64,000 nucleotides of DNA from the NCBI GenBank assembly GCA_010909165.1, contig MU008202.1, positions 62,001-126,000 on the forward strand, in the 5' to 3' direction. Origin of the DNA: Anthoceros angustus (Eukaryota > Plantae > Anthocerotophyta). The notes beneath the pieces were generated by a model. The model did no database searches and was not told where the DNA came from. It saw nothing but the letters and a program-made list of their open reading frames with translations. The position numbers and the translations under genes are program-made. The first letter of the stretch is position 1, and every line of letters starts with the position of its first letter. Positions 1 through 64,000 of the stretch are shown here, one piece after another.

Positions 1-12
1 CTAGCACACATC

Positions 13-1375
13 ATGAGTCGTGGGACTGGAGCTGGGTACGATCGCCATATCACCGTCTTCTCCCCAGAAGGGCGGCTCTTCCAGGTGGAGTATGCCTTCA
101 AAGCCGTGAAAGCAGCTGGTATCACTTCAATTGGAGTCCGTGGGGCGGACTCTGTTTGTGTTGTCACGCAGAAGAAAGTTCCGGTATGCAATTGCAGACT
201 CCATTGAGAGATATTAGGGTTTCACGTCCTGCTGCACGATGTTTTGCCTCAGATGATGGTTTTGCTTACTTTTAGGACAAACTTTTGGATCAAACTAGCG
301 TCACTCACCTTTTTTCGATTACCAAAACCATTGGCCTGTTGGCCACTGGAATGCAAGGTCAGATTCAGTATCTTCTTTTGAAATTGATCAAGGCTTGGGT
401 CCATTTTCTGCATAATACATCCTGACCGTTGTTTGTGTGCATTGCCTGGCAGCGGATTCCTGTTCTTTGGTGCAACATGCACGGAATGAGGCTGCGGAAT
501 TTCGTTTTAAGATGGGCTACGAAATACCCGTCAACTATCTTGCCAGCACGTGCGGAAGCTCTTTTCTCTCTGTCTCGTTATCAATTGTTTGAAGTCAGCA
601 AGGAAACTGCCATGAATTCTTGATCATGTGGAAAACATGCAACAGGCTGGCAGACAAGTCACAGGTGTACACTCAGCATGCCTACATGAGGCCTTTGGGA
701 GTGGGTATGAATTCTGGGACCCTGTCTGAAGTTCTTGGAATCGCCATAGTTTTCCACTTTTCTGCCATTGAGGGGTGCTGTTCATGTGCTCCGTCTTGTT
801 TGTGGCAGCTGCTATGGTACTCGGCATCGATGATGAACTGGGTCCTCAGCTTTTTAAGTGTGATCCTGCTGGCTATTTCGTTGGCTACAAGGTTAGGTGC
901 TGCCACCCACTTGCTGCACGAGCAAGTGACAGTGACTCCCATACAGGACTGATACCGGGAAGTTGATACCTGTTTTAGGCAACAAGCGCCGGTCTCAAGG
1001 AGCAGGAAGCTGTCAATTTTTTGGAGAAGAAAATGAAAACCAATCCACAGCTAACCTACGAGGAAACTGTCCAGGTATGGTGTGATTTGCGTTCTTACAG
1101 TATTGGCAACCTTACTTTGACACCCTCTTCTGGTTTGCAGACAGCGATTTCTGCACTGCAGTCAATTCTTTTGGAGGATTTCAAGCCCACCGAAATTGAG
1201 GTGAGACCTATAACGTCACCCGCGTTTGCAAATCCAGAAAGGGGGATCAGGACAATGCCTGAGCTTGAACGATTCTTTACAGGTTGGTGTTGTCAAGAAG
1301 GATCATCCAGCTTTCCGAGTTTTGACCACTGAGGAGATTGACGAGCATTTGACAGCCATTAGTGAAAGAGACTGA
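13..1375 (+). CDS. PAA1: 20S proteasome subunit alpha type-6, multi-exon
   Basis: N-terminus [32 protein letters not shown]. Exons joined at GT-AG sites: [65 protein letters not shown], ending [13 protein letters not shown] (TGA 1373-1375). Confidence 0.96.
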
Positions 1376-1641
1376 GCTTTTTACACTGTAATTCTTCCTT
1401 CATAATTTTCAATCCAATCCGGGGGTTCTCTTCAATCCGGGGGTTTTGAGCTTCGTAGTCAAAGCTTGGTAGCCTGAACAAAGCACTGTCGTCAGAACTT
1501 ATTATCATGAGACACTACAGACTAGGGAAGTTCGCGTGATTGGTAGATCTAGGCATCAAGCTAAAGACTGAGCAACCATCCTGGCAAGTCAAGCTCATTT
1601 ACATAAACAAATAGTATCCTCTACTAAAACTACACGCTAGC

Positions 1642-1752
1642 AACGGGAACGGGAACGGGAAAGCGAACGGGAAAGGGAACGGGAACGGGAACGGGAACGG
1701 GAAAGGGAACGGGAACGGGAACGGGAAAGGGAACGGGAACGGGAACGGGAAA
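1642..1752. repeat. (GGGAAC/GGGAAA)n hexamer array
   Basis: About 18 tandem GGGAAM units, read directly, between the convergent PAA and DCN1 3' ends. Confidence 0.95.
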
Positions 1753-1761
1753 GCCTTCCCC

Positions 1762-3970
1762 CTATGTGCGGTCTCGGGCTACTCCAACCTCGTACAGGTA
1801 CTCCACAAACTCATCGATCAAATAAGGCCAAGCTCCTTCAGCGTCATAATTCGATAAGGAAGGATCTATAGTCTGCAGCAGAGTAGGAACCAGTCACAAT
1901 CGCGCACCTACGCAAGAGCAGGTACAAACCAACCAAGATAAAAGGGGCTTACCCTAGAGAATTCCAGAAGCTGTGACCACGTATCCTTCGAGATAGCTTT
2001 GTTGTGCTTGGCCTGGAAACATCACGATAACACACTGATCTTAATGTCACCTTCCTCTGGGACTTTGACCTTCAGAGTACACCATCTCCATACCACTTAC
2101 TTGCAAGAACTGACACCAATATTCTACTAAGGGCCACGATCGTTCTGCAAACAACAAGCGCCACATGCCAACAGCTGTGTCGAGAGCCAAGGATTTTTGA
2201 CCCTACAAGACAGAGATCACTGGTGGCATCAGCAGCTTCAACCCAGAGAGTATCATATGGACACCTTGAAGTATAATGTTCCTAACAAGTGTGAGACCGA
2301 CCCACCTTTTCCTTGGCCCACCCAAAAGCGAAGTTGTATATGTCCCGAAACTTATCTGAAAATGGAAAGAGACTCAGATGTGAAAATGCACCATTTTACA
2401 CGCTAGGTTTGTGGCAAAGCAGATTCCAGCTGATGTAGCAGGCCTACTGTTTTAATTTTTGGGAATTGAAGATGGAGATCAAGCTTGTGAAGGGATGGCT
2501 TCACAAGATGAGCAGCTATGTGGCACTACAGCAGCAGAGGTGAGGACCGTACGTTCATCTTTCAGCTCTTGCCTTAGCGAGGGAAGCAGATACTTGAGTT
2601 TATCAAGAGAGTCTACGCTGCATAAACGGGAGATCAAATGTTATGTCATTGTGATTCAAGAACCTGAAACCAAATTGTGCATCACATGAAAGGAAAGGCA
2701 GCTCCTGGGAGAAAGAGACAATACCCCAAAGAGTGGAGCCCTGCAGTGAACTCCAGCTTTGAGAACTCACACATTGTAGCCGCTTTCATATGCCATGAAA
2801 TGACCAGCTGCAAACAGTTGTACAACATGTGGCTTAACAAGCAGCAACTTTACCACACAGGGTAGTGCCGGAACGTGACATACTAGTAGCATGAACCTGA
2901 TTATGTGCTTACCATTACAACATCGCCAGGATCTACCTGCACAGAACCAACATGCCAGACACCTCCGTCAGATAAGCATACCGTTGAACCAGCAGAAATC
3001 TCACACTTCTCAGAAGAGTTTCCTGCAATTTTACCTGCAAATCATCGCAGAACAATGATACCCCGTCTACTAAGATCATGTCCGAGTAAGGATCTGCCAA
3101 AACACACTGAAGATGAATGACTGGCTGAAAAACTAACAGACAACGAACAATGCGCTCTCATGTTGACTTGGTTGCAGAAAATGGAAATCGGAGCTCAAGC
3201 ACTCTTAGTTCTGTACCTTTGTATCTGTTGTAAAGCTCTTCAACATGTCGAGGATCCGTTGGTGGCCTTGATGGGGGCTGAGTGTAGAAGTACTCAAAGG
3301 CTCCTTCCAGATTCCAATCACTTGACTTCAGAGCCGCTAATGCAGCCTTCTCACTGCAACACCATGAGCGAATAAGCTGTGGTCGTTCAAATCATCCAAC
3401 CACTGCACCAATCCCCGCTGTGGCAGCAACACTTCTGATACCTTGCTCCCGCTGCAATTGACATAAATTTCTCAACTTTCTCACGATGTCCTCTCCCTAG
3501 CTTGTTCTACAATGGCAGCAGTATGACCAGGCGTTAGTACCGAGGGGAGCCCCTACTGCAACTCATCGTACAAGCTATGCTCTTCCTAGATGCCCTGTAC
3601 TGTCCATTCCTACAAGGGATTATTACATCCTTAGCTCAGCTAGATAAGGGTCTCAACGAATACTACGGACAACTTGTGAACTCTACCCCCATCCAGTGCG
3701 TACCAATGACCTCTTCACCTTACTTGTGAATACAGATCCAGCCATTGTGCTCACAGGCACGTACAACCACATACAAAACCTGCTGCTCACAGAGGCTAAG
3801 CGTACTGACCCTTGTCCTAGATTAGTATCCCTATGAGGCTTGAGTAAGGCTAGCGGGCATCTGACCAACGACTTCATCAAGTCAGATGTTTCTATAATGG
3901 CTCGGATTGCACTGGTAAGCACCGGCCTAGATGGGCAGCATAAAACTGAATAGCGAAGCCGGCTCACCAT
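1762..3970 (-). CDS. DCN1: DCN1-like protein (defective in cullin neddylation; UBA-like + PONY domains), multi-exon; missed by the ORF track
   Basis: Minus-strand exons translated by hand: [138 protein letters not shown]. Stop at 1762-1764. The start is inferred from an ATG|GTGAG micro-exon at 3970-3968. Confidence 0.92.
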
Positions 3971-4312
3971 CATTTCAGAAGCCACAATTGGCACAAACCA
4001 AGCGGCCTGACTGTCTCCAGAAACCTTCGCATTAAGGGCCCAGCTTGTGGGAATTATCGCACATGGGCTAACTTGTGGACGCCGCGCAGCATAGATAAAC
4101 CAAGAGTCCCTGCAGCAGTCGCAAGCAGAACGATTAGACAGCCGACCACGTCATCCAGAGAAGGTTGGGAAAAATTTCGTGCAAAGAGTGCGGCATCCAG
4201 ACAGGACCACATACCGGAGTGGGCAATCTCCGGCCACGACGGCGTCACGCTTCCCGACCGCCCTAGGAGCCTCAAGAAAACGAACCCACCCGACCTCGAG
4301 GTCGACCACGAT

Positions 4313-4365
4313 CCAGCCAGCTTCACAGCAACCCCAGCCAGCTTCACAGAAACCCCAGCCAGCTT
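4313..4365. repeat. 21-bp tandem repeat (~2.5 copies) upstream of DCN1
   Basis: CCAGCCAGCTT recurs at 4313, 4334 and 4355. Confidence 0.85.
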
Positions 4366-4949
4366 TGGGCGGCTAGGTGCGATGCATTTCGAAATGCATA
4401 GGCTCAAGTGGCAATGTTTTTTGCGCTGTTTGTTTCATGAGGCTTGTGGACCCTTGCTTGTCTGTGTCTCCCAAGCCATGCTCTTTTTGTGGTCCTACAT
4501 GGGGTTACTTTTCAACAAGGCTTTAGCCGGTGTGCGCGGCTGCATTTGTGTGTCAGCTTGGGACCTCCTGCTGCTACGCTCCATGTGTGGCGAAGCAAAA
4601 GCGCTGTGTATGCGCTGCAGATCTGTTTGGGATATCAGTCACCCTTGTTTGTGGCCCACAGCATGCTCAGCAGAGGAATGTCTGACTAAGTAATGGATGC
4701 ATTCATTGCTACGTATCTAGGTTCTTCCTGTCTGCTGTGTCTGAGCATGGTCGAACCCGAACGCCATGTGCAACAATGTAAGTATGTGATCTGGGAGCTA
4801 GACTTTTATAACTTCGACTACCTACTCGAAGGAATTTATGGGTAAAATTATAAAACAAATAGCAGTATTTATTTTATTAGTATATACAAAATATTTATTT
4901 AAAATATGGTAGATAGAGTCATAAAGATAGGATGACTCAATCTACCATA

Positions 4950-7900
4950 TGATAATGTGAAAAAAAAACCCTTTAAGTCCAGGGGGAAATGGAGGACTAT
5001 ATAATGCTTCATAAATAATGTATCGAAACCTACCATCGCTTCTGTCACATGGTAACCAAGGACATGAGAGACCCTACCGAACAGGAGGGTAGTTCATAAG
5101 GATCATCTATGTTATACTAGGGAAGCTCAAGGGCCTTTCACTATGAAAAGCCAAAATGGATTACGTAGTCATTGTCATGTGGAGAAAGATAAGGAGTGAG
5201 TATTTATATGCATTTTTCACTTTTCTTTCGATCACTAAACTAGAGCTTCTTGCCTGGCTTACAACACCATTTGTGAGTGCAGGACCCATGAATGTAAATG
5301 TTTCATCAACCCGATAACAAATAGAACTCATGAAGAACTCATCTCATAATTATATAAGATATAGACTAATTCAAATTAGTGACAGTATCAACATTATCAA
5401 CAACTACACATATTTGTTGAGTCTTAAATTTACTCAATAAATTATCAAAAAATATATAATTTGATTAAATTAATTATTATAAATAATTCCATCTAATAAA
5501 CTCATGTGTGGGATCCACATGGTTGGTGAGCAAGCTTCGAATCCGAGACATATTAAGCTCATTATCAGTAGTAATTTGAATTTGAGCGCAAAAAGTGTGT
5601 GTATTTGTTTCATGTGGTGGCTGATTATTGGAATCAATAGTTTGTAGCTCAAAATCACCTTCGTTTTCCATGATGATGTCTAGCATCTCATTAATAAGAA
5701 AAGGATCAAAAATATTACCTATTACATGGATTGTGGATGAAACAAGATCCGAAGATGGGGAAATGCTTGATTTCTCGCTATCCACTTTTGCCAATGTCAA
5801 TGCTGCAACAGCTTGCTGCTGAATAATGTGGTCAAAAAGAGGGTTAAGCCGTCCCTTTGAAACAACACACGCATTTTGTATAGAAAGTGGCATTGTTTGT
5901 AAAGTCAAATTACATGCCATAGCTTCAACTAATGGCGTAATAGCATCGCTAAAGTGTTTCGTTGCTTCGCGAGGAAATTCCGCCGGGAGCACATCCACAG
6001 CTAGAACTATAATTCCATCGCCATCCATATCCCCATGATAAGAAGTTGTAAGGGGATTAAATCGGAAAAAAGGTTTATCTATACTTGTTTGTATATGTAC
6101 ACATTCAATGGAGCCATTGAGATCGCATGAAATGTCCGCAATACCCAACAAAAGTATGCGTGCATTAAAATCGGAGTCGCTCTCTTTAATCAAGAATAAC
6201 TTTTGGATTTGTTGATTTGTTAGTAAACGTGGAATCTAGGTTCCCAATACATACGATTAATGATAAATGAGGCATAGGGGCAATCTTAGTATGAAATACG
6301 GTGATATTCTTGGATTAGCATAATAATGTGCTTTATCAAAATCCTTACATGGATTGTTATGTTGAACCATATGTGAAGCATCTATTAGACATCCAAAGAC
6401 TTTAAACCTATTGTTACATTACGCATTAAGAGTGTTTTTCACCAAATTAGGAAGATCTTTTGCATCGACAAAAGAATGTGGTAAAAGCTTGAAAATCTCC
6501 ATAGCGCCTTGTCCTACATTTCCGCATCCCGTAAAAACGAAGACTAAAGGACAAATAGCAGAAGGCAACCCAGTTTGCTTGATCTCTTCTCCTAGAACAA
6601 CTATTGCCTCGCGAGCCTTATTCAAAGAGGGATACATATGAGCAAAACCCAATCCCAAAAAGGGGGTTGAAAACCCTAGGTTTAGGAACCTCTCCCCTAT
6701 CCCTCGTAAAAAGTCCAACATCCCTGCCCGACCTGCAAATTCTCCAAAAGCAACTACGCGCTTACCCTCTTTTGTGGTGATAAGCTCATAGTCGACTAAT
6801 GTGACATCCTTTTGCAACACTTCACTTAACAATCCCATGTTATGGGCGTCTCAGCGTATGTGAGAAGAATGCATATGATCGTTTTGATAATGTGAAAAAA
6901 AACCCTTTAAGTCCTGGGGAAATGGAGGACTATATAATGCTTCATAATAATGTATCGAAACCTACCATCGCCCCACATGGTAACCAAGGACATGAGAGAC
7001 CCTACAGGAGGGTAGTTCATAAGGATCATCTATGTTATACTAGGGAAGCTCAAGGGCCTTTCACTATGAAAAGCCAAAATGGATTACGTAGTCATTGTCA
7101 TGTGGAGAAAGATAAGGAGTGAGTATTTATATGCATTTTCACTTTTCTTCGATCACTAAACTAGAGCTTCTTGCGGCTTACAACACCATTTGTGAGTGCA
7201 GGACCCATGAATGTAAATGTTTCATCAACGATAACAAATAGAACTCATGAAGAACTCATCTCATAATTATATAAGATATAGACTAATTCAAATTAGTGAC
7301 AGATCAACATTATCAACAACTACACATATTTGTTGAGTCTTAAATTTACTCAATAAATTATCAAAAATATATAATTTGATTAAATTAATTATTATAAATA
7401 ATTCCATCTAATAAACTCATGTGTGGATCCACATGGTTGGTGAGCAAGCTTGAATCCGAGACATATTAAGCTCATTATCAGTAATTTGAATTTGAGCGCA
7501 AAAGTGTGTATTTGTTTCATGTGGTGGCGATTATTGGAATCAATAGTTTGTAGCTCAAAATCACCTTCGTTTTCCATGATGATGTCTAGCATCTCATTAA
7601 TAAGAAAAGGATCAAAAATATTACCTATTACATGGATTGTGGATGAAACAAGATCCGAAGATGGGGAAATGCTTGATTTCTCGCTATCCACTTTGCCAAT
7701 GTCAATGCCGCACGACTTGCTGCTGAATAATGTGGTCAAAAAGAGGGTTAAGCGTCCCTTTGAAACAACACCGCATTTTGTATAGAAAGTGGCATTGTTT
7801 GTAAAGTCAAATTACATGCCATAGCTTCAACTAATGGCGTAATAGCATCGCTAAAGTGTTTCGTTTCATGAGGAAATTCACGGAGCACATCCACGGCTAG

Positions 7901-8802
7901 AACTATAATTCCATCGCCATCCATATCCCCATGATAAGAAGTTGTAAGGGGATTAAATCGGAAAAAAGGTTTATCTATACTTGTTTGTATATGTACACAT
8001 TCAATGGAGCCATTGAGATCGCATGAAATGTCCGCAATACCCAACAAAAGTATGCGTGCATTAAAATCGGAGTCGCTCTCTTTAATCAAGAATAACTTTT
8101 GGATTTGTTGATTTGTTAGTAAACGTGGGAATCTAGGTTCCCAATACATACAGTTAATGATAAATGAGGCATAGGGGGCAATCTTAGTATGAAATACAGG
8201 GTGATATTCTTCTGGATTAGCATAATAATGTGCTTTATCAAAATCCTTACCTGTAGGATTGTTATGTTGAACCATATGTGAAGCATCTATTAGACATCCA
8301 AAGACTTTAAACCTATTGTTCTGTTCTGCATTAAGAGTGTTTTTCACCAAATTAGGAAGATCTTTTGCATCGACAAAAGAATGTGGTAAAAGCTTGAAAA
8401 TCTCCATAGCGCCTTGTCCTACATTTCCGCATCCCGTAAAAACGAAGACTAAAGGACAAATAGCAGAAGGCAACCCAGTTTGCTTGATCTCTTCTCCTAG
8501 AACAACTATTGCCTCGCGAGCCTTATTCAAAGAGGGATACATATGAGCAAAACCCAATCCCAAAAAGGGGGTTGAAAACCCTAGGTTTAGGAACCTCTCC
8601 CCTATCCCTCGTAAAAAGTCCAACATCCCTGCCCGACCTGCAAATTCTCCAAAAGCAACTACGCGCTTACCCTCTTTTGTGGTGATAAGCTCATAGTCGA
8701 CTAATGTGACATCCTTTTGCAACACTTCACTTAACAATCCCATGTTATGGGGCTGTCCTTTGTGCGTATGTGAGAAGAATGCATATGATCGTTTTGATAA
8801 TA
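4950..8802. repeat. ~1.9-kb direct tandem duplication covering the 3' part of LKR and its downstream flank
   Basis: GATAATGTGAAAAAAAACCCTTTAAGTCC starts at both 4951 and 6886, and the copies align throughout. TGATAAT is present at all three boundaries (~4950, ~6885, ~8795). Confidence 0.93.
5477..6890 (-). pseudogene. LKR: 5'-truncated duplicate of the LKR gene (lacks roughly the first 90 codons)
   Basis: ORFs 6419-6838 and 5477-6193 match the 7392-9067 copy. It begins abruptly at the duplication junction with no promoter or ATG, and has frameshifts at ~6200-6420. Confidence 0.85.
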
Positions 8803-9067
8803 CGGTACCAAGCTTAGGACTTTTCACTCCAAGAATTAGGCCACACTTGGACATGTCTTCACTTACCTCACATCCTACCTCCTCATAACTTGAGTTTTGA
8901 TAGATGCGTTTAGTACATGGTTGTATTACAATTTTTTGAATTCCTTGGCTGGTAGGTTCTTGTTTATTTCTGCTTAAGAGCTCCAAGCAATGAAATGGAG
9001 TGAGTGGAGCCCTTCTCTCCCATTTATTTTCTTCTTTCAAAATCCCTACCACTCCATTTCCATACAT
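7392..9067 (-). CDS. LKR: Intronless plant-type lysine-ketoglutarate reductase (LKR domain + linker, no SDH domain), ~564 aa when the two copies are combined
   Basis: MYGNGVVGILKEENKWERRAPLTP, YAFFSHTHKGQ, AFGEFAGRAGMLDFLRG, ICPLVFVFTGCGNVGQGA, NCMYWEPRFPRLL, ADISCDLNGSIE and AVDVLPAEFP are hallmark plant LKR motifs. The linker motif GNIFDPFLINEMLDII is followed by a stop. Frameshifts after ~7880 in this copy are absent from the other copy. Confidence 0.88.
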
Positions 9068-10089
9068 CTTGAATTCTTCGAGATTCTTTTGTTAATAGTA
9101 TGCATAAACTAAAGGTATGATATATGTCTTCAAAAACCAAGATTACCACAAAAACCGTGTTTCAAATATAGATATTCCTTTCATATCTATTCATCTATTT
9201 CTCACGTTGTATACAAAATTGAGAGTTTATAAAATATTTTTAAAGAAAATTAATTTTATTTATAGATTTATCATTATGTATATTTGGTGAATGAATTTTA
9301 AGAACTACCCCCACAAGTTCAAATATTTTCAATCTGAATAGCTAATTTCTATGACATAAGAGAAGAGGTGCATTGATTTCTTGAAGAAGCTAACACATGA
9401 CCTTTTTATATGATGAGAATAGAAAATATAAGTAATATTTTAATAAAAGAGATTTATATATTATAATTAGGGTTTTCCTTCATATACATTTTGAGGTTTT
9501 TCTTTGTGTTCCTTGTTATTATATTCAATTTCAAACTTGAGAGACGTTCCTACTTCCAGCTTTAAACTTGGGAGACATACAAAATTGATTTGCATGTATG
9601 GTTATTGGCAGGTGAGTATGATTAAAATTGGAATGTATATTATATTTTTAGATTTATGTGAGAGCTGATTTTTAAAAGTTTTATATTTTTATTAACTGGT
9701 ATGATATATATATCTTCTCATTGGTAGTAGTCAATATAATATCTTTGTAAGAACACATATAGTTCTTTTATTTATGGAAATTCTTTTCTTAAATCAGACA
9801 AAACATGCATAAAAATTGTATTGTAAGACCTAAAAGCAGCTGTGTTGATGTATAATGCTATGAATTATGTATGAAATTTCAGAAACCACATGTAAAAGTT
9901 ATGTTTTTTATTTTTTTCATAAATTAGGTTAATAAACGATAAGATACATGTCTTAAACTAACCACCTAGTTATGCCTGCGAAGTGTGTAGCTCTTCGACG
10001 GGACAAAGCTGTGACGATGTCCTCGATGGCATGCGCGACGAAGATGAAAGGATGAAAGCGGAGTGAAATTCTAGCGTCCTCAGAGGGCG

Positions 10090-11765
10090 ATGGCTCCACC
10101 AGCACAGAAGTATGATGCAAGCAAGGCAAAGGCGCCTCTGGAAGCCACAGTGGAGGGAGCACCTTCCTCGTCCGACCCTTACTTCAAGGGGAATTTCACA
10201 GCTGCACTGGGCCGGCAGGAGCCGCTGGAAGTGAAGGGAACGAGCTCCCGAGCCCTGGGAGCTCTGAAGCAGGGGCCCAACAAAGGGCAGGGGCACACCC
10301 AAGTGAAGCTGTCGGATCACCACTCCATCTGCATCTCGGCAAGGGGGGTGGAGGTGGCGGTGGGCTCGGCAGATTCCGCTCTGTACATCGTCAATGTGGA
10401 GACGGGCAAGTTCGTGAGGACGATGGGGAGCAGGGAGTTCGGGCACACGGAGTGGGTCACGTGCCTGGAGTACTTGGAGAACGGGCGCATCTTCAGCGGA
10501 GGCATGGACAGCAAGCTGTGCCTGTGGGAGAAGAACGTCCCGAGGTGCAGCTACATGGTGGGCCACAACTCGGCCATCTCGGGCTGCCAGGCCATGGCGG
10601 CCAACGATGTGGGGGTGAGCTCCAGCTACGACGCCACGTTGAAGGTGTGGGATTTGGCCAAGGGCTTCAACGAGTACAAGCGCGGGGTACCGTGCTTGGG
10701 CACGCTCAAGGGGCATCACGGGCCTGTCACGAAATTCGTTCTGGGCGCCCAGGAGAGCAGCATCGTGAGCGGGTCCAAGACTGGGGAAATCATCCTGTGG
10801 GACGGCGCGGATGGGAGGCCGCTCATGCACTGCGTGGACGCGCACAACGGGGCTGTCACTGCGATCGCGAGCATGGTGGGCGGTAACAAGGCGGACAGGG
10901 AGAATGCGGGAACCGGGGAGATGTTCCTCACGGGAGGCCTGGATGGCATGCTTCAGGTTTGGGACTTCCGAGTGAGCCAAGGGCCTGTCTTCTCTGTCAA
11001 AGCCCACAGGTTCCCTTCCCTACCAAGTTTGCACAGCCTTTCACTCCATCGCTCACCAGCTTTCCTCTCTTGGGAAAGAGAAATTTTGCATATACGCATC
11101 AATTGCTGTAGCTGGCTTGGCTCCACGTCCAATTTCCTGCCTGGAAAACTACGTATACGCATCAATTGTTGCAGCACCATGACGTCACGGTTACGTCCTC
11201 AGCCTGCCTACTGCACCCGCACTCACCCATGGATATGATCCTGCTAAATCTTGTGGGCCTTGTTGCGCCAAAGCCTGCCTCCAATGCTGTGTGGCAACTG
11301 TACAGGACATTCCAAGGATGTCCAGTCGCGTTTGTGGGCGTTTCGATCACTGCAGGTAAGGCTCACGTGGTGACGGCAGGGGGAGACAAGGTCTTGAAGG
11401 TTTTGGACCCCCGGGCGTCGTTCCAGACTGTCCACACCATGCCTGACCACACCACCAACATCACTGCCCTTCAGGTCTATGGTAACACCTCCATCTTTCC
11501 TTCCCGTTGCGAGCTCCCAACCAAGTTGAGCACTTCAGCCATTAGGTGCACTTGTTTATGCTGGTTTGATACATCCATGGCAGGTGTACTGGCGTGGAGC
11601 GGGGCAGCGGATGGGAAGGTGCTGCTGCACGAAGTGGCCAGTGGCAAATGCTTGTATTGCCTCCCTCCCGTTGCAAAGGGCTCTGTGAGATGCCTCACTC
11701 TGGCAGGAGACAGCAAGCTTGCTGTGGCAGGGGATGACGGAACCGTGGTCATCTACCCCCACTAA
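10090..11765 (+). CDS. WD40-repeat protein of unknown function (probably 3 exons)
   Basis: Repeats GHTEWVTC..SGGMDSKLCLWE, GHNSAI..SSSYDATLKVWD, GHHGPV..SGSKTGEIILWD, AHNGAV..TGGLDGMLQVWD and VTAGGDKVLKVLD. Introns inferred at ~11010-11305 and ~11482-11583. Confidence 0.88.
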
Positions 11766-12856
11766 TAACACATCGCTAACACCTGAAACGGACTCACATG
11801 AATCGGACACACCTCGTTGCATTTGCACTGGAATCTTTTGGCACTAATGCTGCACAGAAACAGTACCACAGCTTTGTAAAGGCTTCTCAGGCCTTCTTGC
11901 TTGACGTTCAGTTACTGCCCATCAGACAAAATCACAGGTCACAAACTTGTAACTGCTCAAGAAGTGAATTCAGTATCTTCGGCGATTATAAGTCTGAACG
12001 AATGAAAAGATTGAATAGAGGGTTTCATTTTCAGCATCTTGAGATTGGGCATGGGAGATGATGAAGTCTGCCCATCCTGCTCATGCAATGTCAGAGACTG
12101 ATGGATAGACAGGCTTGGGTCATTTTCCTGTGAGTGACTGAGCTTTCTCCTGCGCTCTGTATGAGGGAGCAGGTTTGGGGTAGTTGGCCGACTGGCAGCG
12201 TCAAGTCGGTGTCATCAGGGCGGGGAACTGCACTTGCACAGTATTTCATCAGCCAAATCGGTTAGCTGGAAGCTTCATCCGAGCCCCGCGTCTTCTTTCT
12301 CCCAAACTGACAGGCCTTGCTCAGATGGCCAGCCGCACTCAACCCTCTCAACAATGACAATCGTTGTCAGTCTGCAGAATGCCTCTCATTTCCTGCAAGA
12401 CCTTGCGTGCGGCATCTACTTACCGCGTGTTGCCATTGCTCACGTATCGTGTGGTGAACGTGATTTGGAGAGGGAGGAATTTCTGCAACTTCTCCTCGAA
12501 TAAATGTCACGCAGGTCTGATATTTCCAGCTTTCTGACCTCAGATAAGATGATTGAACAGGATGCAATTACGTGTCCTCAAGACTTGACCTGTCAAATAT
12601 TATAGCTGCAGAGCATCTTTCACCCGCCTGGCATTCACGAGGGCAACTGATGAGGATGTCGCATACCAGCGCGAGCTGCAACCCATCTGCCAATCCGAAT
12701 AAGACAACGTCGCCGTCGCATGCGTTCTGTCAGTTGTGTTCAAACCATTTTCCAGCAACTTCTTTCAGAAGACTTGGAGAGCTCTCTGCAACTGCTACTG
12801 CTCTGCGCTTCAAGTGCTGACAGCAAGACTCGATAAGACATTGGGTTGACAAGCCC

Positions 12857-12957
12857 AATGTGGGTAGCTCCTCGACTGTCCCCTTCCACAATGTTGGCAG
12901 CTCCTCAAGTGTTTCCCTCCACAATGTGGGCAGCTCCTCAAGTGTCTCCTTCCACTT
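12857..12957. repeat. 33-bp tandem repeat x3
   Basis: AATGTGGGCAGCTCCTCAAGTGTYTCCYTCCAC-like units read directly. Confidence 0.9.
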
Positions 12958-14371
12958 CTGGGCCCTTGCCAAACTCGTAATCATAAACGGGGAATGTCAC
13001 CTCTGTCATATCACACCCCCTCCGTATGCTTTTGTACCAACAACTCCCAGCTTGTATCACATCTCTCGCTCTCGCTCTCCCTCAGCAACTTGTATTGTAC
13101 CAGTGTAGTAACTACGTGTAGCTGTCATGTCTGTCAGGCTGTGGTAGCTCTCCAGCCCAGAGGAAAACCATTTACCCCGCATCCGCTTGATGCTGAAAGA
13201 CGAAAAAGGCGAGTTGGCCGACGGACAGGGATATGTGAACTTGTGAAGGGGCAGCTTTATCACTCTAAAGACTGGCTTCATAGCAATGCAGATCCGAAAT
13301 AAAATCAGATGCACGTTGTCAACAACCGGTGCGAGTCTCCGCACCCTAGCACTCCTCTGACAAGAAAGTTTCAACTCCTACATAAATCTCATCAACTCGT
13401 CGACCCATGTATGTACTTTGCAAATCGAGCTTTGCATCACAGACCAACCCAGCCATGGTATGCATCAATCCAGATGACTCCCTTGGAGGAAAGTATGAAA
13501 CACAGGCCCACAAACTGCAGGGCACAGCCTGCACGAGCAAGTCATGCATAATCCACGGTGACTGCCCCCATGCGAGTGCTTGTCCCTGCACATCCGCGAG
13601 TGAATCGGCAGAGGGAAAACTTTCGTTGCAACTTGCAAAGGGTACAATCAACCCCTGATTCCGTTAGCGTTGTGGGCGAACAGTCACGGTTGGGTTACCG
13701 AGTGGTGGATAAGTGTGAAGGCTGTTGCTGGTGGGGGGGAAGGGGGGGTCCACATTCTACAGGCTACAGTGGTCCTGGAAATCCACATCCACAACCGACC
13801 TCGGCTAATACTTTTGTAACTAATAAACCGACCGTGCGTCCGAGCTCATGGAGCACTACTCTGAGCAGCAATTACAATGCCATTAGCCTTAAGCGGCTGG
13901 TGAGGAAGAAGCACCCAGCCCAACCTGATATACGATACTGTAGCTACTGTATGTGCCTTTCTCCACGGAACGGGGGGAGATGTGGAATGCAATGGTGACT
14001 TGTGCCTGAGAACCATAGCCAAGTCTCGTACGCGTTGCGTACTCGTTTGGAAGGAGGCAAGTAGATATGCTGCTGGAGCTGGTACACTAGGAGGAAGAAT
14101 CTTGCTCGTGACCCGAGGACACGTAGCTGAGTATATCTGCATCTACAGTGATTTTCAAAATACCTTTTTTCCTTTTTCAGGAAAAGGAAAAGGTTGTGTG
14201 ATGAGGCTGGCTGTGGAACAGTGGAAACCCATGCGGATTCCGGGAGCACGCCTGCATCAGGAATTGGATTTGCGGCGGAAGGAAAAGTTTGTCGTTGCAG
14301 ATGCCACCTCCGCATTTAGGCAGCGAATAACAGTGGATGGAGCCTGGAGGAAGGGAAAGGTGGGTTGTGCC

Positions 14372-14420
14372 GGCTGGGCTGGGCTGGGCTGGGCTGGGCT
14401 GGGCTGGGCTGGGCTGGGCT
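14372..14420. repeat. (GCTGG)n microsatellite
   Basis: About 10 perfect units. Confidence 0.95.
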
Positions 14421-15844
14421 CGACTCGACTTGGCTTACCTTGGTTTGGTTGATGGGGGCTGGGGTGGAGTGGGGCGAGGCGAGGCGATGAGATGAGATGA
14501 GATGGTGACCTGGTCTGGGCTGGGGCCGCGGACCGTCGTGGTGCTCTAGCAGCGTTTCGAAAGCTCCTGACATGCGGTGGCTGGTTTTCGAGGCAGCAGC
14601 AGCAGAGTGAGGACAGGCGGGACGGCACAGCTAGCAACCAACTTTTTGTGTGAGCTGTTGCTTTTGAGTGGCGCATTCAGCCTGCTAATACGACAGCTAA
14701 CAAACGGTGTGCGTTGCAAGCCTGCCTCCCGGAGGCCTCGGAAACGGGGAAAAACAGGGCCCGAATTTGGGCAGAGCCCAGGCGCCTCGTAAGCACATCG
14801 CATAGCTATGCGGGGCTTTCTTTCTGCGTGCTATGCAGTGCTGTGCTGTGCCTGGTAAGTGAGTGTGTATTACGTAACGGCCTTGGGGAGGGATGCTACG
14901 GTGCAGAGCAGTCGAGGCCGTTAGTTCAGTGAACCTAGGTAGGTGGTTGTTGAGAGGAGGAAAGCGAGCGCAAAACCATATCCGCATTTCCAGCAGTCAA
15001 CTTCACAAGGAGTCAGCACAACATGATAGGGTACAGATTTTCACGCCCCGCAAAGCAGATTTTAAACCAACCAGCCAGCCAGCCTCACCATTAAAGTACC
15101 ACACTCCATATCACTTCGTCCTCCTGCCAGCATGTTATGCACTCACCATTTCTTACCTTACCAACACCACCCGTAGGCACCGTCATGGCATGTGGGCAGG
15201 GGAAAGCAAGAAAGAAAAAAAGAACGCAAGCGCACCCGCACCCGCACCCGCTTCCCGGATGAAAGCAAGTACTAGCGAGCCGAAGAATACATAAAGTTCA
15301 AGACCCTCGACAACAGCAAGAAACTCATGCCCAAGCAAGCAGCACACACCCGCCAGCTGGAGTCCACACCACCACGTCCACGGAGGAAGCACCACCCCTC
15401 GCTAAAACCACCCAAGATTGGAACATCTTTTCACTTCAGGCTTCCGACAGCGATCACATTATTGAATGGCACTAGTGACCTAGTCTACTTGGACAGACAC
15501 TCACTGCAGGAGTGTGGAGGATCGGATTGGATTGGTTTTGAGACTGTCTACGATACCTCACCCGAGATGTAGCATAAATACCAACTTACAAGGGTGCTGC
15601 AGAGTCACCAATTAACAAGTATTCACAGGAGCAAATTCTGTCGAGAGTCTCTTATTCCTACCTAGAACCTGCGCAGGCTATCACGGCTGATTGTTGCACT
15701 GTAACTGTACTCTAACCACTAACCAAATGAACAATCACACCAATAGTCCCTATTATCTGCAATCCTAGCTCAACCTAGTCAAAAACCACATAGCTACCGC
15801 AAAAGACTTGACTATCGTACTGGAAAAACTGCGTCTATGAAAGC

Positions 15845-17176
15845 TCACCCAGCTTTTCTTGGCAAGGAAGGGGCAACAGAGCCGAAAAAATCATGGTGAG
15901 AATTCAGAGACTGTAATTCGGAAGGGAAGGAATGGAAAGGAGGGGTGCAGGTTGTCGCATGGGCTGCAGCCATGTACTTCTGAACCTCCTTGGCAACCAT
16001 GTCCTTCATCACAGCAAACAAACCTGCATTCACTGCGTCCAGGCCAGATCCAGGATTGGGCCACGGCACCTGTGCTTGGGGCTGAAACATGGGCGCCAGG
16101 ACCTGGGCCACAGCTGTCCTGACAGCAACATTCATAAAATCAGTGGCAGCATCCACTACTTTAGGATAGGGAGCAGGAGCCTCAGGCTGGGCAGCAGCAG
16201 CACCAGGTGGCGGCGGCGGCGGCGGGCTGAGCATGTTGGCGGAGCAAGTCGGAGGCGGCATCGACGAAGATTCGCGGGGCTCCGGAATGGGGGCCGGGCC
16301 CCAGCAAGCACCGCCTCCAAAATCTTTCCTCTGCTCTGGAGGAGTTTGAACACGCAAAGGCGCGTGAGTGGGCTGCTGGCTGACTGTGGAGAGGTGAGAC
16401 AACTCCCCGTCGTTCCTGCTCCTGCTGCTTCCTGGGAGCGAAAGGCTCAAAGAGGTGGGAGGATCCGTGCTGGAGCTGGACGTCTCAGATGGCGGCTGCT
16501 TGCCCACCGCAATACTTGGGCCGTAGGAGGTGAAGGCCGATGGGCGAGGAACCGGCCGGAAAACTTGCGGAGTCAAGACCGTGGTAGGATCACTGTGGTC
16601 GGAGGCAGTGGGGGAGCCAGGCCCAAAATTGAGCTTCTTCAATCTCCGGGAATCCACTTCCCAACCGTTGTCTTCTTGCAAACTACCATCATTGGACATT
16701 TCGTTGCTGCTCCTCTTCCTCCCATCCACACTGCAAATTTCATCGTCATCCCGGGAGATTTTACACACATAGCTGTTCTCTTCCTCAGCCCTGGACTTCT
16801 CGTACCTCCGCCGCAGCGTCGAATTCCAGTGGTTCTTTATCGCATTGTCGGTCCGGCCTGGCAACAACCGAGCAATTGTGGCCCACTTATTACCGTGCCG
16901 AGCGTGGGCCTCGATGATGGCCAGGTCCTCCGAAGGCGTGAAGGGCCGGTGCTGCACCTGAGGACTGAGCTGGTTGCACCACCTGAGGCGACATGACTTG
17001 CCGGAGCGCCCGGGGATCCCCTTGCTTATGAGAGACCAATTGCGGGCGCCATACTTGTCCACCAGCTTCTGCAGAGCACTGTCTTCCTCAGGGCTCCACG
17101 GTCCTTTTATTCGGTCGTTTTCCTCTGACAGATTAGACCGTTGTGTCGCTAATGCCATGCTAAAGGCACTTCCCAC
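15845..17176 (-). CDS. R2R3-MYB transcription factor, subgroup 22 (MYB44/73/77-like), intronless, 443 aa
   Basis: [54 protein letters not shown]; TSLSLSLPG motif; C-terminal [13 protein letters not shown] motif typical of subgroup 22. Confidence 0.95.
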
Positions 17177-20100
17177 TCTGTCGCATGCAAGTCAAAGACG
17201 GAGAAGCCCACCCTCTACTAGCACTACCTAGACCGGCACCCACGGCGCGGCGTGCCCGTCGAAAATCATAGAACGATAGAAGCAGCACAAGAGGAAGCTG
17301 GGAGTACAACCAAGCCGTATGCACACTACGGAGGAGGCCTCCATGTGCAGACCGACCGGAAACCTCCCCAAGAAACGGCTCTCCTACACGATCACAATTG
17401 ATGTGAAATCGCGTTCTTCACCAACAGCAGGCCAGCCAATTGCTAGACCAAAGCAATTCCCAAACACACACCGAAAGACAGCCAATTCCAGGCGCCGCAC
17501 ACAAGGCGCGAGCTGCGCCAGACAAACAAGAGCAGACCGCACCAGAGTCACAGGAAATGACTCCCTCTTCACCCTCACCCTATACCTTGCCCTCTACCTC
17601 ACACTCACACCCTCACCGCCGCACCGACACCAACCCAGCGCTGCGGCGGGATGCCCCGCGGAAGAAAGATCCAAAAGCAGCCGCACACCAAGAAACACGA
17701 CACCGCACACCAAGCAGCAGAGGCGGCCGCTGCAAATCCTCCACCACCCGCAGATCCAGAAAGCGGCCACAAATTCCGCCGCTTCAACACTCAGCAAAAG
17801 AGCCGAGGCAGAGCCGCCTGCTCCACGGCTCTCCAAGAATCCGTCCTGAAGGCACCTACTCAGGACACACCTTCACACAAGCCTGTCCCACCCGAGAGAA
17901 GCCACACCAGAAGCACAGCAAGAGAAGCAACACCGCAACTCCAATACTCCGAAAACCTCCACAGCCAGCGCTCCGAAGAGCCAAAACCAAAGATCCCTGC
18001 GAGTGGGAAGGAGAGGAGGAGAAGGAACTCGAGAGAGGAGGAGGAGGAGGGGAAGAAAGGGAGGAAAGGGAAGGAGGAAGCACAGGAAAGCGCCCGCTTG
18101 AAGGAGGGGCGGGGCGCCCTCTGGGAGCATTAAGCCGGCGAGGCGACTCCAGGCTGCTCTTGTAGCTCTCTCTTGCCCGGGCCAGGAGGCCAGGAGGGAG
18201 GGAGGCGCGGTAGAGAGAGGATGACCCGCAGCGGAGAGAGAGGATGGGATGCGGAGCAGCCCGGTCGTGCTCCGTGTTTGAACAGGAAGATGTATGTCCG
18301 AACCATGGCAACACGTAACGGGCCGTTGTACCCACTGATTTTGGGGGGGATTTTTTTTGGCGGGCTGCCCGGAATCCGGATGCCATACATGATGGCGGGC
18401 GTCAGGCATGATGCCCGCATGGCCCATGCGAGGGCATGCATGACGTATGAGGTCCCACGCGGCCGTTGGAACTGATTGCCGGAATCCTGTGGTTCCTTTC
18501 GCCGGAACCGGACCCAGCTGGCAACCGGCGGTAGCGGGTGTCGCCCGGGATTCACCGCATATGCCCCATCCGGCGTCTTGAAGTTTGCGAAAGATGAGGC
18601 CACGGATCTTGGGTCATGCAGGTTGCAAGTGCAAGTGAAGCGATATGTTAGGTTCAATGGACCGGAATTGCGCATGGGATTGAAATGCTGTTATGAATCT
18701 TACCCTTGGGTGGCTTACGTCAATGGGAGGGCGCTTGTTTGTGGAATGTGTGGAACATCCATCTACTTGTCTTATTCCCCTCGTCCCTTGCCCATTTATT
18801 GCAAAGCATATGGGCATATGAAGTGTACCAGATCATGTATGCTTGTTTTGTTTCACAAGATAATTCTGGTCTTAATACGTGGAGGATAGAATTTCAAACT
18901 ACTTACTTTCGTTGGTGAATGGGTTTCCTTAGGTCTATAATTTTTAGTTTACAACATAAACGTAACAAAGTGAAAGACACACTTCTTTTATACCAAAGCA
19001 CATGGGGGACTGAATTTTAAGAGCAAAGAGACGTGTGAAACAAGGAGAAGTATATATTAATGGGTTTTGAATCCCAAGGATAAGTAGTGAGTACATGTAC
19101 ATATTGTGTGGGGCTGGATGCGTCCTTCTCTTCCTGGCAAGGGAAGGATATGCTCGTGAGGATAAGCATGTGGAATGCAGTAGCTGGTGGGTCGTGCGCG
19201 TTGCTGAGGATATGGATATGCTTCAAGCATGTAAGGACTATAACAGTTACGTGGTGGCAGGTGCAAGTGCGTGTAATAGGGCCGTGCCAACTGATCGTGT
19301 ACTGTGCTTTCTTCCACCAACATGTGAAGAAGCAGGCTTTTGCAGTGAACATACAGAGTACGTAGATACTTTTCTCCACCAACTTCACTGTCTTCGATAT
19401 TTTCCACCGACCCACCAAAAGATGTACGCTCATGAATGATTGGGAACAACTTGGGCCTCATGAATTGTGCTCGGGCTGTTTGTAGCGTGGAAGGACTCGG
19501 GCTTGAACTTGGGCTTGTAGCTTGAAAGGATCGCGCTTTATTGTTCAATTTTTTGCTTAATTATGTTTCTATGGTCTCGAGTGCTAGATACTTGAATCAA
19601 ATATGTGGTTTATGAATAAGCAATGATATAGCTACTCTTTCGGAGACATAACTATGTATTTAAACCAACATAGCGCTAAAATGTTGCTTGGTTCCACACC
19701 AAGTGGAAAGCATGACGGGTCATCATGAGATTGGAGAGTGTTAAATTTCACTTAGATTAAATTTTATTTAAAAAATATATCAATGTATCACATTTGTGCA
19801 TAGGATCCGACTTGGTCAAGTGTTTCTCTTCAGATGCATACATTATTCCTTGCGTGTAGCAGAGGAAAGAATGAGTAAAGCAGCGAGAGATAAGTTTCAA
19901 AGAAAAAGACAAACTAGTTTATGAAATACTTGCCTATTGGCTGGGTTTTAAAGAAAAAGACAAACTAGTTATGAAATGTTTGGCTATTGGCTGAGACATG
20001 CAGTGGACCTCTCCGATAACTAGATAAGCTTTTATCTAGTTATGGAGACCCAATTTGATGAGTCAATTGGGACAAAAAAGATGTAGCCGACCAATGAAAT

Positions 20101-21559
20101 ATGAGTTTGGTGCAGGATAAGGTGGGAAAAAAAGTTCTCAATTCGAATGAATTATTTACCAAGACAAGCACGTGTTTAGGGCTCATGGGTGGTGTGGGTG
20201 AGCCAAATACATTTTGTCGTTATATCCATGAAAATCACAAGGAAATGCCAAGTTGGGTATATTTTGTACAAAAGCCTTGGTAAATGAGAAACTCTTGTTG
20301 GCGAGTCTTTAAATGCAACATCCAAACATCACACAAATAGATGGATATGATATGTTATTTGGAGAATTTTTTGTAGTTAGGACCAAGGTGCTTTTGAACA
20401 TGTGCACACATGCATGTTAGGAGAGATTGGGAAGGCGCGAGGGCCACTTTTCTAGGTGGCAAAAAGTGGGCACCTCCATATGATGCATTTTTGTTTTCTT
20501 GCTCCAGCCCAAGTGGCTTTGGTGAACAAGGGATGCAAGGGTGGCTTGTGTTATTGGGTGCTTGGCAGCTGCTGGCCTTGTTAGCAGCTCGTTGTTTGCT
20601 TCGGTGGGCGGCAGCGATGGATGCGAAGGCGAGTGAGGAATTCATGGGGGAATCGTGAAAAGAGTGATAGCTACCTACCGGATGCCTTTGCAGAGCCCTA
20701 CACCGCACACCGCACACCGCACAGCCCTAGGGGAAGGGAAGGGAAGGAAGGCCCTACCGCTACAACCCCACACGGTTTGGCAGGTTTCAGGTACGACAAC
20801 ATGAAAGGAGGCGGATTAGTGGGGCCAGCAAGCAAAGGTTTTGACGACGGTTTTGAGCGGCTGGGTTGCGTCACCGGTTTTGAGTGGAGTTCCATTATCA
20901 AACTGAAAAAACAAACCCGTTACCCAACAACACAAGGATGCGGTGCGGTGGGGCGTGACGACACCGGTACAGGTATGTAACGGGGGCCCGGCCCGGCCCG
21001 GCCCGGCGCACCCGGTGGAGTGTCACGACCAGCGTGGAGCCTGGAGAACCTGGCGCCATAATTACCGTGTCCAGGTTAAGTTAACTGGGCGCATCGCAGC
21101 AGGAACAGCGCACCGGGTCGTCCACCGTTGCCGGCAAGGATGCCCTCCCTGCCCTGCTACTTTGCCAGGCCGTTAGCGGTACGTGTTGAGAGTAGTTACC
21201 TGACGGACATTACTATCCGCCAGCGCTCCCTGCTGGCCCCTGCCCTCCCGCCTCCCCGCCCGTGCGGCTGGGGCGCTGGAGCGCTGGAGGCTGGAGGCGA
21301 CCGGCCACCGGTTGAGTTGGCGAAACTGGTCGCTGCCCTCCCCGCCCATGCGTCCATGCTGCATGCCATACCATGCTGCACATTCACATACATACGTGCC
21401 TGCGTATGTACATAGATACGATACATGCCCGTTGACCAGGTGGGCGGGACGAGACGAAGAAGGAAGACTAGACAAATACAATACGTGTTTTAAATGTAGC
21501 ATGCAGCCAGCGTCCATACCTCCCAGGCCCAGGGCGGAATTTGGTACTTTGTACACCCA

Positions 21560-24500
21560 GGGTCCTATGATACTTAGACGTGGTGAGCCTCAGCTTTTTA
21601 AAATCACAATGCCATGAAAGGATTTGAGAACCGACGGGTGGGTTCCTATTGTTGTGAGGACATCATGGACGAGCCGGCTACCACTTAAGGGGCCATATCT
21701 CATCTAAGCATGAAGTCTACATACCTAGCCAATGGAGATAGAATATTTGTGGATAGGGATATATCATGTTGTTAAAAGATGGTAGATCATGTGGCTCCCA
21801 AGGCTTGATAAGAGAGGTTGGTAAGGAGCAGCCTTATTTGCGGCCGAGACAAGAGAGATCATAAACCAGGATATGTTTTATTGAGGGAAAAAAACGATGG
21901 AAAAAACCCATTCAGCAGGGGACAACCAAGGTGCACCCCGAGGATCAAGGTGAAAAGGAGCGACTAAGCTCCTTACCTAAAATCACCTATTGTTCCCAAA
22001 ACATCATTCGCAAGAAGAACAAATGGCTTGCAAACTACGGACGAAGAGGAAGAAGCGTCACCTGTCGTCGCCGCCTTATGAAGGATTGTCATCGAGAGGG
22101 CCCTTTGAAGGCCAATAGAGACTCACTGTCTGAAGTAAGCTGTGAAATAAGAAAGGGACAGCCCCGTGCCATGCCTTCGGGAGTGGTAGGATTTCGCACA
22201 CAACTTGAGAAATTTATCGAAGTCCGCAGCCATTACCCCATCATTTTGAGTGCGAACGGAATAAAGAAGCTGCCCGCTTGCTTCTCGCTGCACTTCCTAA
22301 CCTTGAAAGCAGTGCCCAATCGTGATTAGTGATAACCTAAGCAGAGATGGTGTCTTGGCCGGCCCACCACGTCAGATTTCCCTGCTCCCTCAAGGAAATT
22401 TTACAAGATTTCCTCCTCCACACTAGACACAAGATCCTCCAGGATAGGTCCTCCTGGAGGATGAAGCGAGAGGCCAGAGCAGGAGATGATAGGGCCCAGC
22501 TGCCTAAAAAAATCGCCGGGGAAGAAACCTCCAATGAGAGTACGCCGACGCCCCAAACTGCACTGGCATGAACGCTTGCCAGCGGGCCAAATTCCCCACA
22601 GGGCACTCGAAAGCCCCTGGGCCCATGATGTCCCCAAGACTATCCATTATCTTTCTGTCAAACCCTTGCAATCGAGACAAGAGAACTGGGGACTTGGGAG
22701 GCATGCGCATGAGGTAACCAGGACGCCTAGCGAAGCGAGAGGAAAGAAGTCTAAAGGCCACATAAGCATCCCCCAGCAGAGGGAGGTCCTCAACATGGGA
22801 CAGGTCCTCTGCAAGAGCTTGGTCCAAGAAGCTCCCGATGCAGTCAGGGGAGCGGAAGGGGACCCCAAAATTTGAAGATCCAACGCCGGAGCAATCTCCC
22901 CAACACGGAACTGCAAAGTGGGCAGGATGCTCGACGGGGACTAGACGCGACACTTGTAGAGCTTGACCTTCAAGGCAACTAAAGAAACCTCATGGGAGAA
23001 GAGCTGGAAGGCCTCCTAAACCTTGTTCCTAGGCCCAAGGATGTGAGAGTCGTCTACCAGTGACGGGAAGACACATTCATGCCCAAAGGAAGCAGCCCTA
23101 GAAAGGGCCCTGTAGTGAGCATTGGCAAAGAGGGCACCGCCCAAATGGTCACCTTGCTTGGTACCTGTGGCTGATTCCAAGACGAAAACAACAAATCCCG
23201 AAGAGACGTTCCTATACTGATAGTAGAGGTTGGAAGATTTCATGTAGAATCCAGATAAAAGGTATAAGGCTCCCCAGGACACCACTAGCTTCCCTAAGCT
23301 CCTCAGACATAACGCTTCTGGAAATGGTATAGAAGGCGTTCTCAACATCCACATGTCTGTTAAGGCATGCCTGCACGCCAAACACCACAGGACTTGCAAC
23401 CCCCCGGAGTGGCAATGCCAAATTGAAGGGGGTTTAGGTGCTGATGGAGGTGGGTGCTCGGGCTCTGGCGTGTGTCCACCCACGGCTGGGGAAGCCTTCA
23501 TGCGGCTCCTTAACAATACTATTACCCTTTAATGTCGCCTCGAGAGATCCGATGAGGCATTTTCCACAGCAGCAGCTGAGAAAAAGAGCTAGGGAAAGCC
23601 GCTGGATGGGTCTTCAGGGAGAAAAAGGTTACCGAAGATGGTCAAACACCGTCCCAGACAGTCCGGGAGAAGAAAGAAGTGGGGCTGAGAGGCAGGGCAA
23701 AAGTCGTGCGGTCCAGGGAGAAGGGGTCCTCAAGCACAGAATCGAGTATGTTCGGGGGGATGCCATCCTTCAGGGCTGGATGGAGGGCACGAAGGGCTGC
23801 AATGGTCTCCTCAGTAGCAGGGGGTGAAGAGCCCTCGCATCGCGGCCATATTCGCCTACTTGACCCAACAACTTGCAGCTCCGCAGGTTCGTTGCCACAC
23901 CCGGGGCTTGTTCCACTTGCAGCGCGAATTCCACCCGAGTCTTAGAAGCTGGCAATGCCTCTTTTTAAAGAGATGCCCAATCTCCGGCCCGAAAGTCATA
24001 GAGGCGATTGGCGACCTCCCGATGACCAGAAGCCCTATCCCTAGTACAATGCAAACACCACGGGTAGAAGCGGAAGACACATTCATGCCCAAAGGAAGCG
24101 ACCCTAGAAAGGGCCCGTAGTGAGCATTGGCAAGAGGCACCGCCCAAATGGTCACCTTGCTTGGTACACGTGGCTGATTCCAAGACGAAAACAACAAATC
24201 CCGAAGAGACGTTCCTATACTGATAGTAGAGGTTGGAAGATTTCATGTAGAATCCAGATAAAAGGTATAAGGCTCCCCAGGACACCACTAGCTTCCCTAA
24301 GCTCCTCAGACATAACGCTTCTGGAAATGGTATAGAAGGCGTTCTCAACATCCACATGTCCGTTAAGGCATGCCTGCACGCCAAACACCACAGGACTTGC
24401 AACCCCCCGGAGTGGCAATGCCAAATTGAAGGGGGTTTAGGTGCTGATGGAGGTGGGTGCTCGGGCTCTGGCGTGTGTCCACCCACGGCTGGGGAAGCCT

Positions 24501-25480
24501 TCATGCGGCTCCTTAACAATACTATTACCCTTTAATGTCGCCTCGAGAGATCCGATGAGGCATTTTCCAGCTGAGAAAAAGAGCTAGGGAAAGCCGCTGG
24601 ATGGGTCTTCAGGGAGAAAAAGGTTACCGAAGATGGTCAAACACCGTCCCAGACAGTCCGGGAGAAGAAAGAAGTGGGGCTGAGAGGCAGGGCAAAAGTC
24701 GTGCGGTCCAGGGAGAAGGGGTCCTCAAGCACAGAATCGAGTATGTTCGGGGGGATGCCATCCTTCAGGGCTGGATGGAGGGCACGAAGGGCTGCAATGG
24801 TCTCCTCAGTAGCAGGGGGTGAAGAGCCCTCGCATCGCGGCCATATTCGCCTACTTGACCCAACAACTTGCGACTCCAGGTTGCCACACCCGGGCTTGTT
24901 CCACTTGCGGTATTCACCGAGTCTTAGAAGCTGGCAATGCCTCTTTTTAAAGAGATGCCCAATCTCCGGCCCGAAAGTCATAGAGGCGATTGGCGACCTC
25001 CCGATGACCAGAAGCCCTATCCCTAGTACAATGCAAACACCACCGGGGTAGAAGCAGAAGAAGACACCAAGCTAGCTCGTACTGGGAGTCGAGTGCAAGG
25101 CGATCCAGAGGAAGATGGAACGCTAAGCGAGCATCATCATGAAGGTGCCTTGGAATCCTGCGAAAGATGCACAGGCATGGAAAACAGGATTTAAACAACC
25201 CAAGGATATGATTCAGCTGAGTCTGCAACCATTCCCATGATGAGAGAGGCACCCTTGGAAGGATGACACCAATTCCGCAGCCTGAGCCAGGGAGCTAGTG
25301 GAGGTTGTAAGTTGTACGTGAGCAGCCCAAGTAGTCCGGTCGAAGTCTTTGTGCATGTGCCAATGTGAAAACCCCCTTAACGCCATAATAGAGTTGATTG
25401 AATGGGGAGTGTCCTTGATAGTCACAGAAGGTGTGGACCCCCCCCATTGCATAGAGAAGAAATCGTAGAGAGAGAACAAA
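21560..25480 (-). mobile_element. Decayed non-LTR retrotransposon, CRE clade (RT + RLE type)
   Basis: Fragments LLLLPRWC..NRLYDFRAGDWASL, PATEETIAALRALHP, DVENAFYTISR, GTKQGDHLGGALFA..FPSLVDDSHILGP (RT motifs), GVPFRSP..LPLLGDAYVAFRLLS..RPGYLMR and WQAFMPVQF/GVGVLSL. Weak GAPWLSPAEW and GTHP remnants lie toward the 3' end. Many frameshifts; boundaries approximate. Confidence 0.82.
23067..25067. repeat. ~1-kb direct tandem duplication inside the retroelement
   Basis: Units 23067-24072 and 24073-25059 are near-identical (ORFs 23016-23516 and 23965-24519 share their N-terminal sequence). GAAGACAC occurs at 23067, 24073 and 25060. Confidence 0.93.
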
Positions 25481-27656
25481 TTGCAGATACTAGCTTGGGG
25501 GTGTTAGGGCCAAGGAGGCACCAGGGACAAAGAGTGCTCGGCCTTTATCGGACATACAAAGTTTTAGCTTCGTATGGCGAACCCCAAGAGACCAACCAAA
25601 AGGCCCTGCCTAGAGGGGTTGCAGCCCACCTCAGCATTGGCAACCTACTAAAGCCCGCACTTGCCAAATTCTACAGGAAGGAAGGGAAAAAAAAAGGGCA
25701 AGGAATCCCACACAAACGAAATGCAAAGAACAGACTTCGAAGTAGCAACAACACCATCTCCAGTTACACCAGCAACATAGGCATACGCAACTGCAGCAAT
25801 TGGAACCTCAGCTGTTTGTCAAAGACCTTATAAGCTATTGCTTCATGGAAGCGATGAAGCGACAGTTATGTGATAATCATGCACTAAGTTAGAAATCACA
25901 TGCTAGGCCATCAGAGCGTCATGACCGCAAATGGTGTCTTCCCCGCAGATTTGCAGGCTCCATTTCTCCAACAACACTTCTTACAAACCAATCCATCACC
26001 CGCTTTTGACTGCATCTTCGCTACATGCGCTACTCCTCCTCCTCCTACTGCTGATGCTCTGCTTGCGCTGCCTGCCTTTCGAGCTTCCACACTCCATCGC
26101 TCCCTATTGGATGCTTCCGCTACCTTCCTTCCTCCTTACATGCACCTTGCGCACACAACCCTAAACCCAGAACTCATGCGGGCGAGGCGAAGCATGGTAG
26201 ACAACATGCTTCACAAAGAAATGCCCACCAAGTAGGTTGAGATACAGACGTACACATGCCCTGGCATCCCAGAAGCATGTCCCTCTCCCCAGCAAAAATC
26301 ATCAATCAGAGCAGCCTTTTTTTCGTGGGCGAGATAATATGTGTTGCCCCCAAGGGTATCATAATGCAAGTAGTTATAGGCCACCAAGGGCGGAGTAAGC
26401 GAGGTGGAGAAGTACCCATCCCAATAGTGATCAGTCCAAAAGGTTGCTTAACCACGGCAAAAGTTATAAGAAGGGAAAAAAAGAGGACCGTATAAGTACG
26501 GTGTTACTCCATTCAGGAGGACGTATATGTACCATGTTGTGGAGGATCCTGTGTTTTAAAATTTTAGGAATAACTTAGGAATTATTTAAAATAAAAAAAA
26601 GATGTGAAGAAAAAAAAGTAGAATTGGGGGCCGGGGCCCGGGCTTCCGAGGCCGAGCGTGTGTTTGATGTTCAACTTCTGCTGGGCTCTGCTCTGCTCTC
26701 CTGGGGCGTGCACGGTACATACCTGTAAGGCGGTAGCGCGTATCTATGCAATTGATTATGTGGCAGGCCCGCTTTTGGCTTTCGCCAAGAAGGGCACTGT
26801 AGCCTGGGAGGGCGAGTCCAGGCTGAGTGCCAGCTTACAATGTTTCTATTATTGACGCAAAGCCTTCTCGGGGATGGGACGGGACGGGCCGGGCCGGGCC
26901 GCGCGGGGCCTCGAGATTCGCCAGCCAAGGGCCCTGGGCGTGGGGCGTGGGGCGTGGGGCATGGGGCCTGGGCCGCCGGGGCCTGCTTATATATGATGGT
27001 CGGAACTTGGGATGTTTTTTTTTGGTACAGTGGAAGTGACACCACATGGTTCCACCTGAAGGCTAGAGGCTGGCGCAAGCCTGTTTTTTTCAACAAAATA
27101 ATGTTAGTGGAAGTGGGTGGTGTGGGGACGGGACGGCGTTCAGCGGTTCCGCTTTCACCCTTGTCCGTCTCCGTCTCCGTCTCCGTCTCCGTCTCTCGAC
27201 TGGCCTTTGGCCTGGGCGAGAGGAGGCGAATGGAAAGGCGAGGCGGGAAAAACAATATTAAAAAAACGGTATTTGTCGACTGCCACCCCACATCATGACC
27301 CAATCATCATCCTGACAAATTTGGGTGAGTGGGTGGGCAGCGGTACCGGCGCCGGATACTTAAAAAAACGCGGAGCTCCACGTCAGCGGCGCCCGGTAAT
27401 GGGCATTGGCATTGCGCATACGAGGACGGAGGGAGATGGTATGCATATATATATATGATATTATGTAGGCGTATGATGAGTCACGTGCAAGGAGGCGGAT
27501 ATGCCCGTGGTATATGCGCGGCTGGCCACAGGCTGGCCCCATAACTGCCACTAACTGCCCCCCAGCTCAGCAGGGGCCGGGCCCTTAGCATGGCCCTGTT
27601 CACACTCACACGGGGGAGACGGGGAATCTGGGGAACTGGGGAACTGGGGAACCGGG

Positions 27657-27690
27657 TTGGACTGGACTGGACTGGACTGGACTGGACTCT
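27657..27690. repeat. (GGACT)n microsatellite
   Basis: Read directly. Confidence 0.9.
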
Positions 27691-28721
27691 GGCGTGGGCT
27701 TGGATCCCCTTCTCCCATTTCTTTTAATGCCTTTGTGCTATGGAGTGTGTGTCCCGACTCCCTGGAGCAGGATGAACAGCGCGCTGCGTGGCTAATGGCC
27801 GACCAAGCCTGGTGTGGGCGCATAGAATGGGATGAACGTGACCCAGCCTCAGCCCCAGCCCCAGCCCCAGCCCCATGCCCTGCCTACCCCCTGTTGGGGC
27901 GGACAGGCAGCCGCTTTTAATTGCCATTTGATAAGGTCCCTTCCCTTGTCTTGCCTTGCCTTGCCTTCCCTTCCCTCCCGTTCCGATTCCCGAGGCCCCT
28001 GTTGGAGCGAGCCTCTCATGAGCCAGGCGCGCACCGCGCACGGCACACGTGCTTCGTTCCCACTGCCCTCCCAGGCCACCAAAAAAGCGAGATCCTGGAA
28101 AGCCGAAAAGAGGATCCTTCCCTCTGCCCCCGCCAGCTTGCAAGGCTTGCAAGCTAGCAGCTAGCTAGCTCTGGCGCACCTTGCTGGGCTACCCTTCTTC
28201 TCCTTCTCGTCGCTTCTCTTCTCTTCCCTTCCCTTCCCTTCCCTTCTCTGCCGAGCCCGCGGTCCGCATCATCATCGTAGGGCATAGGGCATAGGGCATG
28301 TATGTTGTGGGTTCTTGTTAAAATATGGAGCGCTGCCGCTGCCGCTGGCGCTGGCCCCGCCGTGCCGTCGGGAAGGCAAAGTGCGTAGTTGTTGGAGAAT
28401 GGTGGAGAGTACGTGTTGAAAAATCGTTAATCCGAGACTTGAGGTGATAGGCGTGGAAGCAGCAGCCATAAACAGGAACAGGAACAGGAACAGGAAGGGC
28501 AAGAGAAACAGAAACAGAAACAGAAACAGAGGGGACGGCAGTTGGTGTCCAACGACGACAGGAGCGATGAGCGATGAGCGATGAGGTGGAAGGTCTCCGA
28601 CATGGATGGCGTAACTGCACCAACAACAGCAACAGGTAACAGAAAAGGTGGTTGTTAGGAACTGCCATGGCACATGGGGCCCCCGGGGCCTGGGATGGGG
28701 GAGTCCAATCATGCCGCATGG

Positions 28722-28800
28722 AGGCATGGAGGCAAGGAGGCATGGAGGCATGGAGGCATGGAGGCATGGAGGCATGCAGGCATGGAGGCATGCAGGCATT
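28722..28800. repeat. (GGAGGCAT)n octamer repeat
   Basis: About 9 imperfect units. Confidence 0.9.
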
Positions 28801-29163
28801 GCAGGGTCCGAGGGAGTGGGTTGCGGGAGCCCGGGGAACCCGGGGACCCGGTGACCCGGACGCATCGGATGGCGGGGCCCTCCCTCGAGGACAGGCTGGC
28901 CAGGCCGTCATGGCTCCGGCTCCGGGGGTGCGCGCCACGTACCCGCCCGGGCGCCCTTCCCCTCGCTCTCCGACAGCGACACGTAGGGCGGTCGGTCGCC
29001 ACCTACCACCCGCTTGTCCTTGGCTTTTTGGGGACGCCGCCGACGCCGACGCCGACGCCGACCAGGCACCAGGCACCAGGCACCAGGCAGCAGCGTCGTA
29101 TCATTGCCATCGCCCGTTTGCCCCACTTCGCCGCATGCATATCATATGCATGTACAGTCGACC

Positions 29164-29965
29164 CCCCCTAAGTGGGACTGGTTCGGAGTGCCTTTAGAGG
29201 TCCCATTAAGGGAGGTGTCCCGATTAGATTTTTCCCCATTTTAAAAATCAAAATATTATAAATTCAAAAAAATCAAAAATATCTAAAAAATAAAAATTCA
29301 AAATCTGATTGATAGGATTTCCTAAAAATAACTTTTACCATTTCTCTACATAGTTGCTTGAAAGCTAGCACTCCTTCTATGAAGATGAAAAAACCTCTAC
29401 TATTATAAAGGAAAAAGCTTAGCTTAGGAGTCTTCAATCACACCTAAAATTCTATCGTGCTTTGAAATAATCGACAATACTCCTTTGCACCCGCGATACT
29501 TTGAGATGATGACTAATCACGTGTTTCTGAAAGATATTAAGCAATGCCAAAGAGTCTGTACTTGATGACATCTTCCATAGTCGGTCATGGTAGGGGTGGC
29601 ATTGTCGCTACTTCCTCTTCAATATTTTCGGTAAGCTCCTCTTCGACAACTTAAGGGAATAGTGAATCCCATATTTCTTATAACTTATTCTCGATCGTCA
29701 TGTCCTTATACTATATTGATAGGATACAAAGTCTGTTCAATACCTATTTCATACTTATATGATTCTTTTTTTATTTTTCTTTTTCAAATTTTTAATAAAA
29801 AATAGAAAATCCCATTTAAGAAGGTGAAACTAACATGAATGTTTCAAAAAAATCCCAATTACTGTTTAAAGAAAAGTTCCATTTTTTACGCTGTAAACTA
29901 AAAGAAGTAGGATGGGAGGTCCCATTTAGAGAGGAATCCCATTTATAGAGTTCCCAATTAGGGGG
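29164..29965. mobile_element. AT-rich non-autonomous TIR element with CCCCC termini
   Basis: Left end CCCCCTAAGTGGGAC versus reverse complement of right end CCCCCTAATTGGGAA (13/15 match). Repeated subterminal CCCATT/CCCAAT motifs. Flanking CC on both sides may be a 2-bp TSD. Abrupt GC drop relative to the flanks. Confidence 0.7.
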
Positions 29966-32872
29966 CCGGACTTGTATGTGAGCTTCATGTACCATACGGT
30001 GCATGAGAGATTGAAACGATTTAACAGGCGAAGTAGATAAACCCAAAGCCAGGTTGAGGCAGGTCAGGTCAGGTGAGGGCAGCTCAGCTCGGGTCAGCTC
30101 GCAGAGTCACCGAGTCACAGAGTCACACATGAGGCCGTGGCTGTCGGTGCAGAATCTGGATTCGATCCCCGACCCCCGATCCCGATCCCCCAGTTCCAAG
30201 GCTCCAGGTTTAGCGCAATCATAAGGCACTGTTATGGGCGGCCAATGGCGAAGGCAAAAAATTCCGAGCGCATCGCGCTTGGGAAGCGGGTAACGGAACG
30301 GCAGCGTGCGCCTGCGCCTGCGCCTTATCCCACTGCCAGTGGGGTGAGAAGTGAGAAGTGGGCACTGGGGTGGGCTGGACTGTCAGGCCATGAGGCCATG
30401 GCCCCCATGCCCCATGAGGAGGGGAATGGAATGGCATGGATTCGGAGGCCACTGGAATTCGTTCCGTTCATGGTTTGTGCCTTGCAACGCCCAACTACCG
30501 CAGTAGCCTGTAGTACCCGCCTCAACTGTCCCGCTCTTCCCACCCTTCTCTCTCTTCCTTCTCTTTCTCCCTCTCTGTCTCCATCCTCCAGCCCTTGGGG
30601 TGCGTGACTATATCAGAAAATGTAGGTAATGTCGAAATGGGTTTGAACGATGGAGCAGGAAGGAAAGGAAAGGAAAGGAAAGTTGTGGGCGGGTGCGTTT
30701 GACTGGGTCCAGCGCTGTTGGCCAGCCTGGCCATACAACCACGTGGGTACGCTGCGCGCATCTGTGCGCTTCCGCGAACCCGTCTCCTCGTTGACGGTGA
30801 CACCGCGCTGACTGTGCCTTGACCCACCGGCTGCAGCCGGTCGCGCCGGTGCGTCGGTTACCCCTTGAACTTTGTGGCCATGGCCGCCCCACCTACACCA
30901 GCGCACTCACTGTGCACTGCCAGCAGCCAGCAGCCAGCAGCCAGGAGCCAGGAGCCAGGAGCCAGCAGCCAGCGGCCAGCAGCCAGCACACGCCCAAGCC
31001 CCACCACCACCGACTACCCACAAATCTATACGTCTGCAGTTGCACACGGCCAGACCAGCTCCGGTTTCCTTGTTTCCGTCCTTGCTCTTGTGTGACAAAG
31101 CGATTCCCTCAAATCCGCATTCCACTTTCCGCAAATCCGCAAATCCGCAAGCGCAAGGGATCGATTGGAAATTGGAACCGGATATGGATATGCTAAACAA
31201 TGCAAGAATTGAAACGCCTCCTCCTTTTTACCGCCGCTGTGGCTGTAACTGATGGGACGGAAGCTGAGGAATGTAAGGTTGCTACTGTACATGTCTCCGT
31301 GTCCACGGATGTATGTGGGTGATGGTGGTGAGTTGTTTGGCGCCAGACTATTCTCTCAAAAAGTAAAATGAAAGATACGAGTCCCGTCTGCTGGTTTGCT
31401 GGATGGGGCAGTGGCCAGCCCTGCCTATCGCAACATGACCGTATACATGAGATTCATCCGGGGAGAGGGAGTGGGAGAGGGAGAAGGGCTCCCGGAGATG
31501 GCGAGCCAGAGGAGTGATGAGTCGTGAAACGTACAGAGGGGCGTGAGGGTGGTGACGTACCCACCACGCTGCCCTTGTGCGTCCCTGGGCTGCGTGTGTT
31601 TTGTGTACGCACATCATCTATGCGGGCATGGCCCATGGGCCATGGAATATAGGGCCGGGGCGCAGCGAATGGGCATCCTCCATGCGCCACAAGTTGAAGC
31701 GGGCAGCAGGGCGGGCGCATGCGGGTGCTGCAGTCTGCACACTCTGCGGGTTTGCGGGAGCATGAGCTTGCTTGCGCCGGATGCAAGCAAGGTGGGACGT
31801 ATGGGCCTCTCGCAGGGCTGGGACTCTATCGGGACTGGCCTACACAGGAGCATGCACGGAGGGCGAGCAGGCAGGCAGACAGGCAGGCAGGCAGGCAGGC
31901 AAGCAAGCAACAAGCAACAAGCAAGCACGCTGCACAGAGAGCGAGCAAGCGGGCAAGTACCAGCGGAGGGCTCACTGCCCGAGAAGCCAACACGCAAGGG
32001 ACACGGCAAGGGCATCGTCACCCTCCTGGACTCCTGCGACCTCCATTTGCATTTCACGGAGCAGCAGCTGCTGCACGCTGCAAGCTGCAAGCTGCAACCT
32101 GCAAGCGGCAAGCTCCAGGGAGGGGAGCAACCTCCAGGCTCCAGGCTTCCGGGCAAGTTGGGTCGGTTGGCCATGGCATGCGCGCTGCAAGGACGCGCCC
32201 CGTCTTAAATTTTTTCCAAATTCTGCCCCGTCGGACGTCGGAGCTTGTCTTGGCTGGCACGCAAGTGGCCCGTACCGGGCAGGCTCCAGGACTTGGCCAT
32301 CTCCCATCCCGAGTCCCCGCCCATGGGCAGGGCGGCAAACCAGCGCCATCGCTGGCCGGATGCGAAAAATCTGGGCCTGCCCGGGCTCCAGCTGCAGCTG
32401 CTCCACTCCAGTCTGGCGAGGTCGCTCTAAAATGGCCCCCCATTTAATGACGCGCCCTGTGGAAAATAGATTATATTCGCAGCGGGGGCGCCGGATGCGG
32501 GCCGTGTCGGTTTTCTTTCTTTCTTTCCTGCCCAGCCCGGCCCGGCGTCGCCGTCGGCGACGGTGTGTCTTCTTACGATTTGGCGGGCCAAGAGGCGCGC
32601 AGGCGGGGCCAAGTGTAAAAAGGAGCAAGGAGCGGGAAGCCAAGCGTGTCAGAGCCTGCTCCTGGACTCTGCGAGCCGGAGCCGGAGCCGGAGCCGGACC
32701 CAATAAACTCCATGCCACCCCTTTCCCACCTTTCTTTACCATTTTGTGATTGTGCAGCCTTTGGCCCCTGCTCCCCTGCTCCCCTGCTTCTGCTTTGCAG
32801 CGACGCGCACCTGGAAGGCAGCAAAGCAGCACCGCTCTGCCTCTGCGCGCATGGGTAGAATCTTTGCCTCCA

Positions 32873-32940
32873 CCCAGCCCAGCCCAGCCCAGCCCAGCCC
32901 AGCCCAGCCCAGCCCAGCCCAGCCCAGCCCAGCCCAGCCC
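32873..32940. repeat. (CCCAG)n microsatellite
   Basis: About 13 perfect units. Confidence 0.95.
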
Positions 32941-34627
32941 CGGGAGTCGGGGCCCTCTTCTCTCACACACACCAGCTTCTACTCCTCCTTATACTATTCT
33001 ACAAAGCTCCACAACATATCATAGGTTTATCCACCTACCCGCTTCCCCTCCCTTTCCTATCCTTGTATGACTATCCTATGCCCTATTATGCTTGTAGCTA
33101 CGGCTCGGCGCCAATGAGTGTACACGAGCATCTGCTGCTGCCCAGGGAATACAGGGACGGTGTAACAGAAAGGGGAAAATTGCAGTAGCAGGCGCGGCAG
33201 AGAGCCTTGCTGGCTACCCTGCCTTCCATCCTTCCTTGCCTGCTTCCTTTCGTCCGTCCAAAGTAAGGTACCAGAGGTCAGTGGTCAGTGGGAGCCATGA
33301 TGGGCACTTGCTTGCTTTGCAAATCTGGCTGCACGCAAAAGTTGTTGTGGTGTACACAGGCTCGTGTTTCTCGCTCCGATCATGACCCCGGCCTGGCCTG
33401 GCCTACCCTGCCCGGATGGGTCCGATACCGATACCGATACCGATTTCGATTTCGACTTCGATTTGCATACCAGCTCTCGGCAGTGGTTGCCCACTCTCAT
33501 TGCCTCTGGCAGTGGCAGTGGCATCGCCCGGTGAAAATCTGCGGGCTCCGAGGGGCTTACGTAACAAAAGTGACTGCCGGAAGTGCGGAATATTACGCCT
33601 TTCGGGCACTGGACGCAGGCCTGGGTTCACCAGTTCAAAGGGAATCGCAAGAGCGAAGAGCAAGGGACTTGCCAATGGCCTCCCAGTCCCAGTCCCAGAC
33701 CCGGCTCCGAGTCCTCTGCCCGGGGCGCGCGAGCTCGGGAATGTGTCAGGGGGAGCCTGGAGTGGCTGGCTGTACCGCCACCTACCGACCTGCTGCAGCT
33801 GCAGCTGCAGCTGGCCTGCTGCTGCCGCTCCCACAAGAATGTGAGCGATGAATGAATGCATTTTGGTTGAAATCCCCAGCCAGCGGGGCCCGGGCCCGCC
33901 TGCTCCCCAGGACGACCCGACTCATGACGCGCTCTCTCTCTCTCCTCTTTGCGGTTTGCACGCACAACGACAACGACAACGACAAGGACGCCACAACGCC
34001 CCGCTTCCGCCATCACACAGCCCATAATACACTACGAACGTCATCTCGTGATTCAGAGAGTATGAGTCTTCCATTTGCCACGGCAACTCTTGCTCCTATG
34101 CGGGCTACTGGCGTGCGTGCTGGTGCCATTAGCTCCGGGTGGAAATTGGAATCGGAAAGCACACAAGTCGGAATGTTGGGTGATGAGCATCGCTTGCTCT
34201 TCAACTTGTGCCCATGATATCGTTCGGGTTCGGAGGGGATGGCGGGAATGGTGGGAATGGCGGGAGCTGTTGGACTACTAAATAGTTAAATGTGCATGTA
34301 GTACACAGTAGAGGTATTGTTTTTTGTACATGGGCATGCACACACACAAAGAGCCACCAGCCCAGGCTGCTGGGCTGCTGCAGCCTAGAATATAACCCGG
34401 GGTGGGGCCGCCTGGAGACTCGGGAGTCGGGAGCGCCTCTCTTCTACGGAAAATACATACACTCGTGCTCCCACGTGCTACGCTGCTTTAGCTGCCTCGA
34501 TGCTTCTTCTTAGGACCACGGCCCGTACAGCCAACTATAGTATGTTGCTCGCTACTGGCTAATGCTGTCTTGCTAATCCTCGTAGGCCTTTTGTTTATTG
34601 CCTGGATACTCTCACTCACACGGACCG

Positions 34628-34711
34628 GATTGGACTGGACTGGACTGGATTGGACTGGACTGGACTGGACTGAACTGGACTGGACTGGACTGGACTGGAC
34701 TGGACTGGACT
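34628..34711. repeat. (GGACT)n microsatellite
   Basis: About 16 units with two variant units. Confidence 0.95.
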
Positions 34712-35201
34712 GCACTGTTGACAAGCCCATAACACATCTGATGCTGTTGTTTCTTCTTCCCTCCCTGCTCCCTGTTCCCTTTTCCCTGTTCCCTCTTCCA
34801 TGTTCCCTCTTCCATGTTCCCCCGTTTCTGTTCCTGTGCTGATGCGAGACCTGTTAGCTGTTGTTGGGTTTGCCCTCGTGTCGTGCCTTCACAGGCAGTC
34901 GGTAGTGGTACAAGTACTCGGACCTGGAACTTGTGCAATGGCCAGCTCTTTTTGGTACACGCCCGAAAGCAAACCCAAACCAGACCGTGTGTTCATCTTC
35001 ATCCGCGTTCCATTCCAGTAAGAGAAAGCAAAGAAGAGTCGTCCTGTCCAGCGTCGGTCCTGTCCTGTCCTGCCCCAGGCCGGGCCAGGCCCTCATCACT
35101 GCCTGCCTCTGCTGCTGCTGTGAGAGGAATCGTGAGGGGAGCTGCTTGAAGTGGACTCATGGGTCATCAGAGTCTGGCAGCGGGCAGTAGTGTAGGCAGT
35201 T

Positions 35202-35407
35202 GCCAGGGACGCACAGCCATGCCCACTTCTAGTGCCCATGTAAGAGCGAGCTTGTAGGTGTGTGTAATAAAGCTCATGTGGGCTGGAGCCTAGGCCCCAG
35301 GCCAGGGACGCACAGGCATGCCCCCTTCTAGTCACTAGCCCATGTAAGAGCGAGCTTGTAGGTGTGTGTAATAAAGCTCATGTGGGCTGGAGCCCAGGCC
35401 CCAGGCC
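35202..35407. repeat. ~99-105 bp tandem duplication
   Basis: GCCAGGGACGCACAG...GTGTGTAATAAAGCTCATGTGGGCTGGAGCC starts at 35202 and again at 35301. Confidence 0.92.
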
Positions 35408-35520
35408 GCAGGCCCCAGCCCAAGACAAGGCCACCACCCCACAACAGCCACAGCCACAGCCACATCCACCGCCACCCCACCCCTACCCCTACCCCACCCC
35501 ACCCCCACTCATGGTTACAG

Positions 35521-35551
<31 letters not shown>

Positions 35552-35625
35552 AAGCCAGCAAGCCAGCCAGCTGTGTGTGTGTGCGTGATGGAAGGGAGAT
35601 GCTCCCGTTCCCCATATGATTCCCT

Positions 35626-35812
35626 TCTCTCTGCTCTCTGCTCTCTGCGCTCTGCTCTCTGCTCTCTGCCCTCTGCCCTCTGCTCTCTGCTCTCTGCTCT
35701 CTGCCCTCTGCCCTCCGCTCTCTGCCCTCTGCCCTCCGCTCTCTGCCCTCTGCTCTCTGCTCCCCGCCCTCTGCTCTCCGCTCTCTGCGCTCTGCTCTCT
35801 GCTCTGCACTCT
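35626..35812. repeat. (CTCTG[C]1-2)n degenerate repeat array
   Basis: Mixed CTCTG/CTCTGC/CTCTGCC units over ~185 bp. Confidence 0.9.
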
Positions 35813-36823
35813 GGACTGTCCTACATACTTTGCCCTGCTCTGTAATCAGCCTGCTGTTATGTACCTACATACGAAGTGTGTGATTGATGGGCACACAGAA
35901 ACAGGGGGAAGGGCCAGCTGGAAGCCGCCCAACTCGGACGGCTCCACGGTTCACATTCGGATCCGGGCCGGGGCCGGCATCCCCAGAAAGCCAATGCCAA
36001 ATTAGCCCTGCGGCTGCCCCCGGCCCTCTACCCGATTTTAGCAACCTTCGCGGCTCACTCGAGCAAAGCCGTTGCGGCGGACACATGGAGCGTGTGACGC
36101 CACCTCTCTTCGCATTTACTGCGGCTGGCCCCAGGATCCGCCCACTCAACGTGAGCCACGTCCCAGGCCCCAAGGCCCCCGATAACCTCTGTCTGTCCCT
36201 GCCAGTGCCGCTGCCAGTTACAACGCACATAACTTCATTCATCCCTCGCAAATGTACTGTAACAACAGGAAACGACGACCCCGCCATACTTTACCTACCT
36301 TTTGGACATTGCGTCAACCTGTTCCTGGAATCCGATTGTGTAGAATACACATCGGAGGTTGCGTTCTCATTACAACCACCGCCAACCACGAAAAGCAAAC
36401 CGGATCTTGGCGCAACAGATCATCGCCGCCTTCATGACCAATCGCTAACCACCGCAAAAGCAGCAAAGAAGGCTCTGGAAGTTTTCCAAGTTCTGGGAGT
36501 GGGCAGTGCAGGGTCGCCTCTACTTCGACTTGCCATCACAAAGGTAGTTTTCGCTACCAGCCAAGTGCGGCCGCAGTTGCTGCCACATTCTACCAAAGTT
36601 CCAACTCCGGCTTATCGTGGGCCAGCCGACAAACCTCCTTTTTCTGCGCGTGCACACATCCTCTAGAGCCGGAGGGCCGACGACACAGCCTGCTTTTCTA
36701 AGCTTCTCCCGTCAACTACGTAGCGTAAAAAATCAGGGCTGTCTCACGCCCTAGCACGATCCGTGACAGACTAGTTCTGCACACGGACTTCGCTCAACAG
36801 CCAAAAATACCAGACCTTCACCC

Positions 36824-39779
36824 CTATCGCCTCCTCATGCCACGTCCCCTGCCCCTAAATCCACCTCTCAATGGTCTCCCGGTCATAGCCCTCTCAGCAT
36901 TTTCTCCCTGGGCACTCTCGGACTGATTCACACAAAACGATCCGCACAAGTATTAGCGAATCCAGGCTTCGGTCTAGGAAAGTCAAACCGACAACAAAGG
37001 AAGATAGAAACAGCTATCACCTTGGGGTTCTTGATTGTCTCGTCCACACTCAGGATCAGACACGCTGCTTCTGTGGCTGCCGTTATGGCATTTATCTAGA
37101 ATTACGCAAGCTCAGATTTAGTTCACAGTTAAAGAGGGCAGTAAGAGGGACCTGCCTGAACACTACTGACCCACAACAGAGTTTCTGGTGCTGTTACCTT
37201 CACGACAGAGGGCTCCCACACAAAGTTGGAGTAAGTGTCAATGATGCCACCGGTATCGATCTCCACACCGAAGAGAGCACCCTCTCCTGCATCAGTATGA
37301 CACAGCTTAATGACAGGCAAATATCCTCAAGCAATATCTCCAGACGGACAAGAGTAGACTGCTGCTGGTTCTACCTGATGGAAGGGCATGCTTCTGCCGA
37401 AGTTTGTTGAGAACATCAGTAGCGTCAAATCCAGCATTGTCACACAGCTGCCGAGGAATGACCTGAATGCATCCCAGAAAGAGATGACAATTTCGACCTA
37501 GCATAGAGGCGGATTATCTGGGGAAGCATTTGATTTCCAGTGAGAAGGTACCTCAAGTGCTTTTGCATACGCATTGATGAAAAGCTGTGACTTCCCTGGA
37601 ATTGTCCGAGCATACTGGCGAAGGTACCTGCTGATCTCCATCTGGATCATGCAGCCAGGCACATGTGTAACCTCAATGGACACTTGCAGTTCAAAGAAAC
37701 AGAAACAGCTCCGGCCAACAGATTGAACAACTTACATCTATAGCCCCACCACCTGCAACGACAGTCGAGTTTTTATATGCTCTCCGGACTATCATGATTG
37801 CATCATGCAAACTGCGTTCTGCTTCTTCGATGAACTGCCCACCACAATCCAGAAAAACAGCACACAGTAACGTCAACAACAGTTAAAGGAAAAAAAGTAA
37901 CAGACTTTAGCAACCAACTCCACTAAAACTGGTGAAAGACAGCAGAAGTCTGGCACACCTGATCTGCACCCCCACGCAAAACAATGGTTGCCGTCTCTCC
38001 AGATGGACACCCCGTAAAGATGTTGAATCGCTCATTGCCCACCTGTCTCTCCTCAAACAGCTCACAGACACCTAGAACCTGAAATCTCATGTCTCCATGT
38101 GAGTAAAATCATGCAAGAACACGTCCTGGCCCACCCCTTTCTTTGTGTACTGAAAGTTGACCCCAAGAACCAGCTTACATCTGGAACCAAGTTGTTGACA
38201 GTAGTCTGAACAGAACCACCTGTAGCATTTGCAACTCTATTCAAATCTTCTTCCATCACTCGTCCAGCACAGAAAATATCACGATCTGCAAAGTACTGTG
38301 AAGAGGCAAGTAGTGTTAGGCTCAGAATTGTGGAACAAAACAGTCCATCATGCAAGGACTGAATGCTACGGTTGCTGCAGGAGAGGACAGGATACCTGAG
38401 TGGCCAAGTCACCAATCGCCAGCCGTGACAACACGATCTTTGCACCACTCTTCACACAGTTCTCCAGCTTCTCATAGATAATATTCCACTCCGCATCAAC
38501 AATAGACTGGTACTGTGAAGGATCCGATAGCCTGCAGCAACCAAATTGCACCTTGATTAAAAAGTGATAACCAGCTACTTTTGAATAGAGGAAAAGCTTG
38601 CTGCTGAGCAACACCTGACTTCCGCATTCTCTTTCTCTGACTTTAATTCCAGCTCCAGATTGAGGAGCAAAATCTTAGGATTCTCAAAGGTTTTAGGCTG
38701 TTGTTCAAATCCAGCATATGAGAAAGTCTTCTTGAATGCAACACCCTTCACCAGAAAGGAATCCCGCATGGTCCCACCTTGTACCTGACTCAACATCATC
38801 CGACCAAAGTGAACCATCTCCTACCGCTGTGAGGCTACTGAAAAGAAGATTGAGGAGCTACATTACCGCTGGCTGGGAGCAATAACAAGGATCTAAAGAC
38901 CCTAAAGAAAGGGTTAAAACCAAACCTTCTTGATCCCAATCATACTCAGTCGATCATCTTCTCCTAGAACAGAAACTGCATCAACAACCATCTTGGCAAA
39001 GAAATCCTTCTCCCCACCAACAAGCTTCGAACTCAGAGTTGTGGCAGCACATTTCTCAAGCAACGACTTCTTCTCCTCCGAGCTCTTCCCTTCTATACTA
39101 ATAGCCAGCTCGCGTAACTTCTGGACAGCCTGCAACATCACAACCCCTGGCGTGTGTTAGATAATGACCTACAACTTGTGACCATACAGTTACGTGTGAA
39201 CCACTCGCAACCGCACCAAATTCGACGCGGTTCGAAAACTTCGTATGATGAGCTGAGGGTGAACACCATCCTCCACAAACGGCTTTGCTTCTTTCAAAAA
39301 CTCGCCAGCCAGGAGCACCACAGTTGTTGTTCCGTCGCCGACCTGCACAAGCCATTAGGATCAACAACAACGTTGTGGTCAAAAAATGGCGCTGGCTGAA
39401 GGCATAATTGTCGGCTAAACCGGAGTCCAAGCTCACCAACCGACTTTCAAACGCACATTGAGCAACAGGTCAGGATCACACGCCACACAAGCAGCTGCTG
39501 CTCATCAAAACCACCCCCCACCTCCGCGTCCTGCGATTTTGCAATCTCCACAAGAATCTTGGCTGCCGGATGCACGATATCCAGCAGCTTCATAATCGTG
39601 GCCCCGTCATTGGAGATCGTTGTCCCCTTGGAGTCATGGATTAGCTTGTCCATGCCCCGGGGCCCGAGCGTGGACCGAACGGCATCGACAACTGCGACAC
39701 AAGCGTTGATGTTGCTTATCAGTTGAGGCTTGCCTTGCGAAGTGTCCGTCCCCTCCTTCAGCAATATGATCTGCGCCAT
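36824..39779 (-). CDS. CCT7: T-complex protein 1 subunit eta, multi-exon
   Basis: [95 protein letters not shown]; Gly/Arg-rich tail ending GRGMRRR* at 36824. Exact start uncertain. Confidence 0.95.
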
Positions 39780-40074
39780 CACCACGCACGTTGGTGCCCT
39801 CCTCTTCAGCTGCGTGAAATCGTACAGACAGCAGAGATCTCCACGCCTGGTGACCAACAAATTACAGCATCCGAATCGGCTTCAACAGTCATGCCTCTCA
39901 AGAAGGACTAGCATACGGCGAAGTTAGGGCTCGATGGCGGGAAAGGAACCAGATGAACGAAAGCAACTATTTTAACAGTATAAAATATAGGTCCTACTAT
40001 CTTGAGTGAAAACTGAAAACCTACCTAGGCCTCGGAGTTTTAGGTCTCATCAGTATTTCTAGCGGAAGCCCTAG

Positions 40075-41292
<1,218 letters not shown>

Positions 41293-41895
41293 ACGTTTGG
41301 TAGGTATGGGCATATGATACTGTAGGAAAAGTTGTACCACCCTGGGGCGTTATTGAAATTTTGAGTGGGACACATGAGCGGCATGAATGGCGAGAAACTG
41401 TACCATAGTGTGGTGAGGAATTTTGGTATCTTGATGCGGTTCACTGAAATTAGGTCGCACGTGTTTCGTGCGAGGTGTCCTTCATGGTCCAATTTTGCGC
41501 AATCTTTGTTCGTTACCATGACCCTCAAGGTATCTGCTAAGACAATCTACTGCGCGTTACGTCCTTTCGTAATGATACGACCGTTCCATTACCCGTGTGT
41601 GATTTACCGTATGGACTGATCGTCGTGACTTGAAAGTCAGTGGAGACGATGAAGAGATTTGTTCCTCCTGAAACCAGATGATATACTCCAACACAATCTC
41701 AATTAAGCGCACAGTTACAGTAAGTAGCTACCTTGCCCCACAGGCAGGCCATAGCTCTATAACTATTTTACAACGCCTCACATTGTCGCCTGTAAAGAAT
41801 AAGAAAGCCCTGGCAAAGACCAGAGCAAGCTCAGAGTACACAGTGAAAGATAACCCATTTCACCTATTCACCATGTGCACGCTCACAACAAAGAG

Positions 41896-43262
41896 CTACA
41901 CATGATCGCCAAGAAGACCTTGCAACTCCTTCCTTCTCCGTTCCACTTCCTGGAAACATCGAAATATTACAAAGAATGCACCAACATACAGTCGATTCAA
42001 CAATATGTAGTGACCATATTCATCACAGACCTCAAGATCCTTGATAGCTTGATCTCGCCACTGAGCTTTTTTGACACGAGCCCTCTTCAGGTTGCCCATG
42101 CAGAGAAGGCCCTGCTCCAGAAGAGGTGAAAGAAGAATATCACTTACAGAGAGAAATGTCGATGCCGGTAACATCAGAGAGCTACACTATTCGTCTGTTC
42201 TTATAAATGAAAGGGATTTTACTTACAGATACCACATAGAGAACACCACAAGCAAAAAGAGCCCAAGCGGCAGCTTCATGGAGCTGGCCCTCTAGGTCAG
42301 TTTCGCCGCTTGCATGGGAGAGAGCCTTGGTCATTACAGCGACACTGACATGATCCAACAAGCCTAGGTGAGACGCTCTGGAGACACTATCACACTTGAA
42401 AGGTAACAAAACCTGGACAAAAAGAATGCTTAAAGTAAATGACAGCAGCTTACAAAATCTGAAGCATTCCCCTTCCAACCCAGTATTCGAGGATCTGACA
42501 CAACGGGGATATTAGAATTGCAAACACTCACATGATAGGAAGTTCGAAAAGAAGATTGTCTCTGCAAAGAAAACCTTACCTTCCAAAAGTTGAAAATTCT
42601 CTCCCACTCTGTCTCAGCAACTGCCACAAAAAACGCAAGGACTACAGCGTAGCACCGCAGTATTCCAACAAAAACCTGCAAATCCAACCAGAAGATTTGA
42701 GAACAGGAGATCAAAAAACGCTCCGACAGCTTCTCACTTGCAAAAGCCAACAAGCTAAGTTATGACACGTCCTTGTACGACCAAACCAAATGCGCAGCAA
42801 GATCTCTTAAAGTTTGCTTGAGCTGACCACAGAAAGGTACACAAGTAAGCAACTCGGTACTATGGCATGCGCAATCACCTCGAAAAGCACAACTTCCCAT
42901 CATTCTTCGCTGCACCACGGCAGCTGCTAAATGTGCAGCTCTAGAGGCACAAACTGACAGGAAACAGGGACGAGATGATCTACTGCTCCTCCGCTGCAAT
43001 AGCCACAAGCAAGAATTCAGGGATGCTGAAGAGCACGAACATTTTGGCCGGACTTGAAGGAGCGGACGGAGGAGATGGCATTCATGACCCCGCAGAAGAG
43101 CGCACTGACGGCGGTAGCAACGCTGAGGCAACGGTAGACCAAAAGCACGCTGTCACCACGTTCCTTGGCAACGCGCACTTCATCTAGCAGAGCGTGCGGA
43201 TCCTTAGCCTCCTGGTAATTGAGGTGCTCGCCGATCTCGGAAGACGCCATGTCTGCGCTCAT
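41896..43262 (-). CDS. COPI-associated / TVP15-like Golgi membrane protein, multi-exon
   Basis: LLVYRCLSVATAVSALFCGVMN, GILRCYAVVLAFFVAVAETEWERIFNFWK, VAVMTKAL, LFACGVLYVVS, GLLCMGNLKRAR..DQAIKDLE, ERRRKELQ match the plant family. An alternative start at 43319 is possible. Confidence 0.85.
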
Positions 43263-43624
43263 CTTCCGCTCGCGCCGGTTTCCGGTGTCCAGCCTTTCCC
43301 CCGAAGCACTGCGAAACATGTTTCCGGCTGCGCCGCATTTGGCTGTGGCCGTGGCGGGAGCAGGAGCGAGGACGGAGGCAGTCACGCGTGGCCGAGCTTA
43401 TACGGCGGGACACATGTCCGCGAGGCAGAGGCACGTACACAACACGCCTCGATTCGCTTTACGACAGAAACGCTCGACAAAAATCAACGAGAGTCCGTCT
43501 GTACAAAACCGATTGTGTGTTCGTCAGGGATACGGTGGCTGTGGCTTTGGCGTCTGAGTCGCAACCGAACCGGGGATCATGGCCACCTCTGTGACGGCAT
43601 TCACACAAGGGCAAGGAAGTTGCG

Positions 43625-45050
43625 TCAGAGATGCTGGCATTTCTCAGATCCTTGCATCCAAGCAGGTGAGGATGTAGGCTGACCTGAAGGAGCCTTCTTT
43701 GCACAGTACTTGCCGAAGACATCGTTCAGCACGTTGTTGGAGGTGAGGGAAGCTCGCAGGAGCTGCAAAATCTGTATCAAGGTTTTGACCCTCTCGGTTA
43801 GAGATGGGGGCAGGAAATCTGCAGTGAGCACATGTGTGGAATTTGGGGGGTTCAACACGGACCTCTTCAGATCCGATGAGGATGTCGATGTGGTCCAAGT
43901 CACTCACTCTTTCCTTCATGTGCAAGTGCATGAAGGACTTGATAGCGGAGTTGACAAAGATTTCCAGGGTATTGGTGATGATAAATGAGCTTCCGTCCTT
44001 CACGTAACCCACAGGAAACTCGTCCTCCTCAGCCATGATGTTGGCAGTTGGGACCACTGGTTCTCCCGGCAACTGTTTGTGAAAAGTTTCTTTGATGCCA
44101 TTCCCTTTTGCAGCGAAATTGCAATTCTTGCCACCATTTTTGGCAGCCACTGGGCAGGCGGAGGAGGCCTTCCTTGCCCCAGGGTGCTGGCATCCTCCTC
44201 CAGCTCCTGGTTTATCAGGTGTCTTAGTGCGCGGGCAGATGCTGCATATAGGTTTTCCTTCAGGGTACGGAGGAGGCCCCAGGATGAGGGCCAGCTGTGC
44301 TGCTTCTGCCTCTGCTTGGGCTGCCTCGTCCATATCCTCCACAATTCTGCAAAGGATAGTCATCTGCCGCCGGTGTTTTGGACACCTTGTGGCCTCAATT
44401 TTGGAGATGTATGGGCAGTCTTTTCCACAGTTGTAGTAGGTGGTCACCTTCTCGGGTGGAGGTCCAAAATCCACCGTGATATTGAACAGTTTCCCATTGA
44501 AGTCTGTTCCAGGAAGCGGATTTAACAAGAGCTGCTTGTCCTGGCACATCCTCTGCTCGTCCATGTTTACCACACTCTCATAAATAGAGCCCACGCTGGT
44601 CAGTGGGGCCATAATGGCATTCTTATCCCTGTTACTCATGAACGAGGCCTTGGAGGACCCTTGGGGCACACCAGAGGCAGCTTCAGCCATGGCCTGAGCA
44701 GCAGCCATGGAAGGTGGAGGTATGGGCTCAGCTTTTAAGATGTGTCCCTCGGCCAGGAGCTTCACGACACAACCTATAGGCAAGGTCAGGAAGCCCATAA
44801 GCATATCCACCATATCCTTCCCTGCTTCCATGCACATCACCATCTTGCTTGTTCTACTGTACAAGAGAGTGGCTTTGATGGGCTTGTTAATAGTGACGAT
44901 CGTGATGAACTGTGACGACCTCCTCATGGTCTCCTCTTTCGCATTTTCCTTCGACTCAGCGAGGCAGTTCAGTACTTGCACCTTTCCTGGTGCGGCACCA
45001 ATTCCTGCTGGCGCCCCCTTGAAAGCGTTCTCCTTCCCAGCACAAGCCAT
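43625..45050 (-). CDS. DUF674-domain protein (2 exons)
   Basis: KATLLYSRTSKMVMCMEAGKDMVDMLMGFLTLPIGCVVKLL, GSIYESVVNM, GYVKDGSSFIITNTL. After an intron at ~43797-43866 the last exon reads ILQLLRASLTSNNVLNDVF. Confidence 0.85.
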
Positions 45051-45668
45051 GGTTGCGTGCGACTCAAGACCACTCCGACGCAGATTGCTAGTGCAACAGC
45101 ACACCCCCTTATCTCATCCAATATCCGTCCCTCCTATCAGCTTTCCGCATACATCCAAACCCTGAGCTGTCAGATGACACCCCTGCGGTTTTTGCATCAC
45201 TTTCGGCCCGATCTGTGCAACACAAATCTCCATTCCGCGACCAGTAGAGCAGCAACCCGGTGGTCAGCCCAGCTGCCTGGCCTGTTCAGAAAGGCCGAGC
45301 TCGAGAAGGAAGGGTAAGACATTTTCATTGTGCGCCTGCCCCTGCCACAACATCCCGCCCGCATCATCGCTGCCCGATCAACCGGTCTACAGCCATGCTG
45401 GGTCGGCACATGTGCAGCAGTCGTGAGAATCACATTCAAGCGGCAAGACGATGCCAGAAAGGCCGCTCTCCAAAGGACGAGCAGGCCTGAAGGCGACCAA
45501 ACGCAATCTTCCTGCCACCTAATCCCTGTCCTACAGGTTGCCATAACTGCTGGGATCTCGACGTGCTCCTTGGAGTTGCAGGCAGCGCCTGTGAGCAAAG
45601 CTCGCAGATGAAGCCGCCCGTCCCTCCTGATATCACGTAGCATACGCCAGCGAACAGGCCTTGGCGCC

Positions 45669-47442
45669 TTGGAGGCTGGAGGTAGTGGGACTGATGCAGC
45701 TCGCAGGCGAGCAAACCGTTATGTGTCCTGGCCTCGGGACACCCTGCTGTTGGAGCAAGCCCTAGGCCAGTCTGTGATGCAGTCTGTGAAGGAGGACGAT
45801 GGCAGCTTGGATGCCAAGAGTGTGTGCTCCAGCGGCAATCCTTGGCGCCATGTGCAGACGCTGCTCTGGAGTGACCTGCAAGCTGTGATCAAAGCGCCGG
45901 AGCAGCCGGTGGTGCGAGCCGTGATAGGGAGCAATTTGATCGAGGAGAACGAGCAACTCTTCCTGGAAGCCGATGCTTTAGAGGAGATACTGCACGGGAT
46001 CGAGGAGGAAACGCAGAAGCGTCTTTCTTCTCACCGCCTCTTTGACACACCTGCGCGCTTGTTGCTGGAGCGGGAGATCCAACTCCTTCTGCAGTCTTTG
46101 CAGAAGAGCTCCAATTCCGCCGAGGAGCTGCAAGGCCTTGCTGCCGGTCCTGGGTCTGCGGTTGCTCAACCGACTGAGCCCGCGAGGAGACGGGGGTCGG
46201 AGACAGGCTCGTCCGGGGCTGCTGCAGCGAGGCAGGTTCGCGGTGACAGGGTTTCGCCGCGGGAGAACAGCAGTGTTGCTTCTTCCGTCGGGAGGCTGGA
46301 TTTTCGACATCTTGAGAGCGCGGAGGTGCTGGATCCTGCCAAGGTGGAGCAGTTTGCAGAGAGCCCGAGTGACAAGCGTGTTGTCAGCTACGTCATCGGG
46401 AAGTCTACTTTGCAGGAGAGAGCCAATTCTGGGCTGCCCTCAGATGGCTGGACATCGAGGACAAACTCATCCCGGTCCCCTTCCTCCAATCCCAGCAGTA
46501 GCCGGAGCAGCCAGCTGGAGAACAACATGTCCCGGGCATCGTCTGGACTATCCACCAGATCCTGCAACAACGCTTTGGTGGTTGATTGCATCAAACCCTA
46601 CTTAAACTACAACGACATAGATGTTGTGGCTGACAGGATTCGCCATGCTCTGGCCTCCGAGCGTGTAAACTCAACTCCCCATCCTCATCTGCTGCTGCCT
46701 TTTTCTCCTGCTAGTGGCATCTCCAAGCTAGGTTCACTAACAACCTCGTTGCTCGCTGCTCAGATTGTCCTTGCAGAGGACGTTGCTTACTTACGGGAAT
46801 GCCTTGAGAAATCTGCGGAACTGTATTCATGTGTGAGTAAGCAGGCCAAACCGGACTCCACAGCTTCATCTAAACCTTCCCAGTCCTCAGCCCCAAAATG
46901 CACTGCTGTTCTGGGTTGCAAACCGCGATGTTATTTGATATGACAGGTTCCCTACACAAAAAATGTTCTCCATCCACTCCGCAATTGATGACAGGGAACC
47001 AGGTTTCCAGGTTTCGTGCATGCAACAGCTCAAGTTTTTCTCTCAGGCTTCCAACCGTCTTTCTCAAGCTTTCAACTCTTCTGTGATTTGACAGGTGAAG
47101 ACCGCCCCCCCATCCTTGAGTGAGCTGAAAGACTGCGGCAGGAACCTGGAGCGGAGACTGCATTCTGAAACACAGCTGAGTAGAATCAACAAGGCATTGG
47201 GTTCCAGAGGGGCAAAACAGCCATCATCCACTTTTTTACACAGGGTTGCTGACATGAAGCGTCCTCTTCTTCCCAGCCTGTCACACGCACCCAAGCCTGA
47301 CGTTCCCCTTCCGGTGCCGGTGCTCGGAAAAGGTAGTCCACCACTACCCTTCAGGCGCACAAGTCTGAGGCCGGGCCAAAGTGGAAATGAGCCCGGCAGG
47401 GCTCAAGACATACATCGGAGAGCTTCGTATGGGGACACGTAG
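45669..47442 (+). CDS. CCDC24-like coiled-coil protein, spliced; start uncertain
   Basis: 424-aa ORF with PWRHVQTLL..PEQPVVRAVIGSNLIEENEQLFLEADALEEIL, LLEREIQLLLQSL and DIDVVADRIRHALASE..LAEDVAYLRECLE, resembling the CCDC24 family as recalled. Terminal exon 47095-47442. Confidence 0.62.
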
Positions 47443-48000
47443 GTGCAAGCCGTCCAACACATTCCAACATGCCCTCGCCCTCCCCTTCCTACCAAGTATT
47501 TCTTAGGTTTGTGGTACTTGTGGTGGTGGTTCCCGAAATGGGAAAGGGAAAAGTGGGTGCGTTATGGGCTAAGAAATAAGAAGTGGGGTACTCACACTTT
47601 CACCACAAGGTGAGGGAGTCCTGCTTCTCTCATGCAGGTACGTTGTTGTTAAGCATCTCGATAGGTACTTAGGGAGTGCATGCCCTTGGTGCTAGTAGCT
47701 TATGCACACCATGGTAAGGGTTCATAGGAAATTTTTATCTAATTGGATTACGATGAATTATTTTTTTTTCTCTATCTGGGTATCGTATAGTATGTATTAT
47801 CTATTTAATATATATTTTACTAAAATACAACTTACTTCATAAAAAATGGGATTATTTTAAACTAAAACTTTTAACCACTTTTTATATATCTAGGTGTTTA
47901 GATTACCTTATTTTAGTTGTAATATATATTATTAATTTTACACATATGTATGCTAAAGAATCTACCCATGGAACAAATCAAATAAAGGTGTACAGAATTT

Positions 48001-48230
48001 TAAGGTACAGTTTTAAGTCAGTATGCATACATTTAAGTCGACAAAAAGGAGGCCAACTGGACAGTATGAAGCCCGTGCTTCAGTTGTAAGGTGTAGTTTT
48101 AAGTAAGTATGTACACATTTAGGTCTACATAAAGGAGGCCAACTCGACAAAGCCCGTGCTTCAGTTGTAAGGTGTAGTTTTAAGTAAGTATGTACACATT
48201 TAAGTCTACATAAAGGAGGCCAACTCGACA
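48001..48230. repeat. ~81-86 bp tandem repeat x3, followed by a ~30-bp dimer (48234-48295)
   Basis: TAAGGTGTAGTTTTAAGTAAGTATGTACACATTTA..AAAGGAGGCCAACT units start at 48001, 48087 and 48168. Confidence 0.92.
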
Positions 48231-48569
48231 ATATGTAGCACTTGCTTCAATTAACTATTCTATCTGTAGCACTTGCTTCAATTAACTATTTTATCGAACT
48301 AAAGCAAATGTGAACTTGTGAGCATGAAGTCTCCTTCCCTAGGGAAACTCACATATCTTATTTTTATGTTCACCTGTCTATCTCTAAAATTCAAAGAATA
48401 CGACTTGCTTGTTCCTTCACAAAAATAAATTGATCTTCATAAGCTGTCCTGGAGTTGTTTTATCTATTGTGAGATTCAATGCGGTCCATACACTTTTCTT
48501 ATTATATTTCCTAAATTTTAAAGAATACGACTTACTTGTTCAATCACAAAAATAAATGATCTTCAAAAG

Positions 48570-49509
48570 CTATCCTGGAATTGTTTTATCCGTTGTGAGA
48601 TTCAACGCGGTCCACACACCCTTCTTATTATACTCACCTTCTAATACATTCTTGTTTCTAGAGAACTTGAACTTGCCAGGTCCAATAGGTTTGTTTTTTG
48701 TAAAAGTGCCTTCATACACATTTCCATCTCTTAAAATCCATTCTCCTTTTGTAAAATTTCCCTTATCCCAAGTTCCTGCAAACTGCATATAGTTTCTATG
48801 AATCAATCACAATTCTACTTTTTTTTGTATTTTATTATTGTTAAAAATATTTATGTTTATCATATACCTTGTAATAACATGAAAGAAAATCACCCAATAT
48901 AGATTGATACCTGGCTCATTGTTGCCTTAAAATAATAGGTGCCAATTCCATGCTTTTTATCATCTTTCCAATCACCTTTGTAAAAATCTCCATTCGGATA
49001 AATGTACATGCCTGTCCCATACTTTTTGTCTCCCATCCAAGTACCTGTAGGCATGTTGATTTTAGATCCATTTGAGATCTTTTTAATAATAAAAAATATA
49101 AAAATTAATTTTTAATGGATCAATAACTCACCTTCATAAGTACTTTTATCAGGATATGTCATAATGCCATATCCCGTTTTCTGATTTGCTGCATACATGC
49201 CATCATACTTGGCTTGTTTCTTTTTCTTTGTGAAATTATACACGCCCTTTCCTTGTTTTATACCCTTTTCCATAAACCCTTTGTAGGTATCCCCATTGGG
49301 ATAGGTACAGGTCCCTTCTCCTTGAGGTAAATATCCCTCTAGAAGAGTGCCAGTCCATTCCTATCCATTTTTTTCTTGCTTAGAAAGTGATAAAACAAAA
49401 ATTGTACGATTATAATGATCAATTTGCTTAAATCAAAACACACACTTACAACTTTAGGTTCTTCCTCCTCATCCCCTTCTTCTCCCTCCTCATCCTCATC
49501 ATCAGCCAT
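48570..49509 (-). CDS. RSP10: MORN-repeat flagellar radial spoke head protein (RSP10/RSPH1-like), 4-5 exons, AT-rich; mostly missed by the ORF track
   Basis: MADDEDEEGEEGDEEEPKV|GTAAG; GEGTCTYPNGDTYKG..KQGKGVYNF..YDGMY..GYGIMTYPDKSTYE; GTGMYIYPNGDFYKGDW..KHGIGTYYF; QFAGTWDKGNFTKGEWILRDGNVYEGTF..LEGEYNKKGVW. This layout parallels Chlamydomonas RSP10 as recalled. Confidence 0.85.
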
Positions 49510-52500
49510 GTAACTCTTTCACTAAGTTGTAAACTTCAGCTTATTTTGTTTACCAAAAAAATTATACATATTTACTAGCTCAATAAATATCTTATACATC
49601 ATCAATATGGTCAAATCATAACAACTCCATATACTGAAATTGTTAGCTGTACCTAGTAATGTTTTCAGCTGACTCTACTATAGAGCTAACTAACATCAAT
49701 TTTGTAGATAAAGTTTGTTGGGCTATATATAGCTCACTAAAACTGTTATAAAAATTAACACCTATTATTTAGGTTTCAAGCATATACATACCATATAGAA
49801 TTCATTCGCAACCGTCACTTTCTAGGTTTTGTTTAGCTTTTCCATTTGGTCATTATTTAAAGCTAAATCAAGTATATTCTAGCTTATGTTGTTAAATCAT
49901 GAAGAGATGTTTCAATCCGGTGGTGATATGGGCAAATAGAGGTATGTATATACCCATACTAGGAATTGATTTTGTATCAGAAAAAAATTAAATGTCTGAA
50001 ATATTATCTTCTTGGGACACTCGGGTCACGCATTATTGAGCATAATATGTATAAACCTATTTTGATCTATAGTCCTTGCACTAATTTATGGTATCAGGTG
50101 ACAGATGTATCAGACAGAACGTGAATGATCATCCTGCAGAATATCAAACATAATCAATGTTCATGCGCAAAATGGACTAAAGTAACTAGATTATCTCACT
50201 ATATCCCATAATAACATCCAAAGAAATTGAATATGATGTATCCAAGATGAGTAATGATCAAGATGCATAAATTACTTTTGTATACCTCATATATTTCTTA
50301 CATACAATAAATTTTTTGGTTGCAGAAGTCTTTAAAAATATAGATCTCGTTAGTTTGTTTCAACCAAGCAGAAATGACGGACCGAGATCCTACCAGATTA
50401 TCACAATCGAATCGCACTAGCCCAAAAGAACCTGTTCACAAAAGACTTGATGTGAACAGGGATGTTAAAGGAAAATCTCACATTTCTCCTTTGCCGCCTC
50501 CCAAGGAGAAAAAGTTCAAGATCTGGCGCCCGTGAATTATTCCGGACTACAAAAACATTGAGACATGTATGTAGATTTTCCTTTTCTCCTCGCTAAAATC
50601 CTTTGCTATGCATGACGTGAATGTGCACTTAAAACAAGGATGATCAATTTGCTTGATGATGATCAATTTGAACATGTTATCCAGGAAAGAAAGCATGTTG
50701 ACAGTAGAATTCGCTTTAGACTTTCGAGCTCTTGAAACAGGAATGTGCTATCTTCTTGTACATGATCCTGGAGATCCGGTTCTTACTTGTTCCAAACATT
50801 GTCAACTGAACAGTGCAAGTATTAGACTTGAATTTCGTATAAGAGGGAATATACTCACCGTGTGATGAAATAATTCTTTAAAATTTAATTGAATTGTTGG
50901 ATGACAAAACAAGATTTATGCAAGTGTGATTCTTCATATGCTCAACAACAAATAAGTATCTTGAGCCAACAAGACCTGTGTCAAGGGAGTTGTGTAGAGG
51001 GTGACATGAGTGAAATAGTACTCTTTGTTACACGTATATATAGATCATTGTGACTTACTACATATATCAATCAATTCAGATTGAAAAAGATTTTTGGAAT
51101 GCCAAGAAAACATTTTCCATTATTCTTGAATTGGATGGGATTTAATCCTTTTAGTGGTAACAAGAGAAATTCAAGGCCCGGCAAGTTCAGCTTTTTTAAA
51201 GTGATGAACACCAATTTCTTTGAAGATAGAAAAATGAGGAGAAGAAATCAAATGAAACCATTATGTGCACGAGAAAAAATCGTGTTAAAGAAAACTTCTG
51301 AAAATATCCCCAAAACCCCCACACCGTAATTGGAAGTATTGCATACGGACATAGACGTCTGCATTCAATAAAATAGCTTGTAATAGGTAATATTATCCTA
51401 TCATGTCCTAAGCCCACAATAAGTACTTATCCTACTGTTACTCATGATATCCACCCACTACCTACTGGATATCTAGCTGCCCTTCTAAATATTTGTATGC
51501 AGGAGGGTTTCTAATTAATAGAAAAGATGGTACATTTCATGGACTCCGTTCCGCCTAAAAAACAGCTATTTTTGACTTATTTAGGTTTTTAAAAATCCGT
51601 TTTAAAAACAGAGTGCCTTCAACCTTGCGCATCCTCCCATGCTGCCCACAACTCCGTCCTTAGTGGACTTGAATGACATTCTTCTTCTTCTTCCCACAAC
51701 TTGCCAGCAGTGAGATGCAGAGACCGCCAACGGGAGCGTGGACTCCGGGACCACGACATTCCTCCATTGCACAAGGGAGGACGCGTCTAGGGCTAGGCAG
51801 GAACGCATGGGAGGTTTCTTTTGGTTTTGTTTCCGTGAATTTTTGGACAAAATTTTGTCCATAATGATCCGTCGTTCTGGGTTAAAACACTAGTACTGAT
51901 GGGGGATGTCATCTGGCCCCGGCGTCTCAATCTGCGCAGCGATAAATGCTTCGGGGGTGCCAAATCGTCCGTGGCATCCCAGCTGAGGTATATTCAACCG
52001 GGAAATTTGATTTCTTTTAAGTTGGAGCGACGCATCGGCTGCAAGCCCTGCACACGGAAATGCAGCTTCATCGATCGCACACTGCACCGTACACATGCAC
52101 TTAATTGTTGGATGCATGCGTGAATTGCAGCCTGCAAATGCCAGACACAGGTCTGGAGTGTGGTGTGTGCAGATGACTCCTCCTCTGGTCAGGACTAAAG
52201 ATGGTGTGTACAGAACCAGAAATCTATGCTCTGGCAAAGCACACTGTGACCATATCTTTTTGGCCTAGCGGCCTCTACGTTGCGCTAGGGTCCATTCCCA
52301 GTACTACTACTACCGTCCCCTTGCAGCCAGGCAGCGTTTCTACGTAGTCACTCATCCTGTTCACTCCACTGCGGGTTTTCACTATAAAACTGCACAGAAA
52401 AACACTCTCCTTCCTAAAGCCGACCTTGCCGTAGAGTGCACAAGGCATACATGAAGTCCCTGCCTTGCCCTCAGATTTATTCGATTGAAAAACAGGCATT

Positions 52501-52932
52501 CTGGTGCAATAGGTCACCGTTGCTCCATATTGAAGACTAGCAGCAAAAGTCTGGCTGGATGACCGGATGATGGGAGGATGAGATTGGTTGTCTAGTCTAC
52601 TCTTTGCACTTATTTGTAGGAACAAATTCTTCCAGTACCGCAGTGTGCTTTCAGATACTTAGTTGCATTCCGTGAGCTTGCGTCTTGCGTCCATTTGGAA
52701 GACCCTGTAAAATGACTAAGCCCATATACATCCTCATCCCGTTTTCGGTCTCTATGCTCGGGAAGAGTCGAGACATGAGCGGAATGTTCACTTTCGGAAG
52801 AGCCACTTCTTCCTCTTCGGCACTCCTTCCTCGTCCTCTGCAAGGCATTTTTCGAGTTTCGAGTTCAAACGTCAGGCATGACGTCGATGCTTCACAAGCC
52901 CTTTGTTTACATGTGAAAGCTTGAATTAGTAC

Positions 52933-53190
52933 CTCGACTCAATCGCTGAGCCCGCGCCACACATGCCTCTGTGACATGGCTCCCAGGTATGAGCATCAAT
53001 GGGTCAGAGCCAAGCTCTTTGCGACATGCTGTTTGCAAGTGGCGCCATTTCCTTGACTCGCCAAGATACTTGGCGCTTAGGCTCCAAAGCGTGTCACCCT
53101 CCTCCACTCTACCCCAATTCTCGTTCTTCTCCATCCTTGTGGCTTCTCTGTCTTCAGCGCCCACAGCTGCCAATCCAGCTGAAACACATC
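52933..53190 (-). CDS. Exon encoding a LysM domain; full gene model unresolved (probably ~52275-53700)
   Basis: Exon bounded by CAG| and |GTAC encodes VEEGDTLWSLSAKYLGESRKWRHL..LGSDPLMLIPGSHV, a LysM signature. Confidence 0.68.
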
Positions 53191-55129
53191 CTGCACATGC
53201 GCACATTGTGCATTTGGAATCGAGATCAGGTCTGGCAGCCGCGGCCTCTGGACGACGTGTTTAGTCAGAACACATTCTACTCTCAACGTTATCTTATGTT
53301 CAGGACGGAGTCCATTTGAAAAGACGGCGAGTACCTGGACCACAGGAGAATTTAGGGGTCAGAGAGAAAAGAGAACCTGCACAGATGGTCAAAACAAACT
53401 CATGGATCATATTTGACACACTTTGGCTCCGGGCCTAGGTGATGCAAGACTACAGCAGCTGATCGAATGACAGTACAGTGTGACCAGCCTTTCATTATTC
53501 CCTGCCGCAAGTAGAGGAATAAAAGGCGAGGAAAGGAGGAGGTTCTCTATCAGCTTCTTCTAACAGGCTAGCAAGAAGAAGCGAAGCTACAGGCAGGAGA
53601 ATTAAGAAGGTCGGTGTTTCTTTGCGTCGAGAGCCACATTCACCAAAGCGCTTCTTTGCTCTGAACTCTGACCAACAAACTTTCCAAGAAACACTACCAA
53701 TCTTGACTGTGGCATTTTTCCGGAAACGGAGCGATGGAAGGTAAATAAGTCAGGGGACCGACAGCCAATCGTCCACATTTCAAGCCTCAGCTACGAGCCA
53801 TGCGCTACAGCGCAGGCAGCGGCTTTGGCAGTCAGGCAGCATCTAAATAACCTGGCCGATTGCGAAAGAGAGGAACCTAAAAAGACAGCGGCACAGAGAG
53901 CAAAGCAAGACAAGACTCCAACCTGCATTGGCTCGCTCCAAAGATTTGGAGGAGCCGAATTCAATTTCAAAGACTACCTAGGCAGGCGACAAAGAGGCGG
54001 AGCAGAGGATAAAGAATCAACCGACGGCATCGGTGGCGGCGTTGAGCGTGGAGGCGACGACGCGCGCGGGAGCGGGAACTTCCTCCTTGGCCATGGCTGC
54101 GGGCGGGGCTGGCTGTTGCGAGTGTGGCGGCTTGTGGCGGACACCACCTGTAGGCTGCAGGCAAGAGGGCCGGGCCGGGCGCCGGGCGGGCCCGTCCCGT
54201 TAGTTGGCACAGGAAAACGGAAAGAAACTGGTGGTGGGCCACAGAAAGAAAGAGCGGATGGAAAGAAAGGGAGGAGAAAGAAAGGAGAGGTGCAGGAGCA
54301 GCAGAAAGCGGGCAGCAGAGGGCAGTCTGATGAGGCCAACAGAAACAGAAGAAGCAAAGAGAGAGCGAAGAGCAAAGCAAAGCAGAAAGCGGAGCAAAGC
54401 AAAGCAAAGCACGGAAGGATCTGGCGCGGGATTGGTTTGGCTCTCTCCATCCATCCAGGCTCGCTTCGCCCCGGCAGCGAGTGCCGGGTCCTGATGCACC
54501 GCGCCGGCAGGGGCAGCGGAACCTGGAAGCCAAGACGCTTCAATTGGAGACTGTCCGGTGCTGTCCTGGCCCGTCCGGCTCCCGTCCCATCCACGATTCT
54601 TCCGGCTGTCTCATGGGGCTGGCCGCCAACCGCAAGCCGCAAGCCGCAAGGCGCCGGGCGGCCGCGGATGGCTATGGACGGGGAGGTGGTTGGGCAATTC
54701 CGTTTCCTGCACCATTCTGTGGCTCCTGGTGTGAGCCGGGGGAGGCGCACGCCCTGTAGCTCGGGCGACCGTTAGGGCGGGCAGGCGGGCCATTCCGGTG
54801 CGCAATCTGGTCAGCGTGGGCAGGTGGGGCAGGAATTCGGGTGCTGGGTCGCAGGACTCGGGGTGCCTTGTAATTGGGCGATGCTATGCGCATTCCCCGG
54901 CCTTTGATTGTGCGGGGCATCTGGTTCTGGCTCTGGCTCTGCACCCAGGGTTTATGACGGTGCGGGCGCAGTGGAAATTGAGGACTGGAATTTGAGGCTG
55001 GGCGAGGTTGGAAGCAAATGCTGCAAATCTGACACAAGTACGTGGAGTTGTCGTGTGGTGAGGTCGTGGGTTGTGGGTTGGAGTTGGACGCTGGAGGGAG
55101 TGGACTGAGATTGTGGGTTTGTTTTGCAG

Positions 55130-57761
55130 ATGAGGAAAGGTCAGGATCTGATAAATGCTGTCCTGCCGGATGAGGTCTTGATTGAGATCTTCAGGCGTTT
55201 GGATGAGCAGGGTGGCAGGGATGCACAGCAGACCAGTAACCGGGATTCGTGTGCTCTGGTGTGCAAGAGATGGCAGCGTCTGGAGGGTGCCAGCAGGCAC
55301 GCAGTCCGTATTAGCGCTTCGGGCCACCCAGATGCGTGTGTGAGGCACGTTGTGCTCAGATTCACGCAGCTGCTGGACGTCTGCATCGACGAGAGGTTGC
55401 CCGGGTCGTTCAGCCATCGGTCTCGAGTGCAGAACCATCTGCGGCGATTGCCTGTGCCCAGAATCTCTCGCCCAGCTGTGAGTGTATCTACTTCGTCAGG
55501 CAATGATCGGGAAACTTGTGCTGAGTTGGCGGAATTGGCTTCAGCTGTGTCACAGATTTGTTGGGCACGGTCGGGGCCTGATGTGTGGACTTCTGGATGC
55601 AGAGGATATGCCAGGCAGCGGAGGCAACTGGGTCTTCTGCGAAACGAAGGAAGCAGTCGTCAGTTGCACGAACGGAAGCCACTAGTTTGCCCATACATGC
55701 GTCGTTAGAGACATGGCACAATCTCACAGACACAGGCCTCTGTATGCTTGGGGAAGGGTGCCCGAGGCTGGAAAGGCTGTCCCTTATCTGGTGTTCAGCA
55801 CTCACAAGTATTGGTCTCGTCTCTGTGGCGTTGAGCTGCAGGAGCCTGAGAATCCTAGACTTGCAGGTAAGAATGATCTATTGGCCTTCACAAGCCCGGA
55901 CATGTCGGAAGATCTGCCACTGTTTCTCATCCCAAAGACGATTCTGCAGGGATGCTATCTCGGGGATCAAGGCCTTCTGGCAGTAGGGGAATTCTGTAAA
56001 CAGCTTGAAGAACTGAGCTTGCGAATCTGTGAAGCTGTTACCGACGAGGGTGTGGTGGCTGTAGCTTTCGGCTGCTGCAAGACCCTGAAGGCTATCAGTA
56101 TTGCAGACTGTGCCAGGGTGACAGATGTGGCTATGGAAGCTATTGGTGCTCGCTGTTCTGTCCTCGAAAAGCTATCTCTGGATTCAGAGGTCATAAAGAC
56201 ACAAGGTGTTTCAGCCGTTGCAAAGGGATGCACAAGATTGAAATCCCTGCATTTGCAATCTGTGAATGTAACGGATGAAGCTCTTGAAGCTGTTGGCAGG
56301 AACTGCATGATGTTGGAAACCCTTTCCCTGTTCAGCTTCAGAAAGTTTTCCGACAAGTGAGTTCCGTTGAATTGCCAAGAGGCTGAGGCATTCTTGGTAT
56401 GGATACAAATGATAACTCCCCCGGCTGTGCATCGCCGGATTGCTTAAATGACAAAGTTGTCTCCTGTCTTCAAAATGTTGCAGGAGCCTGCTCTCTATCG
56501 GAAATGGCTGCAAGGGGTTAAGGGTACTCACACTGAGCGACTGCTACTTCTTGAGTGATAAAAGTTTGGCGGCAATAGCAAGGGGTTGCACCGGGTTAAC
56601 TCTCCTGGAAGTCAATGCCTGTCACAACATTGGAACTCAAGGCTTGGAAGCAATCGGCAGATCCTGCAGGTGAAACACTTCTTTCACTGAGTTGGTTGGC
56701 TGCCATTCCCTGCCCCCGGAACTTGTGTACTAAATGGAATTCGATCCTTGGCACGCAGAGGCCTCTTAGAGCTTGTGCTGAAGTACTGCCAGAAAATCGG
56801 AGATGATGGTCTGATGGAGATTGGAAAGGGCTGCTCACAGCTGCGAGTGCTGCATCTGGTTGACTGCTCTGGCATCGGTGATGCCGCCATCCGTAACATA
56901 GCCATGGGTTGTAAGAACCTAAAGAATCTACACATCCGCCGGTGCTATCAGGTGTCCTAATTTTCTTCCTTCCCAAGTGGGTCTTTCGTGGGCCTCATGA
57001 GAAATTGCTGCTTCTGCGACTTCATCCCATTGCTGAACAACATTGCTTGCAGGTTGGAGACAAGGGTATGGTGGCAGTGGGTGAACACTGCAAGAAGCTT
57101 ACAGACCTAAGTCTTCGTTTTTGCGACAGGTGATTCTGACTGCTCCTCTGCCCCTGCTCTCTAGCATAGATCACGGCTCTAATGTGGACTTCTCACAACC
57201 TTGTTCGGACATGTTCAGGATCGGTGATGATGCACTCATAGGCATCGGGAAAGGGTGCCACTTGCTGAAGCACTTGAACGTCAGTGGCTGCTACAAAGTA
57301 GGGGATGCTGGAATCATCGGCATCGCCGAGGGCTGTCCACTCCTAACCCATCTGGACATCGGGGTCTGCCAGGTACGTCCGTTCGTCTCCCTCGCCCGCT
57401 TCCAAGTTGCCGCCAAGCATCGGGCATTTGACACGTCTTTCCTTGCTGCACTCTGTTTCTCCAGCATGTGGGCGACTACGGCCTGGCAGCTGTGGGCAAC
57501 GGATGTCCGCAGCTGAAAGAGATAGTGCTGTCGCACTGCCGCAAAATCACGGATGCTGGGTTGCGATTTCTCGTCAAGCGCTGCGAGATGCTGGAGTCGT
57601 GTCAGATGGTGTACTGCCCTGCTGTCTCGTCCGACGGGGTTGCTACCGTGGTAGCCGGATGCATTCGTATAAAGCAAGTTTTAGTGGAGGGGTGGAAGGT
57701 GACCGCAAGGACGAGACGGAGGGCTGCCTCAGTTTTGACAGAGCTCGGCATGGACCTGTAG
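55130..57761 (+). CDS. FBL4: F-box/LRR-repeat protein 4, multi-exon
   Basis: MRKGQDLINAVLPDEVLIEIFRRL..RDSCALVCKRW..DERL, many LRRs (xCxxITDxGLxxVxxxC), and C-terminus RARRRAASVLTEL-like (RTRRRAASVLTELGMDL*). Confidence 0.92.
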
Positions 57762-58259
57762 CGAGTGTCCATCCGGAAAGGATGCAAAAGAACCATGAGA
57801 TATGTCAGGAGCAAAACTGGATTGGATCCTCATCCTGTTGGACACCACACATATCCACACGTACTTCCGTTTGCATCTCAAAGCTTCTCAGCGCCGACTC
57901 TTCTCACGCCATTGGCCATCTCATCAACTCTCCCCAAGGCAGCAGAGACAAGCGAAGAAACCATCGCCCGTATTGCACCTGCCGTCAGACAAACACAGAA
58001 TGTGGGCCCCTGCAAGCATCCGGAGTTGCGGACGGCTGCCATTTACACATAGATTAGAATTGTTGGTTGGCTTCCTATGCATCTGTACAACACATGTGAA
58101 ACGCATAAGATAGACAACATAATATGCAGTATGAATCGTAATCTACAATGGACGCTGCGATATAATACAATATATAAGCTACAACATCCATCCCAACCCA
58201 TCCCATCCAGCCTCGCATCCTTGCTGCCTCGCTTCCATCCTTCCAGCCCTGTTTCAAGT

Positions 58260-59870
58260 TCACAGTGACTGGTGGCAAGACAGCAGCTGCTCGTTGCTGT
58301 GGTTCATCTGGGGAGGCAGAAACACTCGCACTTCCCTTTCCTCTGAATACACCTTGTGTTTTGGGACCATGATCTCCAGCCCTGCACATGCTGGAACATA
58401 GAAAGCTTTGAGGTCGGCATTCTCGGGGATCCTTGTGGACAGCACAATCTCCCGCACAAACTCCCCTGGTGGGCAGTGCTCGGGACTGGGATCTGTGAGC
58501 TTAAACGTCCTCTCTCCTCGAGTGAGAAACGGAGCCCTGGCTGTACTCACACAATGCAGCTTCACAACACCATTGGAAGCGGTATTCATCCAGGATACTC
58601 GAAGCCGGTTCATATCCACGAACGGCAAGCTGACCATGATGAAGTAGCCCTTGTCGTCCTCGTACACGCTCTTGGCTGCTGTGACAGGCCCGGAAGCGTG
58701 GCTCATGACCCCGTTGAAGTTGGAGAGCCACCAGGGTGGAGCAGAAGTCTGCTCCGTGTCCTCGCCGCCCGAGTACGACAGGCTGGAGGGATCCAGATCA
58801 GGCCCGTTGCTAACAACAACTCCTTTCTTCCTCTTCTTGCTGCCGCCGGAGAAGTCATCGTTGCTGTTGTGATTGTTGTTGTTGCTGTTGTTGTGCTGGT
58901 GGTTGTTGCAGTTGTGGCTGGCCAGCACCTTGGTCAGGTTCAGCGTGTCCATCTGCAGCTTGTTGTTCCTGGTAGGAGGAGGCGGAGTCTTCCTGTTGGG
59001 AATGCCGTTGGTGCCCACCGCCTTGTTAACGCTGGGGGAGCGGCCGTCGTAGTCCATCACCTCGCTGCTGTTGTTCATGTTGCGCCACTCGGAGAAGGCC
59101 TCGGCGTCCGGGGGGATGATGAAGTTGAGGTCCCGCCCTGTGAGCTCCATCCATCGCTTCCGCTCCTCGTCCGTGACGGAGTCCAGGCAGGGATCCCGCA
59201 CAACCTCCACTCCGTGCACGCACTGCGGATTGGACAGGCCCCGGTAATGCTTCCGCTGCATACGGTGGGAGCGGGAGAAGCCCTTGTCGACGCTGAAGGG
59301 GAACTGCGGCTCCCCGAACCTGGCGTGCCCATTCATGTAGCTCCGCAGCTGCATCTTCCCCAGCGCGTTCTCGGGCCGCTCCTTGAACGTCCACATGTAC
59401 ATGTTCTCCATGTCGTGCTGCACAAGGAACTGGTCCAGCCGCAGGTCGGACTTCTCCACCATCATCTTGCCCTGGCACTTATCCGTGAGCGCGGGCCGGA
59501 AGTAGTGGTTGAAGAAGAACCACGCCCCCCAGATGGTGTCTCCCCTGCGGTTCCAGCGCCGGCCCTTGGACGGCGTGATGCTCCCTGGGGAGTCATGGCA
59601 GTTGGTAGGCGCCAGGGACACCTCCAGCGAGTGCTGCGCTTCCGGAATGGGCACCGACAGCTTGGCCGCCCCCGTCCCCCACTGCCCCGTCCCGTTGCTC
59701 ATGATCTCCACGGTGAGCGGCAAGTTGATGTCCGGCGGCCGCCCCTGCACCATGGCCTGCCCCTGCACCTCGCACTCCTCCTGCTCCCCGTGGTGCACGC
59801 TGCTCGTCTCCATGGACAGTAGCGTGGACGGCCGTTCCATTGACAAGGACGTGAGCAGCGACTCCGTCAT
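58260..59870 (-). CDS. SLT1: SLT1/FYD-like HSP20-like chaperone superfamily protein, intronless, 536 aa
   Basis: MTESLLTSLSME, IWGAWFFF, DLRLDQFLVQHDMENMYMWTFKERPENALGKMQLRSYMNGH, RSHRMQRKHYRGLSNPQCVHG, GPVTAAKSVYEDDKG, PEHCPPGEFVREI. Confidence 0.93.
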   Translation of the reverse strand: MTESLLTSLSMERPSTLLSMETSSVHHGEQEECEVQGQAMVQGRPPDINLPLTVEIMSNGTGQWGTGAAKLSVPIPEAQHSLEVSLAPTNCHDSPGSITPSKGRRWNRRGDTIWGAWFFFNHYFRPALTDKCQGKMMVEKSDLRLDQFLVQHDMENMYMWTFKERPENALGKMQLRSYMNGHARFGEPQFPFSVDKGFSRSHRMQRKHYRGLSNPQCVHGVEVVRDPCLDSVTDEERKRWMELTGRDLNFIIPPDAEAFSEWRNMNNSSEVMDYDGRSPSVNKAVGTNGIPNRKTPPPPTRNNKLQMDTLNLTKVLASHNCNNHQHNNSNNNNHNSNDDFSGGSKKRKKGVVVSNGPDLDPSSLSYSGGEDTEQTSAPPWWLSNFNGVMSHASGPVTAAKSVYEDDKGYFIMVSLPFVDMNRLRVSWMNTASNGVVKLHCVSTARAPFLTRGERTFKLTDPSPEHCPPGEFVREIVLSTRIPENADLKAFYVPACAGLEIMVPKHKVYSEEREVRVFLPPQMNHSNEQLLSCHQSL

Positions 59871-60724
59871 CCCCTTCCTCCCTATCTCCCTTCCTTCCCC
59901 CTTCCCTTGCTCCCTTCCTTTCCTACCTGCTCTACCCTCTCGCCTTCCTTCCTTCCTTCCTCGCCTCGCTCCCTTGCCTGCCTTGCCTCGCTTTGCCCTC
60001 AGCAGCAGCGGCCGCCGCGGAGCAGAGCAACCGGAAGACGCTCCCGCAGGCTGAAACCCTTGTAGTACGACAAGACGAGGTTAAGAGAAGCGCAGATGCC
60101 CGCCGACACAGCAGCGTCCATATCCGGCGCTGGCAGCTCTGGTTCAAATGTAGGAGGAGATGGGGATGCAAGGACGGGGCTCCACTCGCAGCTCACGACT
60201 CGGGAAGCAGTCCCACCAACAGCTGAGGTGCGGCGCGCTTGTCCTGTGTCTGCTGCTGCCCGCTGTCGCAGAAGCAGGCATGGCGGAAGACGACGCACCC
60301 TCCTCTGGCTCCCCCCGCCACCATTGCGTCCGCTGCATGAAAGCTCCCTCCTCCGTCCTTCCTCCTACAAGCCTTCCCCTCTCCCCCCGCGCCCTCGCTC
60401 TAAATCCAGCTGTCCCAAACCTCCATCTTCCTCCTCCTGCACACTGTCAAGCAAAGCGCAAAGCAAGAGCCTTCCCTTTCCCCTCCCCTCCCCTCCCTTC
60501 CCTTCCCTTCCCTTCCAGCCCCGTTACTACACGCCCTGCACACACTCCACCCCGCCTGTGCAGCTTAACGCAGGCAACAAGAGCGCCGACCGACGGCGCA
60601 GGCAACTCGAAGCAGGCTTGGCAGGCTCCGTCGCGGGCAGGCACGCCGGCAAGCTGATGAGCGCGCGGACACAGATCTGCAAGTGCGCGTCGAGTCTCCG
60701 GCCGAGCGAGCGGTCAGGTCGGTG

Positions 60725-60832
60725 CAGGGCAGCGAAGGGCAGGGCAGCGAAGGGCAGGGCAGGGCAGGGCAGAGCAGGGCTGGGCAGGGCAGAGCAGGGC
60801 TTGGGCAGGGCAGGGCAGGGCAGGGCAGCGCA
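60725..60832. repeat. (GGGCA)n microsatellite upstream of SLT1
   Basis: Imperfect GGGCA array followed by (GGCAAA/GGCAAG)n. Confidence 0.9.
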
Positions 60833-61309
60833 AGGACAGTCTGATGTGAAGGGCAAAGGCAAGGGCAAGGGCAAAGGCCAAGGAAACTGAAGCGAAATGA
60901 AGCGAAAGGAGAGCCAGCTGCAGGCCCGACCCGCACCTTATCTCCGCCCTTCTCGTCCTCCTCGAACCCTGTCCCCGTTGCACAACGCTCATACATTTAT
61001 GTATCTACAAATCGTAAGTTTTTATTAGGGTTTTCCTCGTGAGAAAAACAGTCTGATCAAAGAAACGGCACTAGGCCGTAGTCAACTCAAGCCGTAGAGA
61101 TTACAAAGATGGCTTAGGATTCCATCGGAATTGGAATTGGGCGTTGGGGAAGAAAATCTTGCACATTACCTTGCACTAACGCCTCTGTGCTCTAGATGCA
61201 AGCTGGGATTAAGGGAGACCCCAAGGTCACTATAAGGAAGGAATAACTAAGCTCTATGTGTACAATCACCTACACCTAAGGAGATTGGATAGCCTACATA
61301 TTATTGAAC

Positions 61310-61632
61310 TGGCCTACATATTGCTGAACTAGTTGCCTACATGTTACTGAACCAGTCGCCTACAATAGTTGCCTCCATGTTACTGAACCAGTCGCCTACA
61401 ATATCATAACTAGGGAGATTGAATGGCCTACATATTACTGAACTAGTTGAGGATGCATCTCTAGCCATCGTTGCTGTCCATAAGATATTCCCTACAAGTG
61501 CCCTTTAGAGGGCAATGAACACCGGCTACCCATCGCTGCTGTCCATAAGATATTCCCTATAAGTGCCATGTCCATAAGATATTCCCTACCAGTGCCCTTT
61601 AGAGGGCAATGAACACCACCGGCTACCGAAAG
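61310..61632. repeat. Nested short direct repeats, probably a transposon remnant
   Basis: GCCTACAT..TACTGAAC repeated ~5 times; TGTCCATAAGATATTCCCTA three times; GTGCCCTTTAGAGGGCAATGAACACC twice. Confidence 0.8.
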
Positions 61633-61924
61633 AACTCTGCGGAATAGGAGGGAGGTAGCCCCGCTCTATATCTCTTGTCATAAAAACATCCAACTAGGGC
61701 CATGGATTTCTAGGATACTATTGGGTACATTCAGCTCCAACCACTTGTTCCTAAGACTTCAACTTTCCCATGCGAAGCAGTCCCAATGGACTTGGAGTTG
61801 TCAGGTTTCAAACATGTATTTTTCTTGTGGAAGGTTTAGCCATAGGGCCCAAAACTGCCATTCTCATTATGTGCAAGGAAGGGTCAAGGTCATGCAAATC
61901 AAAGAAGAATGAACCCTAGAATAT

Positions 61925-62518
61925 CCAACCCACTCCAATCGAGTATGTTCACCCATGTTCTTTAACATTGTGCACAATTTTTGTATGACACTAAGTTAGG
62001 TTGCCACAAAAGTGGCTTGTAATGGTAAATTTTGCCCTCTACATTATAAAAAAGATTAAAAATTATAACCAATAGATTTAGTCAAAACTCAATAGAATCC
62101 TTTAAAATGCTTACAAACGCCTCAAGAAATTGGAGCCATTACCACCTGAGTACTCATTGGATGGTCCGAATTTTAGCCTGTTAGAAAGGCTTGTTTGTGG
62201 ACTATGTACTTGTTTTTGAGAAAAAGATAAAAATATTTTTGAGTCTAAGAAAAGCCCTTTCCAACACACTCAAAAACTCTACCATCGATCAATATCCCCG
62301 TACAATGGCTTCCGTTTCTTAAGGGGTTAAAGTTTTTTAAAAGATTCTTTCACGTTTCGACCAGATATATTGGTCAAAATTTTTCAATTATTTTTTTATA
62401 ATGTAAAGGGCAGAAGTTTCACAGAAGGCCATCTTAGTTAACATGAATTAGTGTCATACAAAAGATATGCCCAGTGTTAAAGAACATGGATTAAAAGACT
62501 TGATTTGAGTAGGTCGAA
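61925..62518. mobile_element. Non-autonomous element with long imperfect terminal inverted repeats (MITE/MULE-like)
   Basis: 61953-61994 CCATGTTCTTTAACA..TTTTGTATGACACTAA is the near reverse complement of 62448-62489 TTAGTGTCATACAAAA..TGTTAAAGAACATGG. The match extends weakly ~25 bp outward. Confidence 0.7.
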
Positions 62519-62524
62519 CAGGAT

Positions 62525-62910
62525 GAGGTTAGTTGATGTCTAAGATGAAGAAAATTTTTACTCAATTCAGAGACTTTATAGATATTTCAAAGTATACATC
62601 AAAGTCCCGCACTAGGTTTATTTTATAGATATTGTAAAGTATACCTCGAAGTCCCGCACTCGGTTTTTTGTCTGGAGTAACCCGATAGGGCACTAACAAC
62701 TGGCGGACGTGGGTTTACTTTATAGATATTTTAAAATATACATTGAAGTCCTGCACTGGGTTTTTGTATCTGGAGTAACCCCATAGAGCACTAACAACTA
62801 CCGTGGGTCGGGCAATACGAGGCTAGTTGCTGATGTCTAGGATGAAGAAAACTTTTCCTGAATTCAGACACTTTATAGATATTTCAAAGTATATATCGAA
62901 GTCTCGTGGG
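62525..62910. repeat. Array of TTTATAGATATT..AAAGTATA..AAGTC subrepeats (another copy near 63590), transposon-like
   Basis: The core motif occurs four times, and CTGGAGTAACCC..AG.GCACTAACAACT twice. Confidence 0.75.
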
Positions 62911-64000
62911 TCGGGTCCTACGGGTTAGTTATTATCGTAGGAGCCAATGGTTTTGGACGAAATTTAATTAATTATAGCAACTATCAAAATTTTAAAAAAT
63001 ATTGAAATGAGTGACGAAAACTAAAATATGCAAATGGTAAGAGCCGAAAACATGCTGGTGTGCACATACCTCGGTTGTGAGGAGCAAGAGAGTGCACATC
63101 TCGGCCCAAGGAGGGGGAGAGTGCACTCCTCCGCCACTGAGATCCAATCTCCCGGTAGCACAGCAAGATTGGATTCAATTCTTCGAGGGGTCCTGGAATC
63201 TTGTGCAGCTAAAGCCTATGTTGCAGTATATTCTACACCTCTACTTAGGTACCCATCTATTTCATTTGGTATTGAAACCTAGGTTATGAGCCAGTCTTAA
63301 AAGGCTAAGATTAGGTAAATAGATAAAAAAAATTATAATATTTATTCATTATCTTTTCTATTCATTTATAAGTTATGATGTATTATAAAATTATATAGGA
63401 AGATATATTATTCTATATATTTAATATACTATTGAAATATAAAACATCAATGTATATTTTGTTAAAAACTAAAATTATAAACTCATACAAGTTGAATTTA
63501 TTTTTTCAAAAAACTAATTATTTGACATTAGGGTGTCCAAACCGGTGGCTCTTCGGTAATGTGTAAGATGAAAAAAATTTTACAAAATTTAGAGACTTAA
63601 TAAATATTTCAAAGTATACATTCAAGTCCCGAGGTTTTTTATGAAGAATGCCCAGCACACGGGAGACGAGGGCATGATGTTTGCGGCCATGAAGCGAGGG
63701 GATGAGTGATAACCCATCCAAACATTGATCAGTCCCAAGGACGCTGAAGTTCCGATGAACTCATGGAGTTCTAATATACTCATGTTTGGATGTAAAAACA
63801 TGAACAAAACTTGCTAGAACACTAGCATCCCAACAACATGACAACATACGGCAAATGTTGTAAGGCCAAGTCTTCCTCACCAAATTTCAATCATTCAAAA
63901 CTGTAAGGGTTGAAGAACAACGCGAGAATGAAAGTACGGGAGGGAAGATGACAAATCTTAATGGATTTAGAAGCACCTGTAGTTTGAAAATGGGCGATTG

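Follow-up and report, generated by a model that had tools for sequence, protein, structure and literature searches.

A probable ancient stand-alone LKR gene in an AT-rich island of the Anthoceros angustus genome

Organization of the locus

The window (the whole 64-kb stretch of A. angustus DNA analysed here) carries on its minus strand a reading frame of the land-plant LKR type, opening with an ATG at 9067-9065. The frame lies in an AT-rich island with a GC content of 0.27-0.40, compared with 0.5-0.6 outside, and the preference for codons ending in A or T that had been remarked upon in a preliminary description of this DNA is evident in a GC3 of 0.33 for the LKR gene versus 0.83 for the neighbouring WD40 gene. 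The same description had read 7392-9067 as one continuous, intronless frame of about 564 aa. No intron breaks the LKR alignment, and that part of the claim stands, but the continuity does not: as assembled, the interval holds a 439-aa ORF (7748-9067), a frameshift, and then a 115-aa ORF (7392-7739), with additional indels beside the frameshift in 7392-7895.

The gene is part of two tandem units, 6891-8800 and 4956-6890, which differ by 29 small indels and meet at ...TTTTCACA, followed by TTATCA and then AAACGATC (Table 1). The downstream copy (5477 to about 6890) is missing the first ~90 codons and has an in-frame TAA at 6419-6421. Both copies terminate in THEFIRWNYL and a stop, at 7392 and at 5477, as the preliminary description had said of their common end point. 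A protein of about 564 aa is obtained solely by joining the 5′ part of the upstream copy to the 3′ part of the downstream copy, and the hybrid used below was made in this way, from the clean 5′ part (9067-7900) and the clean 3′ part (6003-5477). Compared with the other copy, 7392-7895 shows about a dozen deletions of 1-3 nt together with clustered mismatches, while 6233-6890 contains deletions of 5, 3, 2, 2, 1, and 1 nt, and the ORF within it stops at the TAA. The 238-aa ORF of the clean 3′ part matches Saccharop_dh_N and AlaDh_PNT_C and aligns with the C-terminus of the ortholog P0001 described below. No Rfam family was found between 4000 and 11000, no repeat common to the island and the remainder of the window, and no inverted repeat of at least 40 nt.

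Table 1. Features of the LKR locus, in coordinates of the window
Feature	Position	Strand	Basis
Clean 5′ LKR CDS, codons 1 to about 390, upstream unit	7896..9067	-	Within 439-aa ORF; AlaDh_PNT_N and human AASS LKR matches
Noisy 3′ CDS, upstream unit; frameshift near 7745-7772	7392..7895	-	Unit-versus-unit alignment; ORF breaks 7748/7739
Noisy 3′ flank of upstream unit, as far as junction	6891..7391	-	Unit-versus-unit alignment
Noisy 5′-truncated start of downstream unit, inside CDS at ...SKRSYAFFSHTHK	6233..6890	-	Alignment; ORF 6419-6838
Clean 3′ CDS: LKR-domain end, disordered linker, interdomain; stop 5477-5479	5477..6232	-	238-aa ORF 5477-6193
3′ flank of downstream unit; T-run, then TTATCA (4950-4955) at end	4956..5476	-	Sequence read
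Very AT-rich upstream region (GC 0.25), LKR start to divergent GC-rich WD40 gene	9068..9970	-	
TTATCA microhomology, left edge of repeated unit	8795..8800	-	Same hexamer at 6885-6890 and 4950-4955

Domain composition and predicted structure

The RRAP, GVK, FFSHTHK, and TGxGNV motifs listed in the preliminary description are all found in the 439-aa ORF, as WERRAP, ILGVK, FFSHTHK, and FTGCGNV. They supply the catalytic Lys (GVK) and His (SHTHK), the Arg pair (WERRAP), and the dinucleotide motif (TGxGNVxxGA), and the clean copy also retains the invariant Cys of NCMYWE. Among 133 alignment columns of at least 90% conservation, 123 are retained, including RR, GVK, SHTHK, and GxGNV. Pfam AlaDh_PNT_N (PF05222) was matched with an E-value of 6e-17, and the LKR domain of human AASS with an E-value of 1e-81 over residues 6-438. 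An AF2 model of P0001 superimposed on the human AASS LKR domain with TM scores of 0.88-0.90 (0.88 for 8E8U). Fold, full-length similarity to a solved LKR, and motifs together point to a putative LKR (EC 1.5.1.8).

In the 564-aa protein the LKR catalytic domain is followed by a disordered linker and the plant interdomain (PF04455, predicted beta-alpha-beta-beta-alpha); the linker family Saccharop_dh_N is matched in Pfam, in agreement with the earlier statement that part of the linker is kept. The SDH domain (PF03435 and PF16653) is absent from the polypeptide, both orthologs terminating ahead of its Rossmann fold, and the reported lack of a downstream SDH holds for the entire 64 kb of the window, as well as for the contig that carries P0001 (L001), neither of which contains any SDH similarity. 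The protein would end just short of the point at which the SDH domain starts in bifunctional LKR/SDH.

Orthologs, synteny, and constraint

P0001, a protein of 563 aa, comes from a different assembly, in which a single uninterrupted, intronless ORF of contig L001 encodes it. The protein aligns end-to-end with the hybrid at 58% identity, with the same Met and with stop positions within 1-2 residues. In the LKR tree the two form a 100/100 clade nested inside streptophyte LKR. The stem branch of this clade is long (0.77), which could mean relaxed or changed function.

A related species, organism C (about 92% identical), has a 6.7-kb contig with a single LKR copy that runs into the WD40 gene. Against the window this contig shows a joint from 6298 to 8234; it crosses the AT-rich upstream region to reach 9966-10297, and its synteny ends at about 5314. 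Contigs of another organism, B, cover 7917-8849 without gaps. Substitutions relative to these sister species are biased toward the third codon position: among the differences listed for organisms B and C, the counts at the three codon positions are 13/4/18, with 15 codons changed synonymously and 16 non-synonymously. A dedicated stand-alone LKR, as had been proposed, is thus supported by a 58%-identical ortholog that matches it in length and stop, a single syntenic copy, the conserved columns, and the third-position bias.

That organism C also has the gene, once and next to its WD40 gene, shows it to be native rather than a contaminating sequence. That the island is foreign, whether as contamination or as a recent horizontal acquisition, would suit the sharp drop in GC and the intronless CDS, but next to no probability attaches to it: the synteny of the organism C contig through the island into the WD40 gene largely refutes it, the protein falls inside streptophyte LKR, and no donor closer than the 58-63% ortholog was found.

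Wider searches added no further members. Neither of the two clean ORFs had an exact match in public assemblies. A metagenome scan, which yielded 65 LKR loci, gave no additional LKR-only ortholog; every plant-like locus among them contained many introns, encoded a bifunctional protein, and lay closer to seed plants. The LKR locus of SRR33208241, which has a Rab GTPase neighbour, shares no synteny with the window except LKR itself. Among protein-search matches, none was recognisable as a hornwort LKR/SDH or SDH. A search with the SDH half returned seed-plant, fern-like, and moss-like sequences, none attributable to a hornwort, a result that has no bearing on absence. No contig from the one possible RNA run covers the LKR gene, and no paper naming both saccharopine and Anthoceros was found in the literature.

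The tandem copies and their defects

The two units are separated by 29 indel events but only about 3 isolated substitutions. Every defect in the CDS is confined to one stretch, 6233-7882, which spans the junction, and each segment is perfect in exactly one copy. Odd changes such as CTG>TCG and AGAA>GTAA distinguish the noisy from the clean copy, and they also distinguish X1, a sequencing run of the same organism, from the window flanks. The A. angustus assembly was produced with wtdbg from 3.8 Gb of Nanopore reads and polished in Pilon with k-mer-filtered Illumina reads (PMC7027989). Since the noisy stretch shares its odd error types with X1, it appears to be unpolished long-read consensus. 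Both the tandem duplicate and the frameshifts are most likely technical, arising in a 1.9-kb unit whose duplication is either false or recent; the second, broken LKR copy probably reflects misassembly, and the organism itself probably carries an intact gene. In practical terms, AT-rich islands of this assembly can hold false or unpolished duplications, and intact genes then resemble broken pairs.

It is possible, though rather unlikely, that only the indels are technical and the duplication is real, leaving an intact gene in the upstream unit and a promoterless, 5′-truncated duplicate. The microhomology at the junction suits this, and so does the depth filter of 60-165 by which the A. angustus project chose its reads for polishing (PMC7027989): duplicated k-mers would surpass the filter, and repeats would therefore be left unpolished. 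X1 depth, however, is 8-12 on the repeated unit, not above the 12-15 of the unique flanks and so not doubled, and organism C is single-copy, so that a real duplication would have to be very recent.

Somewhat less probable still is a gene that is dead in this accession through a real tandem duplication followed by real disabling deletions. Neither copy would then be full-length, one being without an intact 3′ third and the other without its first ~90 codons and interrupted by a stop. Both copies are indeed broken as assembled, the TTATCA microhomology at the unit edges suits a real duplication, and an X1 contig repeats the defective sequence of 6231-6451, stop included, with 1 mismatch and 2 gap letters; if X1 were an independent short-read run, the defects would be real. 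Yet indels outnumber isolated substitutions by roughly 10:1, the opposite of natural decay, and for each segment one copy is perfect, the defects forming a single block across the junction. X1 shows the same peculiar errors relative to well-assembled flanks, its depth is not doubled, and the sister species has one colinear copy. An intron born of the duplication, by which the noisy block would be spliced out, was considered and rejected: the 247-nt stretch identical in both copies, where its donor and acceptor must sit, contains neither AGGT nor AGGC.

Comparison with known LKR proteins

The LKR domains of plant bifunctional LKR/SDH proteins (alpha-aminoadipic semialdehyde synthases, for example conifer P0121 and Arabidopsis lyrata P0398) are 52-59% identical to that of the window gene. 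The likeness extends to the N-terminal M-x-GNGVVGIL, the plant-specific interdomain PF04455, and the shared streptophyte clade. The window gene differs in being without PF03435 and PF16653, in its single exon (A. lyrata has 12 introns), in its GC3, and in its long stem.

LKR without SDH is documented in angiosperms, both as genes and as transcripts (PMC3017810), and angiosperm LKR-only forms were common among the matches of the protein searches. They include intron-polyadenylated transcripts (Arabidopsis, cotton, switchgrass), which end right after the LKR domain by intron read-in (about 450-500 aa), and LKR-only genes (poplar; models in Citrus, Mercurialis, and Brassica), which are recent, intron-containing partial duplicates. 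In the tree the angiosperm forms arise inside angiosperms. By comparison, the window gene has the whole interdomain, is intronless, and is common to two lineages at 58% identity. An intron-polyadenylated isoform was rejected as an explanation of the window gene, because its ORF carries on after the border at the end of the conserved linker exon, through the interdomain and to about 35 codons beyond the A. lyrata 527/528 border. The window gene appears to be an ancient stand-alone LKR of a kind already known from the LKR half-genes of flowering plants.

Outside plants, the LKR (LOR) domain of human AASS (PDB 8E8T, 8E8U, and 8DDA) has the same fold and active-site motifs at about 35-45% identity, but it is fused to SDH and is without the plant-type interdomain. 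Fungal Lys1, a saccharopine dehydrogenase (L-lysine-forming; PDB 2Q99), is stand-alone like the window protein, has the same fold, and runs the same reaction reversed; it is only distantly similar, with an E-value of 3e-5 over 150 residues and a TM score of 0.5, and it is NAD-using and biosynthetic.

Intron loss and origin

All 12 introns in the homologous part of the A. lyrata LKR/SDH gene (L002) are missing both here and in L001. The A. lyrata exon borders recur in metagenomic plant loci, and none of them is found in the window gene. The suggestion that the gene was probably retroposed therefore holds as regards the absence of parental-type introns but not as regards other marks of a retrogene: no A-run after the stop, no poly(A) tract in the 3′ flank, and no target-site duplication were seen, and the protein searches gave no parent gene. 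The sequence marks could have eroded, since an ortholog at 58% identity implies age, and retroposition is plausible but unproven. The gene probably originated in the ancestor of the two carrier lineages as a processed or truncated copy of an intron-rich LKR/SDH gene.

Predicted function

More likely than not, the locus holds a native gene of a single exon, long conserved, that encodes a stand-alone LKR of 564 aa, the duplicate and the frameshifts being technical. Its most likely predicted activity would be the conversion of lysine, 2-oxoglutarate, and NADPH to saccharopine in the cytosol, free of a fused SDH half.

The preliminary description had raised an opine-type or reverse-running enzyme, a suggestion that finds no support here: the motifs for catalysis and substrate binding are of the LKR type, the conserved active site argues against a new function, and the only hint of change is the long stem branch. 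A neofunctionalised enzyme of the AlaDH/PNT fold, whether opine-type, acting on another amino acid/keto acid pair, or biosynthetic like Lys1, could draw on the long stem branch of the clade, the loss of the SDH partner, and the 10 of 133 conserved columns that are altered, such as D>S in the LLD motif. It is nonetheless very improbable: every recognised catalytic or substrate-binding motif is retained, human LKR is the best match in both structure and sequence with yeast Lys1 far weaker, and a role like that of Lys1 would lack a pathway in plants, which make lysine via diaminopimelate.

Plant lysine breakdown is regulated partly via the LKR-SDH fusion, and higher activity has been reported for monofunctional forms of LKR. 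A further proposal, which is doubtful, is that hornworts have split LKR/SDH, the intronless LKR-interdomain gene being their sole LKR without a fused SDH and the SDH being separate or lost. If so, saccharopine would leave the enzyme free, either as an intermediate or as an end product, and the interdomain would be a regulatory module of LKR and not a passive linker. An ancient stand-alone LKR with an interdomain makes it testable whether the interdomain serves LKR itself and whether the hornwort saccharopine pathway is run by separate enzymes. The interdomain also offers a fold lead in the cyanobacterial arginine dihydrolases ArgZ (Sll1336) and AgrE (Alr4995) (PDB 6JUY and 6LRH), in which PF04455 sits in a different enzyme context and which match weakly, below significance, at E-values of 0.04-0.1.

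Structure of the locus

The window carries a genuine gene, native and conserved, for a stand-alone lysine-ketoglutarate reductase (LKR) that retains the plant interdomain; the gene is intronless and AT-rich. The broken tandem pair seen in the assembly is most likely an assembly and polishing error. The gene occupies an AT-rich island in DNA of GC 0.5-0.6, where its frame occurs twice, as two tandem units with the hexamer TTATCA at each edge of both. The preliminary description had given one continuous frame at 7392-9067; the frame there is indeed of LKR type, but as assembled it is split by a frameshift. Global alignment of the units yielded 29 gap events of 1-5 nt each and several garbled mismatch clusters, with only ~3 isolated substitutions. 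All coding-sequence defects are confined to one contiguous block, which spans the 3'-terminal third of one copy (upstream) and the 5'-terminal two-thirds of the other (downstream), so each segment is perfect in exactly one copy. Joining the clean parts produces an open frame of 564 codons; this hybrid was analysed locally, and remote searches were run on the separate ORF pieces.

Coordinates of features in the window and in the ortholog contig L001
Feature	Position	Strand	Remarks
AT-rich island	4800-9980		GC 0.27-0.40
LKR-type frame, start ATG	9067	minus
Upstream LKR unit	8800 down to 6891	minus	preceded by 267 nt of unique 5' coding sequence
Downstream LKR unit	6890 down to 4956	minus	starts within coding sequence at ...SKRSYAFFSHTHK
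Assembled ORF, first part	7748-9067	minus	439 aa
Assembled ORF, second part	7392-7739	minus	115 aa, after frameshift
Defect block	6233-7882
Hybrid segments	9067-7900 joined to 6003-5477	minus
Interdomain	5477-5830	minus
Distal 3' flank of unit	4956-5314 and 6891-7230
76-aa ORF in distal flank	6892-7122	plus
WD40-repeat gene	10090-11765	plus	GC3 0.83, several exons
Four further AT-rich islands	19001-20000, 29001-30000, 48001-51000, 62001-64000		GC 0.32-0.41, amid GC-rich DNA
Rab GTPase (L001)	7301-7960	minus	single exon

Probable technical origin of the indels and the duplication

The coding-sequence indels are very probably technical, and the tandem duplication itself is, on balance, probably false. 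The indel to substitution ratio is near 10:1 and every coding-sequence gap is a deletion in the noisy block, a pattern that a raw consensus of long reads shows and a decaying pseudogene does not. The discrepancies CTG>TCG and AGAA>GTAA, which separate the noisy from the clean copy (8153/8152 and 8321-8327), also set X1, a sequencing run of the same organism, apart from the window where the flanking sequence is well assembled (9558/9559 and 8970/8971), and this recurrence likewise argues for a technical cause. Such dinucleotide-type discrepancies look like a systematic basecalling signature, one that could flag unpolished stretches elsewhere in the genome. At 8153 it is the clean form that preserves the NCMYWE motif's invariant Cys, which marks the alternative as the error. 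Read depth in X1 points the same way, being 8-12 on the repeated unit against 12-15 on the unique flanks, and thus not higher. The A. angustus genome was assembled with wtdbg from 3.8 Gb of Nanopore reads and polished with Pilon using Illumina reads selected for a k-mer depth within a set range (PMC7027989); repeats and regions of unusual coverage would escape polishing in such a pipeline. That the indels, the duplication or both are real is favored by one X1 contig that reproduces the defective stretch 6231-6451, and a genuine duplication could have left the 6 bp of microhomology at the edges of the units; the indel excess, the recurring discrepancies and the unraised depth argue against it. 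The shared stretch lacks AGGT, which excludes an intron born of the duplication whose splicing would remove the noisy block.

Native origin and constraint

The possibility that the island is a contaminant, raised at the outset, or misjoined foreign DNA is ruled out by linkage in a relative. A syntenic 6.7-kb contig from organism C (run X5), ~92% identical, carries a single LKR copy, joins 6298 to 8234, crosses the AT-rich upstream region and enters the WD40 gene at 9966-10297; because it is colinear into that gene, the island is native. Contigs from a second relative, organism B (run X2), cover 7917-8849 with 65 mismatches and 0 gaps. Among the listed differences to relatives, 15 codon changes are synonymous and 16 non-synonymous, and changes at codon positions 1, 2 and 3 number 13, 4 and 18, which points to a rough dN/dS of ~0.3 from a small and selected sample.

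The WD40 gene, the syntenic anchor in common with organism C, is GC-rich and lies in divergent orientation to the LKR gene; contigs from one possible RNA run cover its 5' end, and that run gave none on the LKR gene. Colinearity with the organism C contig, which diverges at ~5314, does not extend to the distal 3' flank of the unit, so this flank may be a lineage-specific insertion. No Pfam family was found in its 76-aa ORF, and no repeats common to the LKR island and the four other AT-rich islands of the window were found.

The predicted protein

Residues 1-440 form the LKR domain, matching Pfam AlaDh_PNT_N and the LKR of human AASS (E 1e-81). Of 1.8 billion representatives, P0001 comes closest, at 63% over the LKR domain, followed by conifer LKR/SDH (59%). 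P0001 is a 563-aa ortholog encoded by a single uninterrupted ORF in the 9.4-kb genomic contig L001, and the hybrid aligns with it from the initiating Met through ...DPTHEF(I/L)xW, the stop lying 2-3 codons further. An AlphaFold model of P0001 (pLDDT 85) matches human LOR structures with TM 0.88-0.90, while its scores against yeast Lys1 and alanine dehydrogenases are much lower. The LKR motifs reported earlier are retained: in an alignment of 24 LKRs, 133 columns reach ≥90% conservation, and the window protein keeps 123 of them, including the Arg pair, the GVK lysine, the SHTHK histidine and the GxGNV dinucleotide motif. Judging from this conservation, the putative activity is most likely that of an ordinary LKR (lysine + 2-oxoglutarate + NADPH to saccharopine); the suggestion of an opine-type enzyme found no support.

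The protein starts as plant LKR/SDH does and has no extra presequence. The LKR domain is followed by a disordered stretch and the plant interdomain (PF04455), predicted to fold as beta-alpha-beta-beta-alpha, and the ORF stops past its last helix, before the variable spacer and the SDH Rossmann fold. The SDH half is missing as first described, no SDH similarity being found in the 64-kb window or in L001. The interdomain weakly matches (E 0.04-0.1) residues ~261-350 of the cyanobacterial arginine dihydrolases AgrE (Alr4995) and ArgZ (Sll1336) (PDB 6LRH, 6JUY), which appear to be the only solved structures with its Pfam domain. In L001, a complete RabA/Rab11-type GTPase adjoins the ortholog; beyond LKR, no synteny of this contig with the window was found.

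Phylogeny and gene origin

The tree joins the window protein and P0001 with full support (100/100). Their common stem is long (0.77), and the pair falls within streptophyte LKR, itself a 100/100 clade, without a resolved position among moss, fern and seed-plant sequences. In Arabidopsis lyrata, LKR/SDH is divided into 24 coding exons, and 12 of its introns lie in the part homologous to the window ORF, where metagenomic plant loci have the same exon borders; none of these 12 positions is occupied in the window gene or L001, in keeping with the first description of the gene as intronless. This shared absence fits either a processed mRNA as source or a wholesale loss of introns, ahead of the split between the two lineages. 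Retroposition, as proposed, is plausible given the missing introns; of its other marks, the window gene shows no poly(A) tract or target-site duplication, and it has no known parent. Protein searches for LKR/SDH or SDH gave nothing attributable to a hornwort.

An LKR form produced by intron read-through has been described in Arabidopsis, cotton and switchgrass (PMC3017810); the window gene is not of this form, because its stop lies ~35 codons past the A. lyrata 527/528 exon border. Angiosperm LKR-only proteins have separate origins within angiosperms in the tree. The annotated examples P0017, P0019, P0026 and P0013 (~450-500 aa; from Mercurialis, Citrus, A. lyrata and Cynara) each cluster with their own angiosperm relatives, and the SDH half has therefore been lost repeatedly in plants. 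Flowering plants are already known to have LKR-only genes and transcripts, so the window gene is a new and older case of the same kind.
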